A program made the position numbers and the translations under genes. Shown in pieces: positions 1-64,000 of a DNA stretch of 64,000 nucleotides (positions within the stretch are counted from its first letter, which is position 1; the number at the start of each line of letters is the position of its first letter). Where the stretch lies: positions 832,001-896,000 of the forward strand of contig CAXXDN010000001.1 of NCBI GenBank assembly GCA_963667465.2, written 5' to 3'. The notes under the pieces are model-generated. The model was not told the DNA's origin. It worked only from the letters and a program-made list of their open reading frames with translations, and searched no databases. This stretch comes from Dehalococcoidia bacterium. GTDB taxonomy: Bacteria > Chloroflexota > Dehalococcoidia > UBA2979.

Positions 1-296
1 TGCTCGTCGGCGAGGCCTTCGCTGACGCGCATCAGGTCCTCGCGCATCGCGGCCTCGGTGTACTCGCCGACCTCGATGCGGTCGAGTTCGCTCTCGGTGA
101 GGTCGGGGATGAGCGTGACGATGTCGTCGATGCCGTTGTAGGGGAAGCGGAAGCCGCCGCCGGTGAAGAAGGTATTGCCGCCGCGCTCATCCTCGCTGGC
201 CTTCTCAAGGACGAGCACGCTCGCGCCCGCTTCCTGCGCCGCCAGCGCCGCGCAGAGCGCCGCGTTTCCGGCGCCGACGACCACCACGTCGTGCAT
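1..296 (-). CDS. tcuA: FAD-dependent tricarballylate dehydrogenase TcuA-like flavoprotein (N-terminal part; runs off window edge)
   Basis: Manual translation from ATG at 296: MHDVVVVGAGNAALCAALAAQEAGASVLVLEKASEDERGGNTFFTGGGFRFPYNG; FAD-binding GxG motif and RGGNTxFT motif. Confidence 0.75.
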   Translation of the reverse strand, partial: MHDVVVVGAGNAALCAALAAQEAGASVLVLEKASEDERGGNTFFTGGGFRFPYNGIDDIVTLIPDLTESELDRIEVGEYTEAAMREDLMRVSEGLADE

Positions 297-369
297 CTCG
301 CCCCCAGCCGTTTCGCGCGCCCTCGCGGCGCGCGCTCCATGCTACCACCGGCGCGGGTTTGGGCCGGGG

Positions 370-607
370 ATGGCGGGCGTGGGCTGCGGCACTGGACGGA
401 TGCTCGCTGCGTACGCCGAGCGCGAGGGCGAAGCGCTCGGGACGGACTACGAAGTCGTGCTGTTCTACGGCGAGTCCGAGGACGACCTGCGGAAGACACA
501 CTCCCGCTACTTCATCAAGCGGAAGCGCACCGGGAACGGGGGAGTCCCTCGATCTTGATCAGATCGGAGCGCTCATTGAAGAGTTGAGGAGCGTCGCGAC
601 CGCCTGA
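370..607 (+). pseudogene. Short, probably frameshifted gene remnant (EVVLF..ESEDDLRKTHSRYF motif)
   Basis: Coding-like segment in the 163..558 frame appears to continue as ESLDLDQIGALIEELRSVATA in another frame after a G-run near 538-543. Confidence 0.3.
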
Positions 608-756
608 CGGCCCAGCCTGCCTGGCGCCAGATCCCCGTCGCCCCGCGACCCCGACCGCCCCAACGCCTACCTCGCGCGGCGCGCCTCCGGTAGGCTGTCT
701 CGCGACCAGCGAGGCAACCGACCCGGACCCGGTGGACCGGCAGCGGAGGAGCGACG

Positions 757-2034
757 ATGGCGCCCGGTGCGCTCGATGGCGTGCGCGTGCTCGAGTTCTC
801 GCAGATCGCCGCGGGTCCCTACTGCGGCGTCAATCTCTCCGACCTCGGCGCCGACGTCGTCAAGGTCGAGCCGCGCGAGGGTGAGCACTACCGCAACGTC
901 GGCGCCGTCGTCCCCCGCGAGGGCAAGCGCTTCCAGTCCCTTAACCGCGGCAAGCGCGCCGTGGCGATCGACCTCAAGAGCGAGCGCGGCCAGGCCGTGC
1001 TGCACCGCCTGGTTCCGCGCTTCGATGTGCTGATGCACAACATGCGGCCCGGCGTCCCGGAACGCCTCGGCGTCGGCTACGAGCAACTCGCCGCCCTCCA
1101 CCCCGGCCTCATCTACTGCGAGATCAGCGCCTACGGCAGCGAGGGCCCTCGCGCCTTCGATCCGGCCACCGACGGCGCGATGACCGCCTACAGCGGCCTG
1201 ATGTCCGTGATCGGCCGCGTCGACCACGAGGGCACCCCGCAGTACACCCGCCCGCCGATCGTCGACTACGCAACCGGGCTGACCTCGGCGATGGCGATCG
1301 CGAGTGCGCTCTACCACCGCGAACGCACGGGCACGGGGCAGTTGATCCAGGCCTCGATGCTGCGCACCGCGCTCTCGCTGCTCGACTACCACGTGATGGA
1401 CGAGCCGGTCAGCGACTCCGTGACACGTGACCCGATGCTCGCTGAGATCGAGGAGGCGCGAACCGCCGGCAAGCCCTACCGCGACCAGATGGCGATCCGC
1501 GATCGCCATCGCATCACCGAGGCCGGCCCGCCGCGCCTCTACTACCGCTCCTATCAGGCGAAGGACGGCGCGATCGCCCTCGGCTGCCTCACGCCGCCGC
1601 TGCGCGCCGCCGCCCGCGCCGTGCTCGGCGTCGACGACGACGGCGACAGCCCCGACTACGACTCGACGGACCCGGAGAACGAGACGCGCTTCGAGCAGTG
1701 GAAGTCGCAGATCGAGCGCATGATGCGCGAGTACACCGTCGCGGAGTGGATGGAGCGCTTCGAGGAGGGCGGCGTACCGGCCTCGCCGGTGCGTTTCCCC
1801 GAGGACCTGCCGGAGGACGAGCAGGTCAAGGAGCTCGGCCTGATGTGGGACCTCGAACACCCGATCACCGGGCCGCAGCGCGTCGCGGGGCCGGTGGTGC
1901 AGATGTCGGAGACACCGACAGCCGTGCACGGCCCGGCCCCGGCCTACGCCGCCGACACCGACCAGGTGCTGCTGGAGCACGGCTTCAGCGTCCGCGAACT
2001 CACCTCGCTGCGTGAGGCGGACGTCATCGCATAG
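757..2034 (+). CDS. CaiB/BaiF family (type III) CoA transferase
   Basis: LDGVRVLEFSQIAAGPYC..LSDLGADVVKVEP, LNRGKR, HNMRPG motifs; RBS GGAGG. Confidence 0.93.
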   Translation: MAPGALDGVRVLEFSQIAAGPYCGVNLSDLGADVVKVEPREGEHYRNVGAVVPREGKRFQSLNRGKRAVAIDLKSERGQAVLHRLVPRFDVLMHNMRPGVPERLGVGYEQLAALHPGLIYCEISAYGSEGPRAFDPATDGAMTAYSGLMSVIGRVDHEGTPQYTRPPIVDYATGLTSAMAIASALYHRERTGTGQLIQASMLRTALSLLDYHVMDEPVSDSVTRDPMLAEIEEARTAGKPYRDQMAIRDRHRITEAGPPRLYYRSYQAKDGAIALGCLTPPLRAAARAVLGVDDDGDSPDYDSTDPENETRFEQWKSQIERMMREYTVAEWMERFEEGGVPASPVRFPEDLPEDEQVKELGLMWDLEHPITGPQRVAGPVVQMSETPTAVHGPAPAYAADTDQVLLEHGFSVRELTSLREADVIA

Positions 2035-2090
2035 CACGCAATCGCACGAGAGCGCCGGAGGACGAGAGCGCCGGAGGACGGGAGCGAACG

Positions 2091-3332
2091 ATGGACTGGA
2101 GCGACAACGAGGAGCAGCAGGACTTTCGCGAGAAGGTCCGCAGCCTGATCGCCGAGCGCCTCCCGGCGCGCTACCGCAGCGGCGGCGTCAACGCGCATCG
2201 CCTCGAGCGCACCTGGGAGTTCGACCGCAAGTCCGAGGACCGCGATCGCCGCGAGGCCGCCGTTGCCTGGTCGGACGCCCTCGCCGAGCACAACTGGGTG
2301 GCGCCCCACTGGCCGGAGGAGTACGGCGGCGGCGGGCTCAGCTCGATGGAGCAGTTCATCCTCAAGCAGGAGCTGGCAAGCTCCGGCGCACCGGCGGTCG
2401 GCGGCTCCGGCACCAACATGCTCGGGCCGACGCTGATCCTCAACGGCACCGAGGAGCAGCGGCGCGAGCACCTGCCGCGCATCCTCTCCGGCGAGGTGAC
2501 CTGGGCGCAGGGCTTCTCCGAGCCGGGCGCGGGCTCGGACCTCGCCTCGCTCTCCACCAGCGCGCGCCGCGACGGTGACGACTACGTGATCAACGGGCAG
2601 AAGATCTGGACCTCGGCAGCCCACACCGCCGACTGGTTCTTCCTGCTCACCCGCACCGACCCCGCCGCGCCGAAGCACCGCGGCATCTCTTTCCTGCTCG
2701 TCGACGGCAAGACACCGGGGATCGGCGTCCAGCCGTTGGTCGACATGAGCGACGTGCACTACTTCAACGAGACCTTCTACGAGGAGGTGCAGACGCCCGT
2801 CTCCAACCTCGTCGGCGAGGAGAACCGCGGCTGGTACGTGGCGATGAACCTGCTCGACTTCGAGCGCTCCAACATCGAGGGCGCCGTCTCGATGCAGCGC
2901 GGCATCGAGAAGCTGCTCTCCTACTGTGCGAGCGAGGAGGGCGCTGCGAAGTCGCTGCTCGGGCGCGGCGGGACGCTGCGCACCGAGGTCGCCGACCGCT
3001 ACATCGAGACGGATGTGATGTTCCAGTTCTCGGCGCGCGTGATCTCGATCCAGGCGGCGGGAATGGTGCCGAACTACGAGGCCTCGACCTCGAAGTTGTT
3101 CAACTCGGAGCTGCTGCAGCGGCTCTCGGCGACGAGTATCAGGACGTTCGGGTTGTACGGGCAGCTCTGGGGGCAGGGCACGGAGGACGGGCCGCAGAGC
3201 GCCTACGCCGCGCAGGGCGGCGCGCCGCCCTACAACTACCTGCGCGCCGTCCCCGCCACGATCCGTGGCGGCACCTCCGAGGTGCAGCGCAACATCATCG
3301 CCACCCGCGGCCTCGGCCTGCCTCGGGGGTAG
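2091..3332 (+). CDS. Acyl-CoA dehydrogenase family protein
   Basis: WAQGFSEPGAGSDLASL, INGQKIWTS, TIRGGTSEVQRNIIA motifs. Confidence 0.95.
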   Translation: MDWSDNEEQQDFREKVRSLIAERLPARYRSGGVNAHRLERTWEFDRKSEDRDRREAAVAWSDALAEHNWVAPHWPEEYGGGGLSSMEQFILKQELASSGAPAVGGSGTNMLGPTLILNGTEEQRREHLPRILSGEVTWAQGFSEPGAGSDLASLSTSARRDGDDYVINGQKIWTSAAHTADWFFLLTRTDPAAPKHRGISFLLVDGKTPGIGVQPLVDMSDVHYFNETFYEEVQTPVSNLVGEENRGWYVAMNLLDFERSNIEGAVSMQRGIEKLLSYCASEEGAAKSLLGRGGTLRTEVADRYIETDVMFQFSARVISIQAAGMVPNYEASTSKLFNSELLQRLSATSIRTFGLYGQLWGQGTEDGPQSAYAAQGGAPPYNYLRAVPATIRGGTSEVQRNIIATRGLGLPRG

Positions 3333-3349
3333 GCGGGGCGCCTCAACCT

Positions 3350-3436
3350 TCCGGCTCCCTCGCCCCTCGCGGGTAGGGCGGGTCGCTCACCCCTCCGGCT
3401 CCCTCGCCCCTTGCGGGAGAGGGTTGGGGTGAGGGG
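3350..3436. repeat. REP-like palindromic repeat family A (two degenerate units)
   Basis: TCCGGCTCCCTCGCCCCT repeated at 3350 and 3394; ends in GGGAGAGGGTTGGGGTGAGGGG as in other family A copies. Confidence 0.7.
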
Positions 3437-3500
3437 TAGCGCACGTTCCGAGACGCGGTATCCTTTCGTCGCGGGGCGTACGGCTGGGGAGGTGCTCACC

Positions 3501-5327
3501 GTGTCGATCTGGCTCATGACGCGCTCGAGGTTCCTCGCGTTGCTGCTGCTCGCCGCCGCGCTCGCCCTCGCCGCCTGCGGCGACGGCGACGATGAGGGCG
3601 ACGGGGATGAGCCCGACACGCCCGAGGCGATCGTCGGCTCGCTCAAGGAGAACGCCGCGGCGTTCGAGTACGAGATCGGAGAGCCGGGCGGCACGATCAC
3701 CTCGTCAACCATCGGCGAGCCGCTGACCTTCAACCTCGCGCTGGCGAATGATGCCTACTCAGCCGGCCTGCTTGGCCTGCTCTTCGACGGCTTGACCGAG
3801 GTCTCGTGGCTCACCGACGAGGCCGAGCCCTCGCTGGCCGAGTCCTGGGAGCACTCGGAGGACGGGCTGACCTGGACCTTCTCCCTGCGCCGCGATGTCA
3901 CCTGGCACGACGGCCAGCCGTTCACCGCCCACGACGTGGATTTCACCTTCAATCGCATCATCTACAACGAGGACATCCCGACGGATACCCGCGCGGCGTT
4001 CATCTTCCGCTTCCTCGAGGACGGCGAGTGGGTTGAGGACACGATGACCGTGACGGCGGTGGACGACTACACGGTGCGCTTCGTGCTGCCGACGTCGTTC
4101 GCGCCCTTCATCCGCTCGATGGGCACTGCGATCTACCCGCGCCACATCCTGGAGCCGCACGTCGACGACGGCACCTTCAACTCCGTCTGGGGCATCGATG
4201 CGGACCCGGCGACGGTGATCGGCACGGGGCCGTTCACCATCGAGAGCTACACCCCCGGCGAGCGCGTCGTGCTGCGGCGCAACCCGCACTACTGGCTGAA
4301 GGACGCCGAGGGCAACAGCCTCCCCTACATCGAGACCGTAGTGCATCTGCTCGTCGACGACATCGAGGCCGAGCTCGCTCTCTTCGAGGCGGGCGACACG
4401 GATGTGCACGGCGTCACAGGCGAGGAGTACGCGGGCCTCAAGCTGCTCGAGGACGAGGGCAACTTCACCATCTACCGGCGTGGCCCGGCCTTCGGGACCA
4501 CGTTCCTCGCCTTCAACCAGAACCCCGGCTCGAACGCCGAGCGCGGCGCGCCCTACGTCGCACCGGAGAAGCTCGCCTGGTTCAGCAACCAGCCGTTCCG
4601 CCGCGCCGTCGCGCACGCCATCGACAGGGACCGGATCGTAGCCGAGGTCATGCACGACCTCGGCTACCCGCAGTGGGCCGCGATCAGCCCGGCGGCGGGC
4701 GACTTCCACAACCCCGACGTGCGCAAGTACGAGTACGACGTCGAGGCGGCGAACGACATCCTCGACGGCCTCGGTTGGACGGACAGCGATGGCGACGGCG
4801 TGCGCGAGGACGGCGCGGGCAACCCGATCGAGTTCTCGCTGATCACGAACGAGGGCAACACCGTCCGCGAGCAGGTGGCGATGCGGATCGCCGAGGGGCT
4901 GGCCGCTCTCGGCCTCAAGGCGAACTACCAGGCGATCGACTTCGGCGACGTGGTCGAACGGCTGGTGACCTCGTACGAGTGGGAGGCGGTGGTGATCGGC
5001 CTGACGGGCGGCACGGAGCCGCACGACGGGATAGGCGTCTGGCACAGCAGCGCCGACCTGCACCTCTGGAATCCGAAGCAGGAGGCCGCGGCGACCGACT
5101 GGGAAGCGCAGATCGACGAGCTCTACATCCTCGGTAGCCAGGAACTGGATCGCGAGAAGCGGGTGGAGCACTACCGCCAGGCCCAGGCGATCGCCGCCGA
5201 GCAGGTGCCGCTGATCTACACGACGCTGCCCGAGCGCCTGAGCGCCGTGCGCAACGTCTTCGGCAACACCACCCCGACGCTCTACGGCCTCTGGGACATC
5301 CGCTACCTCTACCGCACGGACAACTGA
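3501..5327 (+). CDS. ABC transporter peptide/nickel-family substrate-binding lipoprotein (SBP family 5)
   Basis: Lipobox LALAAC; LAESWE..DGLTWTFSLR..WHDGQPFTAHDVDFT; GTGPF; GTG start 8 nt after GGAGG (alternative ATG 3516). Confidence 0.93.
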   Translation: MSIWLMTRSRFLALLLLAAALALAACGDGDDEGDGDEPDTPEAIVGSLKENAAAFEYEIGEPGGTITSSTIGEPLTFNLALANDAYSAGLLGLLFDGLTEVSWLTDEAEPSLAESWEHSEDGLTWTFSLRRDVTWHDGQPFTAHDVDFTFNRIIYNEDIPTDTRAAFIFRFLEDGEWVEDTMTVTAVDDYTVRFVLPTSFAPFIRSMGTAIYPRHILEPHVDDGTFNSVWGIDADPATVIGTGPFTIESYTPGERVVLRRNPHYWLKDAEGNSLPYIETVVHLLVDDIEAELALFEAGDTDVHGVTGEEYAGLKLLEDEGNFTIYRRGPAFGTTFLAFNQNPGSNAERGAPYVAPEKLAWFSNQPFRRAVAHAIDRDRIVAEVMHDLGYPQWAAISPAAGDFHNPDVRKYEYDVEAANDILDGLGWTDSDGDGVREDGAGNPIEFSLITNEGNTVREQVAMRIAEGLAALGLKANYQAIDFGDVVERLVTSYEWEAVVIGLTGGTEPHDGIGVWHSSADLHLWNPKQEAAATDWEAQIDELYILGSQELDREKRVEHYRQAQAIAAEQVPLIYTTLPERLSAVRNVFGNTTPTLYGLWDIRYLYRTDN

Positions 5328-5336
5328 GGCTGGTGG

Positions 5337-5480
5337 CTACGGTGGGACGGGGGTCCAGCTTCCACAGCCGCGGCTGACGAAGCCGGCATCTGCAGCTGCG
5401 ATGTCCACGGTGCTGACGGCCCCGGGCTCGGCGCTGCCGGCCTCGATGGTCTCGGCCTCGGATCCGCCGAAGCCGCTCAC
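5337..5480 (-). pseudogene. Remnant of a secreted-protein domain (SGFGGS..DAGFVSRGCGSW)
   Basis: 47-aa frame VSGFGGSEAETIEAG...VDIAAADAGFVSRGCGSWTPVPP resembles the C-terminal half of a lipoprotein repeat recalled from memory; no proper N-terminus. Confidence 0.35.
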
Positions 5481-5491
5481 CCGCCGCCGCG

Positions 5492-6679
5492 TCAGCTGAC
5501 GCGGCTGCCGTAGCCGACGATGCGGAAGGCGACACGGCGGGCGATCTGCTCGCGGCGTCGCGCCGGGAGCGACGCGAGGTGCGCCTCGTAGTCCGTCTCG
5601 ATCGCGTGGGCGAGCTGCGCCTCGGCGCGGCCGTCGAGGGCGACGTGCAGCTCCAGGATCACCTGCGTCTCGTTCGTCTCGCCGCCCAGCTCGCGGTAGG
5701 CGAAGCTCAGCTCCGCGCCGGACCAGCGAGGCGGCAGCGCCGTCTGCACGCTGGCGATCAGCTGCTCCAGCGCGACCCAGCCGCCGGGCACGTCGAAGAG
5801 CGCATCGACGGCGCGCGGGTCGGCGGGCACCTCGAGGCTGTCGGGCGTGCTCATCCGCCGGTCTTCCTGGTACCAGCGGAAGAACAGCACGGCGAGCGCG
5901 GCGATCACCATGAAGCTGCCGATGATCCAGAGCAGGAAGCCCGCCGCCTGCTGGTCGCCGTGCGCGGTGACATCGGCCCAGACGCGGGGCGCGCCCTCGT
6001 AGACGTCGTAGAGCGGGTCGTCGCGGAAGAGGTAGAAGGCGCCGACCACCTTGGGGAAGATGAACGGCGCGACGAGGTAGAGCATCCCCACCAGGTAGGG
6101 CGGCCGGTGGCGTCCGGCGAGCGGGCCGACCAGCGGCGACCAGAGCGCGACGGCGGCGGCGAGCCAGGCGGCCGTGATCGCGAACGAGCCCCACGGCGAG
6201 GGCCGCAGCGCGTCCACCACCGCCGGGAGGTGCGTCACCGCGAGCGCAATCCCGAACGTTGCGCCGCCCACGACCGGCGAGCCGAAGGCGCGCCGCAGTC
6301 GCTGCCTGGCGTGGTCGCGCAGACCGCTCGGCGGCTGCTCCGGGCGCGGGCGACCTCGGGGCAGGCCGAGCAGTATCAGCGGCGCCGCGCCGAGCGTGAT
6401 CAGCAGGTCCTGCAGCGCGTTCGCGCTCGCCAGGTAGCCGGCGGCGAGCGTGCCGAGCGGCCAGTCGAGGGCGGCCCAGAGCACGGCCAATCCGACCGCG
6501 AAGAGCAGGATCTGGTCGGCGCTGACCTCGGGGTCGCCGGTGCGGCGGTGTCCGGGGCTGAGCGAGCGCACCCGGAGGGCGTAGCCGAAGCCGATCGCGA
6601 TTAGCAGCAGCCAGACGGCGGGGTAGGGGGTCCAGCCCCAGTCCCAGGCTGCGCCTCCCGCGCTCGGCCACCAGCTCAC
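5492..6679 (-). CDS. Cytochrome c oxidase assembly protein (Caa3 CtaG-like) with C-terminal soluble extension
   Basis: Multiple TM helices; WAALDWPL, APLILLGLP, DQQAAGFLLW motifs. Confidence 0.75.
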   Translation of the reverse strand: MSWWPSAGGAAWDWGWTPYPAVWLLLIAIGFGYALRVRSLSPGHRRTGDPEVSADQILLFAVGLAVLWAALDWPLGTLAAGYLASANALQDLLITLGAAPLILLGLPRGRPRPEQPPSGLRDHARQRLRRAFGSPVVGGATFGIALAVTHLPAVVDALRPSPWGSFAITAAWLAAAVALWSPLVGPLAGRHRPPYLVGMLYLVAPFIFPKVVGAFYLFRDDPLYDVYEGAPRVWADVTAHGDQQAAGFLLWIIGSFMVIAALAVLFFRWYQEDRRMSTPDSLEVPADPRAVDALFDVPGGWVALEQLIASVQTALPPRWSGAELSFAYRELGGETNETQVILELHVALDGRAEAQLAHAIETDYEAHLASLPARRREQIARRVAFRIVGYGSRVS

Positions 6680-6742
6680 CGTCGTGCTCCCGCCCGCGCT
6701 GCCTCGTGCGCGTCCGAGTCTGCGCCGTGGCGCGCGCCGCCG

Positions 6743-7882
6743 CTACCCGCTCGCGAGGGCGACTCGCTCGCCGCGCAGCAGCACGAGGTCCGGCCGCTCG
6801 AGCAGCTCCGGCGACTCGCGCGGGTCGTTCGCGAACCAGACGAGGTCCGCGGGCGCGCCGTCCTCGAGGCCGGGCTCGCCCAGCAGCTCGCGCGCGGCGC
6901 TCGAGGCGGTCGCGAGGGCATCCCTGGGCTCGAGGCCCGCTTGCTGGAGGCGCGCGACCTCGCGCGTGACGGGCTGGACACCGTCGGTGCCGGCGAGCAG
7001 CGGCACGCCGAGCCGCCGCGCGCGCACGATCAGCGGCTCGATGCGATCGATGACGTCGTGCAGCCAGCGATCGACGGCCGCGCTCGGTGGCTGCCCGCGC
7101 CCGCCCGCAGCCATGTCCAGCATCAGCTCGTCGAGCGCGAGCGTGGGCGTCCAGGCAATACCGCGCCGCGCCAGCTCCTCGACCAGTCCCTCGTCGAGGC
7201 CCCAGCCGTGCTCGATCGAGTCGACACCGGCGGCGACGGCGCTGGCGGCGGCCTCGCGCGTGAAGGCATGCACGGCGATGCGGGCGCCGGCCGCGTGGAC
7301 GGCCTCGGTCGCGCCGCGCAGCTCCGGCTCGCGGTAGTTCACCATGCCCGGCACGCCGTCGACGGCCGGCGCGAAGTGCGGCGGGAAGTTGTCGAGGATC
7401 ACCTTCACCCAGGGCGAGTGCTGTTCGCGAACGCGGTGGGTGGCGTGCGCTTCCAGCTCCTCGGGCGCGGTGGGCTCCTGGATGCCGGTGAAGACGCCTT
7501 CCGGGGCGAGCGGCTGGCCCGAGGCGATCACCGGCGGCAGCCCGTCGTCGCGCGGCAGACCGAGCGTGGCCGGGAGCTTGGCGTCCCGCCGCGCGAACGC
7601 GCCCATGTCGCGCAGCAGCAGCACGCCGCGCTGCAGGAAGTCGCCGCGATTGCGGTCGATCACCTCGCGCGACCCGGCGGGAAGCTCCTTGTAGTCGCGG
7701 TTCGTGACGAGGTGGACGTGCGCGTCGACGAGGCCGGGGAGGACGTAGCCGCCCTCGCGAGCGAGCGGTTCGGCGCCGTCGATCGGCCGGGTGTGGATGC
7801 GCCCGCCGGCGATCCAGAGGTCGCCCGGCGCGTCGCCGTAGGGCAGCACGGTGGCCCGCAAATGGTAGGTGTGTGGCGGCAT
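6743..7882 (-). CDS. Amidohydrolase family protein (imidazolonepropionase-like)
   Basis: VLPGLVDAHVH, AVHA, SIEHG, LAGTD, GAPADLV motifs. Confidence 0.9.
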   Translation of the reverse strand: MPPHTYHLRATVLPYGDAPGDLWIAGGRIHTRPIDGAEPLAREGGYVLPGLVDAHVHLVTNRDYKELPAGSREVIDRNRGDFLQRGVLLLRDMGAFARRDAKLPATLGLPRDDGLPPVIASGQPLAPEGVFTGIQEPTAPEELEAHATHRVREQHSPWVKVILDNFPPHFAPAVDGVPGMVNYREPELRGATEAVHAAGARIAVHAFTREAAASAVAAGVDSIEHGWGLDEGLVEELARRGIAWTPTLALDELMLDMAAGGRGQPPSAAVDRWLHDVIDRIEPLIVRARRLGVPLLAGTDGVQPVTREVARLQQAGLEPRDALATASSAARELLGEPGLEDGAPADLVWFANDPRESPELLERPDLVLLRGERVALASG

Positions 7883-8056
7883 TCGCCGATGGTACGCGTG
7901 AGGCCGCGCAAGGGCAGCGCCGCGCTTCTGCGTCTTATGGCGAGCGTCAGGGTTGAAAGGCGATCCCTTAAGCGTGAGACTGTGAAGGAGAACCGCGGCG
8001 CCCGGACCCGGGCGTGCGGCCGGGGTGAGCGTTGCGGCTCATTTTGGGGGACCGAC

Positions 8057-8725
8057 ATGGGACTGCTGCAAGGGCTCGGACGGCTGTTCGGTGGGCAGAT
8101 CGCGGATCAGGTGGCGGCGCAGAGTGCGGAACCCCTCGAGTATCCCGCCGCGATCTCCCTTGAGGGCGTCACCCTGACGCTACGCTTCCTGGAGCGTGGC
8201 GACCGCGAGGCGATGCTCGACTTCGCGCGCAAGCTGCCCACGCACGACCTGCTCTTCCTGCGCCGCGACATCACGGACCCGGCCAACATCGACCAGTGGA
8301 TCGAGGACATCGAAGAGGGCTTCTACACGACGATCGCGGCCGTGAAGGACGACGCGATCGTCGGCTACACCTCGGTGGCCACGGACCGCCTCGGCTGGAC
8401 GCGGCACGTCGCGGAGCTGCGCGTGCTGATCTCGCACGAGATGCGCGGCAAGAACCTCGGGCGGCTGCTCACGGAGCAGGCCTTCGCGTTCGCCAAGCAG
8501 CGAGGCGTGAAGAAGATGATGGCGCAGATGACCACGGACCAGGAGGCTGCCGTCAAGGTCTTCAGCCGCATGGGCTTCCAGCGCGAGGCGCGCCTGCGCA
8601 ACCAGGTCATGGACCGCGACGGCGCGCTCCACGATCTGCAGCTCATGAGCCTGGACGTCGATGAGTTTCAGGCGAAGATCGACGTGATGCTGCTCAGCGC
8701 GCAGAACGAGTTCCTGGGCATCTAG
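8057..8725 (+). CDS. GNAT family N-acetyltransferase
   Basis: RGKNLGRLL acetyl-CoA motif, AVKVFSRMGF; ATG at 8057 within the long 6941..8725 ORF. Confidence 0.88.
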   Translation: MGLLQGLGRLFGGQIADQVAAQSAEPLEYPAAISLEGVTLTLRFLERGDREAMLDFARKLPTHDLLFLRRDITDPANIDQWIEDIEEGFYTTIAAVKDDAIVGYTSVATDRLGWTRHVAELRVLISHEMRGKNLGRLLTEQAFAFAKQRGVKKMMAQMTTDQEAAVKVFSRMGFQREARLRNQVMDRDGALHDLQLMSLDVDEFQAKIDVMLLSAQNEFLGI

Positions 8726-8754
8726 CGGCTTCAGCCTCCCGCCGAGGCGCCGCG

Positions 8755-9165
8755 ATGCCGCTGACCACCGCCGACCGTCTCGAGATCCTCGAGTTGCTCG
8801 GGCGCTACGCCCACGCGATCGACTCGGGCGACGGCGAGGCCTACGCCGATTGCTTCACCGCCGACGGCGTGATCGAACTGCGCCGCACGGGGCTGCACGT
8901 CCAGGGCCGCGAAGCCCTCATCGAGTTCGCGCGCGACGACCACGCGCGATCGGGCGCCGCCCGCCACATGACGAACAGCCCGATCATCGCGGGCGACGGC
9001 GACGAGGCAACGATGCGCGTCTACCTGCTGCGGCTCTACCAGGACCGCTCGCAAGACGCGGAGCGCGGCATCGGTCCCGTCGGCCTCTACCACGACACGC
9101 TGCGCCGCGTGGGCGGGCGCTGGCGCTTTGCGCTCCGCGAGGTGTTCGTAGACCCCCAGCGCTGA
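8755..9165 (+). CDS. SnoaL-like / NTF2 family protein
   Basis: DRLEILELLGRYAHAID, FTADG, RHMTN, GLYHDTLRR..GRWRF. Confidence 0.88.
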   Translation: MPLTTADRLEILELLGRYAHAIDSGDGEAYADCFTADGVIELRRTGLHVQGREALIEFARDDHARSGAARHMTNSPIIAGDGDEATMRVYLLRLYQDRSQDAERGIGPVGLYHDTLRRVGGRWRFALREVFVDPQR

Positions 9166-9189
9166 TCCCTGACGCCTCGCAGGGCGGCT

Positions 9190-9480
9190 TGGCCCACCCA
9201 CCCGCCATCAATGGATGCGGAGCTGCGCCCCGCGCCCCCTTTCGCGGGGCTCCGCCCCACGCTCCCACTCGGAACCCCCGAGGGCGCAACACCCGATCGA
9301 GGCATGAGCAGCGGCGGGCGAGCCCCCTCACCCCCACCCGCTCCCCCAGGAGAGGGGGCCGGATCGGCGCGCGGACCTTCCGAGGCGAGCAGCAGCGGGG
9401 GGGCAGGGGGGCGAGCCCCCACAGAAGAGGAAATCCGAGGGTGGGTGGGTGGGCCTGAGCCGCGCAGCGTGCTCGTCCGA
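9190..9480. repeat. Composite intergenic repeat: family A unit (9323-9360) and family B unit (about 9402-9479)
   Basis: CCCCCTCACCCCC..CTCCCCCAGGAGAGGGGGCC and GCCCCCACAGAAGAGGAAATCCGAGGGTGGGTGGG..GCGCAGCGTGCTCGTCC match copies elsewhere. Confidence 0.7.
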
Positions 9481-9666
9481 CGCCCGCCGCGCAAGTACCC
9501 TCGGGGGCCCACCCAACCCACGAGGGGTGCGATCCGGCTCCTTGACCCCGGCGGCGGAGGATGCGCCTCCGGCGGCGGCCGCTATACTCGCGGGCATTCG
9601 TACTCCCGGACATTCGAGCGCACTCGGGAGTGACGCCCGTAGTGAGTCGGGGCGGAGGGGGACGCG

Positions 9667-10602
9667 ATGGAGTACCGGAACCTCGGACGGTCGGGCCTGC
9701 AGGTCTCCGTCGTCGGGCTCGGCTGCAACAACTTCGGCATGCGCGCCGACTACGCGGCTACCGAGGCCGTTGTGCGCGCCTGCCTCGACAGCGGAATCAA
9801 CTTCTTCGACACGGCCGATATCTACGGCGGCGCGAAGTCCGAGGAGTTCCTCGGCAAGGCGCTCGGCGCGGATCGCCATGACGTGATCGTCGCCAGCAAG
9901 TGCGGCGTGCCCATGGGCGAGGGCCCGCTGCTGCGCGGCGCCTCGCGGCGCTACATCATGCAGGCCGTCGAGGCGAGCCTGCGCCGCCTCGGCACGGACT
10001 ACCTGGACCTCTACCAGATCCACTTCCCGGACCCGGACACCCCGCACGACGAGACGCTGCGCGCGCTCGACGACCTCGTGCGCTCGGGCAAGGTGCGCTA
10101 CATCGGGAACTCGAACTTCGCCGGCTGGGCGATCGCGGACTGCCACTGGATCTCGCGGCACCACCACCTCACCCCGTTCGTCTCCGCGCAGAACGAGTAC
10201 AGCCTGCTCAAGCGCGACATCGAGGCTGAGGTGCTCCCGGCCTGCGAGCAGTTCGGGCTCGGCATGCTGCCCTACTTCCCGCTCGCCAGCGGCCTGCTCA
10301 CCGGCAAGTACCGCCACGGCGAGGAGGCGCCCGAGGGCGCTCGCCTCTCCGACCAGCGCTTCGCCGGCCGCTTCGTCTTCGATCGCAACTGGGAGATCGT
10401 CGAGAAGCTCCGCACCTGGTGCGACGAAAACGGGCGCAGCATGCTGGAGGTCGCCTTCGGCTGGCTGCTCGCCAAGCCCTCGGTCAGCAGCGTGATCGCG
10501 GGCGCGACGAAGCCGGAGCAGGTCGTCTCGAACGCCGCCGCCGGCGAGGTGCAGCTGAGCGCCGAGGAAGTGGCCGCGATCAGCGAGCTCGCGCCGGCGT
10601 AG
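9667..10602 (+). CDS. Aldo/keto reductase
   Basis: MEYRNLGRSGLQVS..GLGCNNFG, FDTADIYG, SLRRLGTDYLDLYQIH, PYFPLASGLLTGKY. Confidence 0.96.
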   Translation: MEYRNLGRSGLQVSVVGLGCNNFGMRADYAATEAVVRACLDSGINFFDTADIYGGAKSEEFLGKALGADRHDVIVASKCGVPMGEGPLLRGASRRYIMQAVEASLRRLGTDYLDLYQIHFPDPDTPHDETLRALDDLVRSGKVRYIGNSNFAGWAIADCHWISRHHHLTPFVSAQNEYSLLKRDIEAEVLPACEQFGLGMLPYFPLASGLLTGKYRHGEEAPEGARLSDQRFAGRFVFDRNWEIVEKLRTWCDENGRSMLEVAFGWLLAKPSVSSVIAGATKPEQVVSNAAAGEVQLSAEEVAAISELAPA

Positions 10603-10714
10603 CCCGCCCCGCAAGACGCTCCCTTGCTACCATGACGCTACGCCGCGAAGCCGGCGATCACAGCGAACACACATGCCCACGGCTCGCGCCCTGCGGCAGT
10701 GAGAGGATCCGACG

Positions 10715-11827
10715 ATGAGCGACGACCCCCTGTTCACCCGGCTCTGCCAGGAGTACGGCTGCGAGTACCCGATTGTCTCCTTCGCGCACACGCGCGACGT
10801 GGCCGCCGCGGTCAGCAACGCCGGCGGCATCGGCATGCTCGGCGCCAGCACGCACACGATCGAGGAGATGCAGAACGATATCCGCTGGATCAAGGAGCAG
10901 GTGGGCGACAAGCCGTTCGGCGTCGACATCACCATCCCCTCCTCCTACGTGCGCGGCAACCTCGAGGAGCTCGAGGCGCAGATCCCGCAGCAGCACCGCG
11001 AGTTCATGGACGGGCTGATGCGGGACAACAACATCCCGGAGCCGACCACGCCCGGCCCCTGGGGCGCGCAGCGCCTGCAGGGCCTGGCCGACACGCGCGG
11101 CAAGCTCGAGATCATGATGGAGGAGCAGATCCCGATCTTCGCCTCCGGCCTCGGCAGCCCCGCCTTCATCCTCGACGAGATGCACGACGCCGGGGTGAAG
11201 GTCTGGGGCCTGATCGGCATGGCGCGGCAGGCGCAGCGTGAGCTCGACGCCGGACTCGACCTGCTGATTGCGCAGGGCCAGGACTCGGCCGGCCACACCG
11301 GGCGGATCGGCACCTTCTCGATCATCCCGGAGGTCGCCGAGCTCGCGAGGGCGCACGACACGCCGATCCTCGCCGCGGGCGGGATCACCACCGGCCAGCA
11401 CATCGTGGCGGCGATTGTCCTCGGGGCGGTCGGCGTCTGGACAGGCACGATCTGGCAGGCGACGCACGAGTCGGCGACGGAGATGTGGGCGAAGCAGAAA
11501 CTGCTCGACGCGAAGGCGCAGGACGCCTGGGTCAACGAGGCGGACGACGGCAAGCGCAACCGCGCGGTGCGCAGCCGCTTCAAGGAGGCCTGGGAGCAGG
11601 CGGACGCCCCGCCCTACCTGCCGATGCCGCTGCAGGGCCTGCTGGTCGGCAAGATCAAGCAGGCCGCCGAGGACCACAAGCTGTACGACTGGATCAGTCC
11701 GCCCGCGGGGCAGGGCGTCGGCTTCATCCGCGAGCTCAAGCCCGCGCGCCAGGTCGTGATGGACATGATGGAAGAGGCCTACGACGCCGTCGACGGCCTC
11801 CAGCTCGGTGACGCCGTCGGCGCGTAG
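10715..11827 (+). CDS. Nitronate monooxygenase / 2-nitropropane dioxygenase family flavoprotein
   Basis: VSNAGGIGMLG, AQGQDSAGHTG, LAAGGI, GVWTGT. Confidence 0.9.
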   Translation: MSDDPLFTRLCQEYGCEYPIVSFAHTRDVAAAVSNAGGIGMLGASTHTIEEMQNDIRWIKEQVGDKPFGVDITIPSSYVRGNLEELEAQIPQQHREFMDGLMRDNNIPEPTTPGPWGAQRLQGLADTRGKLEIMMEEQIPIFASGLGSPAFILDEMHDAGVKVWGLIGMARQAQRELDAGLDLLIAQGQDSAGHTGRIGTFSIIPEVAELARAHDTPILAAGGITTGQHIVAAIVLGAVGVWTGTIWQATHESATEMWAKQKLLDAKAQDAWVNEADDGKRNRAVRSRFKEAWEQADAPPYLPMPLQGLLVGKIKQAAEDHKLYDWISPPAGQGVGFIRELKPARQVVMDMMEEAYDAVDGLQLGDAVGA

Positions 11828-11921
11828 CACGCCTCCGGTCCTCGCGCCGGCCGGCCCGGCGCTTCGCCCCTTCGCGTAGGATGCGCCCGCATCCGAACCG
11901 TCGACGCGCAGGAGGTGAGTC

Positions 11922-12896
11922 ATGCCAGAGGCCCCGTCGCAGGAAGAGGTGCTCTCGTACTTCGATACGCTCAGCAACTGGGGACGCTGGGGTGACGACG
12001 ACACCCTCGGCACGCTCAACCTGATCACGGACGAGAAACGCAGGCAGGCCGCCGCGCTCGTCGAGGACGGCGTCAGCATCTCCTGCTCGCGGCTGATCCC
12101 CTGGGGCGGGCCGCAGCTCGGCGGTGGCAACCCGACCATCGACATGGCGCAGAGCGGCGAGCGCTACGCCCTCGGCGACAACCCCGAGGACCCGGCGCTG
12201 CCGGGCGTCGAGCCGCTGCAGTGGGCCGGCGAGCGCCTCAGCTTCGCCTTCCACGGCAGCATCTTCACGCACATCGACGGCCTCGCCCACGTCTTCTTCG
12301 ACGGCAAGATGTACAACGGCCGCTCGGCCGGCCTCGTCAAGACCTCGGAGGGCGCGCTCGAGCAGACCTCCGAGGTGATGCGCGACGGCATCATGACGCG
12401 CGGCGTGCTGCTCGACGTCGCCCGCGCGCTCGGCGAGGACCCGCTCCCGATGGCCCCCGGCGTCTACCCGGAGGACCTCGAGGCGGCGGAGGAGGCGCAG
12501 GGCGTGCGCGTCGAGGAAGGCGACGTCGTGCTGCTGCGGACCGGTTACGGCGCGCAGCACGAGGCGGCGATCCTCGCGGGCACGGAGCCGCCGCACGAGC
12601 ACTCCGGCTACCACGCGGCGACGCTGCCCTGGCTGCACGAGCGCGGGGCAGCGGTGATCGGCTCCGACGTGACCACGGACACGCGCCACCGCGACGAGCA
12701 CTACACGCGGACGCGCATGCCCGTGCACCAGGTCGCCCTCGTGGCGATGGGCTTGCGGTTGATCGACAACGCCCACCTCGAGCGCCTCGCGGAGGCCTGC
12801 GCGGAGCGCGGCCGCTGGGAGTTCTGCTTCACGCTCAACCCGCTGCGCTTCGAGCGCGGCACCGGCTCCCCCGCCAACCCGATCGCGACGTTCTGA
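11922..12896 (+). CDS. Cyclase family (kynurenine formamidase-like) metal-dependent hydrolase
   Basis: NWGRWGDDDTLGTLNLIT, HGSIFTHIDGLAH, GDVVLLRTG, GTGSPANPIA. Confidence 0.92.
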   Translation: MPEAPSQEEVLSYFDTLSNWGRWGDDDTLGTLNLITDEKRRQAAALVEDGVSISCSRLIPWGGPQLGGGNPTIDMAQSGERYALGDNPEDPALPGVEPLQWAGERLSFAFHGSIFTHIDGLAHVFFDGKMYNGRSAGLVKTSEGALEQTSEVMRDGIMTRGVLLDVARALGEDPLPMAPGVYPEDLEAAEEAQGVRVEEGDVVLLRTGYGAQHEAAILAGTEPPHEHSGYHAATLPWLHERGAAVIGSDVTTDTRHRDEHYTRTRMPVHQVALVAMGLRLIDNAHLERLAEACAERGRWEFCFTLNPLRFERGTGSPANPIATF

Positions 12897-12929
12897 GGGA
12901 GGGGCGCGGGTCACGGAGCGCGGTCGGCC

Positions 12930-13415
12930 TTACCGTCTTGAGGCGTTCGACAGGATGCTGTCGGCGAACTCGGCGGGGTCGGACGGGCTGATGTAGTAGG
13001 TCGCTCCCGATTCCAGCGTGATCCGGAGGCCATCGGTGAGGCGGTTCGCCAGGCCTCGCCCGCCTCCCCAGCCGAGGACGCGCGGGATGAAACCGACACG
13101 CTCGACGGTTGCCACGGTGCTGCACGGGATCTCGGCCCTGATGACGAAACCCGACCGGAGACGGAGCGTACGGTTCGAGAGTTCGTAGCGCGTGCGGAGA
13201 GCCGCGTGCAGGGGGACCAGCACCAGTCCCCCCAGCGGGATAACGAACAGCATGACTGCCGCGATTTGCTCGATGCGCCCGGCGCCACGCAGCTCCAGCG
13301 CCAGCACTACGAACGTCACGCAGGTACCAGCGATGAGCCCGAACAGAAGCGCGAGGTATCCGGTTCCGGGGGACGGTCGGTCGAGCACGCGGCGCTCCAC
13401 TCTGCCGGCAGTCAT
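12930..13415 (-). CDS. Membrane protein with bacterial PH-like domain
   Basis: Two TM helices followed by TRYELSNRTLRLRSG...YYISPSDPAEF. Confidence 0.65.
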   Translation of the reverse strand: MTAGRVERRVLDRPSPGTGYLALLFGLIAGTCVTFVVLALELRGAGRIEQIAAVMLFVIPLGGLVLVPLHAALRTRYELSNRTLRLRSGFVIRAEIPCSTVATVERVGFIPRVLGWGGGRGLANRLTDGLRITLESGATYYISPSDPAEFADSILSNASRR

Positions 13416-13422
13416 GCACCCC

Positions 13423-13989
13423 TCAGCCGCTGTACGTCCAGCCGGTGTAGAGCGAGGTCAGCGGCTCGGCGCTGACGAGGACCTCGCCGTCGAGCACGCG
13501 GCCGATCACGAGCACGTGGTCTCCGGCCTCGACGAACTGCTCCGCCTCGCATTCGAGCCAGGCGAGGGCGTCCTCCAGCACCGGGCAGCCGGAGTCGCGC
13601 AGCCAGTGCTCGACGCCGGCGAGCTTGTGGTGGCGCTGCGCCGCCGCCTCGTCGCTGCGGCCCTTGATCTTCGAGGCGTCGTAGGGCTGCAGGAACTGAC
13701 GGGCCAGCTCCATGCTGCCCGGCTCCTCGGTCAGCAGGTTGACGGTGAAGACGCCGTTGGCGCGGATCCGCGAGAGGCTGCGCGAGTCGTCCTCGAAGGC
13801 GACGGCGACGAGCCGCGGCTCGAACGAGACCTGCATCACCCAGTCCGCGATCATCCCGTTCGGTTCTCCGTTCTCGACGGACCCGACGATGTAGATGCCG
13901 TAGGGGAACTCGTGCATCACCTGCTCGACGGGGTCGATCTCGACCTTGCCGGGGACGTCCGGGGGGAGCGGTGGGGGTTGGGCGCTCAT
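13423..13989 (-). CDS. Flavin reductase-like protein
   Basis: FPYGIYIVGS, WVMQVSFEP, GCPVLEDALAWLEC, GDHVLVIGRV; ATG after GGAG (alternative GTG 14004). Confidence 0.9.
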   Translation of the reverse strand: MSAQPPPLPPDVPGKVEIDPVEQVMHEFPYGIYIVGSVENGEPNGMIADWVMQVSFEPRLVAVAFEDDSRSLSRIRANGVFTVNLLTEEPGSMELARQFLQPYDASKIKGRSDEAAAQRHHKLAGVEHWLRDSGCPVLEDALAWLECEAEQFVEAGDHVLVIGRVLDGEVLVSAEPLTSLYTGWTYSG

Positions 13990-14058
13990 CGCTGCTCCTG
14001 CCACTGCTGCGGTTCGCTTCCACGATAGCGCCGGAGCCGCGCTGGCGCGCGGCGTCCC

Positions 14059-14290
14059 GCTCTCTCCCCTCGCGGGAGAGGGCGGCCGGCTGCCCTCGGC
14101 CGGCGGGAGCCGGATCTCCTTCCGATCCCCTCTCCCCCTGGCGGGAGAGGGTTAGGGTGAGGGGGACTCCGGCGCAGCCGGAGCGCGCGCGCCTCGAGGA
14201 CTGTTGCGCCGCCGCAGGCTCCTCCCCCGGCGGGCGTCGGACCCCCTCACCCCCGCCCTCTCCCCTCGCGGGAGAGGGGGCCGGAGAGTG
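14059..14290. repeat. BIME-like composite of family A REP units
   Basis: Three CTCTCCCC..GGGAGAGGG hairpins; about 14101-14286 closely resembles 30627-30812, including the linker. Confidence 0.85.
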
Positions 14291-14364
14291 GGCCCCGCCG
14301 CCGCCCGACTGGAATCCGGCATCGGAGGGCGGTGCGCCCTCGGAGCGGCGCGGCGCGCCGGGCG

Positions 14365-15717
14365 TTACCAGCGGAAGCCGGTTGGGGCGCCGCCGGGGCG
14401 GCGGCGTTCGAGCTCCAGCACGAACTCCTGGAACCAGCGGCCCGCCGTCGTGAGGTCGACCGTCGTGCGCAGCACGGCCGCGCGGCGCGAGCGCTCGTCC
14501 CGCGGCATCTGCAGCGCGCGCTCGAGCGCCTCCTCGATCGAGCCGACGTCGGTCGCGCGCACGGGCAGGGCCCCCGTCAGTTGCGAGGCCGCCCCGCAGG
14601 TGTCGGACAGCACGAGGACGCCGGGGTGCTCGGCGGAGTGGACGGCCGCGAACTCCTTGGCGACGAGGTTCATGCCGTCGGCGAGCGAGGTGACCACGCA
14701 GATGTCGGCCGCCTCAAGGCCGGCGGCCACCTCGTCGGGCGGGTGCGAGGTGAGGTCCAGCTCGACGGGGTGCGGCTCGCCGAAGCGCGCGTTGATGCGC
14801 TCGGCCACCTCGATCACCGCGGCGCGCTCGGCCTGGTACTCCGGCACGTTGCCGCGCGAGGGCGCGGCCCACTGCACGAAGCGCGCCTCGCGCCGCCAGC
14901 GCGCGTCGCGCAGCAACAGCCGCTCGAACGCCTCGAGGCGCTGGCGGATGCCCTTCGTGTAGTCGAGCCGGTCGACGCCGAAGAGGATCTGGCGCTCGTC
15001 ACCCTCGCGGGCGAGGGGGTCGGAGCCGTAGGAGGCGGCGAACTGGCGGAAGCGCTGCGGGTCGATGCCGACCGGGTGCGCGGAGATGTGCTCGCCGTGA
15101 TCGGCGGGCAGCAGCGTGCGCAGTTGATCGCGGTCGCGCGGCGTTTGCGTGCCGATCAGTTCGTAGGCGGTGAACGAGGCGGCGAGCGCCTCGTGGTTGG
15201 GGATCGCCTCCCAGTGCTCGCCAGGCGGGACCGGGACGTGGTGGAAGTAGCCGAGCGGCCCGCGCCAACCGAGCCGCTGCAGCTCCTGGCCGAGCGGGAT
15301 CAGCTGGTAGTCGTGTACCCAGATGAGGTCGTCGGCCGCGAGCAGCGGCACGAGCGCGAGAGCGAAGCGGCGGTTCGCCGTGCGGTAAGTCGAGTATTCG
15401 AGATGCAGGCTCGTCGCCTGCTCGGCGAGGCCGTGCAGGCGGGGCCAGAGCGTGCGATTGCAGAAGCCCTCGTAGAAGTCCGCGATCTCCTGCGCGGGCA
15501 GATCGATGGTGACATAATCGATGTCGCTCGTAACCGTGCGCTGCGGCGGGGTGTTCGGGTCGCCGGCCTCCCCGCTCCAGCCGAACCAGATGCCGCCGAC
15601 TGCGGCGAGTGGCGGCAAGAGCGCGGAAACGAGGCCGCCCGCCGGCCAGGGCGCGCCCTCGGCGGGCGGGGGCGGCACCCGGTTGGAGGCGATGACCACG
15701 CGCCGGCGGCCGTTCAC
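14365..15717 (-). CDS. otsA: Trehalose-6-phosphate synthase
   Basis: VIASNRVP, AGGLVSAL, WFGWSG, FYEGFCNRTLWP, WVHDYQL, GVDRLDYTKGI, DGMNLVAKE; GTG start overlaps the otsB stop (GTGA). Confidence 0.95.
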   Translation of the reverse strand: MNGRRRVVIASNRVPPPPAEGAPWPAGGLVSALLPPLAAVGGIWFGWSGEAGDPNTPPQRTVTSDIDYVTIDLPAQEIADFYEGFCNRTLWPRLHGLAEQATSLHLEYSTYRTANRRFALALVPLLAADDLIWVHDYQLIPLGQELQRLGWRGPLGYFHHVPVPPGEHWEAIPNHEALAASFTAYELIGTQTPRDRDQLRTLLPADHGEHISAHPVGIDPQRFRQFAASYGSDPLAREGDERQILFGVDRLDYTKGIRQRLEAFERLLLRDARWRREARFVQWAAPSRGNVPEYQAERAAVIEVAERINARFGEPHPVELDLTSHPPDEVAAGLEAADICVVTSLADGMNLVAKEFAAVHSAEHPGVLVLSDTCGAASQLTGALPVRATDVGSIEEALERALQMPRDERSRRAAVLRTTVDLTTAGRWFQEFVLELERRRPGGAPTGFRW

Positions 15718-16535
15718 TGTTTGCCTGCCGCCTCGCGAGCGCGGCGCAGCCACTCGCGCAGGAGGGCTGCCACCGCCGGGGGCGCGATGACGTGCGCGGC
15801 GGCCGTCTCGCGCGGCTGGTCCGCGACGAGCACGGCGAGGCCGCGGCCGGCGATCGCGCGGAAGGCGTCCTCGTCCGTCTCGTCATCGCCGAGGTAGCAG
15901 GCGGGCGCGCCCTCGGGCAGCTCCGCCAGCAACTCGCGCAGTACGTCGCCCTTGCTGCGCCCGGCGCAGCGCAGCTCGATGCCGCCGTCGAAGCGCCGCA
16001 GGTCGAGCCCATGCTCCGCCGCGAGGTCGCGCCAGCGCGGCTCGGCGCTCGCGATCAACGCCGCGCCCCCGGCGGCCTCGAGGCCGCGCACGTGCAGGGC
16101 GATGCTCGCGGACTTGCGCTCCAGACGCGCCGCCGCCAGCTCGCCGGCGAGGCGCTGCCACTCGGCCTCGAGGACGGCGGCGGCGCGCGGCGGCGGCGCA
16201 TGGTCGGCGCGGCGACCGTCCGGCAGGCGGCGCTCCCAGCCATGCACGCCGAACAGTTCCGGCAACGGATCGAGGTCGATCAGCGCCTCCAGTTCGGCGA
16301 TCGGCCGTCCGGAGACGATCGTGACGCGAGTTGCCTTGCAGCCCGCCAGCGCGGCGAGCAGTGCGCGCAACTCGTCCGGCATGCGCGCCTCGGAGCGTTC
16401 GCTGCGGAAGGGCGCGAGCGTGCCGTCGTAGTCGAGCGCAAGCAGGCTCGGGCCGCCCGCGACGGCGCGCAGTCCGGAGCGGAGCGAGGGGCTGAGCGTG
16501 GGTTGGAGTGCGCGATCGGATGAGGTGGTCGTCAT
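15714..16535 (-). CDS. otsB: Trehalose-6-phosphate phosphatase
   Basis: LDYDGTLAPF, VSGR, GVHGWE, SKG, YLGDDETDEDAF HAD motifs; adjacent to otsA. Confidence 0.93.
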   Translation of the reverse strand: MTTTSSDRALQPTLSPSLRSGLRAVAGGPSLLALDYDGTLAPFRSERSEARMPDELRALLAALAGCKATRVTIVSGRPIAELEALIDLDPLPELFGVHGWERRLPDGRRADHAPPPRAAAVLEAEWQRLAGELAAARLERKSASIALHVRGLEAAGGAALIASAEPRWRDLAAEHGLDLRRFDGGIELRCAGRSKGDVLRELLAELPEGAPACYLGDDETDEDAFRAIAGRGLAVLVADQPRETAAAHVIAPPAVAALLREWLRRAREAAGKQ

Positions 16536-16718
16536 CGTATCGAGGCGCCTCCACCACGTCTGACCGTAGCGCCCGCGCGCGCGGGCGGCAATCGCATGGC
16601 TGTCGCAGGTGACGCTGTTGCGCGTAAGTCGCCGCGCCGGTGATCTGCGCACGGGCGCATGTCGCGGCGGCGGTGAGACCGCCCGGACGGTCCGCCCGGA
16701 AAGCGGGGCGTCGCCAGC

Positions 16719-18140
16719 ATGGTCGAGCCGCACGAGGTTGCAGTCCCCGACCGCTCGTTCAGCCTGCTCGAGGGCGTGATCGGTGCGGAGGCGGTCGCGG
16801 CCGCCCGCGATCGCGCGGCGGCGTTGCGCGAACACCTCGACGGGCGCGTCGTCTGGAACATCAACTCCACCGCGACGGGCGGCGGGGTCGCGGAGATGCT
16901 GCCCTCGCTGATCGGCTACGCGCGCGACCTCGGCGTGCAGACGAGCTGGCTGGTGATCGAGGGCGTCGCACCGTTCTTCACCCTCACCAAGCGGCTGCAT
17001 CACGCCCTGCACGGCGCGGCGGGCGACGGCAGCCCGCTCGGCGAGGCCGAGCGCGCGGTCTACGAACAGGTCGCCGCGGAGAACGCCGCGGGCGTGCTCG
17101 CCCACGTCGGCCCTCGCGACATCGTGATCCTGCACGACCCGCAGACGGCGGGCCTCGCGCCGCACCTGGCGCGCGCCGGAATCCCCTCGATCTGGCGCTG
17201 TCACATCGGCAGCGACGCCGCGAACGAGGAGGTCGAGCGCGGCTGGGGCTTCCTCGCGCCGTACCTGGAGCCGGTCGACGCCTTCGTCTTCACGCGCCAG
17301 GCCTACGTCCCCTCGCTCGCCTCGGGCCGCGAGGTGATGCTGATTCCGCCCTCGCTCGACCCGCTGACCGCGAAGAACGAGGATTTGGACGCTGAGATGG
17401 TGCGCGCCGTGCTCGCGCACACGGGGCTGATCGCGGGCGAGTCGGGCAGTGCGGTGCGCTTCGCCGGCCAGGACGGATCGCCTCGGCAGGTCGAACGGCG
17501 CGCCGAGGTGGTGCGCTCCGGCCCGCCGCCCGCCGCCGACGTACCGCTGGCGGTGCAGGTCTCGCGCTGGGATCCGCTCAAGGACCCGATCGGCGTGATG
17601 CAGGGCTTCGCCGCGATCGCCGCGGAGACCGACGCCCAGCTCATGCTGGCCGGGCCGAACACCAGCGGCGTCGCCGACGACCCCGAGGCGGCGCACGTCC
17701 TCGAGGCGACGATCGCCGTCTGGCGCGGGCTGCCGGATGCGGTGCGTGACCGCATCCACCTCGTCTCGCTGCCGACCGACGACGTCGAGGAGAACGCGGT
17801 GATGGTCAACGCGCTGCAGCGTCACGCCGCGGTGATCGTGCAGAAGAGCCTGCAGGAGGGCTTCGGCCTGACCGTCACCGAGGCGATGTGGAAGGGCCGC
17901 CCGCTGCTCGCGAGCGCCGTCGGCGGCATCCAGGACCAGATCGAGGACGGCCGCGACGGCGCGCTCCTCGCCGACCCGTCAGACCTCGCGGCCTACGGTG
18001 CGCGGCTGCGCGAGTTGCTGGCGCAGCCGAAGCGCGCGGATGCGCTCGGCCGCCAGGCGCGCGAGACGGTGCGGGAGCGCTACCTCAGCGTGCGCCACCT
18101 CGGTCAGTACGCAGACCTGATCGAGCGCCTCGAGGCGTAG
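16719..18140 (+). CDS. treT: Trehalose synthase TreT-like glycosyltransferase (GT4)
   Basis: INSTATGGGVAEML, LHDPQ, WRCHI, QVSRWDPLKDP, QKSLQEGFGLTVTEAMWK. Confidence 0.88.
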   Translation: MVEPHEVAVPDRSFSLLEGVIGAEAVAAARDRAAALREHLDGRVVWNINSTATGGGVAEMLPSLIGYARDLGVQTSWLVIEGVAPFFTLTKRLHHALHGAAGDGSPLGEAERAVYEQVAAENAAGVLAHVGPRDIVILHDPQTAGLAPHLARAGIPSIWRCHIGSDAANEEVERGWGFLAPYLEPVDAFVFTRQAYVPSLASGREVMLIPPSLDPLTAKNEDLDAEMVRAVLAHTGLIAGESGSAVRFAGQDGSPRQVERRAEVVRSGPPPAADVPLAVQVSRWDPLKDPIGVMQGFAAIAAETDAQLMLAGPNTSGVADDPEAAHVLEATIAVWRGLPDAVRDRIHLVSLPTDDVEENAVMVNALQRHAAVIVQKSLQEGFGLTVTEAMWKGRPLLASAVGGIQDQIEDGRDGALLADPSDLAAYGARLRELLAQPKRADALGRQARETVRERYLSVRHLGQYADLIERLEA

Positions 18141-18142
18141 CG

Positions 18143-18461
18143 ACGCGTCTTGCCTGTGGGGGCTGCGCCCCACGCCGCATCCCGGAGGAGCAGGCGCTGC
18201 GCGCCGCTCCGGCCCGCCCGCCCACCTGCCCTGGATTTCTTTCTCTGTGGGGGGCTATGCTACCCACGCCCCCCCTTGGTTCGCTGTCTCCCGATGGGGA
18301 GGGCACACGGTCGCACAAGTGATACACGCGATTGCTCCGGAGGCACGCCGCGTGCGCCGATCCCGGCGGGGGCGTGGGGGCGCAGCCCCCACACAGAAAG
18401 AAATCCGGGGTGGGTGGGCGGGTCCGAGCCGCGCGGAGCGCGTGCTCGTCCGGGATGGGGC
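18143..18461. repeat. Two inverted family B units (MITE-like arrangement)
   Basis: About 18143-18272 is a degenerate reverse complement of 18368-18461 and of 51802-51930. Confidence 0.75.
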
Positions 18462-18561
18462 TTCGGAACCCGCGAGGTCCCCTCGCGTCCGGAGGTCTCC
18501 TCGCGTCCGATCGAACAGCGCCCCCCCAAAGAGGGCGCGCGGGTGGGCTGGTCGCCCGCGT

Positions 18562-19878
18562 CTAGCTGCCGCGCTCCTCGATCGGGACGTAGCTGCGCAG
18601 CGTTTCGCCGGTGTAGATCTGGCGCGGGCGGTTGAGCTTGTTTCGCGGATCGGCGTGGTGCTCGCGCCAGTGGGCGAGCCAGCCGGGCATCCGTCCGAGG
18701 GCGAAGAACGGCGTGAAGCCGTTTGTCGGAATCCCCAGCGACTCGTAGATGATGCCGCTGTAGAAGTCGACGTTCGGATAGAGCTGCCGTGCGACGAAGT
18801 AGTCGTCACTGAGCGCAAGCTCCTCGAGCTCCATCGCGATCTCGAGCAGGCGCCGCGTCTCGCCGAGCTGGTCCATCACCTTGTGCGCGTGGTCCTTGAG
18901 GATCCTCGCGCGCGGGTCGAAGTTCTTGTAGACGCGGTGGCCGAAGCCCATCAGGCGCGTGGTGTCGTTGCTGTCCTTCGCCTTGTCCATGAAGACCCGG
19001 GCGCTGCCCTCGTTCTGTGCGATGTCGTGCAGCATCTCGATCACGGCCTGGTTCGCGCCGCCGTGGAGCGGCCCCCAGAGCGCCATGATCGCCGCCGAGG
19101 CCGAGGCGTAGATGTTCGCCCGCGAACTGCCCACCATCCGCATCGCGCTCGTCGAGCAGTTCTGCTCGTGATCGGCGTGCAGGATCAGCAGCGTCTCCAC
19201 GGCGCGCGTGAAGGTGTCGTTGACCTCGTACTCCTCGGTCGGCAGGCCGAACATCATGTAGAGCATGTTCTCGGCGTAGCTGAGGTCGTTGCGCGGGTAG
19301 TTGAAGGGGTGCCCCATCGCGTACTTGAAGGCCACCGCGCAGATCGTCGGCAGCTTGGCGATCAGCCGGTAGGTCGAGATCTCCACCTGCTCCGGGTCCA
19401 GCGGGTCCACCGAGTCCGGATAGAACGTAGAGAGCGCGCCGACCACCGCCGCGCTCACGGCCATCGGGTGCGCCGCCAGCGGGAACGCCCGGTACATGTG
19501 CCGGATGTCCTCATGCAGCAGCGTGTGGTTGGTGATTCGCCCCTCGAAGTACTCGAGCTGGGCCTTCGTCGGCAGGTCGCCATAGAGCAGCAGGTAGGCG
19601 GTCTCGATGAAGCTGCTGTGCTCCGCCAGCTGCTCGATCGGGTAGCCGCGGTAGCGCAGGACGCCCGCTTCGCCGTCGATGAAGGTGATGTCGCTGAGCG
19701 TGCTGCCGGTGTTCGCGTAGCCGAGATCGAGCGTGATCAGGCCGGTGTCGCTCCGCAGGGTGCTCACGTCGATCGCGCGCTCGCCCTCGCTGCCCTCGAT
19801 GATTGGCAGCTCCCAGGTTTGCCCGTCGATGGTCAGCGTTGCTACGTCAGAAGTTGCGGGCGCCTCAAGCGTCGTCAT
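18562..19878 (-). CDS. gltA: Citrate synthase (type II)
   Basis: ITFIDGEAGVLRYRGYPIEQL, ILHADHEQNCST, GPLHGGANQ, LMGFGHRVYKNFDPRA, YPNVDFYSG. Confidence 0.97.
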   Translation of the reverse strand: MTTLEAPATSDVATLTIDGQTWELPIIEGSEGERAIDVSTLRSDTGLITLDLGYANTGSTLSDITFIDGEAGVLRYRGYPIEQLAEHSSFIETAYLLLYGDLPTKAQLEYFEGRITNHTLLHEDIRHMYRAFPLAAHPMAVSAAVVGALSTFYPDSVDPLDPEQVEISTYRLIAKLPTICAVAFKYAMGHPFNYPRNDLSYAENMLYMMFGLPTEEYEVNDTFTRAVETLLILHADHEQNCSTSAMRMVGSSRANIYASASAAIMALWGPLHGGANQAVIEMLHDIAQNEGSARVFMDKAKDSNDTTRLMGFGHRVYKNFDPRARILKDHAHKVMDQLGETRRLLEIAMELEELALSDDYFVARQLYPNVDFYSGIIYESLGIPTNGFTPFFALGRMPGWLAHWREHHADPRNKLNRPRQIYTGETLRSYVPIEERGS

Positions 19879-20006
19879 CTCTCACCCCCAGCTATCGCAT
19901 GGCCGCCCGGCGCGCGGGACGGGCCCGGAGGCCCGCGGCGCTCGCGACCAGAATCCACCGCTACACAGTGTAGACGGTCCGCGTGATCGACGCGTTAATC
20001 GGGCTG

Positions 20007-20933
20007 CTATCCGTCGTCCTGCCAGCTGCGGACCGCGTCCGCCGCGCGCAGCTCCACGCCGCTGCGCCGCTCCTGCATGATGATCGAAGCGCTCGAGTCG
20101 AGCGGACCGAGGCCGGCGTCGACCGCCTCGGCGACCTCCGCCTCGGCGACCGCGCCGAGCGCGATCGGCACGGCGAACTCCTCAGCCAGATCAAGGGCGA
20201 GCCGCAGGTCCTTGAGCGAGAGGTCCAGCGCGAAGCCGACGTTGTCGTAGGCGCCCTGGTAGACGATGTTCGGCACGGTGCGGTGGATCAGGTTGCCCTG
20301 CCCGAACGAGCCGTTCTGCACGGCCTCCAGCAGCGCCTCCGGGTCGACCCCGGCCTTCACCCCCAGCGTCAGCGCCTCGCCGACGATCACGCGCGCGCTG
20401 ATCGTGATCAGATTGTGCACCAGCTTCGCGATCGCCCCCGCCCCCGAGGGCCCGATGTAGGAGACCTTGTCGCCGATCAGGTCGAGCACCGGCCTGGCGC
20501 GCTCGTAGGCATCCTCCGGACCGCCGACCATCACGGCCAGCGTCGCCTGCTCCGCGCCCTTCGATCCGCCGCTGACCGGCCCGTCGAGGACGGCGACGGC
20601 TTCGGCCGCGAACTCCTCGTGGATGCGCCGCATGAGCGTCGGCGAGTTGGTCGAGAGGTCGACGTAGATCGTGCCCGGCGCGGCGCCGGCGAGCACGCCA
20701 CCCTCGCCGAGGGCCACCTGCTCGACCTCGGCCGGGCCGGGTAGCGAGGTGAAGACGATCTCGCGGTCCTCGCTCGCCCCGCGCGGCGTGGCGGCCCAGC
20801 GCGCGCCGGCGGCGAGGTGCCGTTCGGCGGCCTCGCGGCGGATGTCGTGCACGACCACGTCGTGGCCGCCGGCGATCACGTTCATCGCCATGTGCCCGCC
20901 CATGTTTCCGAGGCCGATGAAGCCGATGCGCAT
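20007..20933 (-). CDS. 3-hydroxyisobutyrate dehydrogenase / beta-hydroxyacid dehydrogenase family
   Basis: IGFIGLGNMG, FTSLPGP, DGPVSGG, LAVMVGG, AKLVHN. Confidence 0.92.
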   Translation of the reverse strand: MRIGFIGLGNMGGHMAMNVIAGGHDVVVHDIRREAAERHLAAGARWAATPRGASEDREIVFTSLPGPAEVEQVALGEGGVLAGAAPGTIYVDLSTNSPTLMRRIHEEFAAEAVAVLDGPVSGGSKGAEQATLAVMVGGPEDAYERARPVLDLIGDKVSYIGPSGAGAIAKLVHNLITISARVIVGEALTLGVKAGVDPEALLEAVQNGSFGQGNLIHRTVPNIVYQGAYDNVGFALDLSLKDLRLALDLAEEFAVPIALGAVAEAEVAEAVDAGLGPLDSSASIIMQERRSGVELRAADAVRSWQDDG

Positions 20934-20994
20934 GGTGTTGCTCCTCGCTCCCTGTCCTGCCCGGCCGCGTTCGCGGCTTGCCGTCCTCGCCGTC

Positions 20995-21399
20995 CTAGCC
21001 GTCCTCGCGCACGAAGGCGACGACGTTGTCGTCGGGGTCGTAGACCTGCACGTACGTCCCGCCGTGCGACGCCGGCTTGAGCGGCGAGTGGAACTCCAGC
21101 CCCGCGGCCTCGCAGCGCGCGGCGATCTCCTCGACGTTGGAGACGAGGATCGTGAAGTAACGCAGCCCGGTCTGCGTGCGCGCGCCGCGAGGCGTGCGCG
21201 AGGCCGGCGTCTCCGGCGGCACGACGAGCTTGATCACGCTCTCCCCGCAGGCGAGGCGGTGCATGTAGCCGCCCGGGCCCGTGGTCTGCTTGTTGAGGTA
21301 CTCGAGGCCGAGCGTGTCGCGGTAGAAGCGCAGCATCGCCTCCTCGTTGGCCACGACGATCCCCAGATCGATCGCGGCTCTCGCCAGTTCGACGGCCAT
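20995..21399 (-). CDS. VOC (glyoxalase) family protein
   Basis: IDLGIVV..MLRFYRDTLGL..VYDPDDNVVAFV; ATG after GGGGAG. Confidence 0.85.
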   Translation of the reverse strand: MAVELARAAIDLGIVVANEEAMLRFYRDTLGLEYLNKQTTGPGGYMHRLACGESVIKLVVPPETPASRTPRGARTQTGLRYFTILVSNVEEIAARCEAAGLEFHSPLKPASHGGTYVQVYDPDDNVVAFVREDG

Positions 21400-21501
21400 C
21401 GGCTCCCCCTCGCTTGCGCGCCCGGCGATGATAGGCGGGACCGGCGGGCGGATCGATCCGTGCCCGCGACAAGCGCGAGCGACGAGGCGAGGAGCGAACA
21501 C

Positions 21502-22377
21502 ATGCAGCAGTTCGAGGGCAGGGTCGCGGTGGTCACCGGCGCGGGCGGCAAGGTCGGCCTCTCGCTCTCGCGGCGCTTCGCAGGTGCGGGCATGAGCGTG
21601 GCGATGGCCGACGTGCATGAGGAGGACCTCTCCGCTGCCCGCGCGCAGCTGATCGAGGAGGGCGTCCCCGGCGAGCGGCTGATCACCGTCGAGACGGACG
21701 TGACGAAGTCGGAGAGCGTACAGCGGCTGGCCGACGCGGCTGTCGAGGCCTTCGGCGGCGTGCACGTGGTCTGCAACAACGCGGGCGTGAACCCTCAGGA
21801 CCTCTCGATCTGGGAGGCGACCGAGGAGGACTGGCGCTGGGCCCTGGGCGTGAACCTCTGGGGCGCGATCCACGGCACGAGGATCTTCATCCCGTTGATG
21901 CTCGCCCAGGGCGAGGAGGGGCACCTCGTCAACACCGCCTCGGCGGCGGGCCTCGGCGCGCGGCCCGGCATGGGCAGCTACGTGGTCAGCAAGACCGGCA
22001 TCGTCGCGCTCACCGAGGTGCTCTACCACGAGCTGCGCCGCCTCGACGCGAAGGTCGGCTGCTCCGTGCTCTGCCCCGGCCGCATCCGCGGCGGCGGCAC
22101 GCGCAACCGCCGCCCCGACGAGTTCCGCACCGAGGGCGACGAGGCGCAGGCGCAGCGCGACAGCGAGCTGTACGAACGCGCCCTCGCCCGCCAGGCGGAG
22201 CTGGGCGGTCCCGGCTACATCCCGCCCGACGACGTCGCCGGGCTCGTCTTCGAGGGCGTGCGCGAGGGCCGCTTCTACATCTTCACCCACCCCGAGGCGA
22301 CCTCGCAGCGCGTGCAGGAGCGCGCGGAGGCCCTCGCCGCCCTCGATCCCCCCGCCCTCGCCGGCTCGATCTTCTGA
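21502..22377 (+). CDS. Short-chain dehydrogenase/reductase
   Basis: VAVVTGAGGKVG, CNNAGV, NTASAAG, YVVSK. Confidence 0.93.
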   Translation: MQQFEGRVAVVTGAGGKVGLSLSRRFAGAGMSVAMADVHEEDLSAARAQLIEEGVPGERLITVETDVTKSESVQRLADAAVEAFGGVHVVCNNAGVNPQDLSIWEATEEDWRWALGVNLWGAIHGTRIFIPLMLAQGEEGHLVNTASAAGLGARPGMGSYVVSKTGIVALTEVLYHELRRLDAKVGCSVLCPGRIRGGGTRNRRPDEFRTEGDEAQAQRDSELYERALARQAELGGPGYIPPDDVAGLVFEGVREGRFYIFTHPEATSQRVQERAEALAALDPPALAGSIF

Positions 22378-22493
22378 GGCCAGGCGAGCGGCCAGGCGTG
22401 CGGGGCCGCGCGTGCGGCGCGGCGCTGGCGCCCGGCGGCCCCTCGCGTATCATCCCCCCGCACACGCACGGACGCGGGAGCCGGAGGAACGCC

Positions 22494-23687
22494 GTGCTGC
22501 AGACCAGCCTCTTCTACCTGCCCACCGTCGGCTCCCGCGAGCAGATCGAGGAGGGCATGGCCGGGGTCCGCGACGACCTCTACCAGAACATGCTCGCCGA
22601 GCTCACCGAACAGGCGCAGCTCGCCGACCGGCTCGGCTACGACTCGATCTCCTTCACCGAGCACCACTTCCACATCGAGGGCTTCGAGCTCTCCACCAAC
22701 CCCGTCCTGCTCGACCTCTACATCGCCATGCAGACCGAGCGCATCCGCGTCGGCCAGCTCGGCATCGTGCTGCCCGCCCAGAACCCGATCCGCGTCGCCG
22801 AGGACATCGCGATGCTCGACCACATGAGCGGCGGGCGCGCCATCGCCGGCTTCGCGCGCGGCTACCAGCGCCGCTGGGTGGACGTGATGGCGCAGCAGAT
22901 GCACGGCATCCACGGCGCGATCCCCCAGCAGCATGACGAGATCGATGCCGCCAACCGCCAGGCCTTCGAGGAGCACTTCAACCTCGTCCGCCGCTGCTGG
23001 ACCGAGGAGATGATCGAGGCCGACAGCAGCTACTGGCAGATCCCGACCGAAGGCACCCCGTGGACCCTCGAGGCCACACGGCTCTACGGCAAAGGCGTCG
23101 ACGAGGACGGCATGCTGCGTCAGATCGGCGTGGTCCCCAAGCCGCTGCAGAAGCCGCACCCGCCGATCTTCCAGCCCTTCGCCTCCAGCGAGGGCACCGT
23201 CCGCTGGTGCGCGCGCGAGGGCATCACCGCCGTCGTCACCGCCATGCACCCGGTCAACCAGCGCAAGCTGCTCGAGGCCTACCAGGACGAAGCGACGGCC
23301 GCCGGACGCGCGCTCCGGCCCGGCGAGGGCATCGGGCTGCTGCGCGACGTCTTCATCGCCGACACGGACGAGGAGGCCTACGAGCTGTGGCGCCGCGGCG
23401 CCGGCTTCGCGCACAACGCCTGGTTCACGCCCTTCGGCTTCGGCGTCGGCCGCAACAGGCCCGGCACGGACGAGGCGATGTCGCCGCAGGAGATGATGGA
23501 CCTCGGCATGCTGCTCGTCGGCAGCGTCGACTCGGTGACGAGGCAGCTCGAGGCGATGCTCTCCCACGATCCGGTGGACTGGCTCTTCGCCTGGCAGTTC
23601 AACGGCCTGATCCCGCACGACAAGCTGATGCGATCGCTGGAGCTGTTCGCGACGAAGGTGCTGCCGCGCGTCAACGGCGGCGAGTAG
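22494..23687 (+). CDS. Luciferase-like (LLM class) flavin-dependent oxidoreductase
   Basis: FTEHHFH, AEDIAMLDHMSGGR..GFARGYQ, PKPLQKPHPP; GTG after GGAGG. Confidence 0.92.
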   Translation: MLQTSLFYLPTVGSREQIEEGMAGVRDDLYQNMLAELTEQAQLADRLGYDSISFTEHHFHIEGFELSTNPVLLDLYIAMQTERIRVGQLGIVLPAQNPIRVAEDIAMLDHMSGGRAIAGFARGYQRRWVDVMAQQMHGIHGAIPQQHDEIDAANRQAFEEHFNLVRRCWTEEMIEADSSYWQIPTEGTPWTLEATRLYGKGVDEDGMLRQIGVVPKPLQKPHPPIFQPFASSEGTVRWCAREGITAVVTAMHPVNQRKLLEAYQDEATAAGRALRPGEGIGLLRDVFIADTDEEAYELWRRGAGFAHNAWFTPFGFGVGRNRPGTDEAMSPQEMMDLGMLLVGSVDSVTRQLEAMLSHDPVDWLFAWQFNGLIPHDKLMRSLELFATKVLPRVNGGE

Positions 23688-23725
23688 CGGCCCGCGCGCG
23701 GAGCTGCCCGCGAGGGCTGCCCTCC

Positions 23726-23762
23726 GGCCCCCTCGCTCCGAGAGAGCGGGTGGGGGTGAGGG
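23726..23762. repeat. Degenerate family A REP unit
   Basis: GGCCCCCTCGCTCCGAGAGAGCGGGTGGGGGTGAGGG is the reverse orientation of the 9323 copy. Confidence 0.55.
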
Positions 23763-23777
23763 CGGAAGGAGGATGAA

Positions 23778-24587
23778 ATGCAGGACGTCGTGCTCTACGA
23801 GGTGGAGGACCGCATCGCGACGGTCACGCTCAACCGGCCGGAGCGCCTCAACGCCATCAACCCGGAGCTGGACGAGGCGCTGATCGCCGCGCTGCTGCGC
23901 GCCGAGGCGGACCCGGACGTGCGCTGCGCGATCGTGCAGGGCGCGGGCCGCGCCTTCTGCGCCGGGGCCGACACCAAGCGCGACGACTCCTCGGGCCAGC
24001 CGCGCGACTTCACGCCGATCGAGGATCGCAACCGGCTCGAGGCGCAGTACCGCCGCTGGATGCAGATCTGGGACCTCAAGATCCCCGTGATCGCCAAGGT
24101 GCATGGCTACTGCCTCGGCCGCGGCACGCAGCTCGCCGTGATCTGCGACATCACCTACGTCGCCGAGGACACGATCATCGGCGCGCCGCAGCTGCCGCTG
24201 GGGGCGGGTTGGAACTCGGTGTTCTGGGCGTGGCACCTCGGCCCCAAGAAGGCGAAGGAGATCTTCCTCCCGGTGGGCGACACGATCACGGGCGCGGAGG
24301 CGGCGGAGCTGGGCATCTTCAACGCCGCCCTGCCGGCCGACCAGCTCGACGCCTACGTGCGCGAGTACGCGTTGAAGCTGGCGCGCGTCCCGAAGGACCT
24401 GCTCGGCCTGGAGAAGCTGGCGATCAACAAGACGCAGGACATCCAGGGCTTCCGCGAAGCGCTCGCCGTCGGCTTCGAGATCGACGTCGTCGGCCACCTC
24501 GCCCCGGCCGTGCTCGACGTCAACCGCCGCATCCGCGAGGACGGCCTGCGCCCCACGATCGAGGCCTGGCAAGCCGGCGAGTTCTAG
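23778..24587 (+). CDS. Crotonase / enoyl-CoA hydratase family protein (catalytic Glu positions replaced)
   Basis: TLNRPERLNAI, GRAFCAGAD, PVIAKVHGYC. Confidence 0.9.
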   Translation: MQDVVLYEVEDRIATVTLNRPERLNAINPELDEALIAALLRAEADPDVRCAIVQGAGRAFCAGADTKRDDSSGQPRDFTPIEDRNRLEAQYRRWMQIWDLKIPVIAKVHGYCLGRGTQLAVICDITYVAEDTIIGAPQLPLGAGWNSVFWAWHLGPKKAKEIFLPVGDTITGAEAAELGIFNAALPADQLDAYVREYALKLARVPKDLLGLEKLAINKTQDIQGFREALAVGFEIDVVGHLAPAVLDVNRRIREDGLRPTIEAWQAGEF

Positions 24588-24737
24588 GCGGGCTACGCGG
24601 CAGAGAGACGGATACCACCGGAACGCTTGTCCTGCTATGGTGTGCGTGGCGCGGGACTACGACGGTCGGCTCGCCGAAGGCCGCCCGGCGCTTCCCGCGC
24701 CTCACGGGCGCCCTCCTCGCGCTCAGGGAGCGGTGAC

Positions 24738-26414
24738 GTGCCGTCGCTCGAGTTCAAGGGCAAGTCGCTCGTCTACGCGCACCACCTGACAGTCCCGCAC
24801 CGCCCGCTCGTCGTGGACCCGGTGAGGTCGGTGGGCGAGGCTGGCGCCAACGGCAACCTGATCATCCACGGCGACAACCTGGAGGCGCTGAAAGCGCTGC
24901 TGCCACGCTACGCGGGCCGCGTCAAGTGCATCTACATCGACCCGCCGTACAACACGGGCAACGAGGGCTGGACGTATAACGACAACGTCAACAGCCCGCT
25001 CCTCCAGGAATGGTTCAAGGAGAACTCGCCGGTGGACGGCGAGGACCTCGAACGCCACGACAAGTGGCTGTGCATGATGTGGCCGCGCCTGCATCTGCTG
25101 CGCGAGCTCCTGTCCGAGGACGGCGTGATCTTCGTCTCGATCGACGACAACGAGCAGCACCACCTGCGAATGCTCATGGACGAGATCTTCGGCGAGGAGA
25201 ACTTCCTCTCGTCAATCATGTGGCACAAGTCGTACAGCCCACAGATGGACGCTGCCGGGTTCAGCGTGAGTCACGACTACATCATGTCCTACCGGCGGAG
25301 CGGCTTGGCGATTGTCAATAGGGAACCCTTCGAACAGAACATCGAGCAGTTCCGTTTCACTGAAGCGGCTACAGGGCGACCTTACCGCAGGCGATCACTT
25401 CGGAAAGAAGGAAGTAACTCCCTGCGGGTTGACGCTCCACGATCATGGTTTCCACTCACCGGACCAGACGGAACGCAAGTCTTTCCCTACAAGCCCTTGA
25501 GGGCTGGCGAGAGTGAGCGAATTGAGGGTGTGTGGAGATGGTCCCATGAGACCTATAGCAAGCGCCTCGACAATGGCGAAGTGGAATGGGTGTTGACGGA
25601 TAATGATGGGTGGCAGCCTTATGCAAAGCAATATGTGAACGAGGGTGCAGATCGACCTCCTGGAACAGTTTGGACCTACGACGAAGTAGGCCACACTCAC
25701 GACGCTGCCGAGGAAGTCGCACAGTTGCTCGGACCCAGGGCTTTTCAAACCCCGAAGCCCGTCGCCCTCCTAAAGCGGCTGATAGGGATCGCAACAAGAG
25801 CGGACGACGATCCGATCGTGCTCGACTCCTTCGCGGGCAGCGGTACGACGGCGCACGCGGTGCTGGCGCTCAACCGCGAGGACGGCGGCAGCCGCAAGTT
25901 CATCCTCGTGGAGTGCGAGGACTACGCGGACAGCGTGACCGCCGAGCGGGTGCGCCGGGTGATCGCGGGCGTGCCGGAGGCGAAGGACGAGGCGTTGCGC
26001 GATGGGCTCGGCGGCTCCTTCGCCTACTGCACGCTCGGCGATGCGCTCACCATCGAGGGCTTGCTCACGGGCGACGGGATGCCGTCGTTCGCCGCGCTCG
26101 CGGCGTGGCTGCTGCACACCGCCGCCGGCGTGACCGCCGCCACGTCGGCACTGTCGCCGCTCGACGACGACGGACTCTTCTACGACGACGGGGTATCGCG
26201 CTTCCACCTGCTGTACGAGCCGGATATCGACTTCCTGCGCGGCGAGGACGCGGTACTCACCGAGACGCGCGCGCGGCGCATCGGCGAGGACGGCCGCCGC
26301 AACGGCCGGAAGGCCGTGGTGTTCGCCGCCGCCAAGTACCTCGGCCAGCGCGAACTCAGCGAATACGGCGTCACCTTCAGCCAGCTCCCGTACGAGCTGC
26401 ACCGCAGGGGGTAG
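24738..26414 (+). CDS. mod: Type III R-M system DNA methyltransferase (Mod subunit)
   Basis: IHGDNLEALKAL, IYIDPPYNTG, FVSIDDNE, FQTPKP, VLDSFAGSGTTAHAV; directly upstream of res. Confidence 0.93.
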   Translation: MPSLEFKGKSLVYAHHLTVPHRPLVVDPVRSVGEAGANGNLIIHGDNLEALKALLPRYAGRVKCIYIDPPYNTGNEGWTYNDNVNSPLLQEWFKENSPVDGEDLERHDKWLCMMWPRLHLLRELLSEDGVIFVSIDDNEQHHLRMLMDEIFGEENFLSSIMWHKSYSPQMDAAGFSVSHDYIMSYRRSGLAIVNREPFEQNIEQFRFTEAATGRPYRRRSLRKEGSNSLRVDAPRSWFPLTGPDGTQVFPYKPLRAGESERIEGVWRWSHETYSKRLDNGEVEWVLTDNDGWQPYAKQYVNEGADRPPGTVWTYDEVGHTHDAAEEVAQLLGPRAFQTPKPVALLKRLIGIATRADDDPIVLDSFAGSGTTAHAVLALNREDGGSRKFILVECEDYADSVTAERVRRVIAGVPEAKDEALRDGLGGSFAYCTLGDALTIEGLLTGDGMPSFAALAAWLLHTAAGVTAATSALSPLDDDGLFYDDGVSRFHLLYEPDIDFLRGEDAVLTETRARRIGEDGRRNGRKAVVFAAAKYLGQRELSEYGVTFSQLPYELHRRG

Positions 26415-26426
26415 GACCACCGGGGC

Positions 26427-28934
26427 ATGGAACTCAAGCAGTACCAGATCCGCACGCTCGACGCCTTCGACGCATGGCACAAGGCGCTCGGCGCCGCCCG
26501 CGTGCGCGCTGACTTGATAGTCGCGGCCCTCGCGGACGCCGGACAAGACGTGTCCGAGGGGGCCGCGGACTTCCCGCGTGACGCGTGGCAGAGCCTGGCC
26601 AAGACCGGCGGCGTAGCCGATCCCGGGGCCGCGTACGTCGAGCGGACGGACGACGCGGGTCGCCCCATCCCCCACGCGTGCTTCAAGATCCCGACCGGCG
26701 GCGGCAAGACGCTGCTTGGGGCGGCGGCGCTCGAGCGGCTCGGCATGAGCACCGGATTCGTGCTGTGGATCGTGCCGACGCGCGCGATCTACGAGCAGAC
26801 GAAGGCGGCGCTGTGGAGCCGCGAGCACCCCTACCGCCAGATCCTCGAACGCGCCAGCGCCGGGCGCGTCAAGGTGCTGGAGAAGGACCAGCCGTTCACC
26901 CGCGACGACACCGAGCACTACCTGTGCGTGATGCTGCTCATGCTCCCGGCGGCGAACCGGCGGAAGGGCCGCGACTTCCTGCGCATGTTCCGCGACTCCG
27001 GGCGCTACCCGACGCTGTTCCCCGACGCCGACGACGCGCGTGGCGCGGCGGAGCTGCTGGAGCGTCACCCTGACCTCGAACGCGCGTCGCCGGACGGTCC
27101 GGCCAAACACAGCCTGTTCAACGCACTGAAGGTGCTGCGCCCGGTCGTCGTGCTTGACGAGGCGCACAAGGCGTACGGCAGGAAGGGCGCGGAGGAGTTC
27201 GTGCAGGCGGTCAACCGCCTCGACCCCTCGCTGGTGATCGAGTTGTCGGCCACGCCGACCGGCACGATCAGCAACCTGCTCGTTGACGTGACGGGTGTCG
27301 AGTTGAAGCAGGAGGAGATGGTCAAGCTCCCGGTGCAGGTGTCCTCGCTCGACAACGTCGAGTGGCGCGACGCGTTGGCCCGCGCGCACGACAAGCTCGC
27401 CGAGCTCGCCGCCGAGGCGAGGGCCCTCTGGGGCGACGAGGGCCGTTACATCCGGCCCATCGCCGTCGTGCGCGTCGAGCGGACCGGCAAGGATCAGCGC
27501 GACGGCGAGCGCGTCCACGCCGAGGACGTTCGCGACTACCTCGTTCGGAACCTCGGCGAGTCGCCGGGCGCGGTTCGGGTGAAGTCCGCCGAGCGCGACG
27601 AGATCGCGGGCGAGGATTTGCTGTCGGAGACCTCGCCCGTGCGCTGGATCATCACCCGCGCGGCGCTGATGGAGGGCTGGGACTGCCCGTTCGCCTACCT
27701 CCTCGTCATGCTCGACAACACGAGCAGCCAACGGGCGCTCACGCAGCTGACCGGGCGCGTCATGCGCCAGCCCGACGCGCGCCGCACGGGCCGCGAGGCG
27801 CTCGACCAGTGCTACGTCCACTGCTGGCAGACCGGCGTGGACGGCGCCGTGCGGCAGGTCAAGGCGGGGCTGGAGGAGGAGGGGCTGACCGGCCTCGGCG
27901 ACGACGTCTTCGGCGTCGCCGCCCGCGAGTTCCACAAGCGGGACGTGCCTCGCCGCGAGCGCTTCCAGAACCGCGACATCTTCCTCCCGCGGGTTTCGCA
28001 CCGCGCCGCCGGTGGCGGTTGGCGCGAGCTGGACTACCAGCGCGACATTCTCCCGGCGATCGATTGGCCGTCCATCACCCCGCCCGCGCAACTTGCGCTG
28101 TCGGGCCTCAGCGAGGGGGCGGCGGCGGAGACAGTCACCGTCGACGTCGGACCCGCAGAGCCGTCGCCCGTTCGCCGCGAGGCGCTGGCTGTGGACAAGA
28201 CGATCACGCTCGAGTGGTTCACGCGGCAACTCGCGGACCTCATCCCGAATCCGTGGCAGGGAGCGCGCGTCGTCGGCGAGATGCTTGAGCGGCTGCGTGC
28301 GAACGGCCTCGACGACGAGGCGATCCACGCCCAGCGCCGCGAGCAGGCGCTGGCGTTGCGCGACCACGTCGCGAACGAGGTCGAGCGGCTCGCGGAGGGC
28401 GTGTTCCGGGACAAGCTCCAGGCGGGCGACATCCGCTTCGATCTCGAGGTCGGCCAGCCGAACTTCAAGATGCCGGACAGCGTCCCAATGCGCGTCGCGC
28501 CGGACGACGCTCCGCTGAGCAGCCACGGCGAGCCGGTACAGAAGACCCTGTTCGATCTCGTGCCGCAACGCGACTTCAACAGTCTCGAGCGGAAGTTCGC
28601 GCTGTACCTCGACGCCAGCGAGGCGATCCAATGGTGGCATCGCGTCGCCGTCCGGCAGCAACGCGAGTACTACCTGCGGGGCTGGAAGCCGGACCGCATC
28701 TGGCCGGACTTCGTGGCCATGTCCGACGATACAGCCGACGATCCCGCCCTGTTCATCGTCGAGACGAAGGGCCAGCACCTCGACAACCCGGACACGGAGT
28801 ACAAGCGGCGTGTGCTGGACGCCCTCGAACAGCGCTTCAACGAGTACGGCAAGGTTACGGTCGCGAGCGGCCCGGTCAGGGGCAACTTCTCGATCGTCTT
28901 CAGGGAGTCGGATTTCGCGCAGGCGCTGGCGTAA
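26427..28934 (+). CDS. res: Type III R-M system restriction subunit (SF2 helicase plus PD-(D/E)xK nuclease)
   Basis: PTGGGKT Walker A, VVLDEAH, LSATP, ALMEGWDCP, QLTGRVMR, C-terminal PDF..IVETKG. Confidence 0.92.
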   Translation: MELKQYQIRTLDAFDAWHKALGAARVRADLIVAALADAGQDVSEGAADFPRDAWQSLAKTGGVADPGAAYVERTDDAGRPIPHACFKIPTGGGKTLLGAAALERLGMSTGFVLWIVPTRAIYEQTKAALWSREHPYRQILERASAGRVKVLEKDQPFTRDDTEHYLCVMLLMLPAANRRKGRDFLRMFRDSGRYPTLFPDADDARGAAELLERHPDLERASPDGPAKHSLFNALKVLRPVVVLDEAHKAYGRKGAEEFVQAVNRLDPSLVIELSATPTGTISNLLVDVTGVELKQEEMVKLPVQVSSLDNVEWRDALARAHDKLAELAAEARALWGDEGRYIRPIAVVRVERTGKDQRDGERVHAEDVRDYLVRNLGESPGAVRVKSAERDEIAGEDLLSETSPVRWIITRAALMEGWDCPFAYLLVMLDNTSSQRALTQLTGRVMRQPDARRTGREALDQCYVHCWQTGVDGAVRQVKAGLEEEGLTGLGDDVFGVAAREFHKRDVPRRERFQNRDIFLPRVSHRAAGGGWRELDYQRDILPAIDWPSITPPAQLALSGLSEGAAAETVTVDVGPAEPSPVRREALAVDKTITLEWFTRQLADLIPNPWQGARVVGEMLERLRANGLDDEAIHAQRREQALALRDHVANEVERLAEGVFRDKLQAGDIRFDLEVGQPNFKMPDSVPMRVAPDDAPLSSHGEPVQKTLFDLVPQRDFNSLERKFALYLDASEAIQWWHRVAVRQQREYYLRGWKPDRIWPDFVAMSDDTADDPALFIVETKGQHLDNPDTEYKRRVLDALEQRFNEYGKVTVASGPVRGNFSIVFRESDFAQALA

Positions 28935-28995
28935 AGCATCGGCACGCTCGCCGAGGGAGGCAGAGGAAGCCTCGCGCGCGCTTCGCCTCTGACCA

Positions 28996-29010
28996 CCCCC
29001 CCCCCCCCCC
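28996..29010. repeat. C15 homopolymer tract
   Basis: 15 consecutive C in the intergenic region. Confidence 0.9.
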
Positions 29011-29083
29011 ACTTGCACCCGCTGGCACAATCTTGCGCCTGCCCCCCGCCCTCCCGACGATGGAAGGGGCGAGGAGGTGTGCG

Positions 29084-29977
29084 ATGCGGGTGGCGATTAC
29101 GGGGGGCTCGGGGCTGATCGGGAGCGCGCTCGCGGCGCGGCTCGAGGGCGCGGGGCACGAGGTGCTCCGCATCCGCCGCGGCGGCGAGGACGATCCGAGC
29201 GCCGACTGGGATCCGGCGGGCGGCTGGATCCGCGGCGGGGCCTTCGCGGGGCACGATGCGATCGTGAACCTCAGCGGCGCGAACATCGGCGGCGCACGCT
29301 GGTCCGGTGCGCGCCGCGCCGAGCTGCGCAGCAGCCGCATCGACCTCACCCGCGTGCTTGTCGAGCACCTCGGCTCGCTCGCCGCGGAGGACCGGCCCGG
29401 CGTGCTTGTCAACCAGTCCGCCGTCGGCTTCTACGGCGACCGCGGCGACGAGGAGCTGGACGAGGCCGCCGGACGCGGCGCGGGCTTCCTCGCCGACCTC
29501 GTGGCCGACTGGGAGGCGGAGGCGGTGCGCGCGGAGGCGCTCGGCATCCGCACGGTGCGCCACCGCTCGGCGATCGTGCTTTCGAAGCAGGGGCCGCCGC
29601 TCTCGCGGATGCTGCTGCCGTTCCGGCTCGGCCTCGGCGGCACGCTCGGCAACGGGCGCTGGTGGATGCCCTGGATCACGCTGGAGGACCAGCTGCGCTC
29701 GCTGGAGCACGCGATCACGTCGGAGCTGAGCGGGGCGGTCAACGCCTCGGCGCCCGGCGCGACGACGAACGCCGAGCTGACGAAGGCGCTCGGCCGCGCG
29801 CTGCGCCGCCCGACGCTGTTCCCGATCCCCGGCTTCGCCTACCGGCTCGCCTTCGGGCAGGATCCCGCCGAGCTGTTCGCCAGCCAGCGGGTCGTGCCGA
29901 GGGCGCTCGCCGGCTCCGGCTTCGAGTTCAGCCACCCGGGGATCGATAGCGCCCTCGAGGCGGTGCTCGCCGGCTGA
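29084..29977 (+). CDS. TIGR01777 family NAD-dependent epimerase/oxidoreductase
   Basis: ITGGSGLIG, VNLSGANI..RW, SAVGFYGDRGDE, FRLGLGG.LGNG..WMPWI. Confidence 0.92.
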   Translation: MRVAITGGSGLIGSALAARLEGAGHEVLRIRRGGEDDPSADWDPAGGWIRGGAFAGHDAIVNLSGANIGGARWSGARRAELRSSRIDLTRVLVEHLGSLAAEDRPGVLVNQSAVGFYGDRGDEELDEAAGRGAGFLADLVADWEAEAVRAEALGIRTVRHRSAIVLSKQGPPLSRMLLPFRLGLGGTLGNGRWWMPWITLEDQLRSLEHAITSELSGAVNASAPGATTNAELTKALGRALRRPTLFPIPGFAYRLAFGQDPAELFASQRVVPRALAGSGFEFSHPGIDSALEAVLAG

Positions 29978-30023
29978 GCGCGGACCGGGCGGCCGGATTG
30001 GGCGGGCGGATTGGGGGCGCGCC

Positions 30024-30509
30024 GTGGGCCTGCATCGCTTCGAGACCCGGCAGGTGGTGCCGATCGGCCTCGACGAGGCGTGGGAGTTCTTCTCGGACCC
30101 GCGCAACCTGGCCGTGATCACGCCGCCGGAAATGGCGTTCGAGGTCGCCTCGCCGCTGCCGGAGCGGATGCATCCGGGGCTGATCGTCGTGCATCGCGTG
30201 CGGCCGCTGTTCGGGCTGCCGGTGACGTGGGTGACGGAGATCACGCAGCTGGTGGAGGGCGAGCTGTTCGTCGACGAGCAGCGCTTCGGGCCGTACCGCT
30301 TCTGGCACCACCAGCACCACTTCCGGCCCGTCGAGGGCGGCGTGGAGATCGGTGACATCGTCCACTACTCGGTGCCGCTGGGCCCGATCGGCGACGTACT
30401 CAACCGGCTGCTGGTCGCCGATCGCGTGCGCGCGATCTTCGAGCACCGCCGCGCCGTCATCGAGCGCCGCTTCGGGCGCGCGCCGGCGGGTGCGGCCCGC
30501 TCGGCCTGA
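30024..30509 (+). CDS. SRPBCC (polyketide cyclase-like) family protein
   Basis: WEFFSDPRNLAVITPP, WVTEIT, FVDEQRFGPYRFWHHQHHF. Confidence 0.9.
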   Translation: MGLHRFETRQVVPIGLDEAWEFFSDPRNLAVITPPEMAFEVASPLPERMHPGLIVVHRVRPLFGLPVTWVTEITQLVEGELFVDEQRFGPYRFWHHQHHFRPVEGGVEIGDIVHYSVPLGPIGDVLNRLLVADRVRAIFEHRRAVIERRFGRAPAGAARSA

Positions 30510-30560
30510 GCGGATAGCGGACGCAGGAGAGCGGCAGCGCTGGCGGCGCTGGCCGCGTCG

Positions 30561-30857
30561 GACCCCCTCACCCCCGCCCTCTCCCGCGAGGGGAGAGGGG
30601 GCCGGATGCCTCGATCCCGTCTCTCCCGGCGGAGGTCGGACCCCCTTCCGATCCCCTCTCCCCCGGCGGGAGAGGGTCAGGGTGAGGGGGATTCCGGAGC
30701 AGCCGGAGCGCGCGCGTCTCGCTGGGCTGTTGCGCCGCCGCAGGGTCCTCGCCCGGCGGGAGCCGGACCCCCTCACCCCCGCCCTCTCCCGCGAGGGGAG
30801 AGGGGGCCGGAGCCGCTGTAGGAGGTTGGGTGTGGCCGCCCTCTCCTGCGAGGGGAG
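30561..30857. repeat. Cluster of family A REP units (BIME-like); the last unit is interrupted by IS110
   Basis: CCCCCTCACCCCCGCCCTCTCCCGCGAGGG.AGAGGGGGCCGG at about 30563 and 30768, an inverted unit near 30652 and a partial unit at 30835-30857. Confidence 0.85.
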
Positions 30858-30880
30858 AGACACCCCAGGGTGCTAAGGCG

Positions 30881-32104
30881 TCAAGCGGCGAGCTGTTCGC
30901 GGTCGTGGCGGTGCGCCCAGGCGGTGGCCTCGTCGTAGGGGCGACGTGCCTTCAGGCAGCCGTGGAGGTAGCCGACGAGGCGGTTGCCGAGAGCGCGCAG
31001 CGCCTGGTGGTGGAGGTCGCCCGCGGCGCGGCGGCGGTGGTAGAAGTCATGGCAGCCGGGGCTCGCCTGCAGCGAGCAGAGCGCCCAGCGGTCCACGGCG
31101 TCGGCGAGCCGGCGGTTGCGCACGAAGCGGGCGCGCACGCTGCGCTTGCGGCCCGATGCTACGGTGAGCGGCGAGGTGCCGGCGTAGTTCCTGCGGGACT
31201 TCGCCGACTCGTAGCGTTCGGGGTCGTCCCCGAACTCGCCGAGCACCCGGGCGCCGAGCACGACACCGAGACCGGGCAGGGAACGGTAGATTGCGGCGTC
31301 CGGGTGCTGCTCAAAATGGCTCGTGAGCGCGGCCTCGAGCTCCGTAAGCTGACGGTTGATCTCGCTGATCTGCGCGACCGCCGCGCGGGTGCTCGCGGCG
31401 AACGCCCGGCTCACGGCAGGCGGCGCCTCGAGTTGCGGGGAGCGCAGCGCGTCGCGCACCGCGGCGGCGCGCCGCTCGAGGTTGCGCTGACGTCCGCCGC
31501 GGCGCAGCGCCGAGCGGATCTTCGACGTGCTCAGGCGCGCCGCCTCGCGCGGCTCGCTCGCCCGCGCCAGCACGCCCAGGGCGTCGCCGTGCGCGAGGCT
31601 GGGGAAGGCCTGCAGGGCAGCCGGGAAATACTCCCTGAGGGCGTTGCGCAGCCGGTTGGTCTGGCGCACGCGGTCCCAGATCAGCTGCTGGTGGGCGCGG
31701 GCGAGGATGCGCACCGCGGCAGCCTCGTCGCTGTCGCCGGCCAGCGGACGGTGGTTGTGGCGGTCGGTGCGCACGAGGTCGGCGAGCAGCTTCGCGTCGG
31801 CGGCGTCGGACTTGGCGCCGCCCAGGTGGTGACGCTCACGGTAGCGCGCCGCCGAGCGGGGGTTGATCGCGTAGACGCGGTAGCCGGCCGCGAGCAGGGC
31901 CGTGACCCAGGGTCCGCGGTCGGTCTCGATGCCGACCACGACCGCGCCCGGGTCTGAGGCGTGCTCGGCAACCAGTTCGTGCAGCACGGCGACGCCCGCG
32001 ACGCCCTCGGGCAGCCGCCTGGCGGCGAGCCGTTCGCCGGCCTCGTTCATGAGCTGGACATCGTGGTGGTCTTCGGACCAGTCGTCACCGACGTAGAGGG
32101 TCAT
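30881..32104 (-). CDS. IS110 family DEDD recombinase/transposase
   Basis: YVGDDW, VGIE, KSDAADA (DEDD RuvC-like), SLPGLG..LG, YAGTSPLTVASG (catalytic Ser), ALRALGNRLV. Confidence 0.96.
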   Translation of the reverse strand: MTLYVGDDWSEDHHDVQLMNEAGERLAARRLPEGVAGVAVLHELVAEHASDPGAVVVGIETDRGPWVTALLAAGYRVYAINPRSAARYRERHHLGGAKSDAADAKLLADLVRTDRHNHRPLAGDSDEAAAVRILARAHQQLIWDRVRQTNRLRNALREYFPAALQAFPSLAHGDALGVLARASEPREAARLSTSKIRSALRRGGRQRNLERRAAAVRDALRSPQLEAPPAVSRAFAASTRAAVAQISEINRQLTELEAALTSHFEQHPDAAIYRSLPGLGVVLGARVLGEFGDDPERYESAKSRRNYAGTSPLTVASGRKRSVRARFVRNRRLADAVDRWALCSLQASPGCHDFYHRRRAAGDLHHQALRALGNRLVGYLHGCLKARRPYDEATAWAHRHDREQLAA

Positions 32105-32149
32105 CGTGCCTCGCTTTCCTGCGCTTCGTGCTGCTGTTTGCGACCTGCC

Positions 32150-32340
32150 GGGCTGGTCCTGCGACGGCCTAATGGACCAGTGCTCTCGGGCACGACACCC
32201 CAGGAGTGCTGTGGACCACCCGGACGCACCAGCCGGGGCACGGTCTCTCCCTGGAGATCGCAGTGTCTCGGGGAGGGGCAGTGCTCACCGGCCGGCCGGT
32301 CCAAGACCAGTCTCCCAGATCGCTCCAGGGTCCGGTCGAA
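32150..32340 (-). ncRNA. IS110 bridge RNA (target-binding loop about 32229-32296; donor-binding loop about 32160-32215)
   Basis: Guides match element ends and target: 32194-32204 is identical to 30859-30869 (11/11); CCATTAG complements donor CTAATGG; GGGAGAG complements target CTCTCCC; each guide pair flanks a short hairpin. RNA ends are approximate. Confidence 0.85.
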
Positions 32341-32376
32341 CCCCATTAGGGGGGCGGAGGGAGAGGGGGGGGCGAG

Positions 32377-33630
32377 CTAGAGCGAGACGGGGAACTCCGT
32401 CAGGCCCTCGCGAGGGGCGCCGACGAGGATCGCCATGTTGCCCGGCGGGTGCTCGTTCTCGTACATCAGCTGGTGGCTCTCACCGACCTCCTCGAAGGCG
32501 AAGACGCGCGAGAGCGCGGGGTCGATGCGGCCCTGCACGACGTAGTCGTTGAACTCGGCGCACTCCTCGACGTTGGCGAAGTGCGATCCCTGGAAGCGCT
32601 TCTGGCGCATCCACAGGTAGCGCAGGTCCACGTCCGCGTTGTAGCCGGAGGTGCCGGCGCAGATGACCACCATCCCGCCGTTGTCGACGAGGAAGATCGA
32701 GGTCGGGATCGTCGCCTCGCCCGGGTGGTCGAAGACGATCGTCGGGTTACGCCGCTCGCCGAGGGCGTCCCAGAAGGCGCGCCCGAACTGGCGCGCTCCG
32801 CCGGCCCACTCGCCGAACGCCGCGGCGTCGTCGATGTCCGGGAGGCGGCCCCAGTGGTCGAAGTCGCGGCGGTTGATCACGCCCTTCGCGCCCAGCTGGT
32901 GGCAAAACTCGTACTTGGACTCGTCGGAGACGACGGCGATCGGGATGCCGCCGAACTCGCGCACGATCTGGATGGCCATGCAGCCGAGGCCGCCCGCGCC
33001 GCCCCAGACCAGCACCGGGTCGCCCTCGTTGACGACGTTGGGCGGCCAGCCGCGCAGCATCCGCCAGGCGGTCGCGCCGACGAGCATGTAGGCGGCGGCG
33101 GCCTCCCAGCTGAGGTGCGGCGGCTTGGGGTAGCACTGGTAGCGGTCGACGAGGCAGTACTGGGCGAAGGAGCCCCAGTTCTCCTCGTAGCCCCAGACCT
33201 TGTTGGTGTTCGACATCATCGGGTCGCGGCCGGCGGCGATGTCGGCGGCGTCCTCGTCCCACATCCCGCAGGAGAGCACGACCTCGTCACCGACCTTGAC
33301 GTTCGTGACCTCGTCGCCGACGGCCCAGACGATGCCCGAGGCATCGGAACCGCCGATGTGGAAGTCCTCCTCGGCGCCCTGGCGGCGGCGCGCGTCGATC
33401 ACGTTGACGGGGGTGCCGAGGGCGGCCCAGACGTTGTTGTAGTTGGTGCCCGCCGCCATCACGTAGACCAGCACCTGGCGCGGGCCCACCGCGGGCACGT
33501 CGATCTGCTCGATCGCGAAGGCGTCGCGCGGCTGGCCGAAGCGCGATTCGCGGATCAGGCTGGCGTGCATCTTTTGCGGGACTTCGCCGACGGGCGGCGC
33601 CTCGCCGACGTTCGTGATCTCGATCGCCAT
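32377..33630 (-). CDS. ccr: Crotonyl-CoA carboxylase/reductase
   Basis: [62 protein letters not shown]. Confidence 0.93.
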
Positions 33631-33747
33631 CGTCCATGCTCCTGTTCGCGCCGTCACTGCGAGGTGTCGCGGTCCTCGCGGGCCGCGAGCCCGCGTATCC
33701 TACCGAGCAGCGCGGGTCACCGCGAGCGAACGGGGACGGAGCCGAAG

Positions 33748-34260
33748 CTGACCGATCAGACACAGCCACCAGCGGAGGGGTTCTCCGCAGCGCCCCCGCC
33801 GCGCATCCGGCCGCTGGCGATCGGCCTGCTGCTGCACGAGGACCGGCTACTCTTTGCCGAGGGCCATGACGCCGTGAAGGGCGAGACCTTCTATCGCGCC
33901 CTCGGCGGGGAGATCGAGTTCGGCGAGGCGGCCGCCGCCGCCGTCGTGCGCGAGTTCCGCGAGGAGCTGGGCCGCGCCGTCGAGGTCCGCGCGCCGCTTG
34001 GCGTGGTCGAGAACCGCTTCACCCTCCACGGCGAGCCCGGGCACGAAGTGATCTTCGAGTTCCTCATGGACTTCGCCCCGGGCGAGGCGCCCGGGGACTT
34101 CGCGCCGCTGACGGCCGACGAGGGCGGCTACCCCTTTACCGCGAGGTGGCTACCCCTCGCCGAGGTGCTGGCCGGCGCATGGCGTGTCTACCCGGAGGGC
34201 GTCCCGGAGCGCCTGGCGGGCTGGCTCAACGCAAGCTTCAGCGCGTCCCGGCCGCGCTGA
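33748..34260 (+). CDS. NUDIX hydrolase (start uncertain, possibly CTG)
   Basis: Nudix box GGEIEFGE...VVREFREELG, ENRFT..GEPGHE; GGAG just upstream of a CTG. Confidence 0.82.
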   Translation: MTDQTQPPAEGFSAAPPPRIRPLAIGLLLHEDRLLFAEGHDAVKGETFYRALGGEIEFGEAAAAAVVREFREELGRAVEVRAPLGVVENRFTLHGEPGHEVIFEFLMDFAPGEAPGDFAPLTADEGGYPFTARWLPLAEVLAGAWRVYPEGVPERLAGWLNASFSASRPR

Positions 34261-34272
34261 CCCTGGCCGCGC

Positions 34273-36663
34273 CTACTCGTCGAGGGCATGCACGGCGTCG
34301 GTGACGTGCGCCGCGAGCCGTCCGATCTCGTCATCGTCCTCGATGCGCCGTCCGTTGGCGCGGCGCACGTAGAAGGCGTCGACGATCTCGTGGCCGAGGG
34401 TGTTGACCTTCGCCATGTGGATGTCGAGCCCCACCTCGTGGAGCACGCTGGTGATCGCGTAGAGCAGTCCGAGGCGGTCGGCGGCGCGGATCTCGAGGAT
34501 CGAGTAGTCGGCCGAACCCGTGTTGTCGACGGTGACGCTGGTGGGGATCGGAGCGGGTGGCTCCCCGCGGTAGGCATCGCGGGTCTCGGCGAGGCGCTGC
34601 TCGATCGGGAATTCTCCGGCGAGTGCGCTCGGCACGGCCTCGATGATCCGCTCCCAGCGGCGTTCGTCGATCTCCCGTCCGCGCGCGTCGGCGAGGTGCA
34701 TCACGTCGACGGCGACGCCGTCGTTGCGCGTGAAGGCGGTGCCGCCGAGCACGTTCACGTTGTGCACCGTGAGCGTGCCGGAGACGGCCTGCAGGATGCC
34801 GGGCTGGTCCGCCGTGACGATCGTCAGCCGATCGATGGAGCCGATCCGGTCGTGGTGCAGCATCGGCGTGAGCGGGCCCCTCCTACCGGAGCGGCTCGAG
34901 TCCAGCACGCCCCCGGCGATCAGCTCGATGTGCCGGCCGATCGCGAGCGGCTCCATCGAGAGCAGGTAGTTGACCGGCAGCTGCTCGAGGTGCCGCTCCA
35001 CGGACTGCGGGGCGACCCAGCCGCTGAGCCCCTGGATCGCCGCGCGCCGCCGCCGCGCGACGGCGGTCCGCAGCGAGACGTCGGAGAGCGCCTCGCGCAC
35101 GCGCATGTAGAGCGAGCGCATCAACTGGGCCGTCCAGGCATTCCAGATGTCGGATCCGCAGCCCCTGGCGTCGGCGACCGAGACGAGATAGAGCAGGTTG
35201 AGCGTGCGCACGTCGCCGACCTGCTCGGCGACATCGCGGATCACGCGCTCGTCGGCGATGTCGCGCCGCGTCGCTACCATCGGCAGCAGCAGGTGGTGGC
35301 GCACGGTCGCCGCGAGGAGCCCGGCGGTCTCGTCGCCGAGGCCGGCGCGATCAGCGAAGCGCTCGGCGATCACCGCGCCGACCTCGCTGTGCGAGCCCTC
35401 GTGGCCCTTGCCGATGTCGTGCAGCAGCGCCGCGACCAGCAACTCGTCGCGGTCCTCGAGCTCGGCGACCGGCTCCGGAGCGCCGGACTCCTCGTCGCCC
35501 TCGGCGAGCCGAATGGCCTCGGTCACGGTGCGCCAGCTGTGCACGTCTACGGGGTGCACGTGGAAGGGCGCGACGTGCGGCTGGTTGCGCAGCACCTCCC
35601 ACTCCGGGAGCAGGCGCTCCAGCCACCCGCTGCGCGGCAGCGGATCGAGCGGTCCGCCCGGCCCCGCCCCGCGCAGCGCCGCGAGGAGCCGATCGAGATC
35701 GCCGCGGCCGTCTTCCGCAGGCGCGCCGTCCGGGCGCCTGCCGTCCTCGGCTGCCGCGCTCCGCCGGGGGAGCCAGCCGCTCCAGCGCCGGCCGCTGGAG
35801 GAGGCGGCGGCGGCGCGCAGCGCCGCGGCGGTCGCCGCGTCTACGGCTCGCACCGTCGCGCTGACGCGGCGGCTCCAGTCCGTGCGACCGACGCCGAGGC
35901 GCTCGCTCACCTCGTCGAGCAGGTCGCGGCGCAGCCGATCGTTGGCGCGGTCGTCGAGCGAGTGCAGCGCGTTGCGCGTCGCGAGCAGCACCTCGCGGGC
36001 GTCAGCGAGCTCCGGGGCGAGTTCGGGCGGGTCGCCGCCTTCGGCGATCGCCTCGGTGGCGGCGAGCCAGAGCGTGGTTTGCAGCGAGCGCAGTCCGCCG
36101 CGGCTGGTCTTGAGGTCCGGTTCCTGCAGCTGCCAGGGCTCGCGCGCCAGCGTCGCCTCGTATGCCGCAGCGAGTTCCGCTCGCATCCACCCGCGGCCAC
36201 CGCGCACGGTCTTGCGCCAGCGCCGGCGGAAGCGTTCGAACAGCGCCTCGTCGCCGGCGACCAGGCGGGCATCGAGGAGCGAGGTGAAGGTCTGCACGTT
36301 CTCGCGAGCCGCGGCCCCGACCTGGCGCAGGGTGCGCACGGAGTGGCCGACCTGCAGGCCGCTGTCCCACAGCGGGTAGAGCATGGCCTCGCTGACCCAG
36401 CGCTCCGGCTGGCGGTCGAACAGCAGCATCAGGTCGATATCGGAGTGCCGGCACTGCTCGCGGCGTCCGCTGCTCCCGACCGCGACGATGGCGATGCCCT
36501 CGGGAGGGAGGGCAGCGGCGAGGGCGCGCAGGCTCTCGTCGAGCGCGTCGCTCAGTTCGTGGCAGAGCGCGAGGCCGGCGCTGCCGGGGGGACGCGCAAA
36601 GGCGCGCCCGGCAACTGCCGAGCGCGCCTCCAGGAATGGCTGCATGGCCGGAACCTGAACCAT
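34273..36663 (-). CDS. glnD: [Protein-PII] uridylyl/adenylyltransferase GlnD
   Basis: AVGS.GRRE..HSDIDL nucleotidyltransferase, EPDLK..GGLR, ALLHDIGKG HD domain, two C-terminal ACT domains; follows amtB-PII (start may be 36645). Confidence 0.92.
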   Translation of the reverse strand: MVQVPAMQPFLEARSAVAGRAFARPPGSAGLALCHELSDALDESLRALAAALPPEGIAIVAVGSSGRREQCRHSDIDLMLLFDRQPERWVSEAMLYPLWDSGLQVGHSVRTLRQVGAAARENVQTFTSLLDARLVAGDEALFERFRRRWRKTVRGGRGWMRAELAAAYEATLAREPWQLQEPDLKTSRGGLRSLQTTLWLAATEAIAEGGDPPELAPELADAREVLLATRNALHSLDDRANDRLRRDLLDEVSERLGVGRTDWSRRVSATVRAVDAATAAALRAAAASSSGRRWSGWLPRRSAAAEDGRRPDGAPAEDGRGDLDRLLAALRGAGPGGPLDPLPRSGWLERLLPEWEVLRNQPHVAPFHVHPVDVHSWRTVTEAIRLAEGDEESGAPEPVAELEDRDELLVAALLHDIGKGHEGSHSEVGAVIAERFADRAGLGDETAGLLAATVRHHLLLPMVATRRDIADERVIRDVAEQVGDVRTLNLLYLVSVADARGCGSDIWNAWTAQLMRSLYMRVREALSDVSLRTAVARRRRAAIQGLSGWVAPQSVERHLEQLPVNYLLSMEPLAIGRHIELIAGGVLDSSRSGRRGPLTPMLHHDRIGSIDRLTIVTADQPGILQAVSGTLTVHNVNVLGGTAFTRNDGVAVDVMHLADARGREIDERRWERIIEAVPSALAGEFPIEQRLAETRDAYRGEPPAPIPTSVTVDNTGSADYSILEIRAADRLGLLYAITSVLHEVGLDIHMAKVNTLGHEIVDAFYVRRANGRRIEDDDEIGRLAAHVTDAVHALDE

Positions 36664-36702
36664 TCCGATGCGTCTCCCCGTTTGCGCGGGGGAGGTAGCT
36701 CC

Positions 36703-37047
<345 letters not shown>

Positions 37048-38301
37048 CTACTCCGTCAGCACGTAGCCCTGCTCTTCGTGCAGGGCTACATCGAGGCCAC
37101 GGCGCTCCTCGTCCTCGGAGACGCGCAGACCCATTGTCCGATCGATGATAACCGCGATCACGTACGTGACGACGAACGAGAACACGAGCGCAACGACGAT
37201 CGAGATCGCCTGCCGCAGCAGTTGCTCCACGTTGCCGAAGAACGCGCCGTCGGTGCCGCCGATCGCCGCCTCGGCGAAGAGGCCGAGCAGCAGCGCGCCG
37301 ACGATGCCGCCGACCATGTGGACGGCGACCACGTCGAGCGAGTCGTCGAAGCCGTAGCGGAACTTGATCTGCAGCGCGAGGAAGCAGATCAGACCCGCCG
37401 CCGCGCCGATGACCAGCGCCCAGAGCGGACTGACGAAGCCCGCCGCCGGGGTGATCGCGACCAGGCCGGCGACCGCGCCCGAGGCGAAGCCGAGCGTGGT
37501 CGGGCGGCCGTGCTTGAACTGCTCGGCCAGCGCCCAGGTGAGGGCGGCCACGCCCGCAGCGATCTGCGTCGTCAGGAAGGCGTTGCCGGCCGCGCCATCT
37601 GCGGCGAGGGCCGAGCCGGCGTTGAAGCCGAACCAGCCGAACCACAGCATCCCGGCGCCCAGCACCGTGAACGGCAGCGCGTGCGGCCGCATCACCTCAC
37701 GGCGCCAGCCGAGCCGCGGACCAAGCACCATCACCAGCGCCAGCGCCGCGACACCAGCGTTGATGTGCACCACCAGGCCGCCGGCGAAGTCGAGCGCCCC
37801 GATGCCGGGAATCTCCGTGCCCTCGCTGGAGCCGATGAAGCCGCCGCCCCAGACCCAGTGGGCCATGGGTGCGTAGACGATGATCGACCAGATCGCGATG
37901 AACACGACCCAGGAGCTGAACTTCATCCGCTCAGCGACCGCGCCCGAGATGAGCGCGGGGGTGATGATCGCGAACATGAGCTGGAACAGCAGGAACACCG
38001 AGTCCGGGATGTCGTCCCCGTCATCGAGGCCGATCTCCGTTCCGAAGCCCAACTCGCCGAGCGCGAAGAACTCCAGGTTTCCGATCAGTCCCAGACCGCC
38101 TACGTCCCCGCTGAATGCCAGCGAGTAACCGATCACGATCCAGGTGACCGTGACGACGCCCATGGCCACGTAATTCTTCATCAGCATCGCGAGGACGTTG
38201 CGTCCACGCACCATGCCTCCGTAGAAGAACGCGAGCCCGGGCGTCATGAACAACACGAGCGCGGTGCTCGTGAGCAGCCATGCTGTATGGCCAGTATCCA
38301 T
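37048..38301 (-). CDS. amtB: Ammonium transporter
   Basis: MTPGLAFFYGG, FQLMFAIITPALISG, LDFAGGLVVH, LWFGWFGFNAGS, DDSLDVVAVH. Confidence 0.97.
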   Translation of the reverse strand: MDTGHTAWLLTSTALVLFMTPGLAFFYGGMVRGRNVLAMLMKNYVAMGVVTVTWIVIGYSLAFSGDVGGLGLIGNLEFFALGELGFGTEIGLDDGDDIPDSVFLLFQLMFAIITPALISGAVAERMKFSSWVVFIAIWSIIVYAPMAHWVWGGGFIGSSEGTEIPGIGALDFAGGLVVHINAGVAALALVMVLGPRLGWRREVMRPHALPFTVLGAGMLWFGWFGFNAGSALAADGAAGNAFLTTQIAAGVAALTWALAEQFKHGRPTTLGFASGAVAGLVAITPAAGFVSPLWALVIGAAAGLICFLALQIKFRYGFDDSLDVVAVHMVGGIVGALLLGLFAEAAIGGTDGAFFGNVEQLLRQAISIVVALVFSFVVTYVIAVIIDRTMGLRVSEDEERRGLDVALHEEQGYVLTE

Positions 38302-38357
38302 ACGTCCGCCCCTCCTCTCACCGCCGCGGTGGCGGATGTGAGCAGGATGCGTCTCAG

Positions 38358-38409
38358 GTGTTTCGCTTGATTTACGCCTGTGTTTCGCCCGATTTACGCC
38401 TGTGTTTCG
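38358..38409 (-). promoter_or_regulatory. Tandem GlnR-type boxes (GAAAC-n6-GTAAA-n6, 22-bp repeat) upstream of amtB-glnK-glnD
   Basis: Minus strand GAAAC acaggc GTAAA tcgggc GAAAC acaggc GTAAA tcaagc GAAAC; exact 11-bp phasing. Confidence 0.7.
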
Positions 38410-38518
38410 AATGCGTTGCGCGCGCGTGCCACGCGGACGCGCCGTGCGGGCAGCGCCCGCGCCCCCTACAATCGCGCCCAGCACCGCGCACGCCGCGGCC
38501 CCGGGCGGGAGAGCGACC

Positions 38519-39523
38519 ATCAGCGACGAAACGGCTGCCAGCGAGGCGACCGGCGCCACCGAGGCGCCGGAGACTCAGGCCGCCGCGCGCCCCTTCCTCA
38601 AGTGGGCCGGCGGCAAGACCCAGATCCTCGACGAACTCGTCGCGCGCGCTCCCGAGCGCATCGACACCTACTACGAGCCCTTCCTCGGCGGCGGCGCGCT
38701 CTTCTTCCGCCTCGCCGCGGACCCGGAGCGGCGGCCCCACCGCGCCGTGCTCAACGACCGCAACCACGAGCTGATCGCCGCCTTCCGCGCGGTTCGCGAC
38801 GACGCCGGAGCGCTGATCGAGCGGCTCGGCGAGCGGCAGCGCGCGTACCTCGATCTCGATGGCGAGGGGCGTGGTGACTATTACTACGCCGTGCGCCAGG
38901 AGTACCGCGAGATCGCCACGGACGGCGGCGCGAGTGACATCGAGGTCGCCTCGCGGCTGATCTTCCTCAACAAGACCTGCTTCAACGGCCTCTATCGCGT
39001 CAACCGGCGCGGCGAGTTCAACGTCCCGCACGGGCGCTACGTGCGCCCCCGCATCCTCGACGCCGCAGGCATCGAGGCCGCCTCGGCCGCGCTCGCTGTC
39101 GCCGATCTGCGCAACGTTGACTTCGAAGAGGCAAGTGAGGGTGCGGGGCAAGACGACTTCGTCTACTTCGACCCCCCATTCCAGCCGCTCTCGGAGACCG
39201 CGAGCTTCACCGCCTACACGGAGGATGGGTTCGGCCCGGTCGACCAATTGCGGCTCAAGTGGTGGGTCGACGAACTGAGTCGACGGGGTGTACCGGCACT
39301 CGTCTCGAACTCCGAGGACAAGTGGCTCCGAGGCGTATATGAGGGCGGTGGGTACGTAGTCGGTGAACTCGAAAAGATGGAATCCTACTGGCCAGACTTG
39401 GGACGCGCCGAGAAAGTCACCACGAACCGGCTAATCAACTCGCGCGGTGATCTCCGACAGGACTTCGTCGAACTCCTAATCTCGAATCATGCGCTGCTGT
39501 CGGCGAGCAAGAAAAAGAGCTGA
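38519..39523 (+). CDS. Dam/D12-class N6-adenine DNA methyltransferase (start uncertain: ATC 38519 or ATG 38411)
   Basis: PFLKWAGGKTQ, YYEPFLGGGALFF, FLNKTCFNGLYRVN..GEFNVP.G, FVYFDPPF, VSNS, ELLISN. Confidence 0.92.
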   Translation: MSDETAASEATGATEAPETQAAARPFLKWAGGKTQILDELVARAPERIDTYYEPFLGGGALFFRLAADPERRPHRAVLNDRNHELIAAFRAVRDDAGALIERLGERQRAYLDLDGEGRGDYYYAVRQEYREIATDGGASDIEVASRLIFLNKTCFNGLYRVNRRGEFNVPHGRYVRPRILDAAGIEAASAALAVADLRNVDFEEASEGAGQDDFVYFDPPFQPLSETASFTAYTEDGFGPVDQLRLKWWVDELSRRGVPALVSNSEDKWLRGVYEGGGYVVGELEKMESYWPDLGRAEKVTTNRLINSRGDLRQDFVELLISNHALLSASKKKS

Positions 39524-39600
39524 AGCCACGTCTTGAAGTCGTCCAGCTCGAACGTCTTGGTGTCGCAACCATAGTCTTCGTCGGGGCCTATCCGTACGTT
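39487..39600 (-). pseudogene. Remnant C-terminus of a PD-(D/E)xK nuclease paralog overlapping the methyltransferase 3' end
   Basis: KTFELDDFKTWLQLFFLL aligns 9/18 identical with KAVELEDLEMWLRLYFAL of 40646..41029; no start codon. Confidence 0.55.
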
Positions 39601-39658
39601 AGACTCCGCGCGAGCCGCCTCGGAGCCTCGCGTTGGGAAACTGGTTCGGAGCTAACCC

Positions 39659-40521
39659 TTGCCCCGTTACAAGAAGCAGCGAGCTGCGCACGAGTTCTTC
39701 CTGGCGAAGCTAGAGGCCAACGAGGCGTTCACGGTCCAAGACCTAGTCGCTGCTACTGGCTGGGCCGACGGGAGCGTCAGTACTATCTGAGTAAGCAGTA
39801 CCACGAACTCATCGAACGCCGGCCGGGCCAGACGCTCCGCGTGAGACCGCGGTTCCGGCGGATCAGCTGGGAACGATTCCGCCGACTCTCAACTCAAAGG
39901 CGCCAGATCTTTCAGGAGTACCGCCGCCGGAGCTACGACGCAGTCGTCCAGTACGAGTTCTTGCTCCCGCTCACGCGGGAGGACCAGCTTCGAGAATCGC
40001 TCGACTCGCTGTTCTTCGTGGACGCGATTCGTCAGCGGCTCGATGAGATCGACATCGACGAGTTGACGAGCTGGGTCGGTCAGAAGCCGGAGGAGAGCGT
40101 GAGAGATTACCTCCAGAGGCTGACGGACTTGGTTGGAAGGACCTTCGGCGGCTACTCGGTAAGCCACGTCGATGGCCGATTTCGTGACGGAGACCTTCTC
40201 ACGCGCGAGGATGCTGCCCGGCTCGTCGCGGCGCGCGATGCCTACATTGTCGACGAGACGACTGCGAGCGTTCGGTTCATCGTACCCATTGCCTCGACCG
40301 AACAGCAGCACGAGGGCACATTCGCTGACTCTGGGGTCGATGTCCCGCACGTTGAGATGGTGGGGGGCGCAGCCGAGGAAGTAAGGCTGACTCGGCAACT
40401 CTTCTTCGGGCTCTTTGTGGAAGCGATAGTGTCATCAATCCAAGGTGAGGCGGAAATCTGGCTCATCGAGCGAGGGCCGCACGGGGAGAGACTGTTCGTA
40501 TGGGAGAGGCTTACTCCTTAG
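39659..40521 (+). pseudogene. Hypothetical protein with HTH-like N-terminus, frameshifted near 39782
   Basis: GGAG-TTG start reads MPRYKK..FTVQDLVAATGWADGSVST and continues as YLSKQYHELIERR.. in the 39841..40521 frame after a one-base shift. Confidence 0.6.
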
Positions 40522-40645
40522 TCCAGCTCCTCCTCCCCGAAGGCCGCCTGGTGCAGCCACTACAACGCCCGCACGCCGCGCGATCGACGCGCGCGGCAAC
40601 GGCCGTGGCCCGATCGACGAGCTCGCGATCAGCTACTAGCCGCCG

Positions 40646-41029
40646 TCAAAGCGCGAAGTAGAGCCTGAGCCACATCTCCAGGTCTTCAAGTTCCACAGCC
40701 TTCCCGCTTGCGAGCAGGAATGACCGCATGTTTGTGGTGAACCCCGGTCCGGTGAAGCACACGATGCCCTCAATTGGCCACGCGCTGATGTCCTCGATCG
40801 TGGCAGGGATCTTCTCCTCGGCCGTGCCCCGTGTTCCCTGCCACTTGCACTCGATGCCGAGCGAGCGCCTCAGCTCAGGCTCGGTGAGTACTACGTCGAT
40901 GTGGCGCTCGGCGCCCCAGATCCGGCGTCCGACCTTCACCTGTCTCCTGGCTTGCAGGCCAAGCGCTCGGCCGATGGCTGCGACGGCGGCCTCGAGGCTC
41001 TTTCCGCTTCGAGCGTCGGGTACGGCCAT
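40646..41029 (-). CDS. Small PD-(D/E)xK nuclease (restriction endonuclease-like)
   Basis: GKSLE, IDVVL, GIECKWQ..GTAEEK motifs; RBS GGGGGAAG. Confidence 0.8.
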   Translation of the reverse strand: MAVPDARSGKSLEAAVAAIGRALGLQARRQVKVGRRIWGAERHIDVVLTEPELRRSLGIECKWQGTRGTAEEKIPATIEDISAWPIEGIVCFTGPGFTTNMRSFLLASGKAVELEDLEMWLRLYFAL

Positions 41030-41039
41030 CGCTTCCCCC

Positions 41040-41162
41040 TCAGGCGTGCCGGATGCCGGTGTGCGCGGCGATCTCCGAGTCGAGCGTTGCGAGGTGCTCC
41101 GTCGTCAGCTCGTGGATGTCGGCGATGCCGACCGCGCGGACCCCTCCCGGTTGCGGGCGCAT
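41040..41162 (-). pseudogene. Possible fragment of an FMN-binding glutamate-synthase-like C-terminus
   Basis: RAVGIADIHELTTEHLATLDSEIAAHTGIRHA resembles such C-termini from memory; 40 aa only. Confidence 0.25.
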
Positions 41163-41249
41163 CGTAGCAATCGAGGACGTGAACGCGGCTCTCCTTACTC
41201 GCGCGGGGCGCTAGAATCGCCGTACTCCCCGCAGCTCCGAGGTGACCTC

Positions 41250-41774
41250 ATGGCGTGGTACGACCTGCTCGACTGCGAACTCGGGACGCTCTTCGTGGGC
41301 GGATCCGAGTCGGGCCTGCACCGCGTCAACTTCCTGCGCGGCGAGCGCGCGCTCGACGACGAGCTGCTGGCCCTCGAGGCCGAGACCGGCGAGGAGGCCG
41401 CGCGGGACGGCGAGGCGGCTCGTCCGGCCCTCGAGGCCCTCGCTGCCTACTTCGGCGGCCAGCCCGGCGCGTTCGACGACCCCGGCGCGCTGCCGCTCGC
41501 ACCGCACGGCACACCGTTCCAGCAGAGCGTCTGGGAGCAGCTGCGCGCCATCCCGGCAGGCGCCACGCGCTCCTACGGCGAGATCGCGGCTGCGGTTGGC
41601 AAGCCGGGCGCGGCGCGCGCCGTCGGAGGGGCCGTCGGCAGCAACCCGATCTCTTTGATCGTGCCCTGCCACCGCGTTGTCGCCTCGGACGGTTCGATCG
41701 GCGGCTTTGCCTCCGGGCTGGACCGCAAGCGCTGGCTCCTCGCGCACGAGGGCGTCGAGGGCTACGCCGCGTAG
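41250..41774 (+). CDS. ogt: Methylated-DNA-protein-cysteine S-methyltransferase
   Basis: GTPFQQSVW..LRAIPAG.T.SYG, AARAVGGAVGSNP, VPCHRV active site. Confidence 0.95.
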   Translation: MAWYDLLDCELGTLFVGGSESGLHRVNFLRGERALDDELLALEAETGEEAARDGEAARPALEALAAYFGGQPGAFDDPGALPLAPHGTPFQQSVWEQLRAIPAGATRSYGEIAAAVGKPGAARAVGGAVGSNPISLIVPCHRVVASDGSIGGFASGLDRKRWLLAHEGVEGYAA

Positions 41775-41807
41775 GCGCCCTCGCGGGCCGCGTCGGCGCG
41801 AGCCGCC

Positions 41808-42539
41808 TCACGCGATCCCGAGGTGCTCCAGGATCTCCGGTAGCTGCTCGATCTCGATGTCCGGGCGCACGTCGTGGGTCGGCACCAGCGGGTTCGTACG
41901 CTGGGCGGTGTGCAGCCCGGCGCGCTGCGCGCCGAAGATGTCGTCCCACGGCCGGTCTCCGACAAAGAGCGCCCTCGCTGGGTCGCGCATGCCGATTGCG
42001 GCGAGGGCGGCCTTGAAGACGCTCGGGTGCGGCTTCATGTAGTCCAGCTCGCAGGTGTAGAGCCGCGCGTCCAGCAGCCCGTCCAGCCCGTCGCGGCGCA
42101 GGAAGCGCTCGTGGAAGCGCCGCGGCCAGTGCGTGTTGGAGAGCATCGCCGTGCGCAGCCCGTGAGCGCGCAGCGTCTCCAGCGTCGGCGCGGCCTCGGT
42201 GTCGTGCTCGATGTGCGGCGTCCAGGCGTTCAAATACGCCTCGGCGGCGGCTTCGAGCGCTGAGGAGGGCGCGCTCGCGCCGAGCCGCCCGTGCGCCTCC
42301 ACGACGATGCCGGCGAGCGCGCCGGCGTGTGGGTGCGGATGCTCGGTGCGCTGCCAGAACTCGCTCTCGACCGTGCCCAGCAGCTGAGTGATCGTTTCCG
42401 CGTCCTGCTCGGCGTGCGGCGCGAGCACCTCGGCGGCGGGCCCCCACAGCGACTTCGTACTCACCGCGGTCGCCCACGTGGAGAGCGTGCCGCCCCAGTC
42501 GAAGATCACCGCCTCGATGCCGGCGTCGCGCAGGGTCAC
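41808..42539 (-). CDS. HAD superfamily hydrolase
   Basis: VIFDWGGTL, LSNT, KPHP, FVGDRPWDDIFGA; GTG after GAGGAG. Confidence 0.92.
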   Translation of the reverse strand: MTLRDAGIEAVIFDWGGTLSTWATAVSTKSLWGPAAEVLAPHAEQDAETITQLLGTVESEFWQRTEHPHPHAGALAGIVVEAHGRLGASAPSSALEAAAEAYLNAWTPHIEHDTEAAPTLETLRAHGLRTAMLSNTHWPRRFHERFLRRDGLDGLLDARLYTCELDYMKPHPSVFKAALAAIGMRDPARALFVGDRPWDDIFGAQRAGLHTAQRTNPLVPTHDVRPDIEIEQLPEILEHLGIA

Positions 42540-42744
42540 TCGTCGCTCCTCGTCGCTGTCGGGCGCCCGCGCAGCATCGCACTGCGCGCGCCGTCGCTGT
42601 ACCCGGGGCGCGGATCGCCGCGCGCCTGGGCCCCGGTATGGCGCGAAGCGGCCATCCGCTGGCGCTCGCCCCTCTCCCGCGAGCAGGGCCACGCTGCGGG
42701 CGGATGACGGAGGCGCATTCCGGCGCGCCAGTCGTAGCGGAATC

Positions 42745-43004
42745 GGTCCTTGCGCCGGACGCACATCGGGCCTCCTCAGGAGGCCCGAATGGTTCTGTCT
42801 GCCCGGGATGCGCCGGGTTGGTCCCTGTGCCAGCTCTAGCCGGGGACGGGTACTGGGGCCGTCCCCGTGGTGTGGGACCTCCCGGCCTAGTGCGAAGCTG
42901 CTCTGCCCAAGGGTCTGCTCCTTACGGCTTACGCGCGCTCGGCGCTTCTGAGGAGAGTTCCGACCCAATCGGTCATCGGGTCTCCCTTCCTCGGTCCCGT
43001 CTCA
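42745..43004 (-). ncRNA. Candidate structured non-coding RNA or leader (family unassigned)
   Basis: Promoter directly upstream; several nested stems; perfect 10-bp hairpin at 42766-42788; composition differs from flanking CDSs; no credible long ORF. Confidence 0.55.
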
Positions 43005-43010
43005 AGAGTC

Positions 43011-43039
43011 ATCATGCAACTCCGCGTCCCCCCTTGCAA
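43011..43039 (-). promoter_or_regulatory. Sigma70-type promoter TTGCAA-N17-CATGAT
   Basis: Exact 17-nt spacer; points into the structured region. Confidence 0.55.
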
Positions 43040-43059
43040 CATTGTGAATGTGCGCGCAT

Positions 43060-44253
43060 TCACAAGGCTTCCGTGGGCCGGCGGAGGATGGAGCGCGTCT
43101 CGCGCAGCGCCTTGAGGACGTCGCGACGCTGCTGCACGAGCAGCACGGACGCGAGCACGAGATAGACGATCGCGATCACGATCCGCACCTCGGAGATCGG
43201 GATCACGAACTGGACCGCGAACAGGCCGATCAGCGCGCCCGCCTCCCAGCGGCTGAGGCTGAGACTGACGAGGATGGCGACGGCGAACAGCGACTGCGCA
43301 GCCGTGAGGAGGACTTCCTCGCTCTGGCGCCCGTCGAGCGGCAGCCCGCCCAGCGTGTCGCCCGAGATCGAGTACGCGACCGGCAGCCCGCCGAGCAGCA
43401 GCGTCCACTGGTTCACCTTCGAGGAAAGCAGCGCCGCCATGCCCATCACGGCGCGGCCCCGGAAGGCGAGGATGCCGGCCACCAGGAACTCGGGCGCCTC
43501 GGAGGCGAACGGTGCGAGCCACTGCACGAGCAGGAACTCGTCGATGCCGAGCTGCGTGCCGGTGTGGATCAGGCCCTCGGCGAAGGGCTCCGCCGCCGAG
43601 AGGATGACGGCCGCCGCGAAGACGAAGATGCAGGCGTTGAGCACGCGCCGCTGCCGTTTCGCGAGGTGGCCGATCCAGTACGCAGGGCCGACAAGATCGT
43701 GCTCCTCGCCCTCGTTGCGGGCGACTCCGTACACGTAGACGGCGAAGATCGCGAACATCACGACGGTGTCCACGAGGCTGATCGAGCCCTTGAAGGGCAG
43801 GATGAACGAGTAGAGCGTGGCCGCGCCGAGCGCGATCACGTCGAGGGAGTTCGCGGAGTTCAGCCGCAGTACCCGCCCTCGGGTGCGTAACCAGAAGATG
43901 AGGAACACCGCCGACCAGCCGACGCCAATCAGCAGCCGGTTCGCCCCGGTCATGTTCGCGACCGCAAAAGGCGCGAACTCGGGATCCTGACCCGCCTTCC
44001 AGGCGAAGGCGAGGTCGACGGCGTACTCGGGCAGCACGGCGATCAGGGCGATGAACGCGACGGCAAGGCCTTGCGAGATATCGACCTCGGCGGCCTCGGC
44101 GCCCCAGCTCAGGAGGAAGGCTGCGGCCACGATGCCGAGGCCGAACAGCAGCGTGTCGCTGACCGTGCCGAGGTGCGTGCCGCTGAGGCGCAGCGCGAGC
44201 GCTGGCAGACAGCACAGCGCCATGATGCCGATCAGCGTGACCGCGCTGCGCAT
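43060..44253 (-). CDS. Sodium:calcium exchanger (CaCA) family antiporter
   Basis: Many TM helices; two alpha repeats IAVLPEYAVD/ANMTGAN and APFASEAPEF/LLSSKVNQW. Confidence 0.88.
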   Translation of the reverse strand: MRSAVTLIGIMALCCLPALALRLSGTHLGTVSDTLLFGLGIVAAAFLLSWGAEAAEVDISQGLAVAFIALIAVLPEYAVDLAFAWKAGQDPEFAPFAVANMTGANRLLIGVGWSAVFLIFWLRTRGRVLRLNSANSLDVIALGAATLYSFILPFKGSISLVDTVVMFAIFAVYVYGVARNEGEEHDLVGPAYWIGHLAKRQRRVLNACIFVFAAAVILSAAEPFAEGLIHTGTQLGIDEFLLVQWLAPFASEAPEFLVAGILAFRGRAVMGMAALLSSKVNQWTLLLGGLPVAYSISGDTLGGLPLDGRQSEEVLLTAAQSLFAVAILVSLSLSRWEAGALIGLFAVQFVIPISEVRIVIAIVYLVLASVLLVQQRRDVLKALRETRSILRRPTEAL

Positions 44254-44356
44254 GGCGCCTCCCGAGGAATCGAGCGTCTCCGGACGCAGCGTGCCGCCCG
44301 ATGGTAACGGGGCGTATCGTTACGGCGGACCGTGCGGAGCGCGAAGGGAGCCCGGG

Positions 44357-44857
44357 ATGCTGCGAAGAGGTGAGGCCGCGCCGGAGTTCACACTGCTCGA
44401 TCTGGACGGCGGCGAGTGGCGGCTTGCCGATCAGCCCGCCGATGTCCTGGTCCTCAGCTGGATCCGCGGCGAGTGGTGAGGCGTCTGCAATCGCTACCTG
44501 CAGGGTCTGCAGGGACGACTCGATGACTTCGCCGGGCAGGGCGCGCGCTGGGTGGTGATCGGCGACGATGCCCCGGAGCGCCTGGCCGAGCTGCCGGAGC
44601 GCCACGGCCTCGAGGGCGTCACCTTCCTCCACGACCCCGGCGGCGAGGTAGGTGCGCGCTACGGCGTGCTGCGTACGCCCGAGCCCGCGAGCGCGCACGG
44701 CGGCCACACGGAGCCGGCCGTGCTGGTGCTGCGCCCGGATCGCACGGTCGCCCAGGCCGCGTACGCGGTTAGCTCGATGGGTCGCATGCCAGTCGACGAC
44801 GCGCTGCGCGTCGCGCGTCGCATTCGCACGGAGGAGCGGGAGAGCGCGGCAGGCTAG
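44357..44857 (+). CDS. AhpC/TSA (peroxiredoxin-like redoxin) selenoprotein with UxxC motif; Sec at TGA 44477-44479
   Basis: APEFTLLDLDG..IRGEW-TGA-GVC reads through in frame into ..FLHDPGGEVGARYGV..PAVLVL; SECIS-like hairpin follows. Confidence 0.85.
44480..44518 (+). promoter_or_regulatory. Bacterial SECIS-like element
   Basis: CCTGCAG-GGT-CTGCAGG hairpin (44497-44513) 17 nt after the UGA with a G-containing loop; CGTC/GACG lower stem. Confidence 0.65.
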
Positions 44858-44946
44858 CCGCGCAGCAAGAGTCACGAAAGATGATTTGACAATGATCTCC
44901 CGCAAATCTCCGAAATCGTGTCTTTTGCGTACTAGTTTGTCTTATC

Positions 44947-46599
44947 ATGTCGCACATGAATCGCAGTCTCCGGCTCAACGAGATCCCCAACGAACTCACA
45001 ACTGACGAGTTCTGGGGGTTGCTCGGCCGGGTTGAGCATGAGGCACTCGACTTCAAGCGCGGGGTCCCTGAGGACATTCTCGACACGATCCCGTGTATGG
45101 CGATGACCGACGGTGGTCTCATCGTCCACGGGGTCGACAAGGAACTCAATATCCTTGGTTGCCCGCTCTCGCAGAACACGTTTGACCGCATCACGCGCTT
45201 CGCTAATGAATGCAACGTCGTGGTCCGGATCCAGGCCATCCGGGTCGGCGCCTACGAGTTGACTGTGACAGAAGTCCCTGAAGTTCGCGGACGCATCGTG
45301 ACCTCACCGGAAGGGAGGCTCCTGAGGCGCGTTGGAGGCGACTGCCAACCTCTGCGTGGGGACATGCTCGCGCGGTTTGTCCGGGAACGTGAGGAGCGAT
45401 CCAGCGAGGAGGAGCCCGTTGCGTGTGGAGTGAGCGACTTCGACCTCTCGCGCGTGAATGAAGCGCTGTCCGCGAGCGGCAGGCCTGCTGTGTGGTGGGG
45501 CGGGATTCCGCGCGCACTCGCCGACTTGGGCGTTGCTCTCCCTGACGACGGACCTGCGGGGCCGAGTGTACTGAGAGCGGCCGTACCGCTGTTCGCCGTG
45601 GATCCCCGCAAATTCGTCCAAGGTGCGGTGGTGCAACTCGTGCGACGGGAAGGCGTGGGCCCGGGCCCGGGACCATCTGTCGATCGCCAGGAGTGCTCTG
45701 GTCCGCTGCTGGATGTCTTGGACTGCTGCCTGGGGTTCATTGGACGCCACACGAGGCAGTACGAGATTGTTACGGGTACGCGGCGCGAGGTGCTGCCCGA
45801 GTATCCGGACACGGTCATCCGCGAGGCAGTACTGAACGCGCTTGCGCACCGGGACTACGGGCTGCTGGGTGCGACAACGGACATCACGGTTTGGGACGAT
45901 CGCATAGAGGTCCACAGCCCGGGCCCTCTACCTGGCCACATCACCGTCGAGAACATGCGTGACGAGCACTACAGCCGCAACCGACGGCTGATGAGCGTCC
46001 TGAAGACGCTTGGCCTTGTCGAGGAGTATGGCGAGGGCGTGGATCGGATGTTCCGCGAAATGGAGGCGCGCCTCATGAGCCCGCCGGACATCCAGGCATC
46101 GTCCAGTTCCGTCACAGTGACCCTTCGGAACCGCTTTCTCGTCAGTGCGGCCGATCAAGCATGGATCGCGTTGCTTGCTGACTACCCGATGACGCCCGAT
46201 GAGCGGTTTGCGCTCGTGGAAGCCCGGAACAGTGGGTCGATCACCCGGCGACGGCTAAGAGAGCGGCTCCCGGAGGCCGACGCCGGGGAAGTGCTCGCTG
46301 GAGCGGTTGCAAAGGGACTGCTAGTGCGTACTGGACGGGGCGGCGGCACCCGCTATGTGTTGTCGGACGAGGTCGTGTTGCGCGCGGGCAGTGAAGGTAT
46401 GGAAGCGCAGCGCCGGCGTCGCCAGACTCTCCTCGACGAGATAGGTCGGCGCGGAAGCCTCTCAACTGCCGAGGGCGCAAGACTACTCGATGAAGACATG
46501 GCTTTCGTACGGCGGCTCCTGAGCGAGCTCGTCCGCGCTGGACTTGTGCGCGCCGAGGGCAATACAAGAGCGCGTCGCTATTACCCCTCTGCAGGCTAG
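44947..46599 (+). CDS. AlbA_2 (Schlafen-like) + HATPase-like + C-terminal HTH protein
   Basis: EHEALDFK..MAMTDGGLIVHGVD; REAVLNALAHRDY, IEVHSPG, SRN, EEYGEGVDRM; GGGTRY and GNTRARRY winged-HTH ends. Confidence 0.85.
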   Translation: MSHMNRSLRLNEIPNELTTDEFWGLLGRVEHEALDFKRGVPEDILDTIPCMAMTDGGLIVHGVDKELNILGCPLSQNTFDRITRFANECNVVVRIQAIRVGAYELTVTEVPEVRGRIVTSPEGRLLRRVGGDCQPLRGDMLARFVREREERSSEEEPVACGVSDFDLSRVNEALSASGRPAVWWGGIPRALADLGVALPDDGPAGPSVLRAAVPLFAVDPRKFVQGAVVQLVRREGVGPGPGPSVDRQECSGPLLDVLDCCLGFIGRHTRQYEIVTGTRREVLPEYPDTVIREAVLNALAHRDYGLLGATTDITVWDDRIEVHSPGPLPGHITVENMRDEHYSRNRRLMSVLKTLGLVEEYGEGVDRMFREMEARLMSPPDIQASSSSVTVTLRNRFLVSAADQAWIALLADYPMTPDERFALVEARNSGSITRRRLRERLPEADAGEVLAGAVAKGLLVRTGRGGGTRYVLSDEVVLRAGSEGMEAQRRRRQTLLDEIGRRGSLSTAEGARLLDEDMAFVRRLLSELVRAGLVRAEGNTRARRYYPSAG

Positions 46600-47702
46600 C
46601 CGCGCAGCGGGGCCCGCTCGAGGGCGGCGCGAGCCTCGTCCATGAGGTCCGCGAGCACCTGCTGGACGCTGCGCTCCCGGGAGATCAGCCCCACGCCCTG
46701 ACCGGCGGCCACCGTCTGGAAGTCGCGGACCTCCCAGTCGTCGATCGCCTGCTGGATCTTCGCGACCAGCATCCCCTGCAGCGGCATCTTCAGCGGGTCC
46801 GGCGCACCCGGCGCGGACCAGGCCTCGGTCCATTTCGAGCGCAGCATCGAGGCGCGCTTGCCCGTCGAGGCGCGGCTCTGCACGGAGTCCTCGGTCTGCG
46901 CGGCGATCAGGCGCTCCTTGACGTGCGGCAGCACGTCGGACTCGTGCGTGCTCTGCCAGATCGTGCCGCACCAGACGCCCGCCGCGCCGAGCGCCAGCGC
47001 CGCCGCGATGTGCTCGCCGCTGGTCACGCCGCCGGCGGCGAGGATCGGCGTGTCGTACTCGCGCGCCATCCTCGTCACCGGCGGGACGAGCGAGAAGGTG
47101 CCGATGCGCCCGCTGTGGCCTCCGGAGTCGCCGCCCTGCGCGATCAGCAGGTCGACGCCCGCCTCCAGCTCGCGGCGCGCCTGGCGTGGCATGCCGATCA
47201 GCCCCCAGACCTTCGTCCCCACCTCGTGCCCGCGTTCGAGCACGACGGCGGGGCTGCCGAGGCCGGAGGCGAAGATCGGCACGCGCTCCTCGAAGATCAC
47301 GTCCAGCTGGCGGCGCACGCGTTGCAGCAGGTCCGCGCCGAGCACGGCCTTTGCCGGGCTCTTCGGGTCCGGGATCTCGTTGTTGCGCTGGAGGCGGTCC
47401 ACGAAGTCGCGATGCTCATCGGGGATCAGCGCCTCGAGGTCCTCGGGGTTGCCCTCCTCGAAGGAGGCGGGGAGCAGCGTGTCGATGCCGAAGGGGCGGT
47501 CGCCGACCTGGTCGCGGATCCAGCGGATCTGCTCGCGTGCGTCTTCTGGCTCGAGCGGGCTGATCCCGAGCACGCCGATCGCGCCGGCGTTGCTGGCGGC
47601 GGCGACGACCTCCTTCGTCAGCGCGAAGGCGACGATCGGGATCTCGCAGCCGTATTCCTCACAGAGCCGGGTGCGCAGCGGGTGGGCGGCGGGGTCCGCC
47701 AT
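46596..47702 (-). CDS. Nitronate monooxygenase family flavoprotein (paralog of 10715..11827)
   Basis: SNAGAIGVLG, FASGLGSP, AQGGDSGGHSGRIGTFS, LAAGG. Confidence 0.9.
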   Translation of the reverse strand: MADPAAHPLRTRLCEEYGCEIPIVAFALTKEVVAAASNAGAIGVLGISPLEPEDAREQIRWIRDQVGDRPFGIDTLLPASFEEGNPEDLEALIPDEHRDFVDRLQRNNEIPDPKSPAKAVLGADLLQRVRRQLDVIFEERVPIFASGLGSPAVVLERGHEVGTKVWGLIGMPRQARRELEAGVDLLIAQGGDSGGHSGRIGTFSLVPPVTRMAREYDTPILAAGGVTSGEHIAAALALGAAGVWCGTIWQSTHESDVLPHVKERLIAAQTEDSVQSRASTGKRASMLRSKWTEAWSAPGAPDPLKMPLQGMLVAKIQQAIDDWEVRDFQTVAAGQGVGLISRERSVQQVLADLMDEARAALERAPLRG

Positions 47703-47724
47703 CGGGCCGGCTCCTCGGGGGCGG

Positions 47725-48501
47725 CTAGCGGCCGACCCAGTGCGGCGTGCGCTTCTCGGCGAAGGCGGTTGGGCCCTCCTTCGAGTCTTCCGAGCTGAAC
47801 ACCTTGTCGGAGATCCACTGGTAGAGCCGGAAGCTGTTGGCCAGGTCGGCCGTGGACCAGTGCTGGATCTGCGCCTTCGTCGCCGCGACGGAGAGCGGCG
47901 CGTTGCTGGCGATCAGCTGCGCCAGCTCGATCGCCCGAGGCAGCAACTCGTCCGGCTCCACCACCTCGGTGACGATGCCCCACTGCAGCGCCTGCTCCGG
48001 ATCCACCCGATCGGCGGTGAGCAGCAGCTGGCTGGCGCCGGAGAGGCCGATCAGGCGTGGCAGCAGGTGCAGCCCCGGGCCGGGGATGATCCCGCGCTTC
48101 GCCTCATAGAGTCCCACGTAGGCCTCGGTCGACATGATGCGGATGTCGCAGCCGAGCGCCGTCTCGAGGCCGCCGCCGACGGCGAGGCCGTTGATCGCGG
48201 CGATGAACGGCTTGGGGTTGGAGCCGTAGGGGTGCGGCATGATCTGGCCGTCGAAGGCCGTCCCGGCCGCACTCTCGCCTCCGGACACCCGCTCCGCCGC
48301 CTCCTTGAGGTCCATGCCCGCGCTGAAGGCGCGCCCCGCGCCTGTCACGATGCCGACGCGCATCTCGTTGTCGGCAGTGAAGTCGTTCAGCGCCTCGGCC
48401 TGCTCGGCGCGCAGGCTGCCGCCGAGGGCATTGAGCCGCTCCGGCCGGTTCATCGTGAATACCGCGTAGTGGTCGAACTTCTCGTACAGCAGGTCCGGCA
48501 T
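47725..48501 (-). CDS. Enoyl-CoA hydratase/isomerase
   Basis: MNRPERLNAL, GRAFSAGMDL, KPFIAAINGLAVGGGLE, GLYEAKRG. Confidence 0.93.
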   Translation of the reverse strand: MPDLLYEKFDHYAVFTMNRPERLNALGGSLRAEQAEALNDFTADNEMRVGIVTGAGRAFSAGMDLKEAAERVSGGESAAGTAFDGQIMPHPYGSNPKPFIAAINGLAVGGGLETALGCDIRIMSTEAYVGLYEAKRGIIPGPGLHLLPRLIGLSGASQLLLTADRVDPEQALQWGIVTEVVEPDELLPRAIELAQLIASNAPLSVAATKAQIQHWSTADLANSFRLYQWISDKVFSSEDSKEGPTAFAEKRTPHWVGR

Positions 48502-48653
48502 CGCGCGCCCCCTTGCGCCGTCGTCGCGTTGCGGCGGGATTGTACCCGCTGCGGCGAGCGTTCGCGGGATCGCCGGCGCGCGCGCCTCGCGGCGGCGGGC
48601 TATCATCGGCGCGCGAGGCGCCCGACAGTACGCCGGGCAGTGCGGAGGAGCCG

Positions 48654-49490
48654 ATGGATCAGCTCGCGGGACGGGTTGCGGTGATCACCGGCGCGGGGCG
48701 CGGCGTCGGCCGCGCGCTGGCGCTCGAATGCGCGCGCGAGGGCATGCGCATCGCCGTCGCCGACCTCGACGGCGACCTCATCGAGCAGGTCGCCGGGGAG
48801 GCGCGGGCGCTGGGCGCCGAGGCGTTCGCGTTGGGCGTCGACGTCTCCGAGCGCGGTGAGGTGGAGGCGCTCGCCGAACGCACCTACGCCACGTATGGCG
48901 AGGCGAACCTGCTGCTGAACCACGCCGGCGTCTCCGTGCGCGGCCCCACCCTCGACGCCAGTGAGGTCGACTGGGAGTGGACGTTCGCGGTGAACCTGCG
49001 CGGGGTGCTGAACGGCATCCGCGCCTTTGTCCCGCGCATGCGCGGGCAGGACGGCCCCGCCCAGATCGTCAACACCGCCTCGCTGTCCGGGCTGGTGGCG
49101 CGGGCCAACGAGCACGGCGTCTACACGGCCTCGAAGCACGCGGTGGTCGGCATGACCAACGTGCTGCGTGACGAGCTGGAGCCCGAGGGCATCGGCGTCT
49201 CCTGCTGGTGCCCGGGCGGGATGGCGACGAACCAGACGAACTCCAACGAGTACCGCCCGGAGAAGTTCGGCGGCTTCTACGAGTTCGCCGCGCCCAGCCT
49301 GGGTAAGCTGCCCAACCCGATGCAGCCCGAGGACGTCGCCCCGCGCGTCCTCGCCGGAGCGCGCGAAAACCGGCGCTACATCATCACCCATCCGCACCGC
49401 AGCTCCGACGTCACGGACTACTACGACCGGATGTGGGCGGACTACGAGGCGGGCGCGCGCATCGCCGATGAGCTCGCGAACGCCGGATAG
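48654..49490 (+). CDS. Short-chain dehydrogenase/reductase
   Basis: VITGAGRGVG, NHAGV, NTASLSG, YTASKHA. Confidence 0.93.
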   Translation: MDQLAGRVAVITGAGRGVGRALALECAREGMRIAVADLDGDLIEQVAGEARALGAEAFALGVDVSERGEVEALAERTYATYGEANLLLNHAGVSVRGPTLDASEVDWEWTFAVNLRGVLNGIRAFVPRMRGQDGPAQIVNTASLSGLVARANEHGVYTASKHAVVGMTNVLRDELEPEGIGVSCWCPGGMATNQTNSNEYRPEKFGGFYEFAAPSLGKLPNPMQPEDVAPRVLAGARENRRYIITHPHRSSDVTDYYDRMWADYEAGARIADELANAG

Positions 49491-49505
49491 CAGGGGACAC
49501 GTCCA

Positions 49506-49949
49506 GTGACGCTCACCCTCGAGGACCGCGAGGCGATCCGCGACCTGTTCGCGCGGCAGAACCTCGCCTACGACCGCCGCGAGGCGGAGCGCACGGCCGC
49601 GATGTTCACCGAGGACGGCGTGCTGGAGCTGATGGGAAGCGACCTCACCTTCCGTGGCCGCGACTCGATCCGAAACTACATGGAGCGGCTGCTGGAGGTG
49701 ACCGGCGACGACTACCGGCACTGGACGAACAGCCTCGCCATCGAGGCCGTCGAGGGCGCGCCGGACGAGGCGCGCGTCGAGTGCTATATCGCCGCCTTCG
49801 GTATGAACGACGGCACCCTGCGGCTGGCCGGACGCTACTTCGATCACCTCCGCAAGGTCGATGGTGAGTGGCTGTTCGCACACCGCCGCTACGAGCGCGA
49901 GTTCAACCTTGGCACGCACAGCGCCGCCTCCTCGAGGCTGCGCGAGTAA
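49506..49949 (+). CDS. SnoaL-like / NTF2 family protein
   Basis: EDREAIRDL, FTEDG, RHWTN, GRYFDHLRKVDGEWLF. Confidence 0.88.
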   Translation: MTLTLEDREAIRDLFARQNLAYDRREAERTAAMFTEDGVLELMGSDLTFRGRDSIRNYMERLLEVTGDDYRHWTNSLAIEAVEGAPDEARVECYIAAFGMNDGTLRLAGRYFDHLRKVDGEWLFAHRRYEREFNLGTHSAASSRLRE

Positions 49950-50064
49950 CCCAACCGCGCGGGCCGATCACATCGGGTAGCTGCACGGCGGGGTCAGCGA
50001 GGTCGCGGCGCCGATGCTATGCTCCCGCCGTCTGGCACACGCTTTGCGCTGCGAAAGGAAACCA

Positions 50065-50910
50065 ATGGCCAACACCACAAACGTAGGAGATGTGAGCGTC
50101 GAATACCCGGCCGAGGGCGTCGGCATGGTGGTGATCAACAACCCGCCGATGAACATGTGGTACCTCGGTCTTGCCAAGAAGATGGCGGACGGCATGGACG
50201 AGGTGCGCGAGTCCGGCGCGAAGGTGCTGATCCTCGCCTCCGACACGCCCGGCTACTTCCTCGCCCACATGTCCCTGCAGGACAGCATTGACATCGCCGA
50301 GGGCCGCGATCCGACCGGCGACTTCGTGGGAATGGCCAAGTGCGGGGCCGAGCTGCGGCTTGGCCCGATGGTCTCGATCGCCGTCAACAACGGCCAGTGC
50401 TGGGGCGGTGGCTGCGAGCTCTTCTCGACCGCCAACCTGCGTGTCGCGGGCGAGTCCGCCACGTTCGGCCAGCCCGAGGTGATCATGGGCTCGATGGCTG
50501 CCGGCGCCGGCACCTCGCGCATTCCGCGCGTGATCGGCGAGGCGCGCGCGATGGAGCTGCTGCTCGATGGCCGCCCGATCACCGCGCGCAAGGCGCTGCA
50601 CTGGGGCTTCGTGAACCGCGTCTTCCCGGACGACAAGCTCCGCGAGGAGACGATCAAGTGGGCGGCGCTGATCGCGTCCCGCCCGGCGTACACGCTGCAG
50701 GCGATCAAGCGGTCGATCGGCAAGGGCCTCGACCTCGCCTCGCACAAGGAGGCGTTCGCCAACGAGTACCAGGTCAACCGGGACATGATCGAACCGCACG
50801 CGGACGAGAACATGGTCCTCCGCAAGGCGATCCAGGAGCGCTACAACGCTGGTGGCGACTCCTACGACGCCTGGCAGATCGAGCGCGAGGTCATCGACTG
50901 GGACGACTAG
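50065..50910 (+). CDS. Enoyl-CoA hydratase/isomerase family protein
   Basis: INNPPMN, NGQCWGGGCE, FGQPEV, GAGTSRIPRVIG. Confidence 0.9.
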   Translation: MANTTNVGDVSVEYPAEGVGMVVINNPPMNMWYLGLAKKMADGMDEVRESGAKVLILASDTPGYFLAHMSLQDSIDIAEGRDPTGDFVGMAKCGAELRLGPMVSIAVNNGQCWGGGCELFSTANLRVAGESATFGQPEVIMGSMAAGAGTSRIPRVIGEARAMELLLDGRPITARKALHWGFVNRVFPDDKLREETIKWAALIASRPAYTLQAIKRSIGKGLDLASHKEAFANEYQVNRDMIEPHADENMVLRKAIQERYNAGGDSYDAWQIEREVIDWDD

Positions 50911-51009
50911 CCTCGCCACAGGGCCGGCCCGCGAGCGGGCCCTGGCTACGTGCGTAGACGTTTGCGGCCCGCCATCACGGCGGGCCGCAACTGTGTTGGG
51001 AGCAGGCCG

Positions 51010-51660
51010 ATGACGCAGACCCGGATCACGATCGACAGCGCCGGCGTCAGCCTCGAGGGCGTCCTCGAGCTGCCCGATGGGGCGGACGCAGAATCGCCCT
51101 GCGCCGCAGTCGTCATCTGCCACCCGCACCCCCTCTACGGCGGGTCGATGGACAACAACGTGGTGGCGGCGGTCGCGGCCGGGCTGCGCCAGCACGGCAT
51201 CGGCGCGCTGATGTTCAACTTCCGCGGCGTCGGCGGCAGCGCCGGCGCGCCCGGCGACCGCGACGAGGCGCTCGTCGACGCGCGCGCCGTGCTCGCCTTC
51301 GCCGCGGACGTCGACGCGGTCGACGGGTCGCGGGTCGGCCTCGCCGGCTACTCGTTCGGCAGCGGGGTCGCGGCCGCGGCCGCCGCGTCCTCGATCCCCG
51401 CGCTCGCCCTGATCGCGCTGCCGATCTCGATGGCGGACGAGGGCCGGGCCGCCCTCGCTGCCTGCGCCAACCCGCTGCTGCTGCTCTCCGGCTCCGCCGA
51501 CAGCGGCAGCGGCGAGGACGGCCTGCGCGAGCTGGCGGAGAGCACGGGCGGCCCCGCGAGCGTCGAGATAGTCCCCGGCGCCGACCACTTCTGGTGGGGC
51601 CACGAGGCCGCCATCACCCGCATCGCGGGCGACTTCTTCGCGGACGCGCTCTCGGTCTAG
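51010..51660 (+). CDS. Alpha/beta hydrolase
   Basis: CHPHPLYGGSMDNNVV, FNFRGVG, GYSFG nucleophile motif, GADHF. Confidence 0.92.
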   Translation: MTQTRITIDSAGVSLEGVLELPDGADAESPCAAVVICHPHPLYGGSMDNNVVAAVAAGLRQHGIGALMFNFRGVGGSAGAPGDRDEALVDARAVLAFAADVDAVDGSRVGLAGYSFGSGVAAAAAASSIPALALIALPISMADEGRAALAACANPLLLLSGSADSGSGEDGLRELAESTGGPASVEIVPGADHFWWGHEAAITRIAGDFFADALSV

Positions 51661-51715
51661 CGTCGCCGGAGGACCCTGATCCGCGTCGGCTCCCCAACGG
51701 CGGGCTGCGCCCGCT

Positions 51716-51930
51716 CCCCCTCCCCCCCGCCCTCTCCCGCCGGGAGAGCGGGGACCGGACCTGCCGCCGGTGGTTGGGTGCGCCCTCGAAACCTCCGGGG
51801 TGGGGCGTGGGGGCGAAGCCCCCACAGAAGGAGAATCCGGGGGCGGGTGGGAGGGCCAGAGCGGCGCGCAGCGCGTGCTCGTCCGGGATGGGGGTGTGGG
51901 GGGGCACAGCCGCCCCGCAAGAGACGCGCG
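51716..51930. repeat. Composite intergenic repeat: family A unit (51716-51757) and family B unit (51802-51930)
   Basis: CCCCCGCCCTCTCCCGCCGGGAGAG and GGGGCGTGGGGGCGAAGCCCCCACAGAAGGAGAATCCGGGG..GCGCGTGCTCGTCCGGGATGGGG. Confidence 0.75.
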
Positions 51931-51954
51931 CCTGTCTTCCAGGCTCCGGTCCGG

Positions 51955-53391
51955 CTACGTGGTCGTCGCCTCCTCCGCGCGGCGGGCGATGGCGTGCGGG
52001 AGGCTGGAGAAGATGCTCCGGTGGATCGGCCACAGGGCGTACCAGTAGAGCAGCCCCAGCACGCCCGCCGGGTGGAAGTGCGCGTGCAGCACCACAGTCG
52101 AGCCGCCCTCGCGCGGCTCGACGGCCAGCTCGAGGACGGCCGAGCCCGGCAGCTTCATCTCCGCCACTAACGTCAGCCGCCTCCCCGGCTCCACCGCCTC
52201 GACGCGCCAGAAGTCGAGCGGGTCGCCCGCGCGCAACTCGCGAGGATGGCGACGCCCGCGGCGCATCCCCACCCCGCCCAACAGCCGGTCGAACAGGCCG
52301 CGCATCCGCCAGAGCGAGGTTGCGTAGTACCAGCCGCTGTCGCCGCCGATCGCGGCGATCTGCGCCCACGCCGCCTCGGGCGGCGCGCTGCTCTGCACCG
52401 TGTAGCGGACGGACTTCCCGTAGTAGGAGAAGTCGTGCCGCTCCTGGCGGAAGCGGAACGCGCCCTCCGTCCAGCGGATCGGCAGCGCCGCGTTCGTCTC
52501 TGCCTCGAGGGCGGCGCGTACCGCCTGCTCGTAGCTGCGCGGCTCGTGCGGGATCAGCTCGCGCAGCTCGTCCGGGCGCTCGGAAACGAGGTCGTGCTTC
52601 AGTCCGTCGATCAACGGCCGCGCCACGCTCGCCGGGACCGAGGTGACGAGGTCCAGCCACCACGAGGAGAGCCCGGGGCTGAGCACGGGCACGGGGATGA
52701 TCCGCAGCGCCTTCCCGATCACACCCGCGAACTGCAGCAGCAGCTCCTCGTAGGTCAGCGTCTCTGGCCCGACGGCGTCGAAGCTGCGCCCCGCCGTCTC
52801 CTCGTGCTCGGGGAGGCGTACGAGCACCTCGAGCAGGTCGTCGAGCGCGATCGGCTGGCTGCGGGAGCGCACCCAGCGAGGCGTGACCATGACCGGCAGG
52901 TGATAGACGAGGTCGCGGATCACCTCGAAGGCGGCGGAGCCCGGGCCGACCACGATGCCGGCTCGCAGCTCGGTGACGGGCACGGAGCCCGCGCGCAGGT
53001 ACTCGCCGGTCTCGCGGCGCGAGCGCAGGTGCGGCGAGGCCGCCTGCGGCGGCTGCAGCCCGCCGAGATAGATGATGCGGCGCACGCCCGCGCGTTCGGC
53101 CGTCATGCGGAAGCGGTCCGCCGCCTCGCGATCGCGATGGGCGAAGTCGCGCCCGGCCGCCATCGAGTGCACGAGGTAGTAGGCGATCTCGATGCCCTCG
53201 AGGACGCGCTCCAGCGAGACCAGGTCGAGCGCGTTCGCCTCGGCGATCTCGACGCCGTCCCAGCCGCGCGCCTCGAGCGCGGCGCGGCGTCGCGACGAGG
53301 CGCGCACGCGGTAGCCGCGCTCCACCAAGCGCGGCACCAGGTGGGTACCGATGTACCCGCTCGCGCCGAGGACGAGGACGGACGTGGTCAC
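51955..53391 (-). CDS. NAD(P)-binding SDR-like oxidoreductase with C-terminal DUF2867 (YbjT-like)
   Basis: LGASGYIG, YYLVHSM, ELRAG.VVGPGSAAFE, IGG..GWY, LDFWRV, AEMKLPG. Confidence 0.9.
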   Translation of the reverse strand: MTTSVLVLGASGYIGTHLVPRLVERGYRVRASSRRRAALEARGWDGVEIAEANALDLVSLERVLEGIEIAYYLVHSMAAGRDFAHRDREAADRFRMTAERAGVRRIIYLGGLQPPQAASPHLRSRRETGEYLRAGSVPVTELRAGIVVGPGSAAFEVIRDLVYHLPVMVTPRWVRSRSQPIALDDLLEVLVRLPEHEETAGRSFDAVGPETLTYEELLLQFAGVIGKALRIIPVPVLSPGLSSWWLDLVTSVPASVARPLIDGLKHDLVSERPDELRELIPHEPRSYEQAVRAALEAETNAALPIRWTEGAFRFRQERHDFSYYGKSVRYTVQSSAPPEAAWAQIAAIGGDSGWYYATSLWRMRGLFDRLLGGVGMRRGRRHPRELRAGDPLDFWRVEAVEPGRRLTLVAEMKLPGSAVLELAVEPREGGSTVVLHAHFHPAGVLGLLYWYALWPIHRSIFSSLPHAIARRAEEATTT

Positions 53392-53397
53392 GGCTGC

Positions 53398-54804
53398 CTA
53401 CGCTGCCCAGGCCGCCTCGTCGGCGCCGGGGAGCGGGGGCGGGCTGGTCCAGCGCGGCGGCGTCTCGGAGAGCACGCCCGCCGGGCGCACGTAGGCGAGG
53501 TCGCCCCAGTCGCTCGCCATCGGGGCGGTGAGGTCGCCGATGTCCTCGACGCCCGGGTCGCGCTCGGCGGGCTCGTCGACGCGGCCGAGGGCGTCGAACC
53601 AGCGGCCGGTCTGCGCGAGCGAGACGCGGATCTCGTAGCTGCCGCCCTCGCGCGCGCGGCGCGTCAGCGCCGTCATCACGGCCGCCGCTGCGAGGTAGCC
53701 GACCGAGTGGTCGAGCGCCTGCGCCGGCAACGGGCGCACCTCCTCGCCGGCGCGCAGGCCGCCCTCCAGCGCGATCCCGGAGGCCGTCTGCACGAGGCTG
53801 TCGTAGCCGCGGCGGTGCGACCAGGGACCGGCCTCGGACCAGGCCGAGAGCGAGAGGTAGACGATGCCCGGCCGCTGCTCGCGGATCGCCTCGAAGCCGT
53901 ACCCGCGCCCGGCGAGCGTGCCCGGGCGGTAGCCCTGCACGACGACGCCGGCCCCGGCGGCGAGCTCGCGCAGCCGCTGCTGGCCTGCCTCCTCGCGCAG
54001 GTCGAGGAAGGCGAAGCGCTTGCCGAAGCTCGTGTCGGCGGCGAGCCGCCGCGAGAGTGGCAGGTGCTCCGCGCCGACGCGCAGCACCTCCGCGCCGTAG
54101 GAGGCGAGCGTGCGCCCGCAGAGCGGCCCCGCGATGACGCGTGTCAGGTCCAGTACGCGCACGCCGCTGAGCGGCAGCTCGTCTCCGGAAGCGGGCGCCT
54201 CCGGCAGCGGCTCGGGCGGCGAGCCGTCGTCGTGGCGCACGATCGTGAGCAGCGGGAGTGTCGCCAGCGCCTGGCCCTGCGGGTGCGCGTGCCACTCGTC
54301 GCGGCTGCGCAGCATGAAGGCGCAGGAGCGCGCCGCGATCACCGTCTCCTCGAGGTCGAAGGCGTTCCACTGCGCGCAGGCGCGCGCGATGTCGTCGCGG
54401 TCCTCCTCGGCGCCCAGCACCTCCAGCGTGCGCGCCCGGAAGTGCGGGAAGTTGCAGTGGAGGTGGATGTAGCGGCCGTCGGCGGTGGGGTAGTAGCCGG
54501 AGACGTCGTGCCACTGCTCGCCGACCGGTCTGCCGCCGGCGCGCAGCAGCCGCTCGCTGCGGTAGGTGACAGAGGCGTGGCGCGCGTCGATCTCCGCCTG
54601 CTGCCAGCGTCCCGTGCGCTCGCGCCACACCCGTGCCGCCGCCAGCGCCGCTGCGCCGACCGTCGCCGTAGCCGCCGTGTCGACGCCAAAGTGCGAGGCG
54701 TACATCGGCTGCTCGTTGTAGATGCGGATGTGCTCGAGGTCGCCCGGGTCGCCGCCGAGGGCGTCCCAGACTCCCGCCACTGCCTCGCTGCGCGATGTGA
54801 CCAC
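53398..54804 (-). CDS. CaiB/BaiF family CoA transferase (two-domain form)
   Basis: LHCNFPH; LSGVRVLDLTRVIAGP, QGYRPG, RRGYDSLVQ, LPAQALDH. Confidence 0.9.
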   Translation of the reverse strand: MVTSRSEAVAGVWDALGGDPGDLEHIRIYNEQPMYASHFGVDTAATATVGAAALAAARVWRERTGRWQQAEIDARHASVTYRSERLLRAGGRPVGEQWHDVSGYYPTADGRYIHLHCNFPHFRARTLEVLGAEEDRDDIARACAQWNAFDLEETVIAARSCAFMLRSRDEWHAHPQGQALATLPLLTIVRHDDGSPPEPLPEAPASGDELPLSGVRVLDLTRVIAGPLCGRTLASYGAEVLRVGAEHLPLSRRLAADTSFGKRFAFLDLREEAGQQRLRELAAGAGVVVQGYRPGTLAGRGYGFEAIREQRPGIVYLSLSAWSEAGPWSHRRGYDSLVQTASGIALEGGLRAGEEVRPLPAQALDHSVGYLAAAAVMTALTRRAREGGSYEIRVSLAQTGRWFDALGRVDEPAERDPGVEDIGDLTAPMASDWGDLAYVRPAGVLSETPPRWTSPPPLPGADEAAWAA

Positions 54805-54838
54805 GATCTGCCGCCCCTCTTCGTGCCTGCCGAAGAGG

Positions 54839-56326
54839 CTACCCGCCGTCCTTGCCATCCGGCCAGCGGAGCACCGGTCGCCGGGCGGCCGTCGCCTCGT
54901 CGAGGCGGCCGAGGGGGGCGGTCCACGGTGCGCCGTGCAGCGTCTCGGGATCCTCGGCGGACTCCCCGGCGATCGCGATCAGCGCCTCGGCGAGCGCCTC
55001 GATTGCTTCGGGCGGCTCGGTCTCGGTCGGCTCGAGCATCAGCGCCTCTTCGACGATCAGCGGGAAGTAGACCGTCGGCGGGTGGAAGCCGTGGTCGATC
55101 AGCCGCTTGGCGATGTCGTAGGTGCGCACGCCGTACTCGCGGCGCTGGCGCGTGCCGGAGAACACCACCTCGTGCAGCACGGGGCGGTCGTAGGGCAGGT
55201 CGTAATGGCCGTGCATCAGCACGCGCAGATAGTTGGCGTTGAGCACGGCCTGTCCGGAGACGGCGCGCAGGCCCGCGAGGCCGAGCGCACGCATGTAGGC
55301 GTAGGCGCGGATCAGCACGCCGATGTTGCCGTGGAACTGCTGGAGCCGGCCGATGCTGCGCTCCGGCGCCGTGAGGCGCACGAGGCCCGCCGCGTCCTCC
55401 TCGAGCACGGGCGTCGGCAGGTACGGGGCCAGTTCCTCGCTGCAGCAGACGGGCCCGGCACCGGGTCCGCCGCCGCCGTGCGGGGTGCTGAAGCTCTTGT
55501 GCAGGTTGAGGTGGACGACATCGAAGCCGAGGTCGCCGTAGCGCACACGGCCCATGATCGCGTTGAGGTTGGCGCCGTCGCCGTAGAGGTAGGCGCCGGC
55601 CTCGTGGATCAGGTCCGCCACCTCCTCGATGCCGTTCTCCCAGAGGCCGAGCGTGTTCGGGACGGTGACCATCATTGCGGCGACAGTCTCGTCCAGCTCG
55701 CGCTCGATGGTGGCGCGGTCCAGCGAGCCGTCGGGGCCGGTCGGAATCTGCGTGACCGTGAAGCCTGCCATCGCCGCCGTCGCCGGGTTCGTCCCGTGCG
55801 CCGAGTCCGGCACGAGGATGCGGCGTCGGGTTTCCAGCTCGCCGCGGTCCTCGAGGGCGCGCGTGATCATCAGCACGCCCGCAAGTTCGCCGTGCGCGCC
55901 GGCGGCCGGGGCGAGGCTGACCGCGGGCAGGCCCGTGATCTCGGCGAGGCCGCGGCGCAGCTCCAGCAAGGTGCGCAGCGTGCCCTGCGCGTCCTCCTCG
56001 GCGGCCTGCGGATGCGCGGTCGCGAAGCCGGGCAGCGAGGCCACGAGATCGTCGACCTTCGGGTTGTATTTCATCGTGCAGGACCCCAGCGGGTAGGTGC
56101 CGGAGTCGATTCCGTAGTTCAGCGCGGAAAGCGCCGTGTAGTAGCGCACGAGGCCACCCTGGCTCAGCTCCGGCAGCCGCACCGCGTCGCGCAGCAGGTG
56201 CGCGTCCGGCAGCGGCGTCTGCTCCCCGTCCCACGAGGGCACGTCGACGGCGCGGCGGCCGGCCGTGCTGCGGTCGAAGCTCAGCTGCGCGCCGAAGTCC
56301 TCGCTGCGGGGCCGGTGCGCACTCAT
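54839..56326 (-). CDS. gcvPB: Glycine dehydrogenase (decarboxylating) subunit 2
   Basis: YPLGSCTMKYNP, DSAHGTNPA, YGDGANLNA, HLNLHKSFSTPHGGGGPG. Confidence 0.96.
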   Translation of the reverse strand: MSAHRPRSEDFGAQLSFDRSTAGRRAVDVPSWDGEQTPLPDAHLLRDAVRLPELSQGGLVRYYTALSALNYGIDSGTYPLGSCTMKYNPKVDDLVASLPGFATAHPQAAEEDAQGTLRTLLELRRGLAEITGLPAVSLAPAAGAHGELAGVLMITRALEDRGELETRRRILVPDSAHGTNPATAAMAGFTVTQIPTGPDGSLDRATIERELDETVAAMMVTVPNTLGLWENGIEEVADLIHEAGAYLYGDGANLNAIMGRVRYGDLGFDVVHLNLHKSFSTPHGGGGPGAGPVCCSEELAPYLPTPVLEEDAAGLVRLTAPERSIGRLQQFHGNIGVLIRAYAYMRALGLAGLRAVSGQAVLNANYLRVLMHGHYDLPYDRPVLHEVVFSGTRQRREYGVRTYDIAKRLIDHGFHPPTVYFPLIVEEALMLEPTETEPPEAIEALAEALIAIAGESAEDPETLHGAPWTAPLGRLDEATAARRPVLRWPDGKDGG

Positions 56327-57690
56327 GCCGCGCCTCCGATCTCCGTGAGCGCCGCGATGAGCGCAGCGACGTGCGCGTCCGGCGTCGCCTCGGTGACGGC
56401 GAAGAGCAGCGCGTCGCGCGCCTCCGGCTCCGGGCGGTCGGAGACATCGAGGCCGGCGGTGACGCCGCGCTCGGCAAGTGCGGCGGCGAGCGTCGCGGCG
56501 GGGACGGAGCCGCGCACGAGGAACTCCTGGAACCATGGCCCGCGTTCGGGTACCGCGAAGCCGGGCAGCGCGGCGACGCGCGCGGCGGCCGCGTGGGCGC
56601 GCTGATAGCAGAGCTCCGCGGCCTCGCGCAGGCCGCGCGGGCCGAGCGCCTGCACCGTGACGGTGAAGGCGAGCGCGATCAGCGCCTGCGCCGTCGAGAC
56701 GTTCGAGGTGGCGCGCTCGCGGCGGATGAACTGCTCGCGCGCTTGCAGTGTCAGCACGTAGCCGGTGCGCGGCTCGCCGCCGTCCGGCGGGGCCTCCAGC
56801 TCCTTCGTGCGGCCGACGATACGGCCGGGCATCTGCCGCAGGTACTGCTGCCGCGCCGCGAAGAGCCCGACCGACGGTCCGCCGTACGCCGGCGCACCCG
56901 CGAGGTCGCGCCCCTCGCCCGTCACGATGTCGGCGCCCGCGTCGCCGGGGGAGCGCAGCAGCCCGAGCGCGAACGGGTCGGCGACCGTCACGAACAGCGC
57001 GCCGGCCGCGTGCGCCGCCTCGGCGAGCGGCTCGAGGTCCACGATCGTGCCAAGGAAGTCCGGCTGCTGTGCGACCAGGCAGGCGTGCTCCTCGGTCGCC
57101 TCGTCACCCGAGGTCACGAGGTCGACACGGATGCCCGCGCCACGGGCGTAGGTGCGGACCACGTCGGCAGTGCCGGGGTGGATCGGTTCGAGCAGCGCGA
57201 CGGCGCCGCGGCGTGTCGCGCGCGCGGCCAGCAGGCAGGCCTCGGCGGTGGCGCTCGCCACGTCGTAGAGGCCGGTGTTGGAGACGTCCATGCCGGTCAG
57301 CTCGCAGACGACGGATTGGTACTCGAAGGCGGTCTGCAGCGTGCCCTGGCTGATCTCCGGCTGGTACGGCGTGTAGGCCGTGACGAACTCCGAGCGCGAG
57401 GTCAGGTGGGCGGCGATCGAGGGGATCGAGCGCCGGTACGCGCCCGCCCCGAGGAAGTTCGGCCGCCCCGGGTCGGCGTTCGCGGCTGCTCGTTCCTCGA
57501 GCAGCGCGATCAGCTCCGGCTCCGTCAGCTGGGCGGGGAGGTCAATCGAGGGGTCGCGGTACGCGGCGGGGAGGTCGGCGAAGAGCGCGTCGAGATCCTC
57601 GACGCCGACGCGTTCGAGCATCCGCGCGCGATCGGCTGCGGTGGCCGGAATGTACGGATGGGGCGACCCCGCGAACGACGAGGACGCCAA
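56323..57690 (-). CDS. gcvPA: Glycine dehydrogenase (decarboxylating) subunit 1
   Basis: FLGAGAY, EFVTAYTPYQPEISQG, MPGRIVG, LQAREQFIRRERATSN. Confidence 0.96.
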   Translation of the reverse strand: MASSSFAGSPHPYIPATAADRARMLERVGVEDLDALFADLPAAYRDPSIDLPAQLTEPELIALLEERAAANADPGRPNFLGAGAYRRSIPSIAAHLTSRSEFVTAYTPYQPEISQGTLQTAFEYQSVVCELTGMDVSNTGLYDVASATAEACLLAARATRRGAVALLEPIHPGTADVVRTYARGAGIRVDLVTSGDEATEEHACLVAQQPDFLGTIVDLEPLAEAAHAAGALFVTVADPFALGLLRSPGDAGADIVTGEGRDLAGAPAYGGPSVGLFAARQQYLRQMPGRIVGRTKELEAPPDGGEPRTGYVLTLQAREQFIRRERATSNVSTAQALIALAFTVTVQALGPRGLREAAELCYQRAHAAAARVAALPGFAVPERGPWFQEFLVRGSVPAATLAAALAERGVTAGLDVSDRPEPEARDALLFAVTEATPDAHVAALIAALTEIGGAA

Positions 57691-57692
57691 CG

Positions 57693-58088
57693 TCAGCTCG
57701 CCGGAAGCTGCGCGCCGTAGGCGTCAGCGTCGAGGAGGTCGTCGAGTTCGGATTCGTCCGAGATGCGCACGCGGATCAACCAGCCCTCGTCGTAGGGCGA
57801 GTCGTTGACCAGCTCGGGCTGCTCTTCGAGCTCCCCGTTGGCGGCGAGCACCTCGCCACTGATCGGGGCGTAGAGGTCGGAGACGGTCTTCACGGACTCG
57901 ATCTCGCCGAAGCGCTCACCCGCGCTGATCTCGTCGCCCTCGGCGGGGAGATCGAGGTAGACGACGTCGCCGAGCTGGTCCTGGGCAAAGTCCGTGATGC
58001 CGATCACGGCCTCGTCGGGGCTGTCCTCGTTGCGGCGCAGCCACTCGTGGTCGCTGGTGTAGCGCAGGTCGTCGGGAATCGTCGTCAT
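57693..58088 (-). CDS. gcvH: Glycine cleavage system H protein
   Basis: HEW, GITDFAQDQLGDVV, IESVK lipoyl-lysine motif, NDSPYDEGW. Confidence 0.97.
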   Translation of the reverse strand: MTTIPDDLRYTSDHEWLRRNEDSPDEAVIGITDFAQDQLGDVVYLDLPAEGDEISAGERFGEIESVKTVSDLYAPISGEVLAANGELEEQPELVNDSPYDEGWLIRVRISDESELDDLLDADAYGAQLPAS

Positions 58089-59203
58089 GACTGCCTCGGC
58101 TTCCGGTAGAACGGACGGCGCACGACCTCGACGGGGAGCGCTCGGCCGCGGACGTCGACGGTGAGGTTGACACCGGGACTCGCAAGCTGGGCGGGAAGGT
58201 AGGCCATGCCGATGCCGATCCGCAAGCTGGGGCTAAAGGCGCCGCTCGTGAGCCTCGCGACGGCCTCCCCGCCGTCCGCCGCGTGCACCGCGTAGCCCGA
58301 GCGCAGCACCCCGCGCTCCTGCGCCACGACGTGCGCGAGCCGCCGCGTGCGCGGCTCCGCCTTCAGCGCGGCGAGGGCCTCGCGGCCGGTGAACGGCGCC
58401 TCGTCGTCGAGGCTCACTGCGAAGCCGAGGCCCGACTCGAAGGGGTGCGTGGTCTCGTCGATGTCGTTGCCGTGCAGCGGCAGCGCCGCCTCGAGGCGCA
58501 GCGTGTCGCGCGCGCCGAGTCCGGCGGGCGTCGCACCGCCCCCGGTGAGGGCGTCCCAGAGGTCAGCCGCCCGGTCGGCGCCGACGATGCACTCGCCGCC
58601 GTCCTCGCCGGTGTAGCCGGTGCGGGCGACGAGCACCGGCGTTCCGTTCCAGTCGAGCTCCGCGCAGTCGCGCGGTTCGAGGGCAGCGAAGCCCTTGCCG
58701 AGGACACTGCTCAGCAGGGTGACCGCGGCCGGGCCCTGCACGGCGAGCATCACGGTCTCGGGTGTGACCTCGGAGGCGGCGTCGCCGGCGACGGCCTGCA
58801 CGCGCTCGAAGTCCTTGTCGGCGTTGGCGGCGTTGTGGATGACCAGCCAGCGATCTCCGGGCAGGTGGTAGATGAAGACGTCGTCCTCGATGCCCCCGGC
58901 CGCGTTGCAGTAGAGCGAGTAGTGCGCCTTGCCCACGGGCAGCGTCGTCACGTCGAAGGTGGTTACCGAGCGCAGCAGCGAGGCGGCCTGCGGCCCCTCC
59001 ACCCAGGCGCGCGCGAGGTGCGAGACGTCGAAGACGCCGACGCGCTCGCGGACGGCCTCGTGCTCTCCGACGATGCCGCCGTACTGGAGCGGCAGCTCCC
59101 ACCCGGCAAAGGGTGCGAAGCGCGCGCCGAGCGCCTCATGCCGCTCGCGCAATACGAGCTCCGTGAGCCCGCTCCCGCCTCCGGATCCACCCGCTTCCGC
59201 CAT
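58085..59203 (-). CDS. gcvT: Glycine cleavage system aminomethyltransferase T
   Basis: FAGWELPLQY, FDVSH, RTGYTGEDG.E, GLGARDTLRLEA. Confidence 0.96.
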   Translation of the reverse strand: MAEAGGSGGGSGLTELVLRERHEALGARFAPFAGWELPLQYGGIVGEHEAVRERVGVFDVSHLARAWVEGPQAASLLRSVTTFDVTTLPVGKAHYSLYCNAAGGIEDDVFIYHLPGDRWLVIHNAANADKDFERVQAVAGDAASEVTPETVMLAVQGPAAVTLLSSVLGKGFAALEPRDCAELDWNGTPVLVARTGYTGEDGGECIVGADRAADLWDALTGGGATPAGLGARDTLRLEAALPLHGNDIDETTHPFESGLGFAVSLDDEAPFTGREALAALKAEPRTRRLAHVVAQERGVLRSGYAVHAADGGEAVARLTSGAFSPSLRIGIGMAYLPAQLASPGVNLTVDVRGRALPVEVVRRPFYRKPRQS

Positions 59204-59216
59204 ACATCGAATGTAT
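59202..59216. promoter_or_regulatory. Inverted repeat ATACAT-CGA-ATGTAT overlapping the gcvT -10 element and start
   Basis: Perfect 6-bp arms; TACATT lies 6 nt before the ATG on the minus strand. Confidence 0.4.
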
Positions 59217-59335
59217 AGCCGCACCGCGTAGCGGGCTACCACGGATTCGATACTTTTTTCCATCGCGCAGTGTGTGAATCGCCGGGGTAGCGGGCGGCGC
59301 TGCGGCGGCCGGCTCGGCGGCGGCGAGGCGGCGTG

Positions 59336-60643
59336 CTAGATGTAGCGGAGCTCCTTCGCGGCGGCGGTCAGCTTGTCGCGGAAGCGGGGGTGGGCGAGGC
59401 CGATGATCGCCTTCGCGCGCTCACGCGTGGTCTTGCCCTTGAGTTGCGCCAGCCCGTACTCCGAAGCCAGCCAGTGCACCTCGTTGCGTGGCGTCGTGAC
59501 CGCTGCACCGGGCGTGAGCGTCGGGACGATGCGCGAGACCTCCCCGCCCTTCGCCGTCGAGTAGAACGCGATGATCGACTTGCCCCCGGGCGCGTCGAAC
59601 GCGCCGCGAGCGTAGTCGTGCTGACCGCCCGTCCCGCTGAACTGCAGCGCCCCCATCGACTCCGAGCAGCACTGGCCCGTGAGGTCCACCTCGATCGTGG
59701 AGTTGACGGAGATCATGTTGTCGTTGCGCGCGATGTTCGGCGGGAAGTTGGTATAGGAGACGGGATGCGCCTCGATGCCCGGGTTGTCGTCGAGGAACTC
59801 GTACATGCGCCGCGAGCCTGCGGCGAAGGCGTACAGCGCCTTGCCGGGATGGAACGTCTTCTGCGATCCGTCCGCGACGCCGCTCTCGATCAGGTCCACC
59901 ATCGCGTCGACGAACATCTCCGTGTGGATGCCGAGGTTGCGATGCCCGTGCAGCGCCCGGGCGAGGGCGTTCGGCACCCCGCCGATGCCGAGCTGGATGG
60001 TTGCGCCGTTCGGCGTCATCTCGGCAATCAGCTGGCCGATCGCCTCGTCCTCGGGCCGTTCGGGGACCGGGGGCAACTCGGGGAGCGCCGCGTCGTGCTC
60101 GACGATCGCGTCGACCTCGGAGACGTGCACCCACGAGTCGCCGTGGACGCGCGGCATCTGCTCGTTGACCTCGGCGAGCACGATGTCGGCTGCCTCGATC
60201 GCGGCCTTGTTGGTGTCCACGTTCGTGCCGAGGCTCATGTAGCCGTGCCGGTCCACGCGGGAGACACAGATCATGGCGACGCCGATCTCCATGAACTCCG
60301 TGAACAGCCGCGGGATCTGATGGAAGTAGTTCGGGTTGAAGTGCGCGGCGCCGGACGCCACGAGGTCGCGATCGTAGCCGTTGACGAACAGCGATTCCCA
60401 GCTGATGACGTCGCTCACATCGGACGCGAGGATCGACTCGGACGCCGCCCGCATCGGTAGCAGGCTGGACATTCGCAGGCTCGAGAGTCCGCCCGCGCGC
60501 GCCCGATCCGCCACCGCGCGTACGAGGGCGGGCGGCTCTCCGGCCGCGCTGCCCTTGACGACCAGGCTCCCGTCGGGGATGAGTGCGACGGCTTCGGCAG
60601 GCGTGCGCAGCTTGTCGCGGTACAGCTCGATTGGGTTCGCCAC
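59336..60643 (-). CDS. Acetyl-CoA hydrolase / 4-hydroxybutyrate CoA-transferase family
   Basis: EVNEQMPR.HG, IQLGIGGVPNA, GIHTEM, SGTGGQHDYARGA, EYGLAQLKGK. Confidence 0.93.
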   Translation of the reverse strand: MANPIELYRDKLRTPAEAVALIPDGSLVVKGSAAGEPPALVRAVADRARAGGLSSLRMSSLLPMRAASESILASDVSDVISWESLFVNGYDRDLVASGAAHFNPNYFHQIPRLFTEFMEIGVAMICVSRVDRHGYMSLGTNVDTNKAAIEAADIVLAEVNEQMPRVHGDSWVHVSEVDAIVEHDAALPELPPVPERPEDEAIGQLIAEMTPNGATIQLGIGGVPNALARALHGHRNLGIHTEMFVDAMVDLIESGVADGSQKTFHPGKALYAFAAGSRRMYEFLDDNPGIEAHPVSYTNFPPNIARNDNMISVNSTIEVDLTGQCCSESMGALQFSGTGGQHDYARGAFDAPGGKSIIAFYSTAKGGEVSRIVPTLTPGAAVTTPRNEVHWLASEYGLAQLKGKTTRERAKAIIGLAHPRFRDKLTAAAKELRYI

Positions 60644-60730
60644 CGTCGTACCTTCCCCCGGCGCCACTGCTGCGGCGCCCGACGGAGGCAATAGTAGCAG
60701 CGCCGCGCCGAGGGCCGGGATCGAGCGCCC

Positions 60731-61624
60731 TCAGGCAGCGTGGATGTCGTCGAGGTAGCGGGCGGCGAATGCGGCGATCAGCTCGGCGGCCTCGCCGGGG
60801 CGCGCGGACACGCCGACCCGCCCGTGCTGCACACCGATCTTCGAGGCCTCGAGGAGCGCGCGCGCGCACGCCTCCTCCTCGCCCCGCGCGATGTTCGGCA
60901 TGCCGCCGAGGCCGAAGGTCAGCTCGGCCGGGTCGCGACCGGCTTCCTCTGCGGCGCGGCGCACGGCGGCGGAGTCCTCCTGGTAGGTCGGCAGGCGGTA
61001 GATGCCGGCGAACCAGCCGTCGGCCATGCGCCCGGCGCGGCGGAACGATGCCTCGCTCCCGCCGCCCAGCCAGACCGGGATCGGAGTGGGCGGCGCGGGC
61101 CGCGAGATCCAGCCGTCGACCTCGTAGAACTCACCGTGGTAGTCCACCGGCTCACCGCTCCACAGGGCGCGCATCAGCGTGATCTGCTCCTCGATCCGCC
61201 GGCCGCGGCGCGGCCAGGGCGCGGACAGCACCTCGAACTCCTCGCGTGCCCAGCCGACACCGGCGGCGAGGTAGACGCGGCCGGGCCCGGCGAGCTGGGC
61301 GAGCGAGGCGAGGATCTTGGCGTGAAGCACCGGGTGCCGCATCGGCAGCACCAGCACCGCCGTGCCGAGGCGGATGCGCGAGGTCACGGAGGCGGCGAAG
61401 GCGAGCAGCGTGAGCGGCTCGAGCAGTGTGCGGTCCGGCCGGTAGCGGGCGGGCAGCCCGCCGGGCCGGTCCGGGTGCGTCGAGACGTGCTCCCGGGGCA
61501 TCACCACGTGGTCGGCCACGGAGAGGGCGTCGTACCCGCCCTCCTCCGCGGCCTGTGCGACCTCGATGACGTGCTCGCGCTGCGCGTGCCCGCCGAGCTG
61601 CGGCAGTCCGAGCGCGACCTCCAC
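60731..61624 (-). CDS. LLM class (putatively F420-dependent) oxidoreductase
   Basis: ADHVVMP, EPLTLLAFAASVTSRIRLGTAVLVLP.RHP, GVGW..EEF, WLGGGS. Confidence 0.9.
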   Translation of the reverse strand: MEVALGLPQLGGHAQREHVIEVAQAAEEGGYDALSVADHVVMPREHVSTHPDRPGGLPARYRPDRTLLEPLTLLAFAASVTSRIRLGTAVLVLPMRHPVLHAKILASLAQLAGPGRVYLAAGVGWAREEFEVLSAPWPRRGRRIEEQITLMRALWSGEPVDYHGEFYEVDGWISRPAPPTPIPVWLGGGSEASFRRAGRMADGWFAGIYRLPTYQEDSAAVRRAAEEAGRDPAELTFGLGGMPNIARGEEEACARALLEASKIGVQHGRVGVSARPGEAAELIAAFAARYLDDIHAA

Positions 61625-61670
61625 GACTGCGGCCTATGCGGCCCGCGTGCGCCTGCGCCGGAGGCCGCTG

Positions 61671-62978
61671 CTACCTGACGCCCACCTCGTCCTTGATGAA
61701 GGCGGCGTCCGGGAGGTCCGGCTCCGGCTGGTAGAGGATCTCCTTCGCGTAGTCAGGGGTCGGCTTCTCCGCGTTGTACGGCTCGGTCTCCGGGTCGACG
61801 CCCGGCTCCGGCAGCACGACGGGGCCGCGCTCGCGCGACGGCAGCGAAACCAGGGCGTGACCCCACGAGGCGCGCCACTTCTGGCTGTCGTAGACCATCA
61901 CGATCTTGGCGAGGTTCTCGTCGCCGCGCTGGAACTTCTCGGTGACCTCGCCGTGGATCCAGCAGACATCGCCGTAGGCGACCGGGCGCCGGCCCAGCAT
62001 CGAGAGCTCGCGCAGGAAGGCGTCGTCGCCCATCCAGTTGGTGACCATCGTGGTGCCGTAGCCGCTGCGCGGCTGGAGCACGTCGAACATGTCCGGGAAG
62101 CCGGCGAAGCGCGCGAACTGCTGGTCGTAGTGGGTGCGCTCCGGCACGTCCGGCGTCTGCGTGTCCGGGTCCGGCACGTTGGCGCCGGGGTGGCGCTTGA
62201 AGTAGTTGTACATGTTGGTGTTGGACATCATGAACGGCGCGCCGGTACCCATGTAGTACGAGATGATCTCGCGACCCACGTAGGGCATCGTGATGTAGGG
62301 GCCGACCTTGTCGCCGACCTCGACGTCCTCGTAGTAGCGCGGCTCGGCGCCGCGCACCTCGATCTTGTCGTAGGCCTCCCAGAGGTCTTGCAGCTCCTCA
62401 TCGGTGTAGACGTGGCGGCGCCAGTCGCGGTGCGGGCTGGCGGTGTCGCGGCGGCCGCGTGCGGCGTCGCGCTCCCAGCGCTTCACGAGGCCCCAGTTGT
62501 TGGCGATCATCGTGCCGTCGTCCTCGTCCACCCAGGCGTGGCGGCGGACGACGTCCAGCATGCGGCCCGCGAAGCGGCTGGGCGCGAGGTAGTGGTCCCA
62601 CATGCAGCTCTTCATCTGGATGCGCAGGCCGAGGGTGACCGGCTTGTAGAACGTCCAGAACAGCGAGGCGTGCGTGGCGTGCACGCCGGGGAAGCCCCCG
62701 CCCCCCTGCCCGGCGCGACGGCCGAACGAGTCGAGGAACAGCGGGTGTGCGACCAGGCCGCCCCAGCGGGTGTTCGCGGCGTACTCCTCGTCCTGGAAGA
62801 GCGGGTTGGCATTGCCGATGCCGAGCGCGTAGTGCTCGAAGGCGTCGCGGGTGCAGTCGCGCCACCAGGGCACATCGGGTCGCCAGGAGGCGAAGCGCCT
62901 GGAGATGCGCTCCATCTCCTCGTCGGTGATCTTGCCCCAGGTGCTGGGTCGTTCTCGGCGCTCAGTCGTCACGGACAT
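61671..62978 (-). CDS. MaoC-like double hot-dog dehydratase
   Basis: YALGIGNANPLFQDEEYA..TRWGGLVAHP, RYYEDVEVGD, THYD..FA, TNWMGDDAFL, YGD. Confidence 0.8.
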   Translation of the reverse strand: MSVTTERRERPSTWGKITDEEMERISRRFASWRPDVPWWRDCTRDAFEHYALGIGNANPLFQDEEYAANTRWGGLVAHPLFLDSFGRRAGQGGGGFPGVHATHASLFWTFYKPVTLGLRIQMKSCMWDHYLAPSRFAGRMLDVVRRHAWVDEDDGTMIANNWGLVKRWERDAARGRRDTASPHRDWRRHVYTDEELQDLWEAYDKIEVRGAEPRYYEDVEVGDKVGPYITMPYVGREIISYYMGTGAPFMMSNTNMYNYFKRHPGANVPDPDTQTPDVPERTHYDQQFARFAGFPDMFDVLQPRSGYGTTMVTNWMGDDAFLRELSMLGRRPVAYGDVCWIHGEVTEKFQRGDENLAKIVMVYDSQKWRASWGHALVSLPSRERGPVVLPEPGVDPETEPYNAEKPTPDYAKEILYQPEPDLPDAAFIKDEVGVR

Positions 62979-63023
62979 GCTCCTTCGTCGCTCGTCGGCA
63001 TACCGGCGTACCGGCAGCGCCAC

Positions 63024-63029
63024 TATAAT
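63024..63029 (+). promoter_or_regulatory. -10 element TATAAT upstream of the microprotein operon
   Basis: Perfect consensus hexamer in a GC-rich divergent intergenic region, about 40 nt before ATG 63069. Confidence 0.55.
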
Positions 63030-63068
63030 GCCGTTCACGGAAACGCGGGGCGCGTGCGAGGGACAGGC

Positions 63069-63185
63069 ATGGCGAACCAGACCGGCAAACGCTACTACTG
63101 CGAGCGCTGCGGCTCCGAGTTCATCGTCACCACCGGCGGCAGCGGCGAAATGACCTGCTGCGACCAGCCCGTCACGAGGCGCTAA
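63069..63185 (+). CDS. Desulforedoxin-like microprotein (38 aa)
   Basis: MANQTGKRYYCERCGSEFIVTTGGSGEMTCCDQPVTRR: C-x2-C-x15-CC; RBS GAGGGA. Confidence 0.85.
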   Translation: MANQTGKRYYCERCGSEFIVTTGGSGEMTCCDQPVTRR

Positions 63186-63188
63186 CCC

Positions 63189-63332
63189 GTGGTCAACGAT
63201 CTGGGACACCGCTACCGCTGCGAGGAGTGCGGCACCGTGGTGCTCTGCATCCGCCGCGGCGAGGGCGAGATCCACTGCTGCGCCAGACAGATGCTGCTGC
63301 TCGCCCCGCGCGAGTTGCCCTCGGCCGACTAG
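63189..63332 (+). CDS. Second desulforedoxin-like microprotein (47 aa; below the ORF track cutoff)
   Basis: MVNDLGHRYRCEECGTVVLCIRRGEGEIHCCARQMLLLAPRELPSAD: C-x2-C-x15-CC; RBS GAGG; starts 3 nt after the previous stop. Confidence 0.83.
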   Translation: MVNDLGHRYRCEECGTVVLCIRRGEGEIHCCARQMLLLAPRELPSAD

Positions 63333-63346
63333 CTCGACTGGACGCG

Positions 63347-63811
63347 ATGCGCACGCTCGACATCTTCTTCGACGTCGACTACACGATTCTCGGCCTCGAC
63401 GGTTCACTGCGCCCGTGGACGCGCGAGGTGTTCGAGCGACTGCGGGCGGACGGGCACCGCGTGCATGTCTGGTCGGGCGCCGGCGACCGCTCGGCGGTGA
63501 TCCGGGAGCACGGGCTGGAGCACCTGGTGGAGGCCTGCTACCACAAGCCGCTCGCCGACCACGAGGCGGCGCTCGAGGTGCTCGGCGTCCCGCTCACTCC
63601 GGACTTCGTCGTCGACGACTCGCCGGAGATCCCGGCGGTCTTCGGCGGTGCGCTGGTGGCGGCCTACACGGCGGGCACGCCGAGCGACTTCTTCCCGCGC
63701 GACCGCGATGAGGAGCTGCTGCGCGCCTGCGAGGCGGCGCGCGAGTTCGCCACCACCGGCGCCTCGGCGGACCCTCGCTACTGCGCGAAGGGCAGCCGCG
63801 TCCGGCTCTAG
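63347..63811 (+). CDS. Small capless HAD-superfamily protein
   Basis: IFFDVDYT (DxD), VWS, K, VVDD motifs in 154 aa. Confidence 0.75.
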   Translation: MRTLDIFFDVDYTILGLDGSLRPWTREVFERLRADGHRVHVWSGAGDRSAVIREHGLEHLVEACYHKPLADHEAALEVLGVPLTPDFVVDDSPEIPAVFGGALVAAYTAGTPSDFFPRDRDEELLRACEAAREFATTGASADPRYCAKGSRVRL

Positions 63812-63915
63812 CGTGGGACGCCGCGGCGGCAATGGGGTCGGCGCCGCCCCGATGCCGCGCCCAAGGTGGTACAACAGGCACCGGGCGCGCGGACCGCGAG
63901 CGCGAGGGGGCGAGC

Positions 63916-64000
63916 ATGGCGGACAACGGGACGAGTGGAGACAGTGCCGGAGTTGGTACGGATAGTGGAGCGGCGCCCGGACTGCTGAGCGGCCTGCAGG
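63916..64000 (+). CDS. Partial CDS, possibly a CoA transferase N-terminus
   Basis: RBS GAGGGGG, ATG, MADNG..GLLSGLQ, truncated by the window edge. Confidence 0.35.
   Translation, partial: MADNGTSGDSAGVGTDSGAAPGLLSGLQ

Follow-up and report, generated by a model that had tools for sequence, protein, structure and literature searches.

The window, by which we mean the whole 64,000-nucleotide stretch of DNA that we analysed, carries an insertion sequence of the IS110 group that is probably autonomous and mobile by bridge-RNA-guided recombination (we put the probability of this reading at roughly 0.9). Ten full copies are found in the 2.97-Mb genome, all inserted at a CT dinucleotide within one family of REP-like palindromes, and the two segments of the non-coding left end that we assign as target guides vary together with the insertion sites across related elements.

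In the mechanism that we propose, every step of which is modelled on IS621, the element would be excised as a circle in which the joined right and left ends form a sigma-70-like promoter (TTGACG, 18 nt, TCTAAT), and this promoter would drive transcription of about 200 nt of the left end as a bridge RNA. The 5' side of the first internal loop of this RNA (CCCCTCC and two core positions) would pair with the bottom strand left of the CT core, and the 3' side (GGGAGAG) with the top strand CT+CTCCC; the second internal loop would read the joined ends of the element in the same two-strand way, through CCTGGGGTGTC and CCATTAG. Strand exchange at CT would then be carried out by the 407-aa DEDD/Ser recombinase. 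The programmed target, CCCCNCC-CT-CTCCC, would be the 5' arm of an abundant host palindrome of roughly 45 nt, and the element would therefore land in intergenic hairpins. Coordinates are collected in Table 1.

Table 1. Positions (in the window) of the element, its predicted RNA parts and the neighbouring repeats
Feature	Position	Strand	Description
Whole IS110-group insertion sequence	30858..32349	minus	1,492 bp including the CT core at both ends
Recombinase gene	30881..32104	minus	407 aa; DEDD RuvC-like domain and Tnp domain
CT core, left (5') junction	32348..32349	minus	before AATGG in 10/10 own copies
CT core, right (3') junction	30858..30859	minus	...GGGGTGT-CT in 10/10 own copies
Left target flank, this copy	32350..32371	minus	...CCCTCTCCCTCCGCCCCC; differs from family consensus CCCCCTCACCCCCGCC
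Right target flank	30839..30857	minus	remainder of interrupted hairpin (CTCCCCTCGCAGGAGAGGG)
5' stem-loop of predicted bridge RNA	32305..32337	minus	element positions 13-45
Target-binding stem-loop (predicted)	32228..32296	minus	element positions 54-122: outer stem, internal loop, inner hairpin
Left target guide (LTG)	32270..32278	minus	CCCCTCCCC = CCCCTCC + CC at core positions
Right target guide (RTG)	32245..32251	minus	GGGAGAG = reverse complement of CT+CTCCC
Candidate handshake guide, target loop	32243..32244	minus	AC, complementary to GT, last two right-end bases before core
Donor-binding stem-loop (predicted)	32154..32218	minus	element positions 132-196
Left donor guide (LDG)	32194..32204	minus	CCTGGGGTGTC, identical to right end through first core base
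Right donor guide (RDG)	32169..32175	minus	CCATTAG = reverse complement of CT+AATGG at left end
Candidate handshake guide, donor loop	32167..32168	minus	GC; first base complementary to target position -1 (C)
Candidate -35 box	30879..30884	minus	TTGACG, 18 nt upstream of TCTAAT
Three further intact palindrome copies beside element	30577-30599, 30654-30676, 30782-30804		pattern search

Ten genomic copies and their flanks

The ends of the element are fixed independently by the 10 full copies, whose flanks diverge exactly outside 30858..32349 (genome-wide copy mapping), as the initial annotation had placed them; all the coordinates and sequence strings that it gave are present in the sequence. Over the 1,492 bp, a single base in one copy is the only difference; the other nine copies are identical. 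Read on the minus strand, the element runs from CT-AATGG at 32349 to ...CCTGGGGTGT-CT at 30858. The core dinucleotide is CT at both junctions in all 10 copies, and among the 78 related loci in which a left end is present, 77 also have CT before AATGG (the exception, L097, has TT). The non-coding left end extends over 245 nt before the ATG and the right end over 22 nt after the stop codon; compared as inverted repeats, the termini agree at only 6 of 30 positions, i.e. the element is without terminal inverted repeats.

All 10 copies lie within the same family of REP-like palindromes and the right flank is CTCCC in nine of them. In the window, the right flank together with CC-CT of the left flank restores a palindrome with 8-bp arms. 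The odd right flank, AACCC, has two mismatches adjoining the core, and is found at one own copy (L002) and at two relatives (L018 and L019). We considered whether AACCC is a standing variant of the repeat: the nine genomic CCCTAACCC sites, however, belong to a sub-family with TAACC to the left of the usual core and do not match.

An IS621-like recombinase

Assignment to the IS110 family, already made in the initial annotation, is supported by Pfam domains, catalytic residues and predicted fold. The N-terminal DEDD RuvC-like domain of the 407-aa protein matches PF01548 (6.9e-38) and the C-terminal Tnp domain matches PF02371 (7.1e-11), and six residues (D8, E60, D100, D103, S317 and G318) are invariant across 31 diverse homologues. 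Searched alone against PDB with phmmer (thresholds 0.001 and 10), the protein has no true match, so a profile of the 31 homologues was needed; this profile matched the IS621 transposase (8wt6_A) at 8.1e-34. In the alignment, D8, E60, D100 and D103 correspond to D11, E60, D102 and D105 of IS621 (motifs GID, IE and DxxD), and S317-G318 corresponds to its SG (S241-G242); the catalytic residues of IS621 are named in PMC11208158.

The AF2 model of the recombinase (pLDDT 93.3, pTM 0.87) has a predicted IS621-like fold: the top 10 Foldseek matches are all IS621 and ISCro4 chains from synaptic-complex structures, and the best PDB match is IS621 8wt9_C (E = 2.6e-13, TM 0.62/0.78).

Conserved RNA structure in the left end

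The minimum-energy fold of the left end as a single sequence is not distinctive (z = -0.51), and comparative folding was therefore used. Aligned over 24 homologues, a model of 33 pairs in five helices has 94.2% of its cells paired, as compared with 30-48% in a control in which the partners were slid by 1-3 columns. Compensatory changes occur in 15 pairs, a number reached in 0 out of 500 shuffles, and RNAalifold independently recovered four of the five helices. Helix 1, the 5' stem-loop, has five pairs (93.3% of cells paired, two pairs changed on both sides). The target stem-loop contains helix 2 (14 pairs, 98.5% paired, six compensatory) and helix 3 (four pairs, 99% paired, three compensatory). 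Helix 4, the donor outer stem (six pairs, 77.3% paired, four compensatory), is a hand-drawn pairing in a region of uncertain alignment; helix 5 (donor GTGC/GCAC, four pairs) is invariant. The GCAC/GTGC closing pairs and the GAGA/TCTC and GTGC/GCAC hairpins proposed in the initial annotation are all part of this consensus fold, and the IS621-type layout that it had recognised (5' stem-loop, target loop and donor loop, in this order) is borne out by structural as well as guide-target covariation. A bridge RNA layout matching this left end is described in PMC11208160 (in the part available to us). An Rfam scan of positions 30500-32700 (E <= 1) found no RNA family for the left end. The only match above the gathering score is to Ms_AS-4, and it lies antisense inside the recombinase gene.

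A candidate promoter of the circular form, TTGACG-18 nt-TCTAAT, may be assembled when the ends are joined. The hexamer TCTAAT is pieced together from the right end (its final T), the core (CT) and the left end (AAT), so that the promoter-like TTGAC-N18-TCTAAT arises only across the circle junction. CTTGAC is found at the same distance in 17 out of 18 representative elements, and there is a precedent for promoter function across the junction in IS621 (the same source, PMC11208160, in part).

Guide segments and their covariation

All four guides are at the positions given by the initial annotation. Chance matches were estimated by resampling the left end 200,000 times under a first-order Markov model. 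The left donor guide matches the right end at 11 of 11 positions (67 resamples did so by chance), and the right donor guide matches at 7 of 7 (217 resamples). The 7-mer of the right target guide was found in 18,783 resamples (9.4%) and is weak evidence alone, but the three strings (LDG 11-mer, RDG 7-mer and RTG 7-mer) never occurred together. All 24 aligned homologues conserve the right donor guide, apart from a single G:U change seen in L063 and L071. Where GGGA replaces GGGG in the right end, the left donor guide carries the same change in six out of seven tallied rows (L088, L089, L091, L092, L093 and L095 agree and L097 disagrees; L094, of the same group, is outside the tally).

The right target guide is exact at nine of the 10 own right flanks, and for the left target guide 5-7 of the seven non-core positions agree with the left flank across the 10 copies. 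At the window copy, in the register given by the homologue alignment, the left target guide matches at five of the seven non-core positions and the first core base, i.e. 6/9; the 7/9 of the initial annotation requires a 1-nt slide. Taken alone, this match within a C-run is not significant, and it gains weight solely from the other copies and from covariation among homologues. Two mismatches make the left target guide imperfect against the commonest sites: U at position -3 (G in most targets) and C at the second core position (T in the target).

The covariation is clear for both target guides. Across 15 specificities, the left target guides match their own flanks at 75 of 105 positions (mean 2.33 of 7 when guides and flanks are cross-paired) and the right target guides at 70 of 75 (cross-pairing mean 1.76 of 5); 0 out of 100,000 permutations reach 75, and 0 out of 100,000 reach 70. 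This test used one site per guide type and one member of each palindrome-targeting group (two groups; L082 was left out), and excluded L087, L090 and L096 (no right end found). L091 and L092, whose contigs end inside the flanks, were merged into a single element type, one supplying the left flank and the other the right, and L075 (6/7) was chosen for its group; with L073 instead, the sum for the left target guide is 71/105. Some left target guides fit poorly: L061 and L062 match at 1/7 in register (a 1-nt shift is needed), L073 at 2/7 and L095 at 3/7.

Two dinucleotides may act as handshake guides. In IS621 such a guide lies directly 3' of the right target guide (PMC11208158), and here this position is occupied by AC, which we infer to be its counterpart in the target loop (homologues have AC or AT). 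Following the handshake model for IS621 in the same paper, GC after the right donor guide would be the donor-loop handshake guide; L088, L090 and L096 combine G at target position -1 with C as the first base of this candidate guide, whereas the other aligned homologues have C and G, respectively.

The host palindrome as target

The target repeat is a palindrome of roughly 45 nt that is abundant in the host. The perfect-arm pattern has 118 matches in the genome with both strands scanned, which correspond to about 59 loci since the pattern is its own reverse complement; seven matches are in the window (0.01 expected by chance), and 42 unoccupied genomic sites match CCCCNCCCTCTCCC. Among the window copies, the palindromes at 30577-30804 occupy the interval that separates the element from an ORF ending at 30509.

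The initial annotation described the target as a REP-like repeat and the element as a further case of REP targeting. The targeting of one palindromic repeat family holds for all 10 copies (CTCCC in 9/10), but the marks of REPs proper were not found, and the host repeat is REP-like only. A search of the own genome for RAYT (Y1 transposase, PF01797) found none, although at 93.56% completeness such an absence is not proof; in a control search the family was present in six out of 14 reference genomes. A GTAG or CGTC tag at one end is a REP trait (PMC3733652, in the part available), and neither tag nor its complement is seen in the commonest form of the repeat unit (read by eye). We found no paper joining IS110 with Dehalococcoidia and, among the literature matches listed, none on REPs in Chloroflexi, as judged by title or the start of the abstract.

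The left-guide mismatches could point to a second determinant of specificity, with the right guide as the main one and the DNA hairpin of the repeat as a structure that the recombinase also needs. We regard this combination of guide and structure as a serious contender, although we lean against it. If the hairpin is such a determinant, the tolerated mismatches would be explained: the left target guide mismatches most sites (at -3 and at the second core base) and the element has nonetheless reached 10 near-identical copies, all four bases (G, A, C and T) occur at position -3 of its own sites, and the palindrome is kept immediately to the right of all of them. Another specificity (L066, L067, L069 and L070) also lies inside an inverted repeat, TCGGACA...TGTCCGA, and a dual-match logic is reported for ISPpu10 in a 2026 preprint (10.64898/2026.03.19.712850, in the part available). 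On the other hand, relatives with other guides (e.g. L074, L084 and L086) are found at sites without an evident palindrome, so the hairpin is not a family-wide requirement, and since the hairpin arm is itself the target of the right guide, structure is inseparable from sequence here.

Relatives and retargeting

Returning to guidance by the bridge RNA, relatives at 67-85% protein identity are found at unrelated insertion sites and carry guides matching those sites, so that repeat targeting must have been acquired within the clade. The initial annotation had proposed that the REP-like targeting arose independently, and these relatives speak for it. The element's nearest relatives come from Dehalococcoidia-labelled MAGs. 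Full-length relatives (82-92% nucleotide identity) have multiple copies in seven out of 18 same-genus genomes, and two loci (L020 and L083) have no recognisable left end.

A joint reading of these elements, tentative and in our view rather doubtful, is that sister IS110 lineages split the two faces of the palindrome and rewrite the left guide only, in which case the hairpin may carry much of the specificity. One lineage would read CACCCCCGCC-CT-CTCCC and the other TCCGGCTCC-CT-CTCCC on the opposite strand, with recombinases about 90% identical, within one uncultured genus and with both types in single genomes. On the same reading, the left target guide would tolerate a mismatch at -3 and be indifferent to the base at the second core position, and the CT|AA right junction that recurs at three independent sites could be the trace of an alternative resolution or of a half-match insertion route. 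If true, the two faces would form a natural record of retargeting through one half of a loop.

The element itself appears to be intact, as the initial annotation had put it, and judging from its copies to have been active recently. That the copies spread in the past and the element is now immobile is very unlikely. As a fossil would predict, the assembled contigs of four of the 21 listed runs (X1, X3, X5 and X9) show neither a circle junction nor a polymorphic empty site: they contain no joint of right end to left end and no joint skipping the element, the joints listed being among neighbouring palindromes. Rare forms are invisible in contigs, so these data are silent on activity. The contigs break at the element ends (30858 and 32351); short contigs span both junctions of the window copy in X1, but only the left one in X3. 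Against immobility stand the near-identity of the copies (nine identical, one with a single-base change over 1,492 bp), the intact reading frame with all catalytic residues, and the distance to other genomes: among those searched, none has an element with more than 92% nucleotide identity, so the expansion took place within the host lineage.

Recognition by protein only, in which the recombinase reads the palindrome and the guide-like matches are by-products of G+C-rich low complexity, is hardly credible: GGGAGAG in 9.4% of resampled left ends, a left target guide in a C-run with 6/9 at the window copy and an unremarkable single-sequence fold (z = -0.51) would fit it, but both guide segments shift with the flanks in 15 specificities, most of them not C-rich (0/100,000 permutations), and chance seldom produces the donor guides (67 and 217 of 200,000) and never the three guide strings together.

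Comparison with known systems

The mechanism (described in 2024) and the habit of targeting REPs are already published, and the picture of IS110 function is unchanged by this element. The novelty claimed in the initial annotation was overrated: according to the available parts of the sources, bridge RNAs are predicted in 85.7% of IS110-group elements (PMC11208160), and REP-specific IS110 elements (IS621, ISPpu9, ISPpu10 and others) have long been known (PMC1525189). What we add is a well-documented natural bridge-RNA element from an uncultured, high-G+C, Dehalococcoidia-labelled lineage that is remote from the proteobacterial models. The close relatives supply at least 15 target loops reprogrammed in nature; there is also a pair of sister elements that would split the two sides of one palindrome, and the left guides (mismatch at -3, second core base free) are comparative material on guide tolerance. 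The element is in addition a candidate orthologue for recombinase engineering.

IS621 of Escherichia coli (PDB 8wt6-8wt9) shares with our element the domain order, the DEDD and Ser-Gly residues, the (here predicted) fold and the CT core. It also has a long left end with a 5' stem-loop, target loop and donor loop following the same strand logic, a promoter rebuilt across the circle junction (for which we have a candidate counterpart) and a host palindromic repeat as target, although the repeat sequences are unrelated. The two recombinases are about 18-20% identical over the structural alignment and differ in length (407 aa here versus 326 residues in IS621), as do the left ends (245 nt versus 191 bp) and the right target guides (7 nt versus 4 nt, G77-G80); and the host here is a Dehalococcoidia-labelled lineage with a genome of 70.7% G+C, instead of E. 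coli. ISCro4, a bridge recombinase (PDB 9t56), is second-best both in the profile search (2.1e-33) and by fold (TM 0.60/0.74), with about 19% identity to our recombinase.

By their published descriptions (in the parts available), ISPpu9 and ISPpu10 of Pseudomonas putida are also similar: they are IS110-family elements in several copies, each in a host REP (PMC1525189; PMC12288879). For ISPpu10 a stem-loop in the target is described as adding specificity (10.64898/2026.03.19.712850, in part); that stem-loop is a 5' extension of the target, whereas here the core is inside the 5' arm and the hairpin extends to the right. Elements of the IS1111 group with a seekRNA belong to the same recombinase family and likewise choose their targets by RNA guidance (PMC11187229 and PMC11208160, each in part), but their RNA is in a long right end and they have sub-terminal inverted repeats (PMC11208160, in part), whereas the predicted RNA of our element is in the left end.

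Element ends, copies and rebuilt target

Read on the minus strand, the element starts with CT-AATGGGG and ends with ...CCTGGGGTGT-CT; it encodes a 407 aa recombinase and has a non-coding left end of 245 nt and 22 nt downstream of the stop codon. We found 10 full-length copies in its own genome (2.97 Mb in 2 contigs, completeness 93.56%), nine of them identical and the tenth with a single C>T change. Because divergence among the flanks begins exactly outside the two CTs, the ends are fixed independently of the initial annotation, and all ten copies give the ends that it had proposed. The right flank of an additional partial copy, at a contig end, is that of the copy at C1:3265 (C1 and C2 are the two contigs), so that this partial copy is probably an assembly overlap rather than an eleventh copy. 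The C2 end and the C1 start share one element copy and the repeat next to it, in opposite orientation, and probably overlap at the insertion sequence.

The left flanks of the ten copies follow ...CCCCCTCACCCCC[G/A/C/T]CC, some with departures (that of the window copy is ...CCCTCCGCCCCC), and the right flanks start with CTCCC in nine of ten cases, from where they lead into the second palindrome arm; the right flank of the own-genome copy L002 starts with AACCC. The left flanks and the nine CTCCC right flanks together give CCCCNCC-CT-CTCCC as the rebuilt target, whose core lies in the 5' arm of a hairpin.

Coordinates of the element and of other features (positions without a contig name refer to the window)
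Feature	Contig	Position	Strand
IS110-group element		32349..30858	minus
Recombinase ORF		32104 to 30881	minus
Rfam Ms_AS-4 match		31199-31280	plus
REP-like palindrome		30577-30804	
REP-like palindrome		3401	
REP-like palindrome		14060	
REP-like palindrome		14256	
REP-like palindrome		51730	
Element copy L002	C2	1583211-1584702	
Element copy and repeat, contig end	C2	1903720-1904564	
Element copy and repeat, contig start	C1	~3265-4870	
Second IS110-family element	C2	~26000-27600	
Second IS110-family element	C1	~459200-460800	
Second IS110-family element	C1	~222800-224300	

Target guides follow the flanks

The decisive test is the matching of guides to flanks across independent specificities. We compared 80 related loci, most of them from MAGs labelled Dehalococcoidia (75-92% protein identity) and a few labelled Actinomycetota or within it (Acidimicrobiales, Pseudonocardiaceae, Mycobacterium, Smaragdicoccus; 67-71%). 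The left end is recognisable in 78 of these loci and the right end too in 69, and their 25 guide types were collapsed into 15 independent specificities. The segment homologous to the left target guide (LTG, CCCCTCC) agrees with its own left flank at 75/105 positions (cross-pairing mean 2.33/7), and the reverse complement of the segment homologous to the right target guide (RTG, GGGAGAG) agrees with its own right flank at 70/75 non-core positions (cross-pairing mean 1.76/5); none of 100,000 permutations reached either sum, so that guide and target do covary across homologues. The LTG fits poorly in L061 and L062 (1/7, unless a shift of one base is allowed), in L073 (2/7; L075 represents their group in the permutation test) and in L095 (3/7).

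The coordinates of the initial annotation hold. The LTG match at the window copy would not stand alone: the 7/9 of the initial annotation becomes 6/9 in the true register, within a C-run. Compared with the commonest genomic sites the LTG is mismatched at position -3, where its U faces a G:C pair, and carries C, not T, at its second core position; among sister elements that use the same target the core positions are CT, CC or CA. The left half of target recognition is thus tolerant, which leaves room for the hairpin itself contributing to specificity, and a contribution of the target hairpin is reported for ISPpu10 (10.64898/2026.03.19.712850).

Donor loop, RNA structure and candidate promoter

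Both donor guides are exact, as first annotated: the left donor guide (LDG), CCTGGGGTGTC, is identical to the right end up to and including the first core base; the right donor guide (RDG), CCATTAG, is the complement of CT-AATGG. Relatives with a GGGA right end show the same change in the guide in six of seven tallied rows (L094, of the same group, is untallied). Among 200,000 resampled left ends the LDG 11-mer occurred by chance in 67, CCATTAG in 217 and GGGAGAG in 18,783, and the three strings together in none. Read by eye, the AC that follows the RTG is complementary to GT, the final two bases of the right end; the G that follows the RDG is complementary to target position -1 (C), and is C in the three relatives that have G at that position. 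These candidate handshake bases lie where the handshake guides of IS621 are reported (PMC11208158).

For 24 aligned left ends (the element and 23 relatives from the related loci above) RNAalifold predicted a 5' stem-loop and then a long stem around an internal loop, topped by an inner hairpin that is GAGA/TCTC in the element and GCGG/CCGC, GGAG/CTCC or another sequence in relatives. An invariant GTGC/GCAC hairpin lies in a second loop, whose outer stem was added by hand. This structure has 33 pairs, with pairing in 94.2% of cells (77.3% in the hand-added stem, the weakest helix); shifting the partners by 1-3 columns lowers this to 30-48%. Fifteen pairs are changed on both sides, a number reached in 0/500 shuffles, in agreement with the two-loop layout initially read.

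TTGACG overlaps the stop codon, and 18 nt further downstream TCTAAT is formed only by the joined right end, CT core and left end; CTTGAC lies at the same distance in 17/18 representative elements, despite differing adjacent coding sequence. This predicted promoter across the joined ends resembles the sigma-70 promoter reported to be rebuilt in IS621 (PMC11208160). As the predicted transcript would begin past the first ~10-14 nt of the left end, the RNAalifold pairing of the very first bases with the RDG is probably DNA-level complementarity, not RNA structure.

Recombinase and relation to known elements

The recombinase matches DEDD_Tnp_IS110 (6.9e-38) and Transposase_20 (7.1e-11) in Pfam and has 13,218 relatives at E <= 0.001 in a library of representatives. 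D8, E60, D100, D103, S317 and G318 are among the columns that stay invariant when it is aligned with 30 full-length relatives (31-60% identity). The profile of these 31 sequences finds the IS621 transposase (8.1e-34) and ISCro4 (2.1e-33), with GiD, iE, DxxDA and SG opposite the IS621 motifs (reported active site D11, E60, D102, D105, S241-G242; PMC11208158). The ten best PDB matches of its AlphaFold2 model (pLDDT 93.3) are IS621 and ISCro4 chains, the best TM being 0.62 by query and 0.78 by target. From these domains, residues, profile matches and fold the gene looks catalytically intact, as initially proposed, catalysis itself being a prediction. The Rfam Ms_AS-4 match (RF02464, an Actinobacteria sRNA; 65.1 bits, gathering score 50) lies antisense to the most conserved part of the gene and is probably conserved IS110 coding sequence, not a separate sRNA gene.

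The element thus appears to have every feature of the IS110 group that can be read from sequence, and features of this sort suggest that it works as IS621 does. Bridge RNAs are predicted in 85.7% of IS110-group elements and were shown at scale to covary with their targets (PMC11208160), and knowledge of REP-specific IS110 elements goes back to 2003-2006 (PMC11208160; PMC1525189); the element therefore belongs to a known kind. The finding is correct and cleanly documented, yet mechanism and REP targeting were already known. We found no paper pairing IS110 with Dehalococcoidia in the literature covered, though the clade may be listed in supplementary element catalogues.

The repeat used as target

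The target palindrome occurs seven times in the window (0.01 expected). The arms of its family are CCCTCTCCC/GGGAGAGGG; a GGGGTGAGGGG tail lies to one side of them and GGCCGGA to the other. The perfect-arm form has 118 matches in the genome (70.7% G+C) with both strands counted, i.e. about 59 loci, as the pattern is its own reverse complement; 42 unoccupied sites fit the 14-nt target pattern. Of the proposed targeting of a host REP-like repeat, insertion into an abundant palindrome stands, but this abundance is seen in a genome in which no Y1 transposase, including the REP-associated type (RAYT), was matched, and no GTAG or CGTC tag is visible in the palindrome unit; we therefore call the family REP-like, not REP.

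The AACCC right flank, where the RTG expects CTCCC, is found in three independent copies (L002, and L018 and L019 of a sister guide type in other MAGs); AA also comes directly after the core at the left end of the element itself. The nine CCCTAACCC sites in the genome belong to a different repeat sub-family and therefore do not explain this flank. Four loci of one MAG (L066, L067, L069 and L070), from a relative with other guides, have near-identical flanks with an inverted repeat TCGGACA...TGTCCGA around the core, which looks like another repeated palindrome serving as target.

Distribution and sister elements

Full-length relatives (82-92% nucleotide identity) are multicopy in 7/18 same-genus genomes; the search of 12 other genomes of the class gave short weak matches only. 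The same RTG is found in 42 of the 78 related left ends, in two sets: the first has left guides like the element's, on CACCCCCGCC-CT, and the second (L018-L024 without L020, plus L072 and L082) has GGCTCC or GGACCC, on TCCGG[C/T][T/C]CC-CT, which is the same palindrome unit read from its reverse-complement face. The two sets can be found together in one assembly (e.g. L042 with L019 and L072; L025 with L082). Compared with L025-L042 and others, the sister elements of the second set keep the RTG, differ in the LTG and are inserted on the opposite strand of the palindrome.

The genome also holds a second IS110-family element of ~1,515 bp in three copies (99.3-100% identical), with no obvious target common to their flanks and approximate ends within C-runs; its open frame is 423 codons long, and a CTTGAC of its own lies close to the right end.

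Follow-up and report, generated by a model that had tools for sequence, protein, structure and literature searches.

The minus strand of the window, i.e., the whole stretch of 64,000 nucleotides from a Dehalococcoidia bacterium that was analysed here, carries between a Na+/Ca2+ exchanger gene and a HAD-type hydrolase gene a sequence that the original prediction took for a highly structured RNA with a promoter of its own, and interpreted as either a novel ncRNA or a regulatory leader. Which of the two is it, if either? When positions 42300-43500 of the minus strand were read, all the features named in that prediction were found in their places, and the promoter-like pair and the RNA together span 43039-42757. 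Relatives of the locus were compared as 20 distinct sequences, ten of them from a near lineage, nine from a far lineage and one, G006, standing alone. The features discussed below are the following:

43060..44253, minus strand: Na+/Ca2+ exchanger gene (Na_Ca_ex), upstream of the unit and outside it
43043..43064, minus strand: palindrome TGTGAATG-N6-CATTCACA, overlapping the TGA stop of the exchanger gene (43062-43060)
43034..43039, minus strand: -35-like hexamer TTGCAA, identical in 20 of 20 sequences
43011..43016, minus strand: -10-like hexamer CATGAT, kept in 20 of 20 sequences (CATCAT in five of the far lineage)
42757..43010, minus strand: conserved RNA unit of ~250 nt, from alignments and fold (z -3.71), with estimated ends
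42950..42992, minus strand: P1, GAGGAAGG/CUCUCCUC, with the inner hairpin P1b, GACCCGAU/AUUGGGUC, from the model of the 5' half
42929..42976, minus strand: sORF1, 15 codons (MTDWVGTLLRSAERA), 14 codons in other lineages, from ORF comparison
42898..42922, minus strand: near-invariant core AGGAGC(R)GACCCUUGG(R)CAGAGCAG, 23 of 25 bases fixed
42887..42910, minus strand: mini-ORF2, UUG plus six codons plus UAG, 7 nt after AAGGAG
42812..42886, minus strand: three-way-junction domain, from single-sequence folds with the same topology in 20 of 20
42886-42881 / 42817-42812, minus strand: P5, closing stem within the junction domain
42879-42874 / 42825-42820, minus strand: P5b, closing stem within the junction domain
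42867-42841, minus strand: hairpin A (P6), a perfect 9-bp hairpin within the junction domain
about 42842-42829, minus strand: hairpin B (P7), within the junction domain
42757..42804, minus strand: 3' element, the GC-rich P8 (42788-42766) enclosed by P9, from folds and pair counts
42719..42759, minus strand: extra hairpin UCCGGCGC-N25-GCGCCGGA, directly past the tail, from inverted-repeat search and alignment
41808..42539, minus strand: HAD-IA-type hydrolase gene (TIGR01509, TIGR01549, PF13419, PF00702), downstream of the unit and outside it

A search of the whole window against Rfam 15 at the gathering threshold returned no family near the locus, and a search of 42400-43200 at E-values up to 10 gave only three chance-level matches, all far below their cut-offs, i.e., Erse (16.3 bits, cut-off 138), Guanidine-II (14.5, cut-off 32) and sX11 (13.2, cut-off 70). 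Seven homologous loci yielded tRNAs only. The failure of the original prediction to match the RNA to RNase P, SRP, tmRNA, 6S or a known riboswitch is in agreement with these searches, in which no family reached the threshold either in this region of the window or at the seven homologous loci. RNase P RNA, tmRNA and SRP RNA are all found above cut-off elsewhere, on contig 2 of the same genome, and these three identities were rejected for the locus, which has no Rfam match. A T-box (an AGA codon and UGGN beside a tRNA-Arg gene) was dropped with no T-box match at E-values up to 10, and a protein sponge of the CsrB type was dropped with no gene for the partner CsrA (PF02599) in the genome, which is 93.6% complete and in which a search for Hfq was also negative. 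In a literature search of limited coverage, we found no description of a small RNA of Dehalococcoidia or of a 6S-type RNA in Chloroflexi.

With the 521-nt intergenic region as a blastn query against 41 relatives, the first 310-353 nt matched nine congeners at 84-96% identity and four further congeners at 67-69%, with no match in the 22 other genera sampled. Among 99 genomes of the family, the core motif (up to three mismatches allowed) has a single occurrence in 17 of the 19 genus genomes, where it is exact, and is found in none of the 80 genomes from the family's other 20 genera. When a covariance model of the 5' half was trained on all 20 sequences, it returned the same 17 genomes from these 99 as strong matches (E-values 6e-41 to 5e-24), together with weak matches of 17.5-22.2 bits (second sites in G015 and G004, and sites in G096 and G053) that we took as noise; all 20 homologues are recovered by the covariance models. 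Both genus genomes that gave no match, G005 and G016, are fragmented, and in G005 the site is missing from the assembly, since a contig starts ~90 nt before the HAD-proximal match. Within its own genome the RNA is single-copy, the other blastn matches being at most 16 nt long, chance-sized and mostly to the GC-repeat part, so that no extended complementarity to a possible target came to light. Exact searches with the core motif, one genome per species, gave 17 loci, 15 of them in Dehalococcoidia/Chloroflexi MAGs; the remaining two (L055 and L059; nine loci were compared) share only the 22-28-nt motif and are chance matches. The exact motif was also found at four metagenomic loci, two of them identical, which added three distinct sequences to the comparison. 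A search of sequencing runs for the stretch returned none recorded as RNA, and the four runs examined consist of contigs from relatives. Some of the metagenomes containing the stretch are labelled sponge metagenome, an observation from which we draw no claim on habitat.

Where does the conserved unit begin and end? When all sequences are aligned, the lineages become similar at the -35-like hexamer TTGCAA and cease to be so after the tail GAUGUGYGUCC, the flanks beyond both being unalignable between lineages; within the near lineage, conservation runs five bases further, to 42752. The predicted pair TTGCAA-N17-CATGAT is present at 43039-43011, and its support comes from conservation in all 20 sequences and not from a consensus promoter scan, which gave no site at the locus because the pair matches eight of 12 consensus positions and the scan threshold is nine. 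The spacer between TTGCAA and CAT(G/C)AT is 17 nt long (18 in one sequence) and its letters vary across lineages; fixed hexamers and spacing despite such changes are the pattern expected of a working promoter, and the transcription start would be expected at about 43005-43002. A terminator scan likewise returned no site at the locus, and the 3' hairpin at 42766-42788 was found without a U-tract, just as predicted. Owing to the failure of the promoter pair in the consensus scan and the absence of a U-tract terminator, both ends of the RNA had to be inferred. Two further elements flank the unit. The palindrome at 43043..43064 is kept in all ten near-lineage sequences and missing from the far lineage; searched for genome-wide as a possible regulon marker, it occurred once, and it is possibly the terminator of the exchanger gene or an operator. 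The extra hairpin at 42719..42759 is kept only in a sub-lineage of five genomes, in which it may form the true 3' end of the RNA.

Within the near lineage, the mean identity of the RNA is 0.87, compared with 0.787 at the four-fold sites of the exchanger gene and 0.888 over its whole coding sequence, and the RNA is above the four-fold sites in 44 of 45 pairs, which are non-independent. As judged from these alignments, the unit is shown to be under purifying selection from promoter to tail, and the conservation on which the original prediction had made itself depend is present, RNA and hexamers being kept in 20 of 20 sequences.

The modelled fold exceeds chance expectation: the 266-nt stretch has a minimum free energy of -126 kcal/mol, whereas 200 dinucleotide shuffles averaged -107.0 +/- 5.1 (z -3.71) and not one of them was as low. 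At its 5' end, the predicted first stem around ACCCGAU/AUUGGGU was found at 42992-42950 and is paired in relatives; within this region lie an SD-like GGGAG and the sORF1 start codon, and P1b, compared between the near and the far lineage, reads ACCCGAU/AUUGGGU in the former and CUGAUCG/CGAUCAG in the latter. Helices 1 and 2 of the 5' half are ~90% paired, with five pairs altered on both sides. The element claimed next, GAAGC/GCUUC with a CC-GUAA-GG "tetraloop", is present in this genome but is not kept in relatives, where GCUUC reads GGUUC in four of the ten closest genomes and has other letters in the far lineage; since the letters change, these pairings are unsupported by the comparison. A stem P3 (CCG..AGG/CCUUGG) was rejected, as it shows no covariation and three variants break the pairing.

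In the 3' half, the pairing CCGGG-GGUCCC/GGGACC-CCCGG around a 9-bp hairpin (42841-42867) was found at 42886-42812 as claimed, and 3' halves folded one by one share the topology P5/P5b, P6, P7, P8 and P9 in all 20 sequences. An extra hairpin is nested inside hairpin A (P6) in the far lineage, and P7 reads CCGGC/GCCGG in the near lineage, CAGC/GUUG or GCUG in the far lineage and CGGCA/UGCCG in G006. P8 is a hairpin of 10-11 bp (42766-42788) with no U run; by our own reading, 12 of the 20 sequences have a GNRA tetraloop (GUAA, GUGA or GCGA) as its loop. P9 pairs GGGCAGACA with the conserved tail UGUGCGUCC; in single-sequence folds of the 3' halves, it is GGCANACA that pairs with the tail. Helix 6 of this half is 100% paired with two covarying pairs, and helix 5 is 87% paired. 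The repeated GGGCAGA(G)CAG motif of the original prediction is found in the minus-strand sequence as GGGCAGAGCAG and GGGCAGACAG. The flanks of the 3' hairpin have alternative partners, with three partners competing for the 3' tail, and the candidate long-range pairings (CUUGGR of the core with YCCNGG, and the tail with either GCGCGC or the 5' leader) are each allowed by sequence in some lineages, not all.

How far does covariation bear out this structure? Covariance models were built from one lineage and then used to align the others. Standard pairs occupy 92.8% of the pair cells in the 3' half and 92.1% in the 5' half, compared with 36-46% and 29-60%, respectively, when the partners were slid, and the covariation score lies above its shuffle mean in both halves (0.146 vs 0.084 in the 3' half, 0.228 vs 0.134 in the 5' half), none of 500 shuffles reaching the observed value in either. 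However, pairs changed on both sides number four of 40 in the 3' half (shuffle mean 3.9) and five of 22 in the 5' half (shuffle mean 4.2), and all pair counts come from alignments fitted to the model, with only about three independent lineages. Given that both-side changes are no higher than in shuffles, that the alignments are model-fitted and that the lineages are so few, we consider the structure to be well kept but lightly proven by covariation: of the covariation foreseen for the RNA, the recurrence of helices in three lineages with few compensatory changes stands, and an excess of both-side changes does not, the count equalling that of the shuffles. The models show an architecture common to the three lineages, i.e., a 5' hairpin, a near-invariant core, a three-way junction and an extended 3' hairpin.

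The genes around the RNA, identified by Pfam runs on one to three members per neighbour cluster, and on one per cluster in the near lineage, differ between lineages. In the near lineage the Na+/Ca2+ exchanger gene lies upstream on the same strand in ten of ten genomes, and the downstream gene is a same-strand HAD-IA gene in two, a convergent ABC-2 membrane gene in five and a convergent solute-binding (SBP) gene in three. Genomes of the far lineage have a same-strand tRNA-Arg gene ~110 nt upstream and same-strand oppB/oppC-like permease genes ~150 nt downstream, and G006 has a divergent ABC ATPase gene upstream and the same permease pair downstream. Altogether, the next gene is oppB/oppC-like in seven of 17 genomes, HAD in two and convergent in eight, and in these eight it begins ~20-30 nt from the conserved end, with the RNA fully kept at 82-96% identity. 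In G015 and G006 the exchanger gene has orthologues (74% and 68% identity, respectively) at sites distant from the RNA, and the best oppB/oppC matches in this genome, at 52% and 62% identity, are probably paralogues. The HAD gene of this genome, predicted to lie about 200 nt past the RNA, has its GTG start at 42539, 213-218 nt beyond the conserved end; it scores above cut-off for TIGR01509 and TIGR01549 and under cut-off for the IB-type PF12710 (22.4 against 27). An IS110 transposase gene lies 11 kb from the RNA, and the surroundings are variable.

As both flanks change between lineages, promoter and RNA travel as one unit, and the alignments show the promoter-like pair and the single-copy RNA to be conserved together beside different genes in each lineage. 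Since the flanking genes vary and the next gene is convergent in eight genomes, we favour a stand-alone RNA gene over a leader, and put at about even the chance that the locus is an autonomous gene coding for a structured small RNA of ~250 nt, of an undescribed family, found in one uncultured Dehalococcoidia genus and acting in trans. Such an RNA would be transcribed on its own and would act away from its neighbours. Of the two names offered by the original prediction, "novel ncRNA" is the one that holds, with no Rfam family, conservation from promoter to tail under purifying selection and helices recurring in three lineages; "regulatory leader" is the weaker half, given a downstream gene that differs by lineage and is convergent in eight of 17 genomes. 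Of the outcomes named as refuting the prediction, neither a confident Rfam match nor a lack of conservation or covariation was observed.

The neighbours nevertheless leave room for a cis-regulatory leader, i.e., a new riboswitch or a uORF-dependent attenuator, which we regard as possible rather than probable. In such a leader the domain would respond to a signal or to ribosomes moving along the mini-ORFs, and read-through would be decided by the 3' hairpin, with transcription continuing or not into the genes downstream, ancestrally the oppB/oppC-like permeases and, in this genome, HAD. The oppB/oppC-like genes follow on the same strand ~150 nt downstream in all seven genomes of the far lineage and G006, a linkage that survives a change of the upstream neighbour and is compatible with a cis role in these genomes; in G000 and G009 the RNA is followed by a same-strand HAD gene; and the anatomy is riboswitch-like, with covarying stems around invariant joining regions and, after them, a strong hairpin with alternative partners for its flanks. 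However, the downstream genes come from unrelated families, the hairpin lacks a U-tract and stands 150-215 nt before the next start codon, with an unconserved spacer between them, and no aptamer of Rfam matches. The locus thus has neither the constant 5' UTR position nor the expression platform, with a U-tract or SD sequestration, of a riboswitch. A purely cis-acting leader is unlikely because eight genomes keep the RNA beside a close convergent gene, whereas for the far lineage and G006 a cis role stays alive because the link to oppBC is constant in seven genomes.

If the RNA is, as we prefer, a stand-alone gene acting in trans, what could it do? The 25-nt core, weakly paired or unpaired, would be a partner-binding surface for a protein or another RNA. 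Two short open reading frames bear on the matter. The 15-codon ORF predicted to have its RBS and ATG in the first stem was found at 42976-42929 (sORF1), with its SD and start within 42950..42992; it is open in 20 of 20 sequences, with a GGAG or GGAGG SD 6-9 nt upstream, an ATG, GTG or TTG start and a TAA or TGA stop, and its frame is kept across a one-codon (3-nt) length difference between lineages. Start, length and stop of mini-ORF2 are identical in all 20 sequences, and its translation is not separable from RNA-level constraint because the frame lies inside invariant RNA. Both SD-start pairs fall inside predicted hairpins, and translation of the two frames is plausible on this pattern. Ribosomes would probably enter the two SD-led mini-ORFs (14-15 and seven codons) and open P1 and the core, and the RNA may be a translation-gated or dual-function riboregulator in which the act of translation itself, not the peptides, would matter. 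A bolder version, in our view rather unlikely, is that of a stand-alone translation-gated RNA switch reporting translational or amino-acid status in trans: ribosomes on the mini-ORFs would unfold P1 and the core and thereby toggle the three-way junction and the alternative partners of the tail, and the older arrangement would also act in cis on the peptide-permease operon beside the tRNA-Arg gene. If true, a new class of regulator would be added to a phylum for which our limited literature search gave no described small RNA.

That a peptide itself matters, namely the 14-15 residues of sORF1 and/or the seven of mini-ORF2, with the rest a structured UTR, seems to us unlikely. The retention of SD, start, stop and frame just described is what a small-protein gene would need, and a start codon is retained in G004 at the cost of a P1b pair, which its TTG breaks. 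The sORF1 peptides, however, are poorly conserved and differ widely (e.g., MTDWVGTLLRSAERA, VKSIRMFLGSAQRA and VIAIRPLPGSALRA), and their common C-terminal SAxRA is encoded by codons in which none of the three positions varies. Moreover, changes in the sORFs showed no third-position excess in our own reading of the alignments, the best-conserved 170 nt lie outside sORF1, and an open frame of 14 codons is not unusual at 70% G+C.

The original prediction had also raised a 6S- or Ms1-like role, in which the RNA would bind RNA polymerase and store or block it; the results lend this no support, and we hold it to be very unlikely. The RNA falls within the size range of Ms1, it has a HAD gene as its neighbour in this genome, and the Rfam 6S model, silent here and in all 99 family genomes, leaves a 6S-type RNA to be accounted for. 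But no 6S match appears in 42400-43200 or in the genome at E-values up to 10, the fold (5' hairpin, junction domain, 3' hairpin) has no long rod with a central bubble, the lineage is Dehalococcoidia, and the HAD gene is of type IA, not IB, and adjoins the RNA in only two of 17 genomes (G000 and G009). A polymerase regulator confined to one genus would also be unexpected, given that the search for 6S was just as negative in the 80 genomes of the family from which the RNA is missing. Scarcely probable, too, is that the stretch is conserved DNA and not an RNA gene (a coding stretch, a mobile-element remnant or a cluster of protein-binding sites), for although several ORFs of 76-187 codons overlap the region and the surroundings are variable, with an IS110 transposase 11 kb off, indels of 1, 2, 10 and 11 nt break every long frame, none of four scanned overlapping ORFs has a Pfam match, the unit is single-copy, its inverted repeats are arms of internal hairpins with none at the ends, and compensatory changes preserve the helices.

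We consider the locus a clean candidate, having sharp boundaries, a conserved promoter, a fold found in three lineages and a strength of selection equal to that on a protein gene, and it gives metatranscriptomes of samples containing the genus something concrete to look for. The gain is modest unless the mini-ORF switch holds, because the reach is one genus. That a gene lies beside a HAD hydrolase and looks like Ms1 does not make it Ms1, which is a caution for searches that rely on synteny by annotation.

In PMC9130861, a neighbouring gene for a HAD-IB hydrolase or "phosphoserine phosphatase" served to locate Ms1 genes throughout Actinobacteria, the only group for which the text describes Ms1. 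Compared with Ms1 as presented there, the RNA of this study belongs to a different phylum, and its HAD gene is of type IA, not IB, and adjacent in only two of 17 genomes (PMC9130861). It resembles Ms1 and 6S (RF00013) in size class, strong folding and a promoter of its own, here putative, and resembles Ms1 in the HAD-family neighbour likewise present in this one genome; the rod-and-bubble shape of these RNAs is absent, and the 6S model (RF00013) has no match in any of the 99 family genomes.

Dual-function small RNAs that carry a short ORF, such as SgrS/SgrT, RNAIII/hld and SR1/SR1P, are closer in anatomy: like them, the RNA is a stand-alone unit, here putative, of a few hundred nucleotides with a structured body and a retained SD-led short ORF, and the conserved short ORF with SD and start that marks these RNAs is found here twice, in sORF1 and mini-ORF2 (20 of 20 sequences). 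It has no sequence or Rfam relation to them, however, its predicted peptides of 14-15 and seven residues are poorly conserved, and no Hfq was found in its genome. The raiA motif and OLE RNA are lineage-restricted orphan structured RNAs, both in Rfam, and neither matches at the locus. With them the RNA shares a conserved multi-stem fold, invariant joining regions and putative transcription signals of its own, whereas it is much narrower in range (one genus, 17 of 19 genomes), carries SD-led mini-ORFs, has no conserved gene partner and, compared with OLE RNA, is smaller. Leader RNAs that also act as free RNAs are known from SreA and EutX/Rli55. Unlike these, the RNA has no known aptamer and no U-tract terminator, and the genes downstream of it are unrelated to one another; like them, it precedes a same-strand gene in some genomes, nine of 17, and stands alone in the rest, a division that fits an element able to work both ways.

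Upstream of the conserved structured RNA (window 42757-43010, minus strand), a palindrome spans the stop codon of the gene for the Na+/Ca2+ exchanger, with 3 nt left between it and the -35-like hexamer of the putative RNA promoter, and a hairpin follows directly 3' of the conserved RNA tail.

43043-43064, minus strand: 22-nt palindrome, TGTGAATG-N6-CATTCACA
42719-42759, minus strand: 8-bp hairpin, UCCGGCGC-N25-GCGCCGGA

The palindrome has no second copy in the genome, is conserved in all of the near-lineage genomes (10/10) and is absent from the far lineage of RNA homologues; it could serve as an operator or as a terminator of the exchanger. Conservation of the hairpin is limited to five near-lineage genomes, a sub-lineage in which it could mark a longer 3' end of the RNA.

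Far-lineage loci carry a tRNA-Arg gene ca. 110 nt 5' of the RNA and in the same orientation, at the following locus positions:

L011, 1883-1958; L013, 1876-1951; L015, 1259-1334: tRNA-Arg
L028 and L029, 1713-1788; L063 and L065, 230-305: tRNA-Arg
L014, 1160-1337: tRNA-Arg, preceded by tRNA-Leu

The anticodon is TCT in seven of these loci and GCG in L014. The near-invariant core of the RNA contains an invariant AGA, which is the codon for tRNA-Arg(TCT); this match to the neighbouring tRNA may be a coincidence.

Using the stricter filters meant for large searches, the Rfam 6S model matched none of the 99 genomes (48 with a completeness of 90% or more) of the host's Dehalococcoidia family, i.e., 6S RNA is here either absent or diverged beyond the reach of the model.

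Further genes and one Rfam match surround the RNA within the window:

44947-46599, plus strand: 550-residue ORF with Schlafen/AlbA_2, HATPase_c_4 and weak HVO_A0114 domains, divergent to the exchanger gene
40728-41774, plus strand: Ada-like O6-methylguanine DNA methyltransferase gene (PF01035, PF02870), convergent to the downstream HAD gene
30881-32104, minus strand: IS110-family transposase ORF (PF01548, PF02371)
31199-31280, plus strand: Rfam match inside the transposase ORF

Taken together, the Schlafen/AlbA_2 ORF, the IS110 copy and the varying gene content 3' of the RNA suggest that this region is prone to rearrangement. The sole Rfam match above threshold in the window, "Actinobacteria sRNA Ms_AS-4" (65.1 bits), is antisense to the transposase ORF in this Dehalococcoidia genome, and the Rfam family may simply follow the coding sequence of IS110 elements and not an sRNA of actinobacteria.
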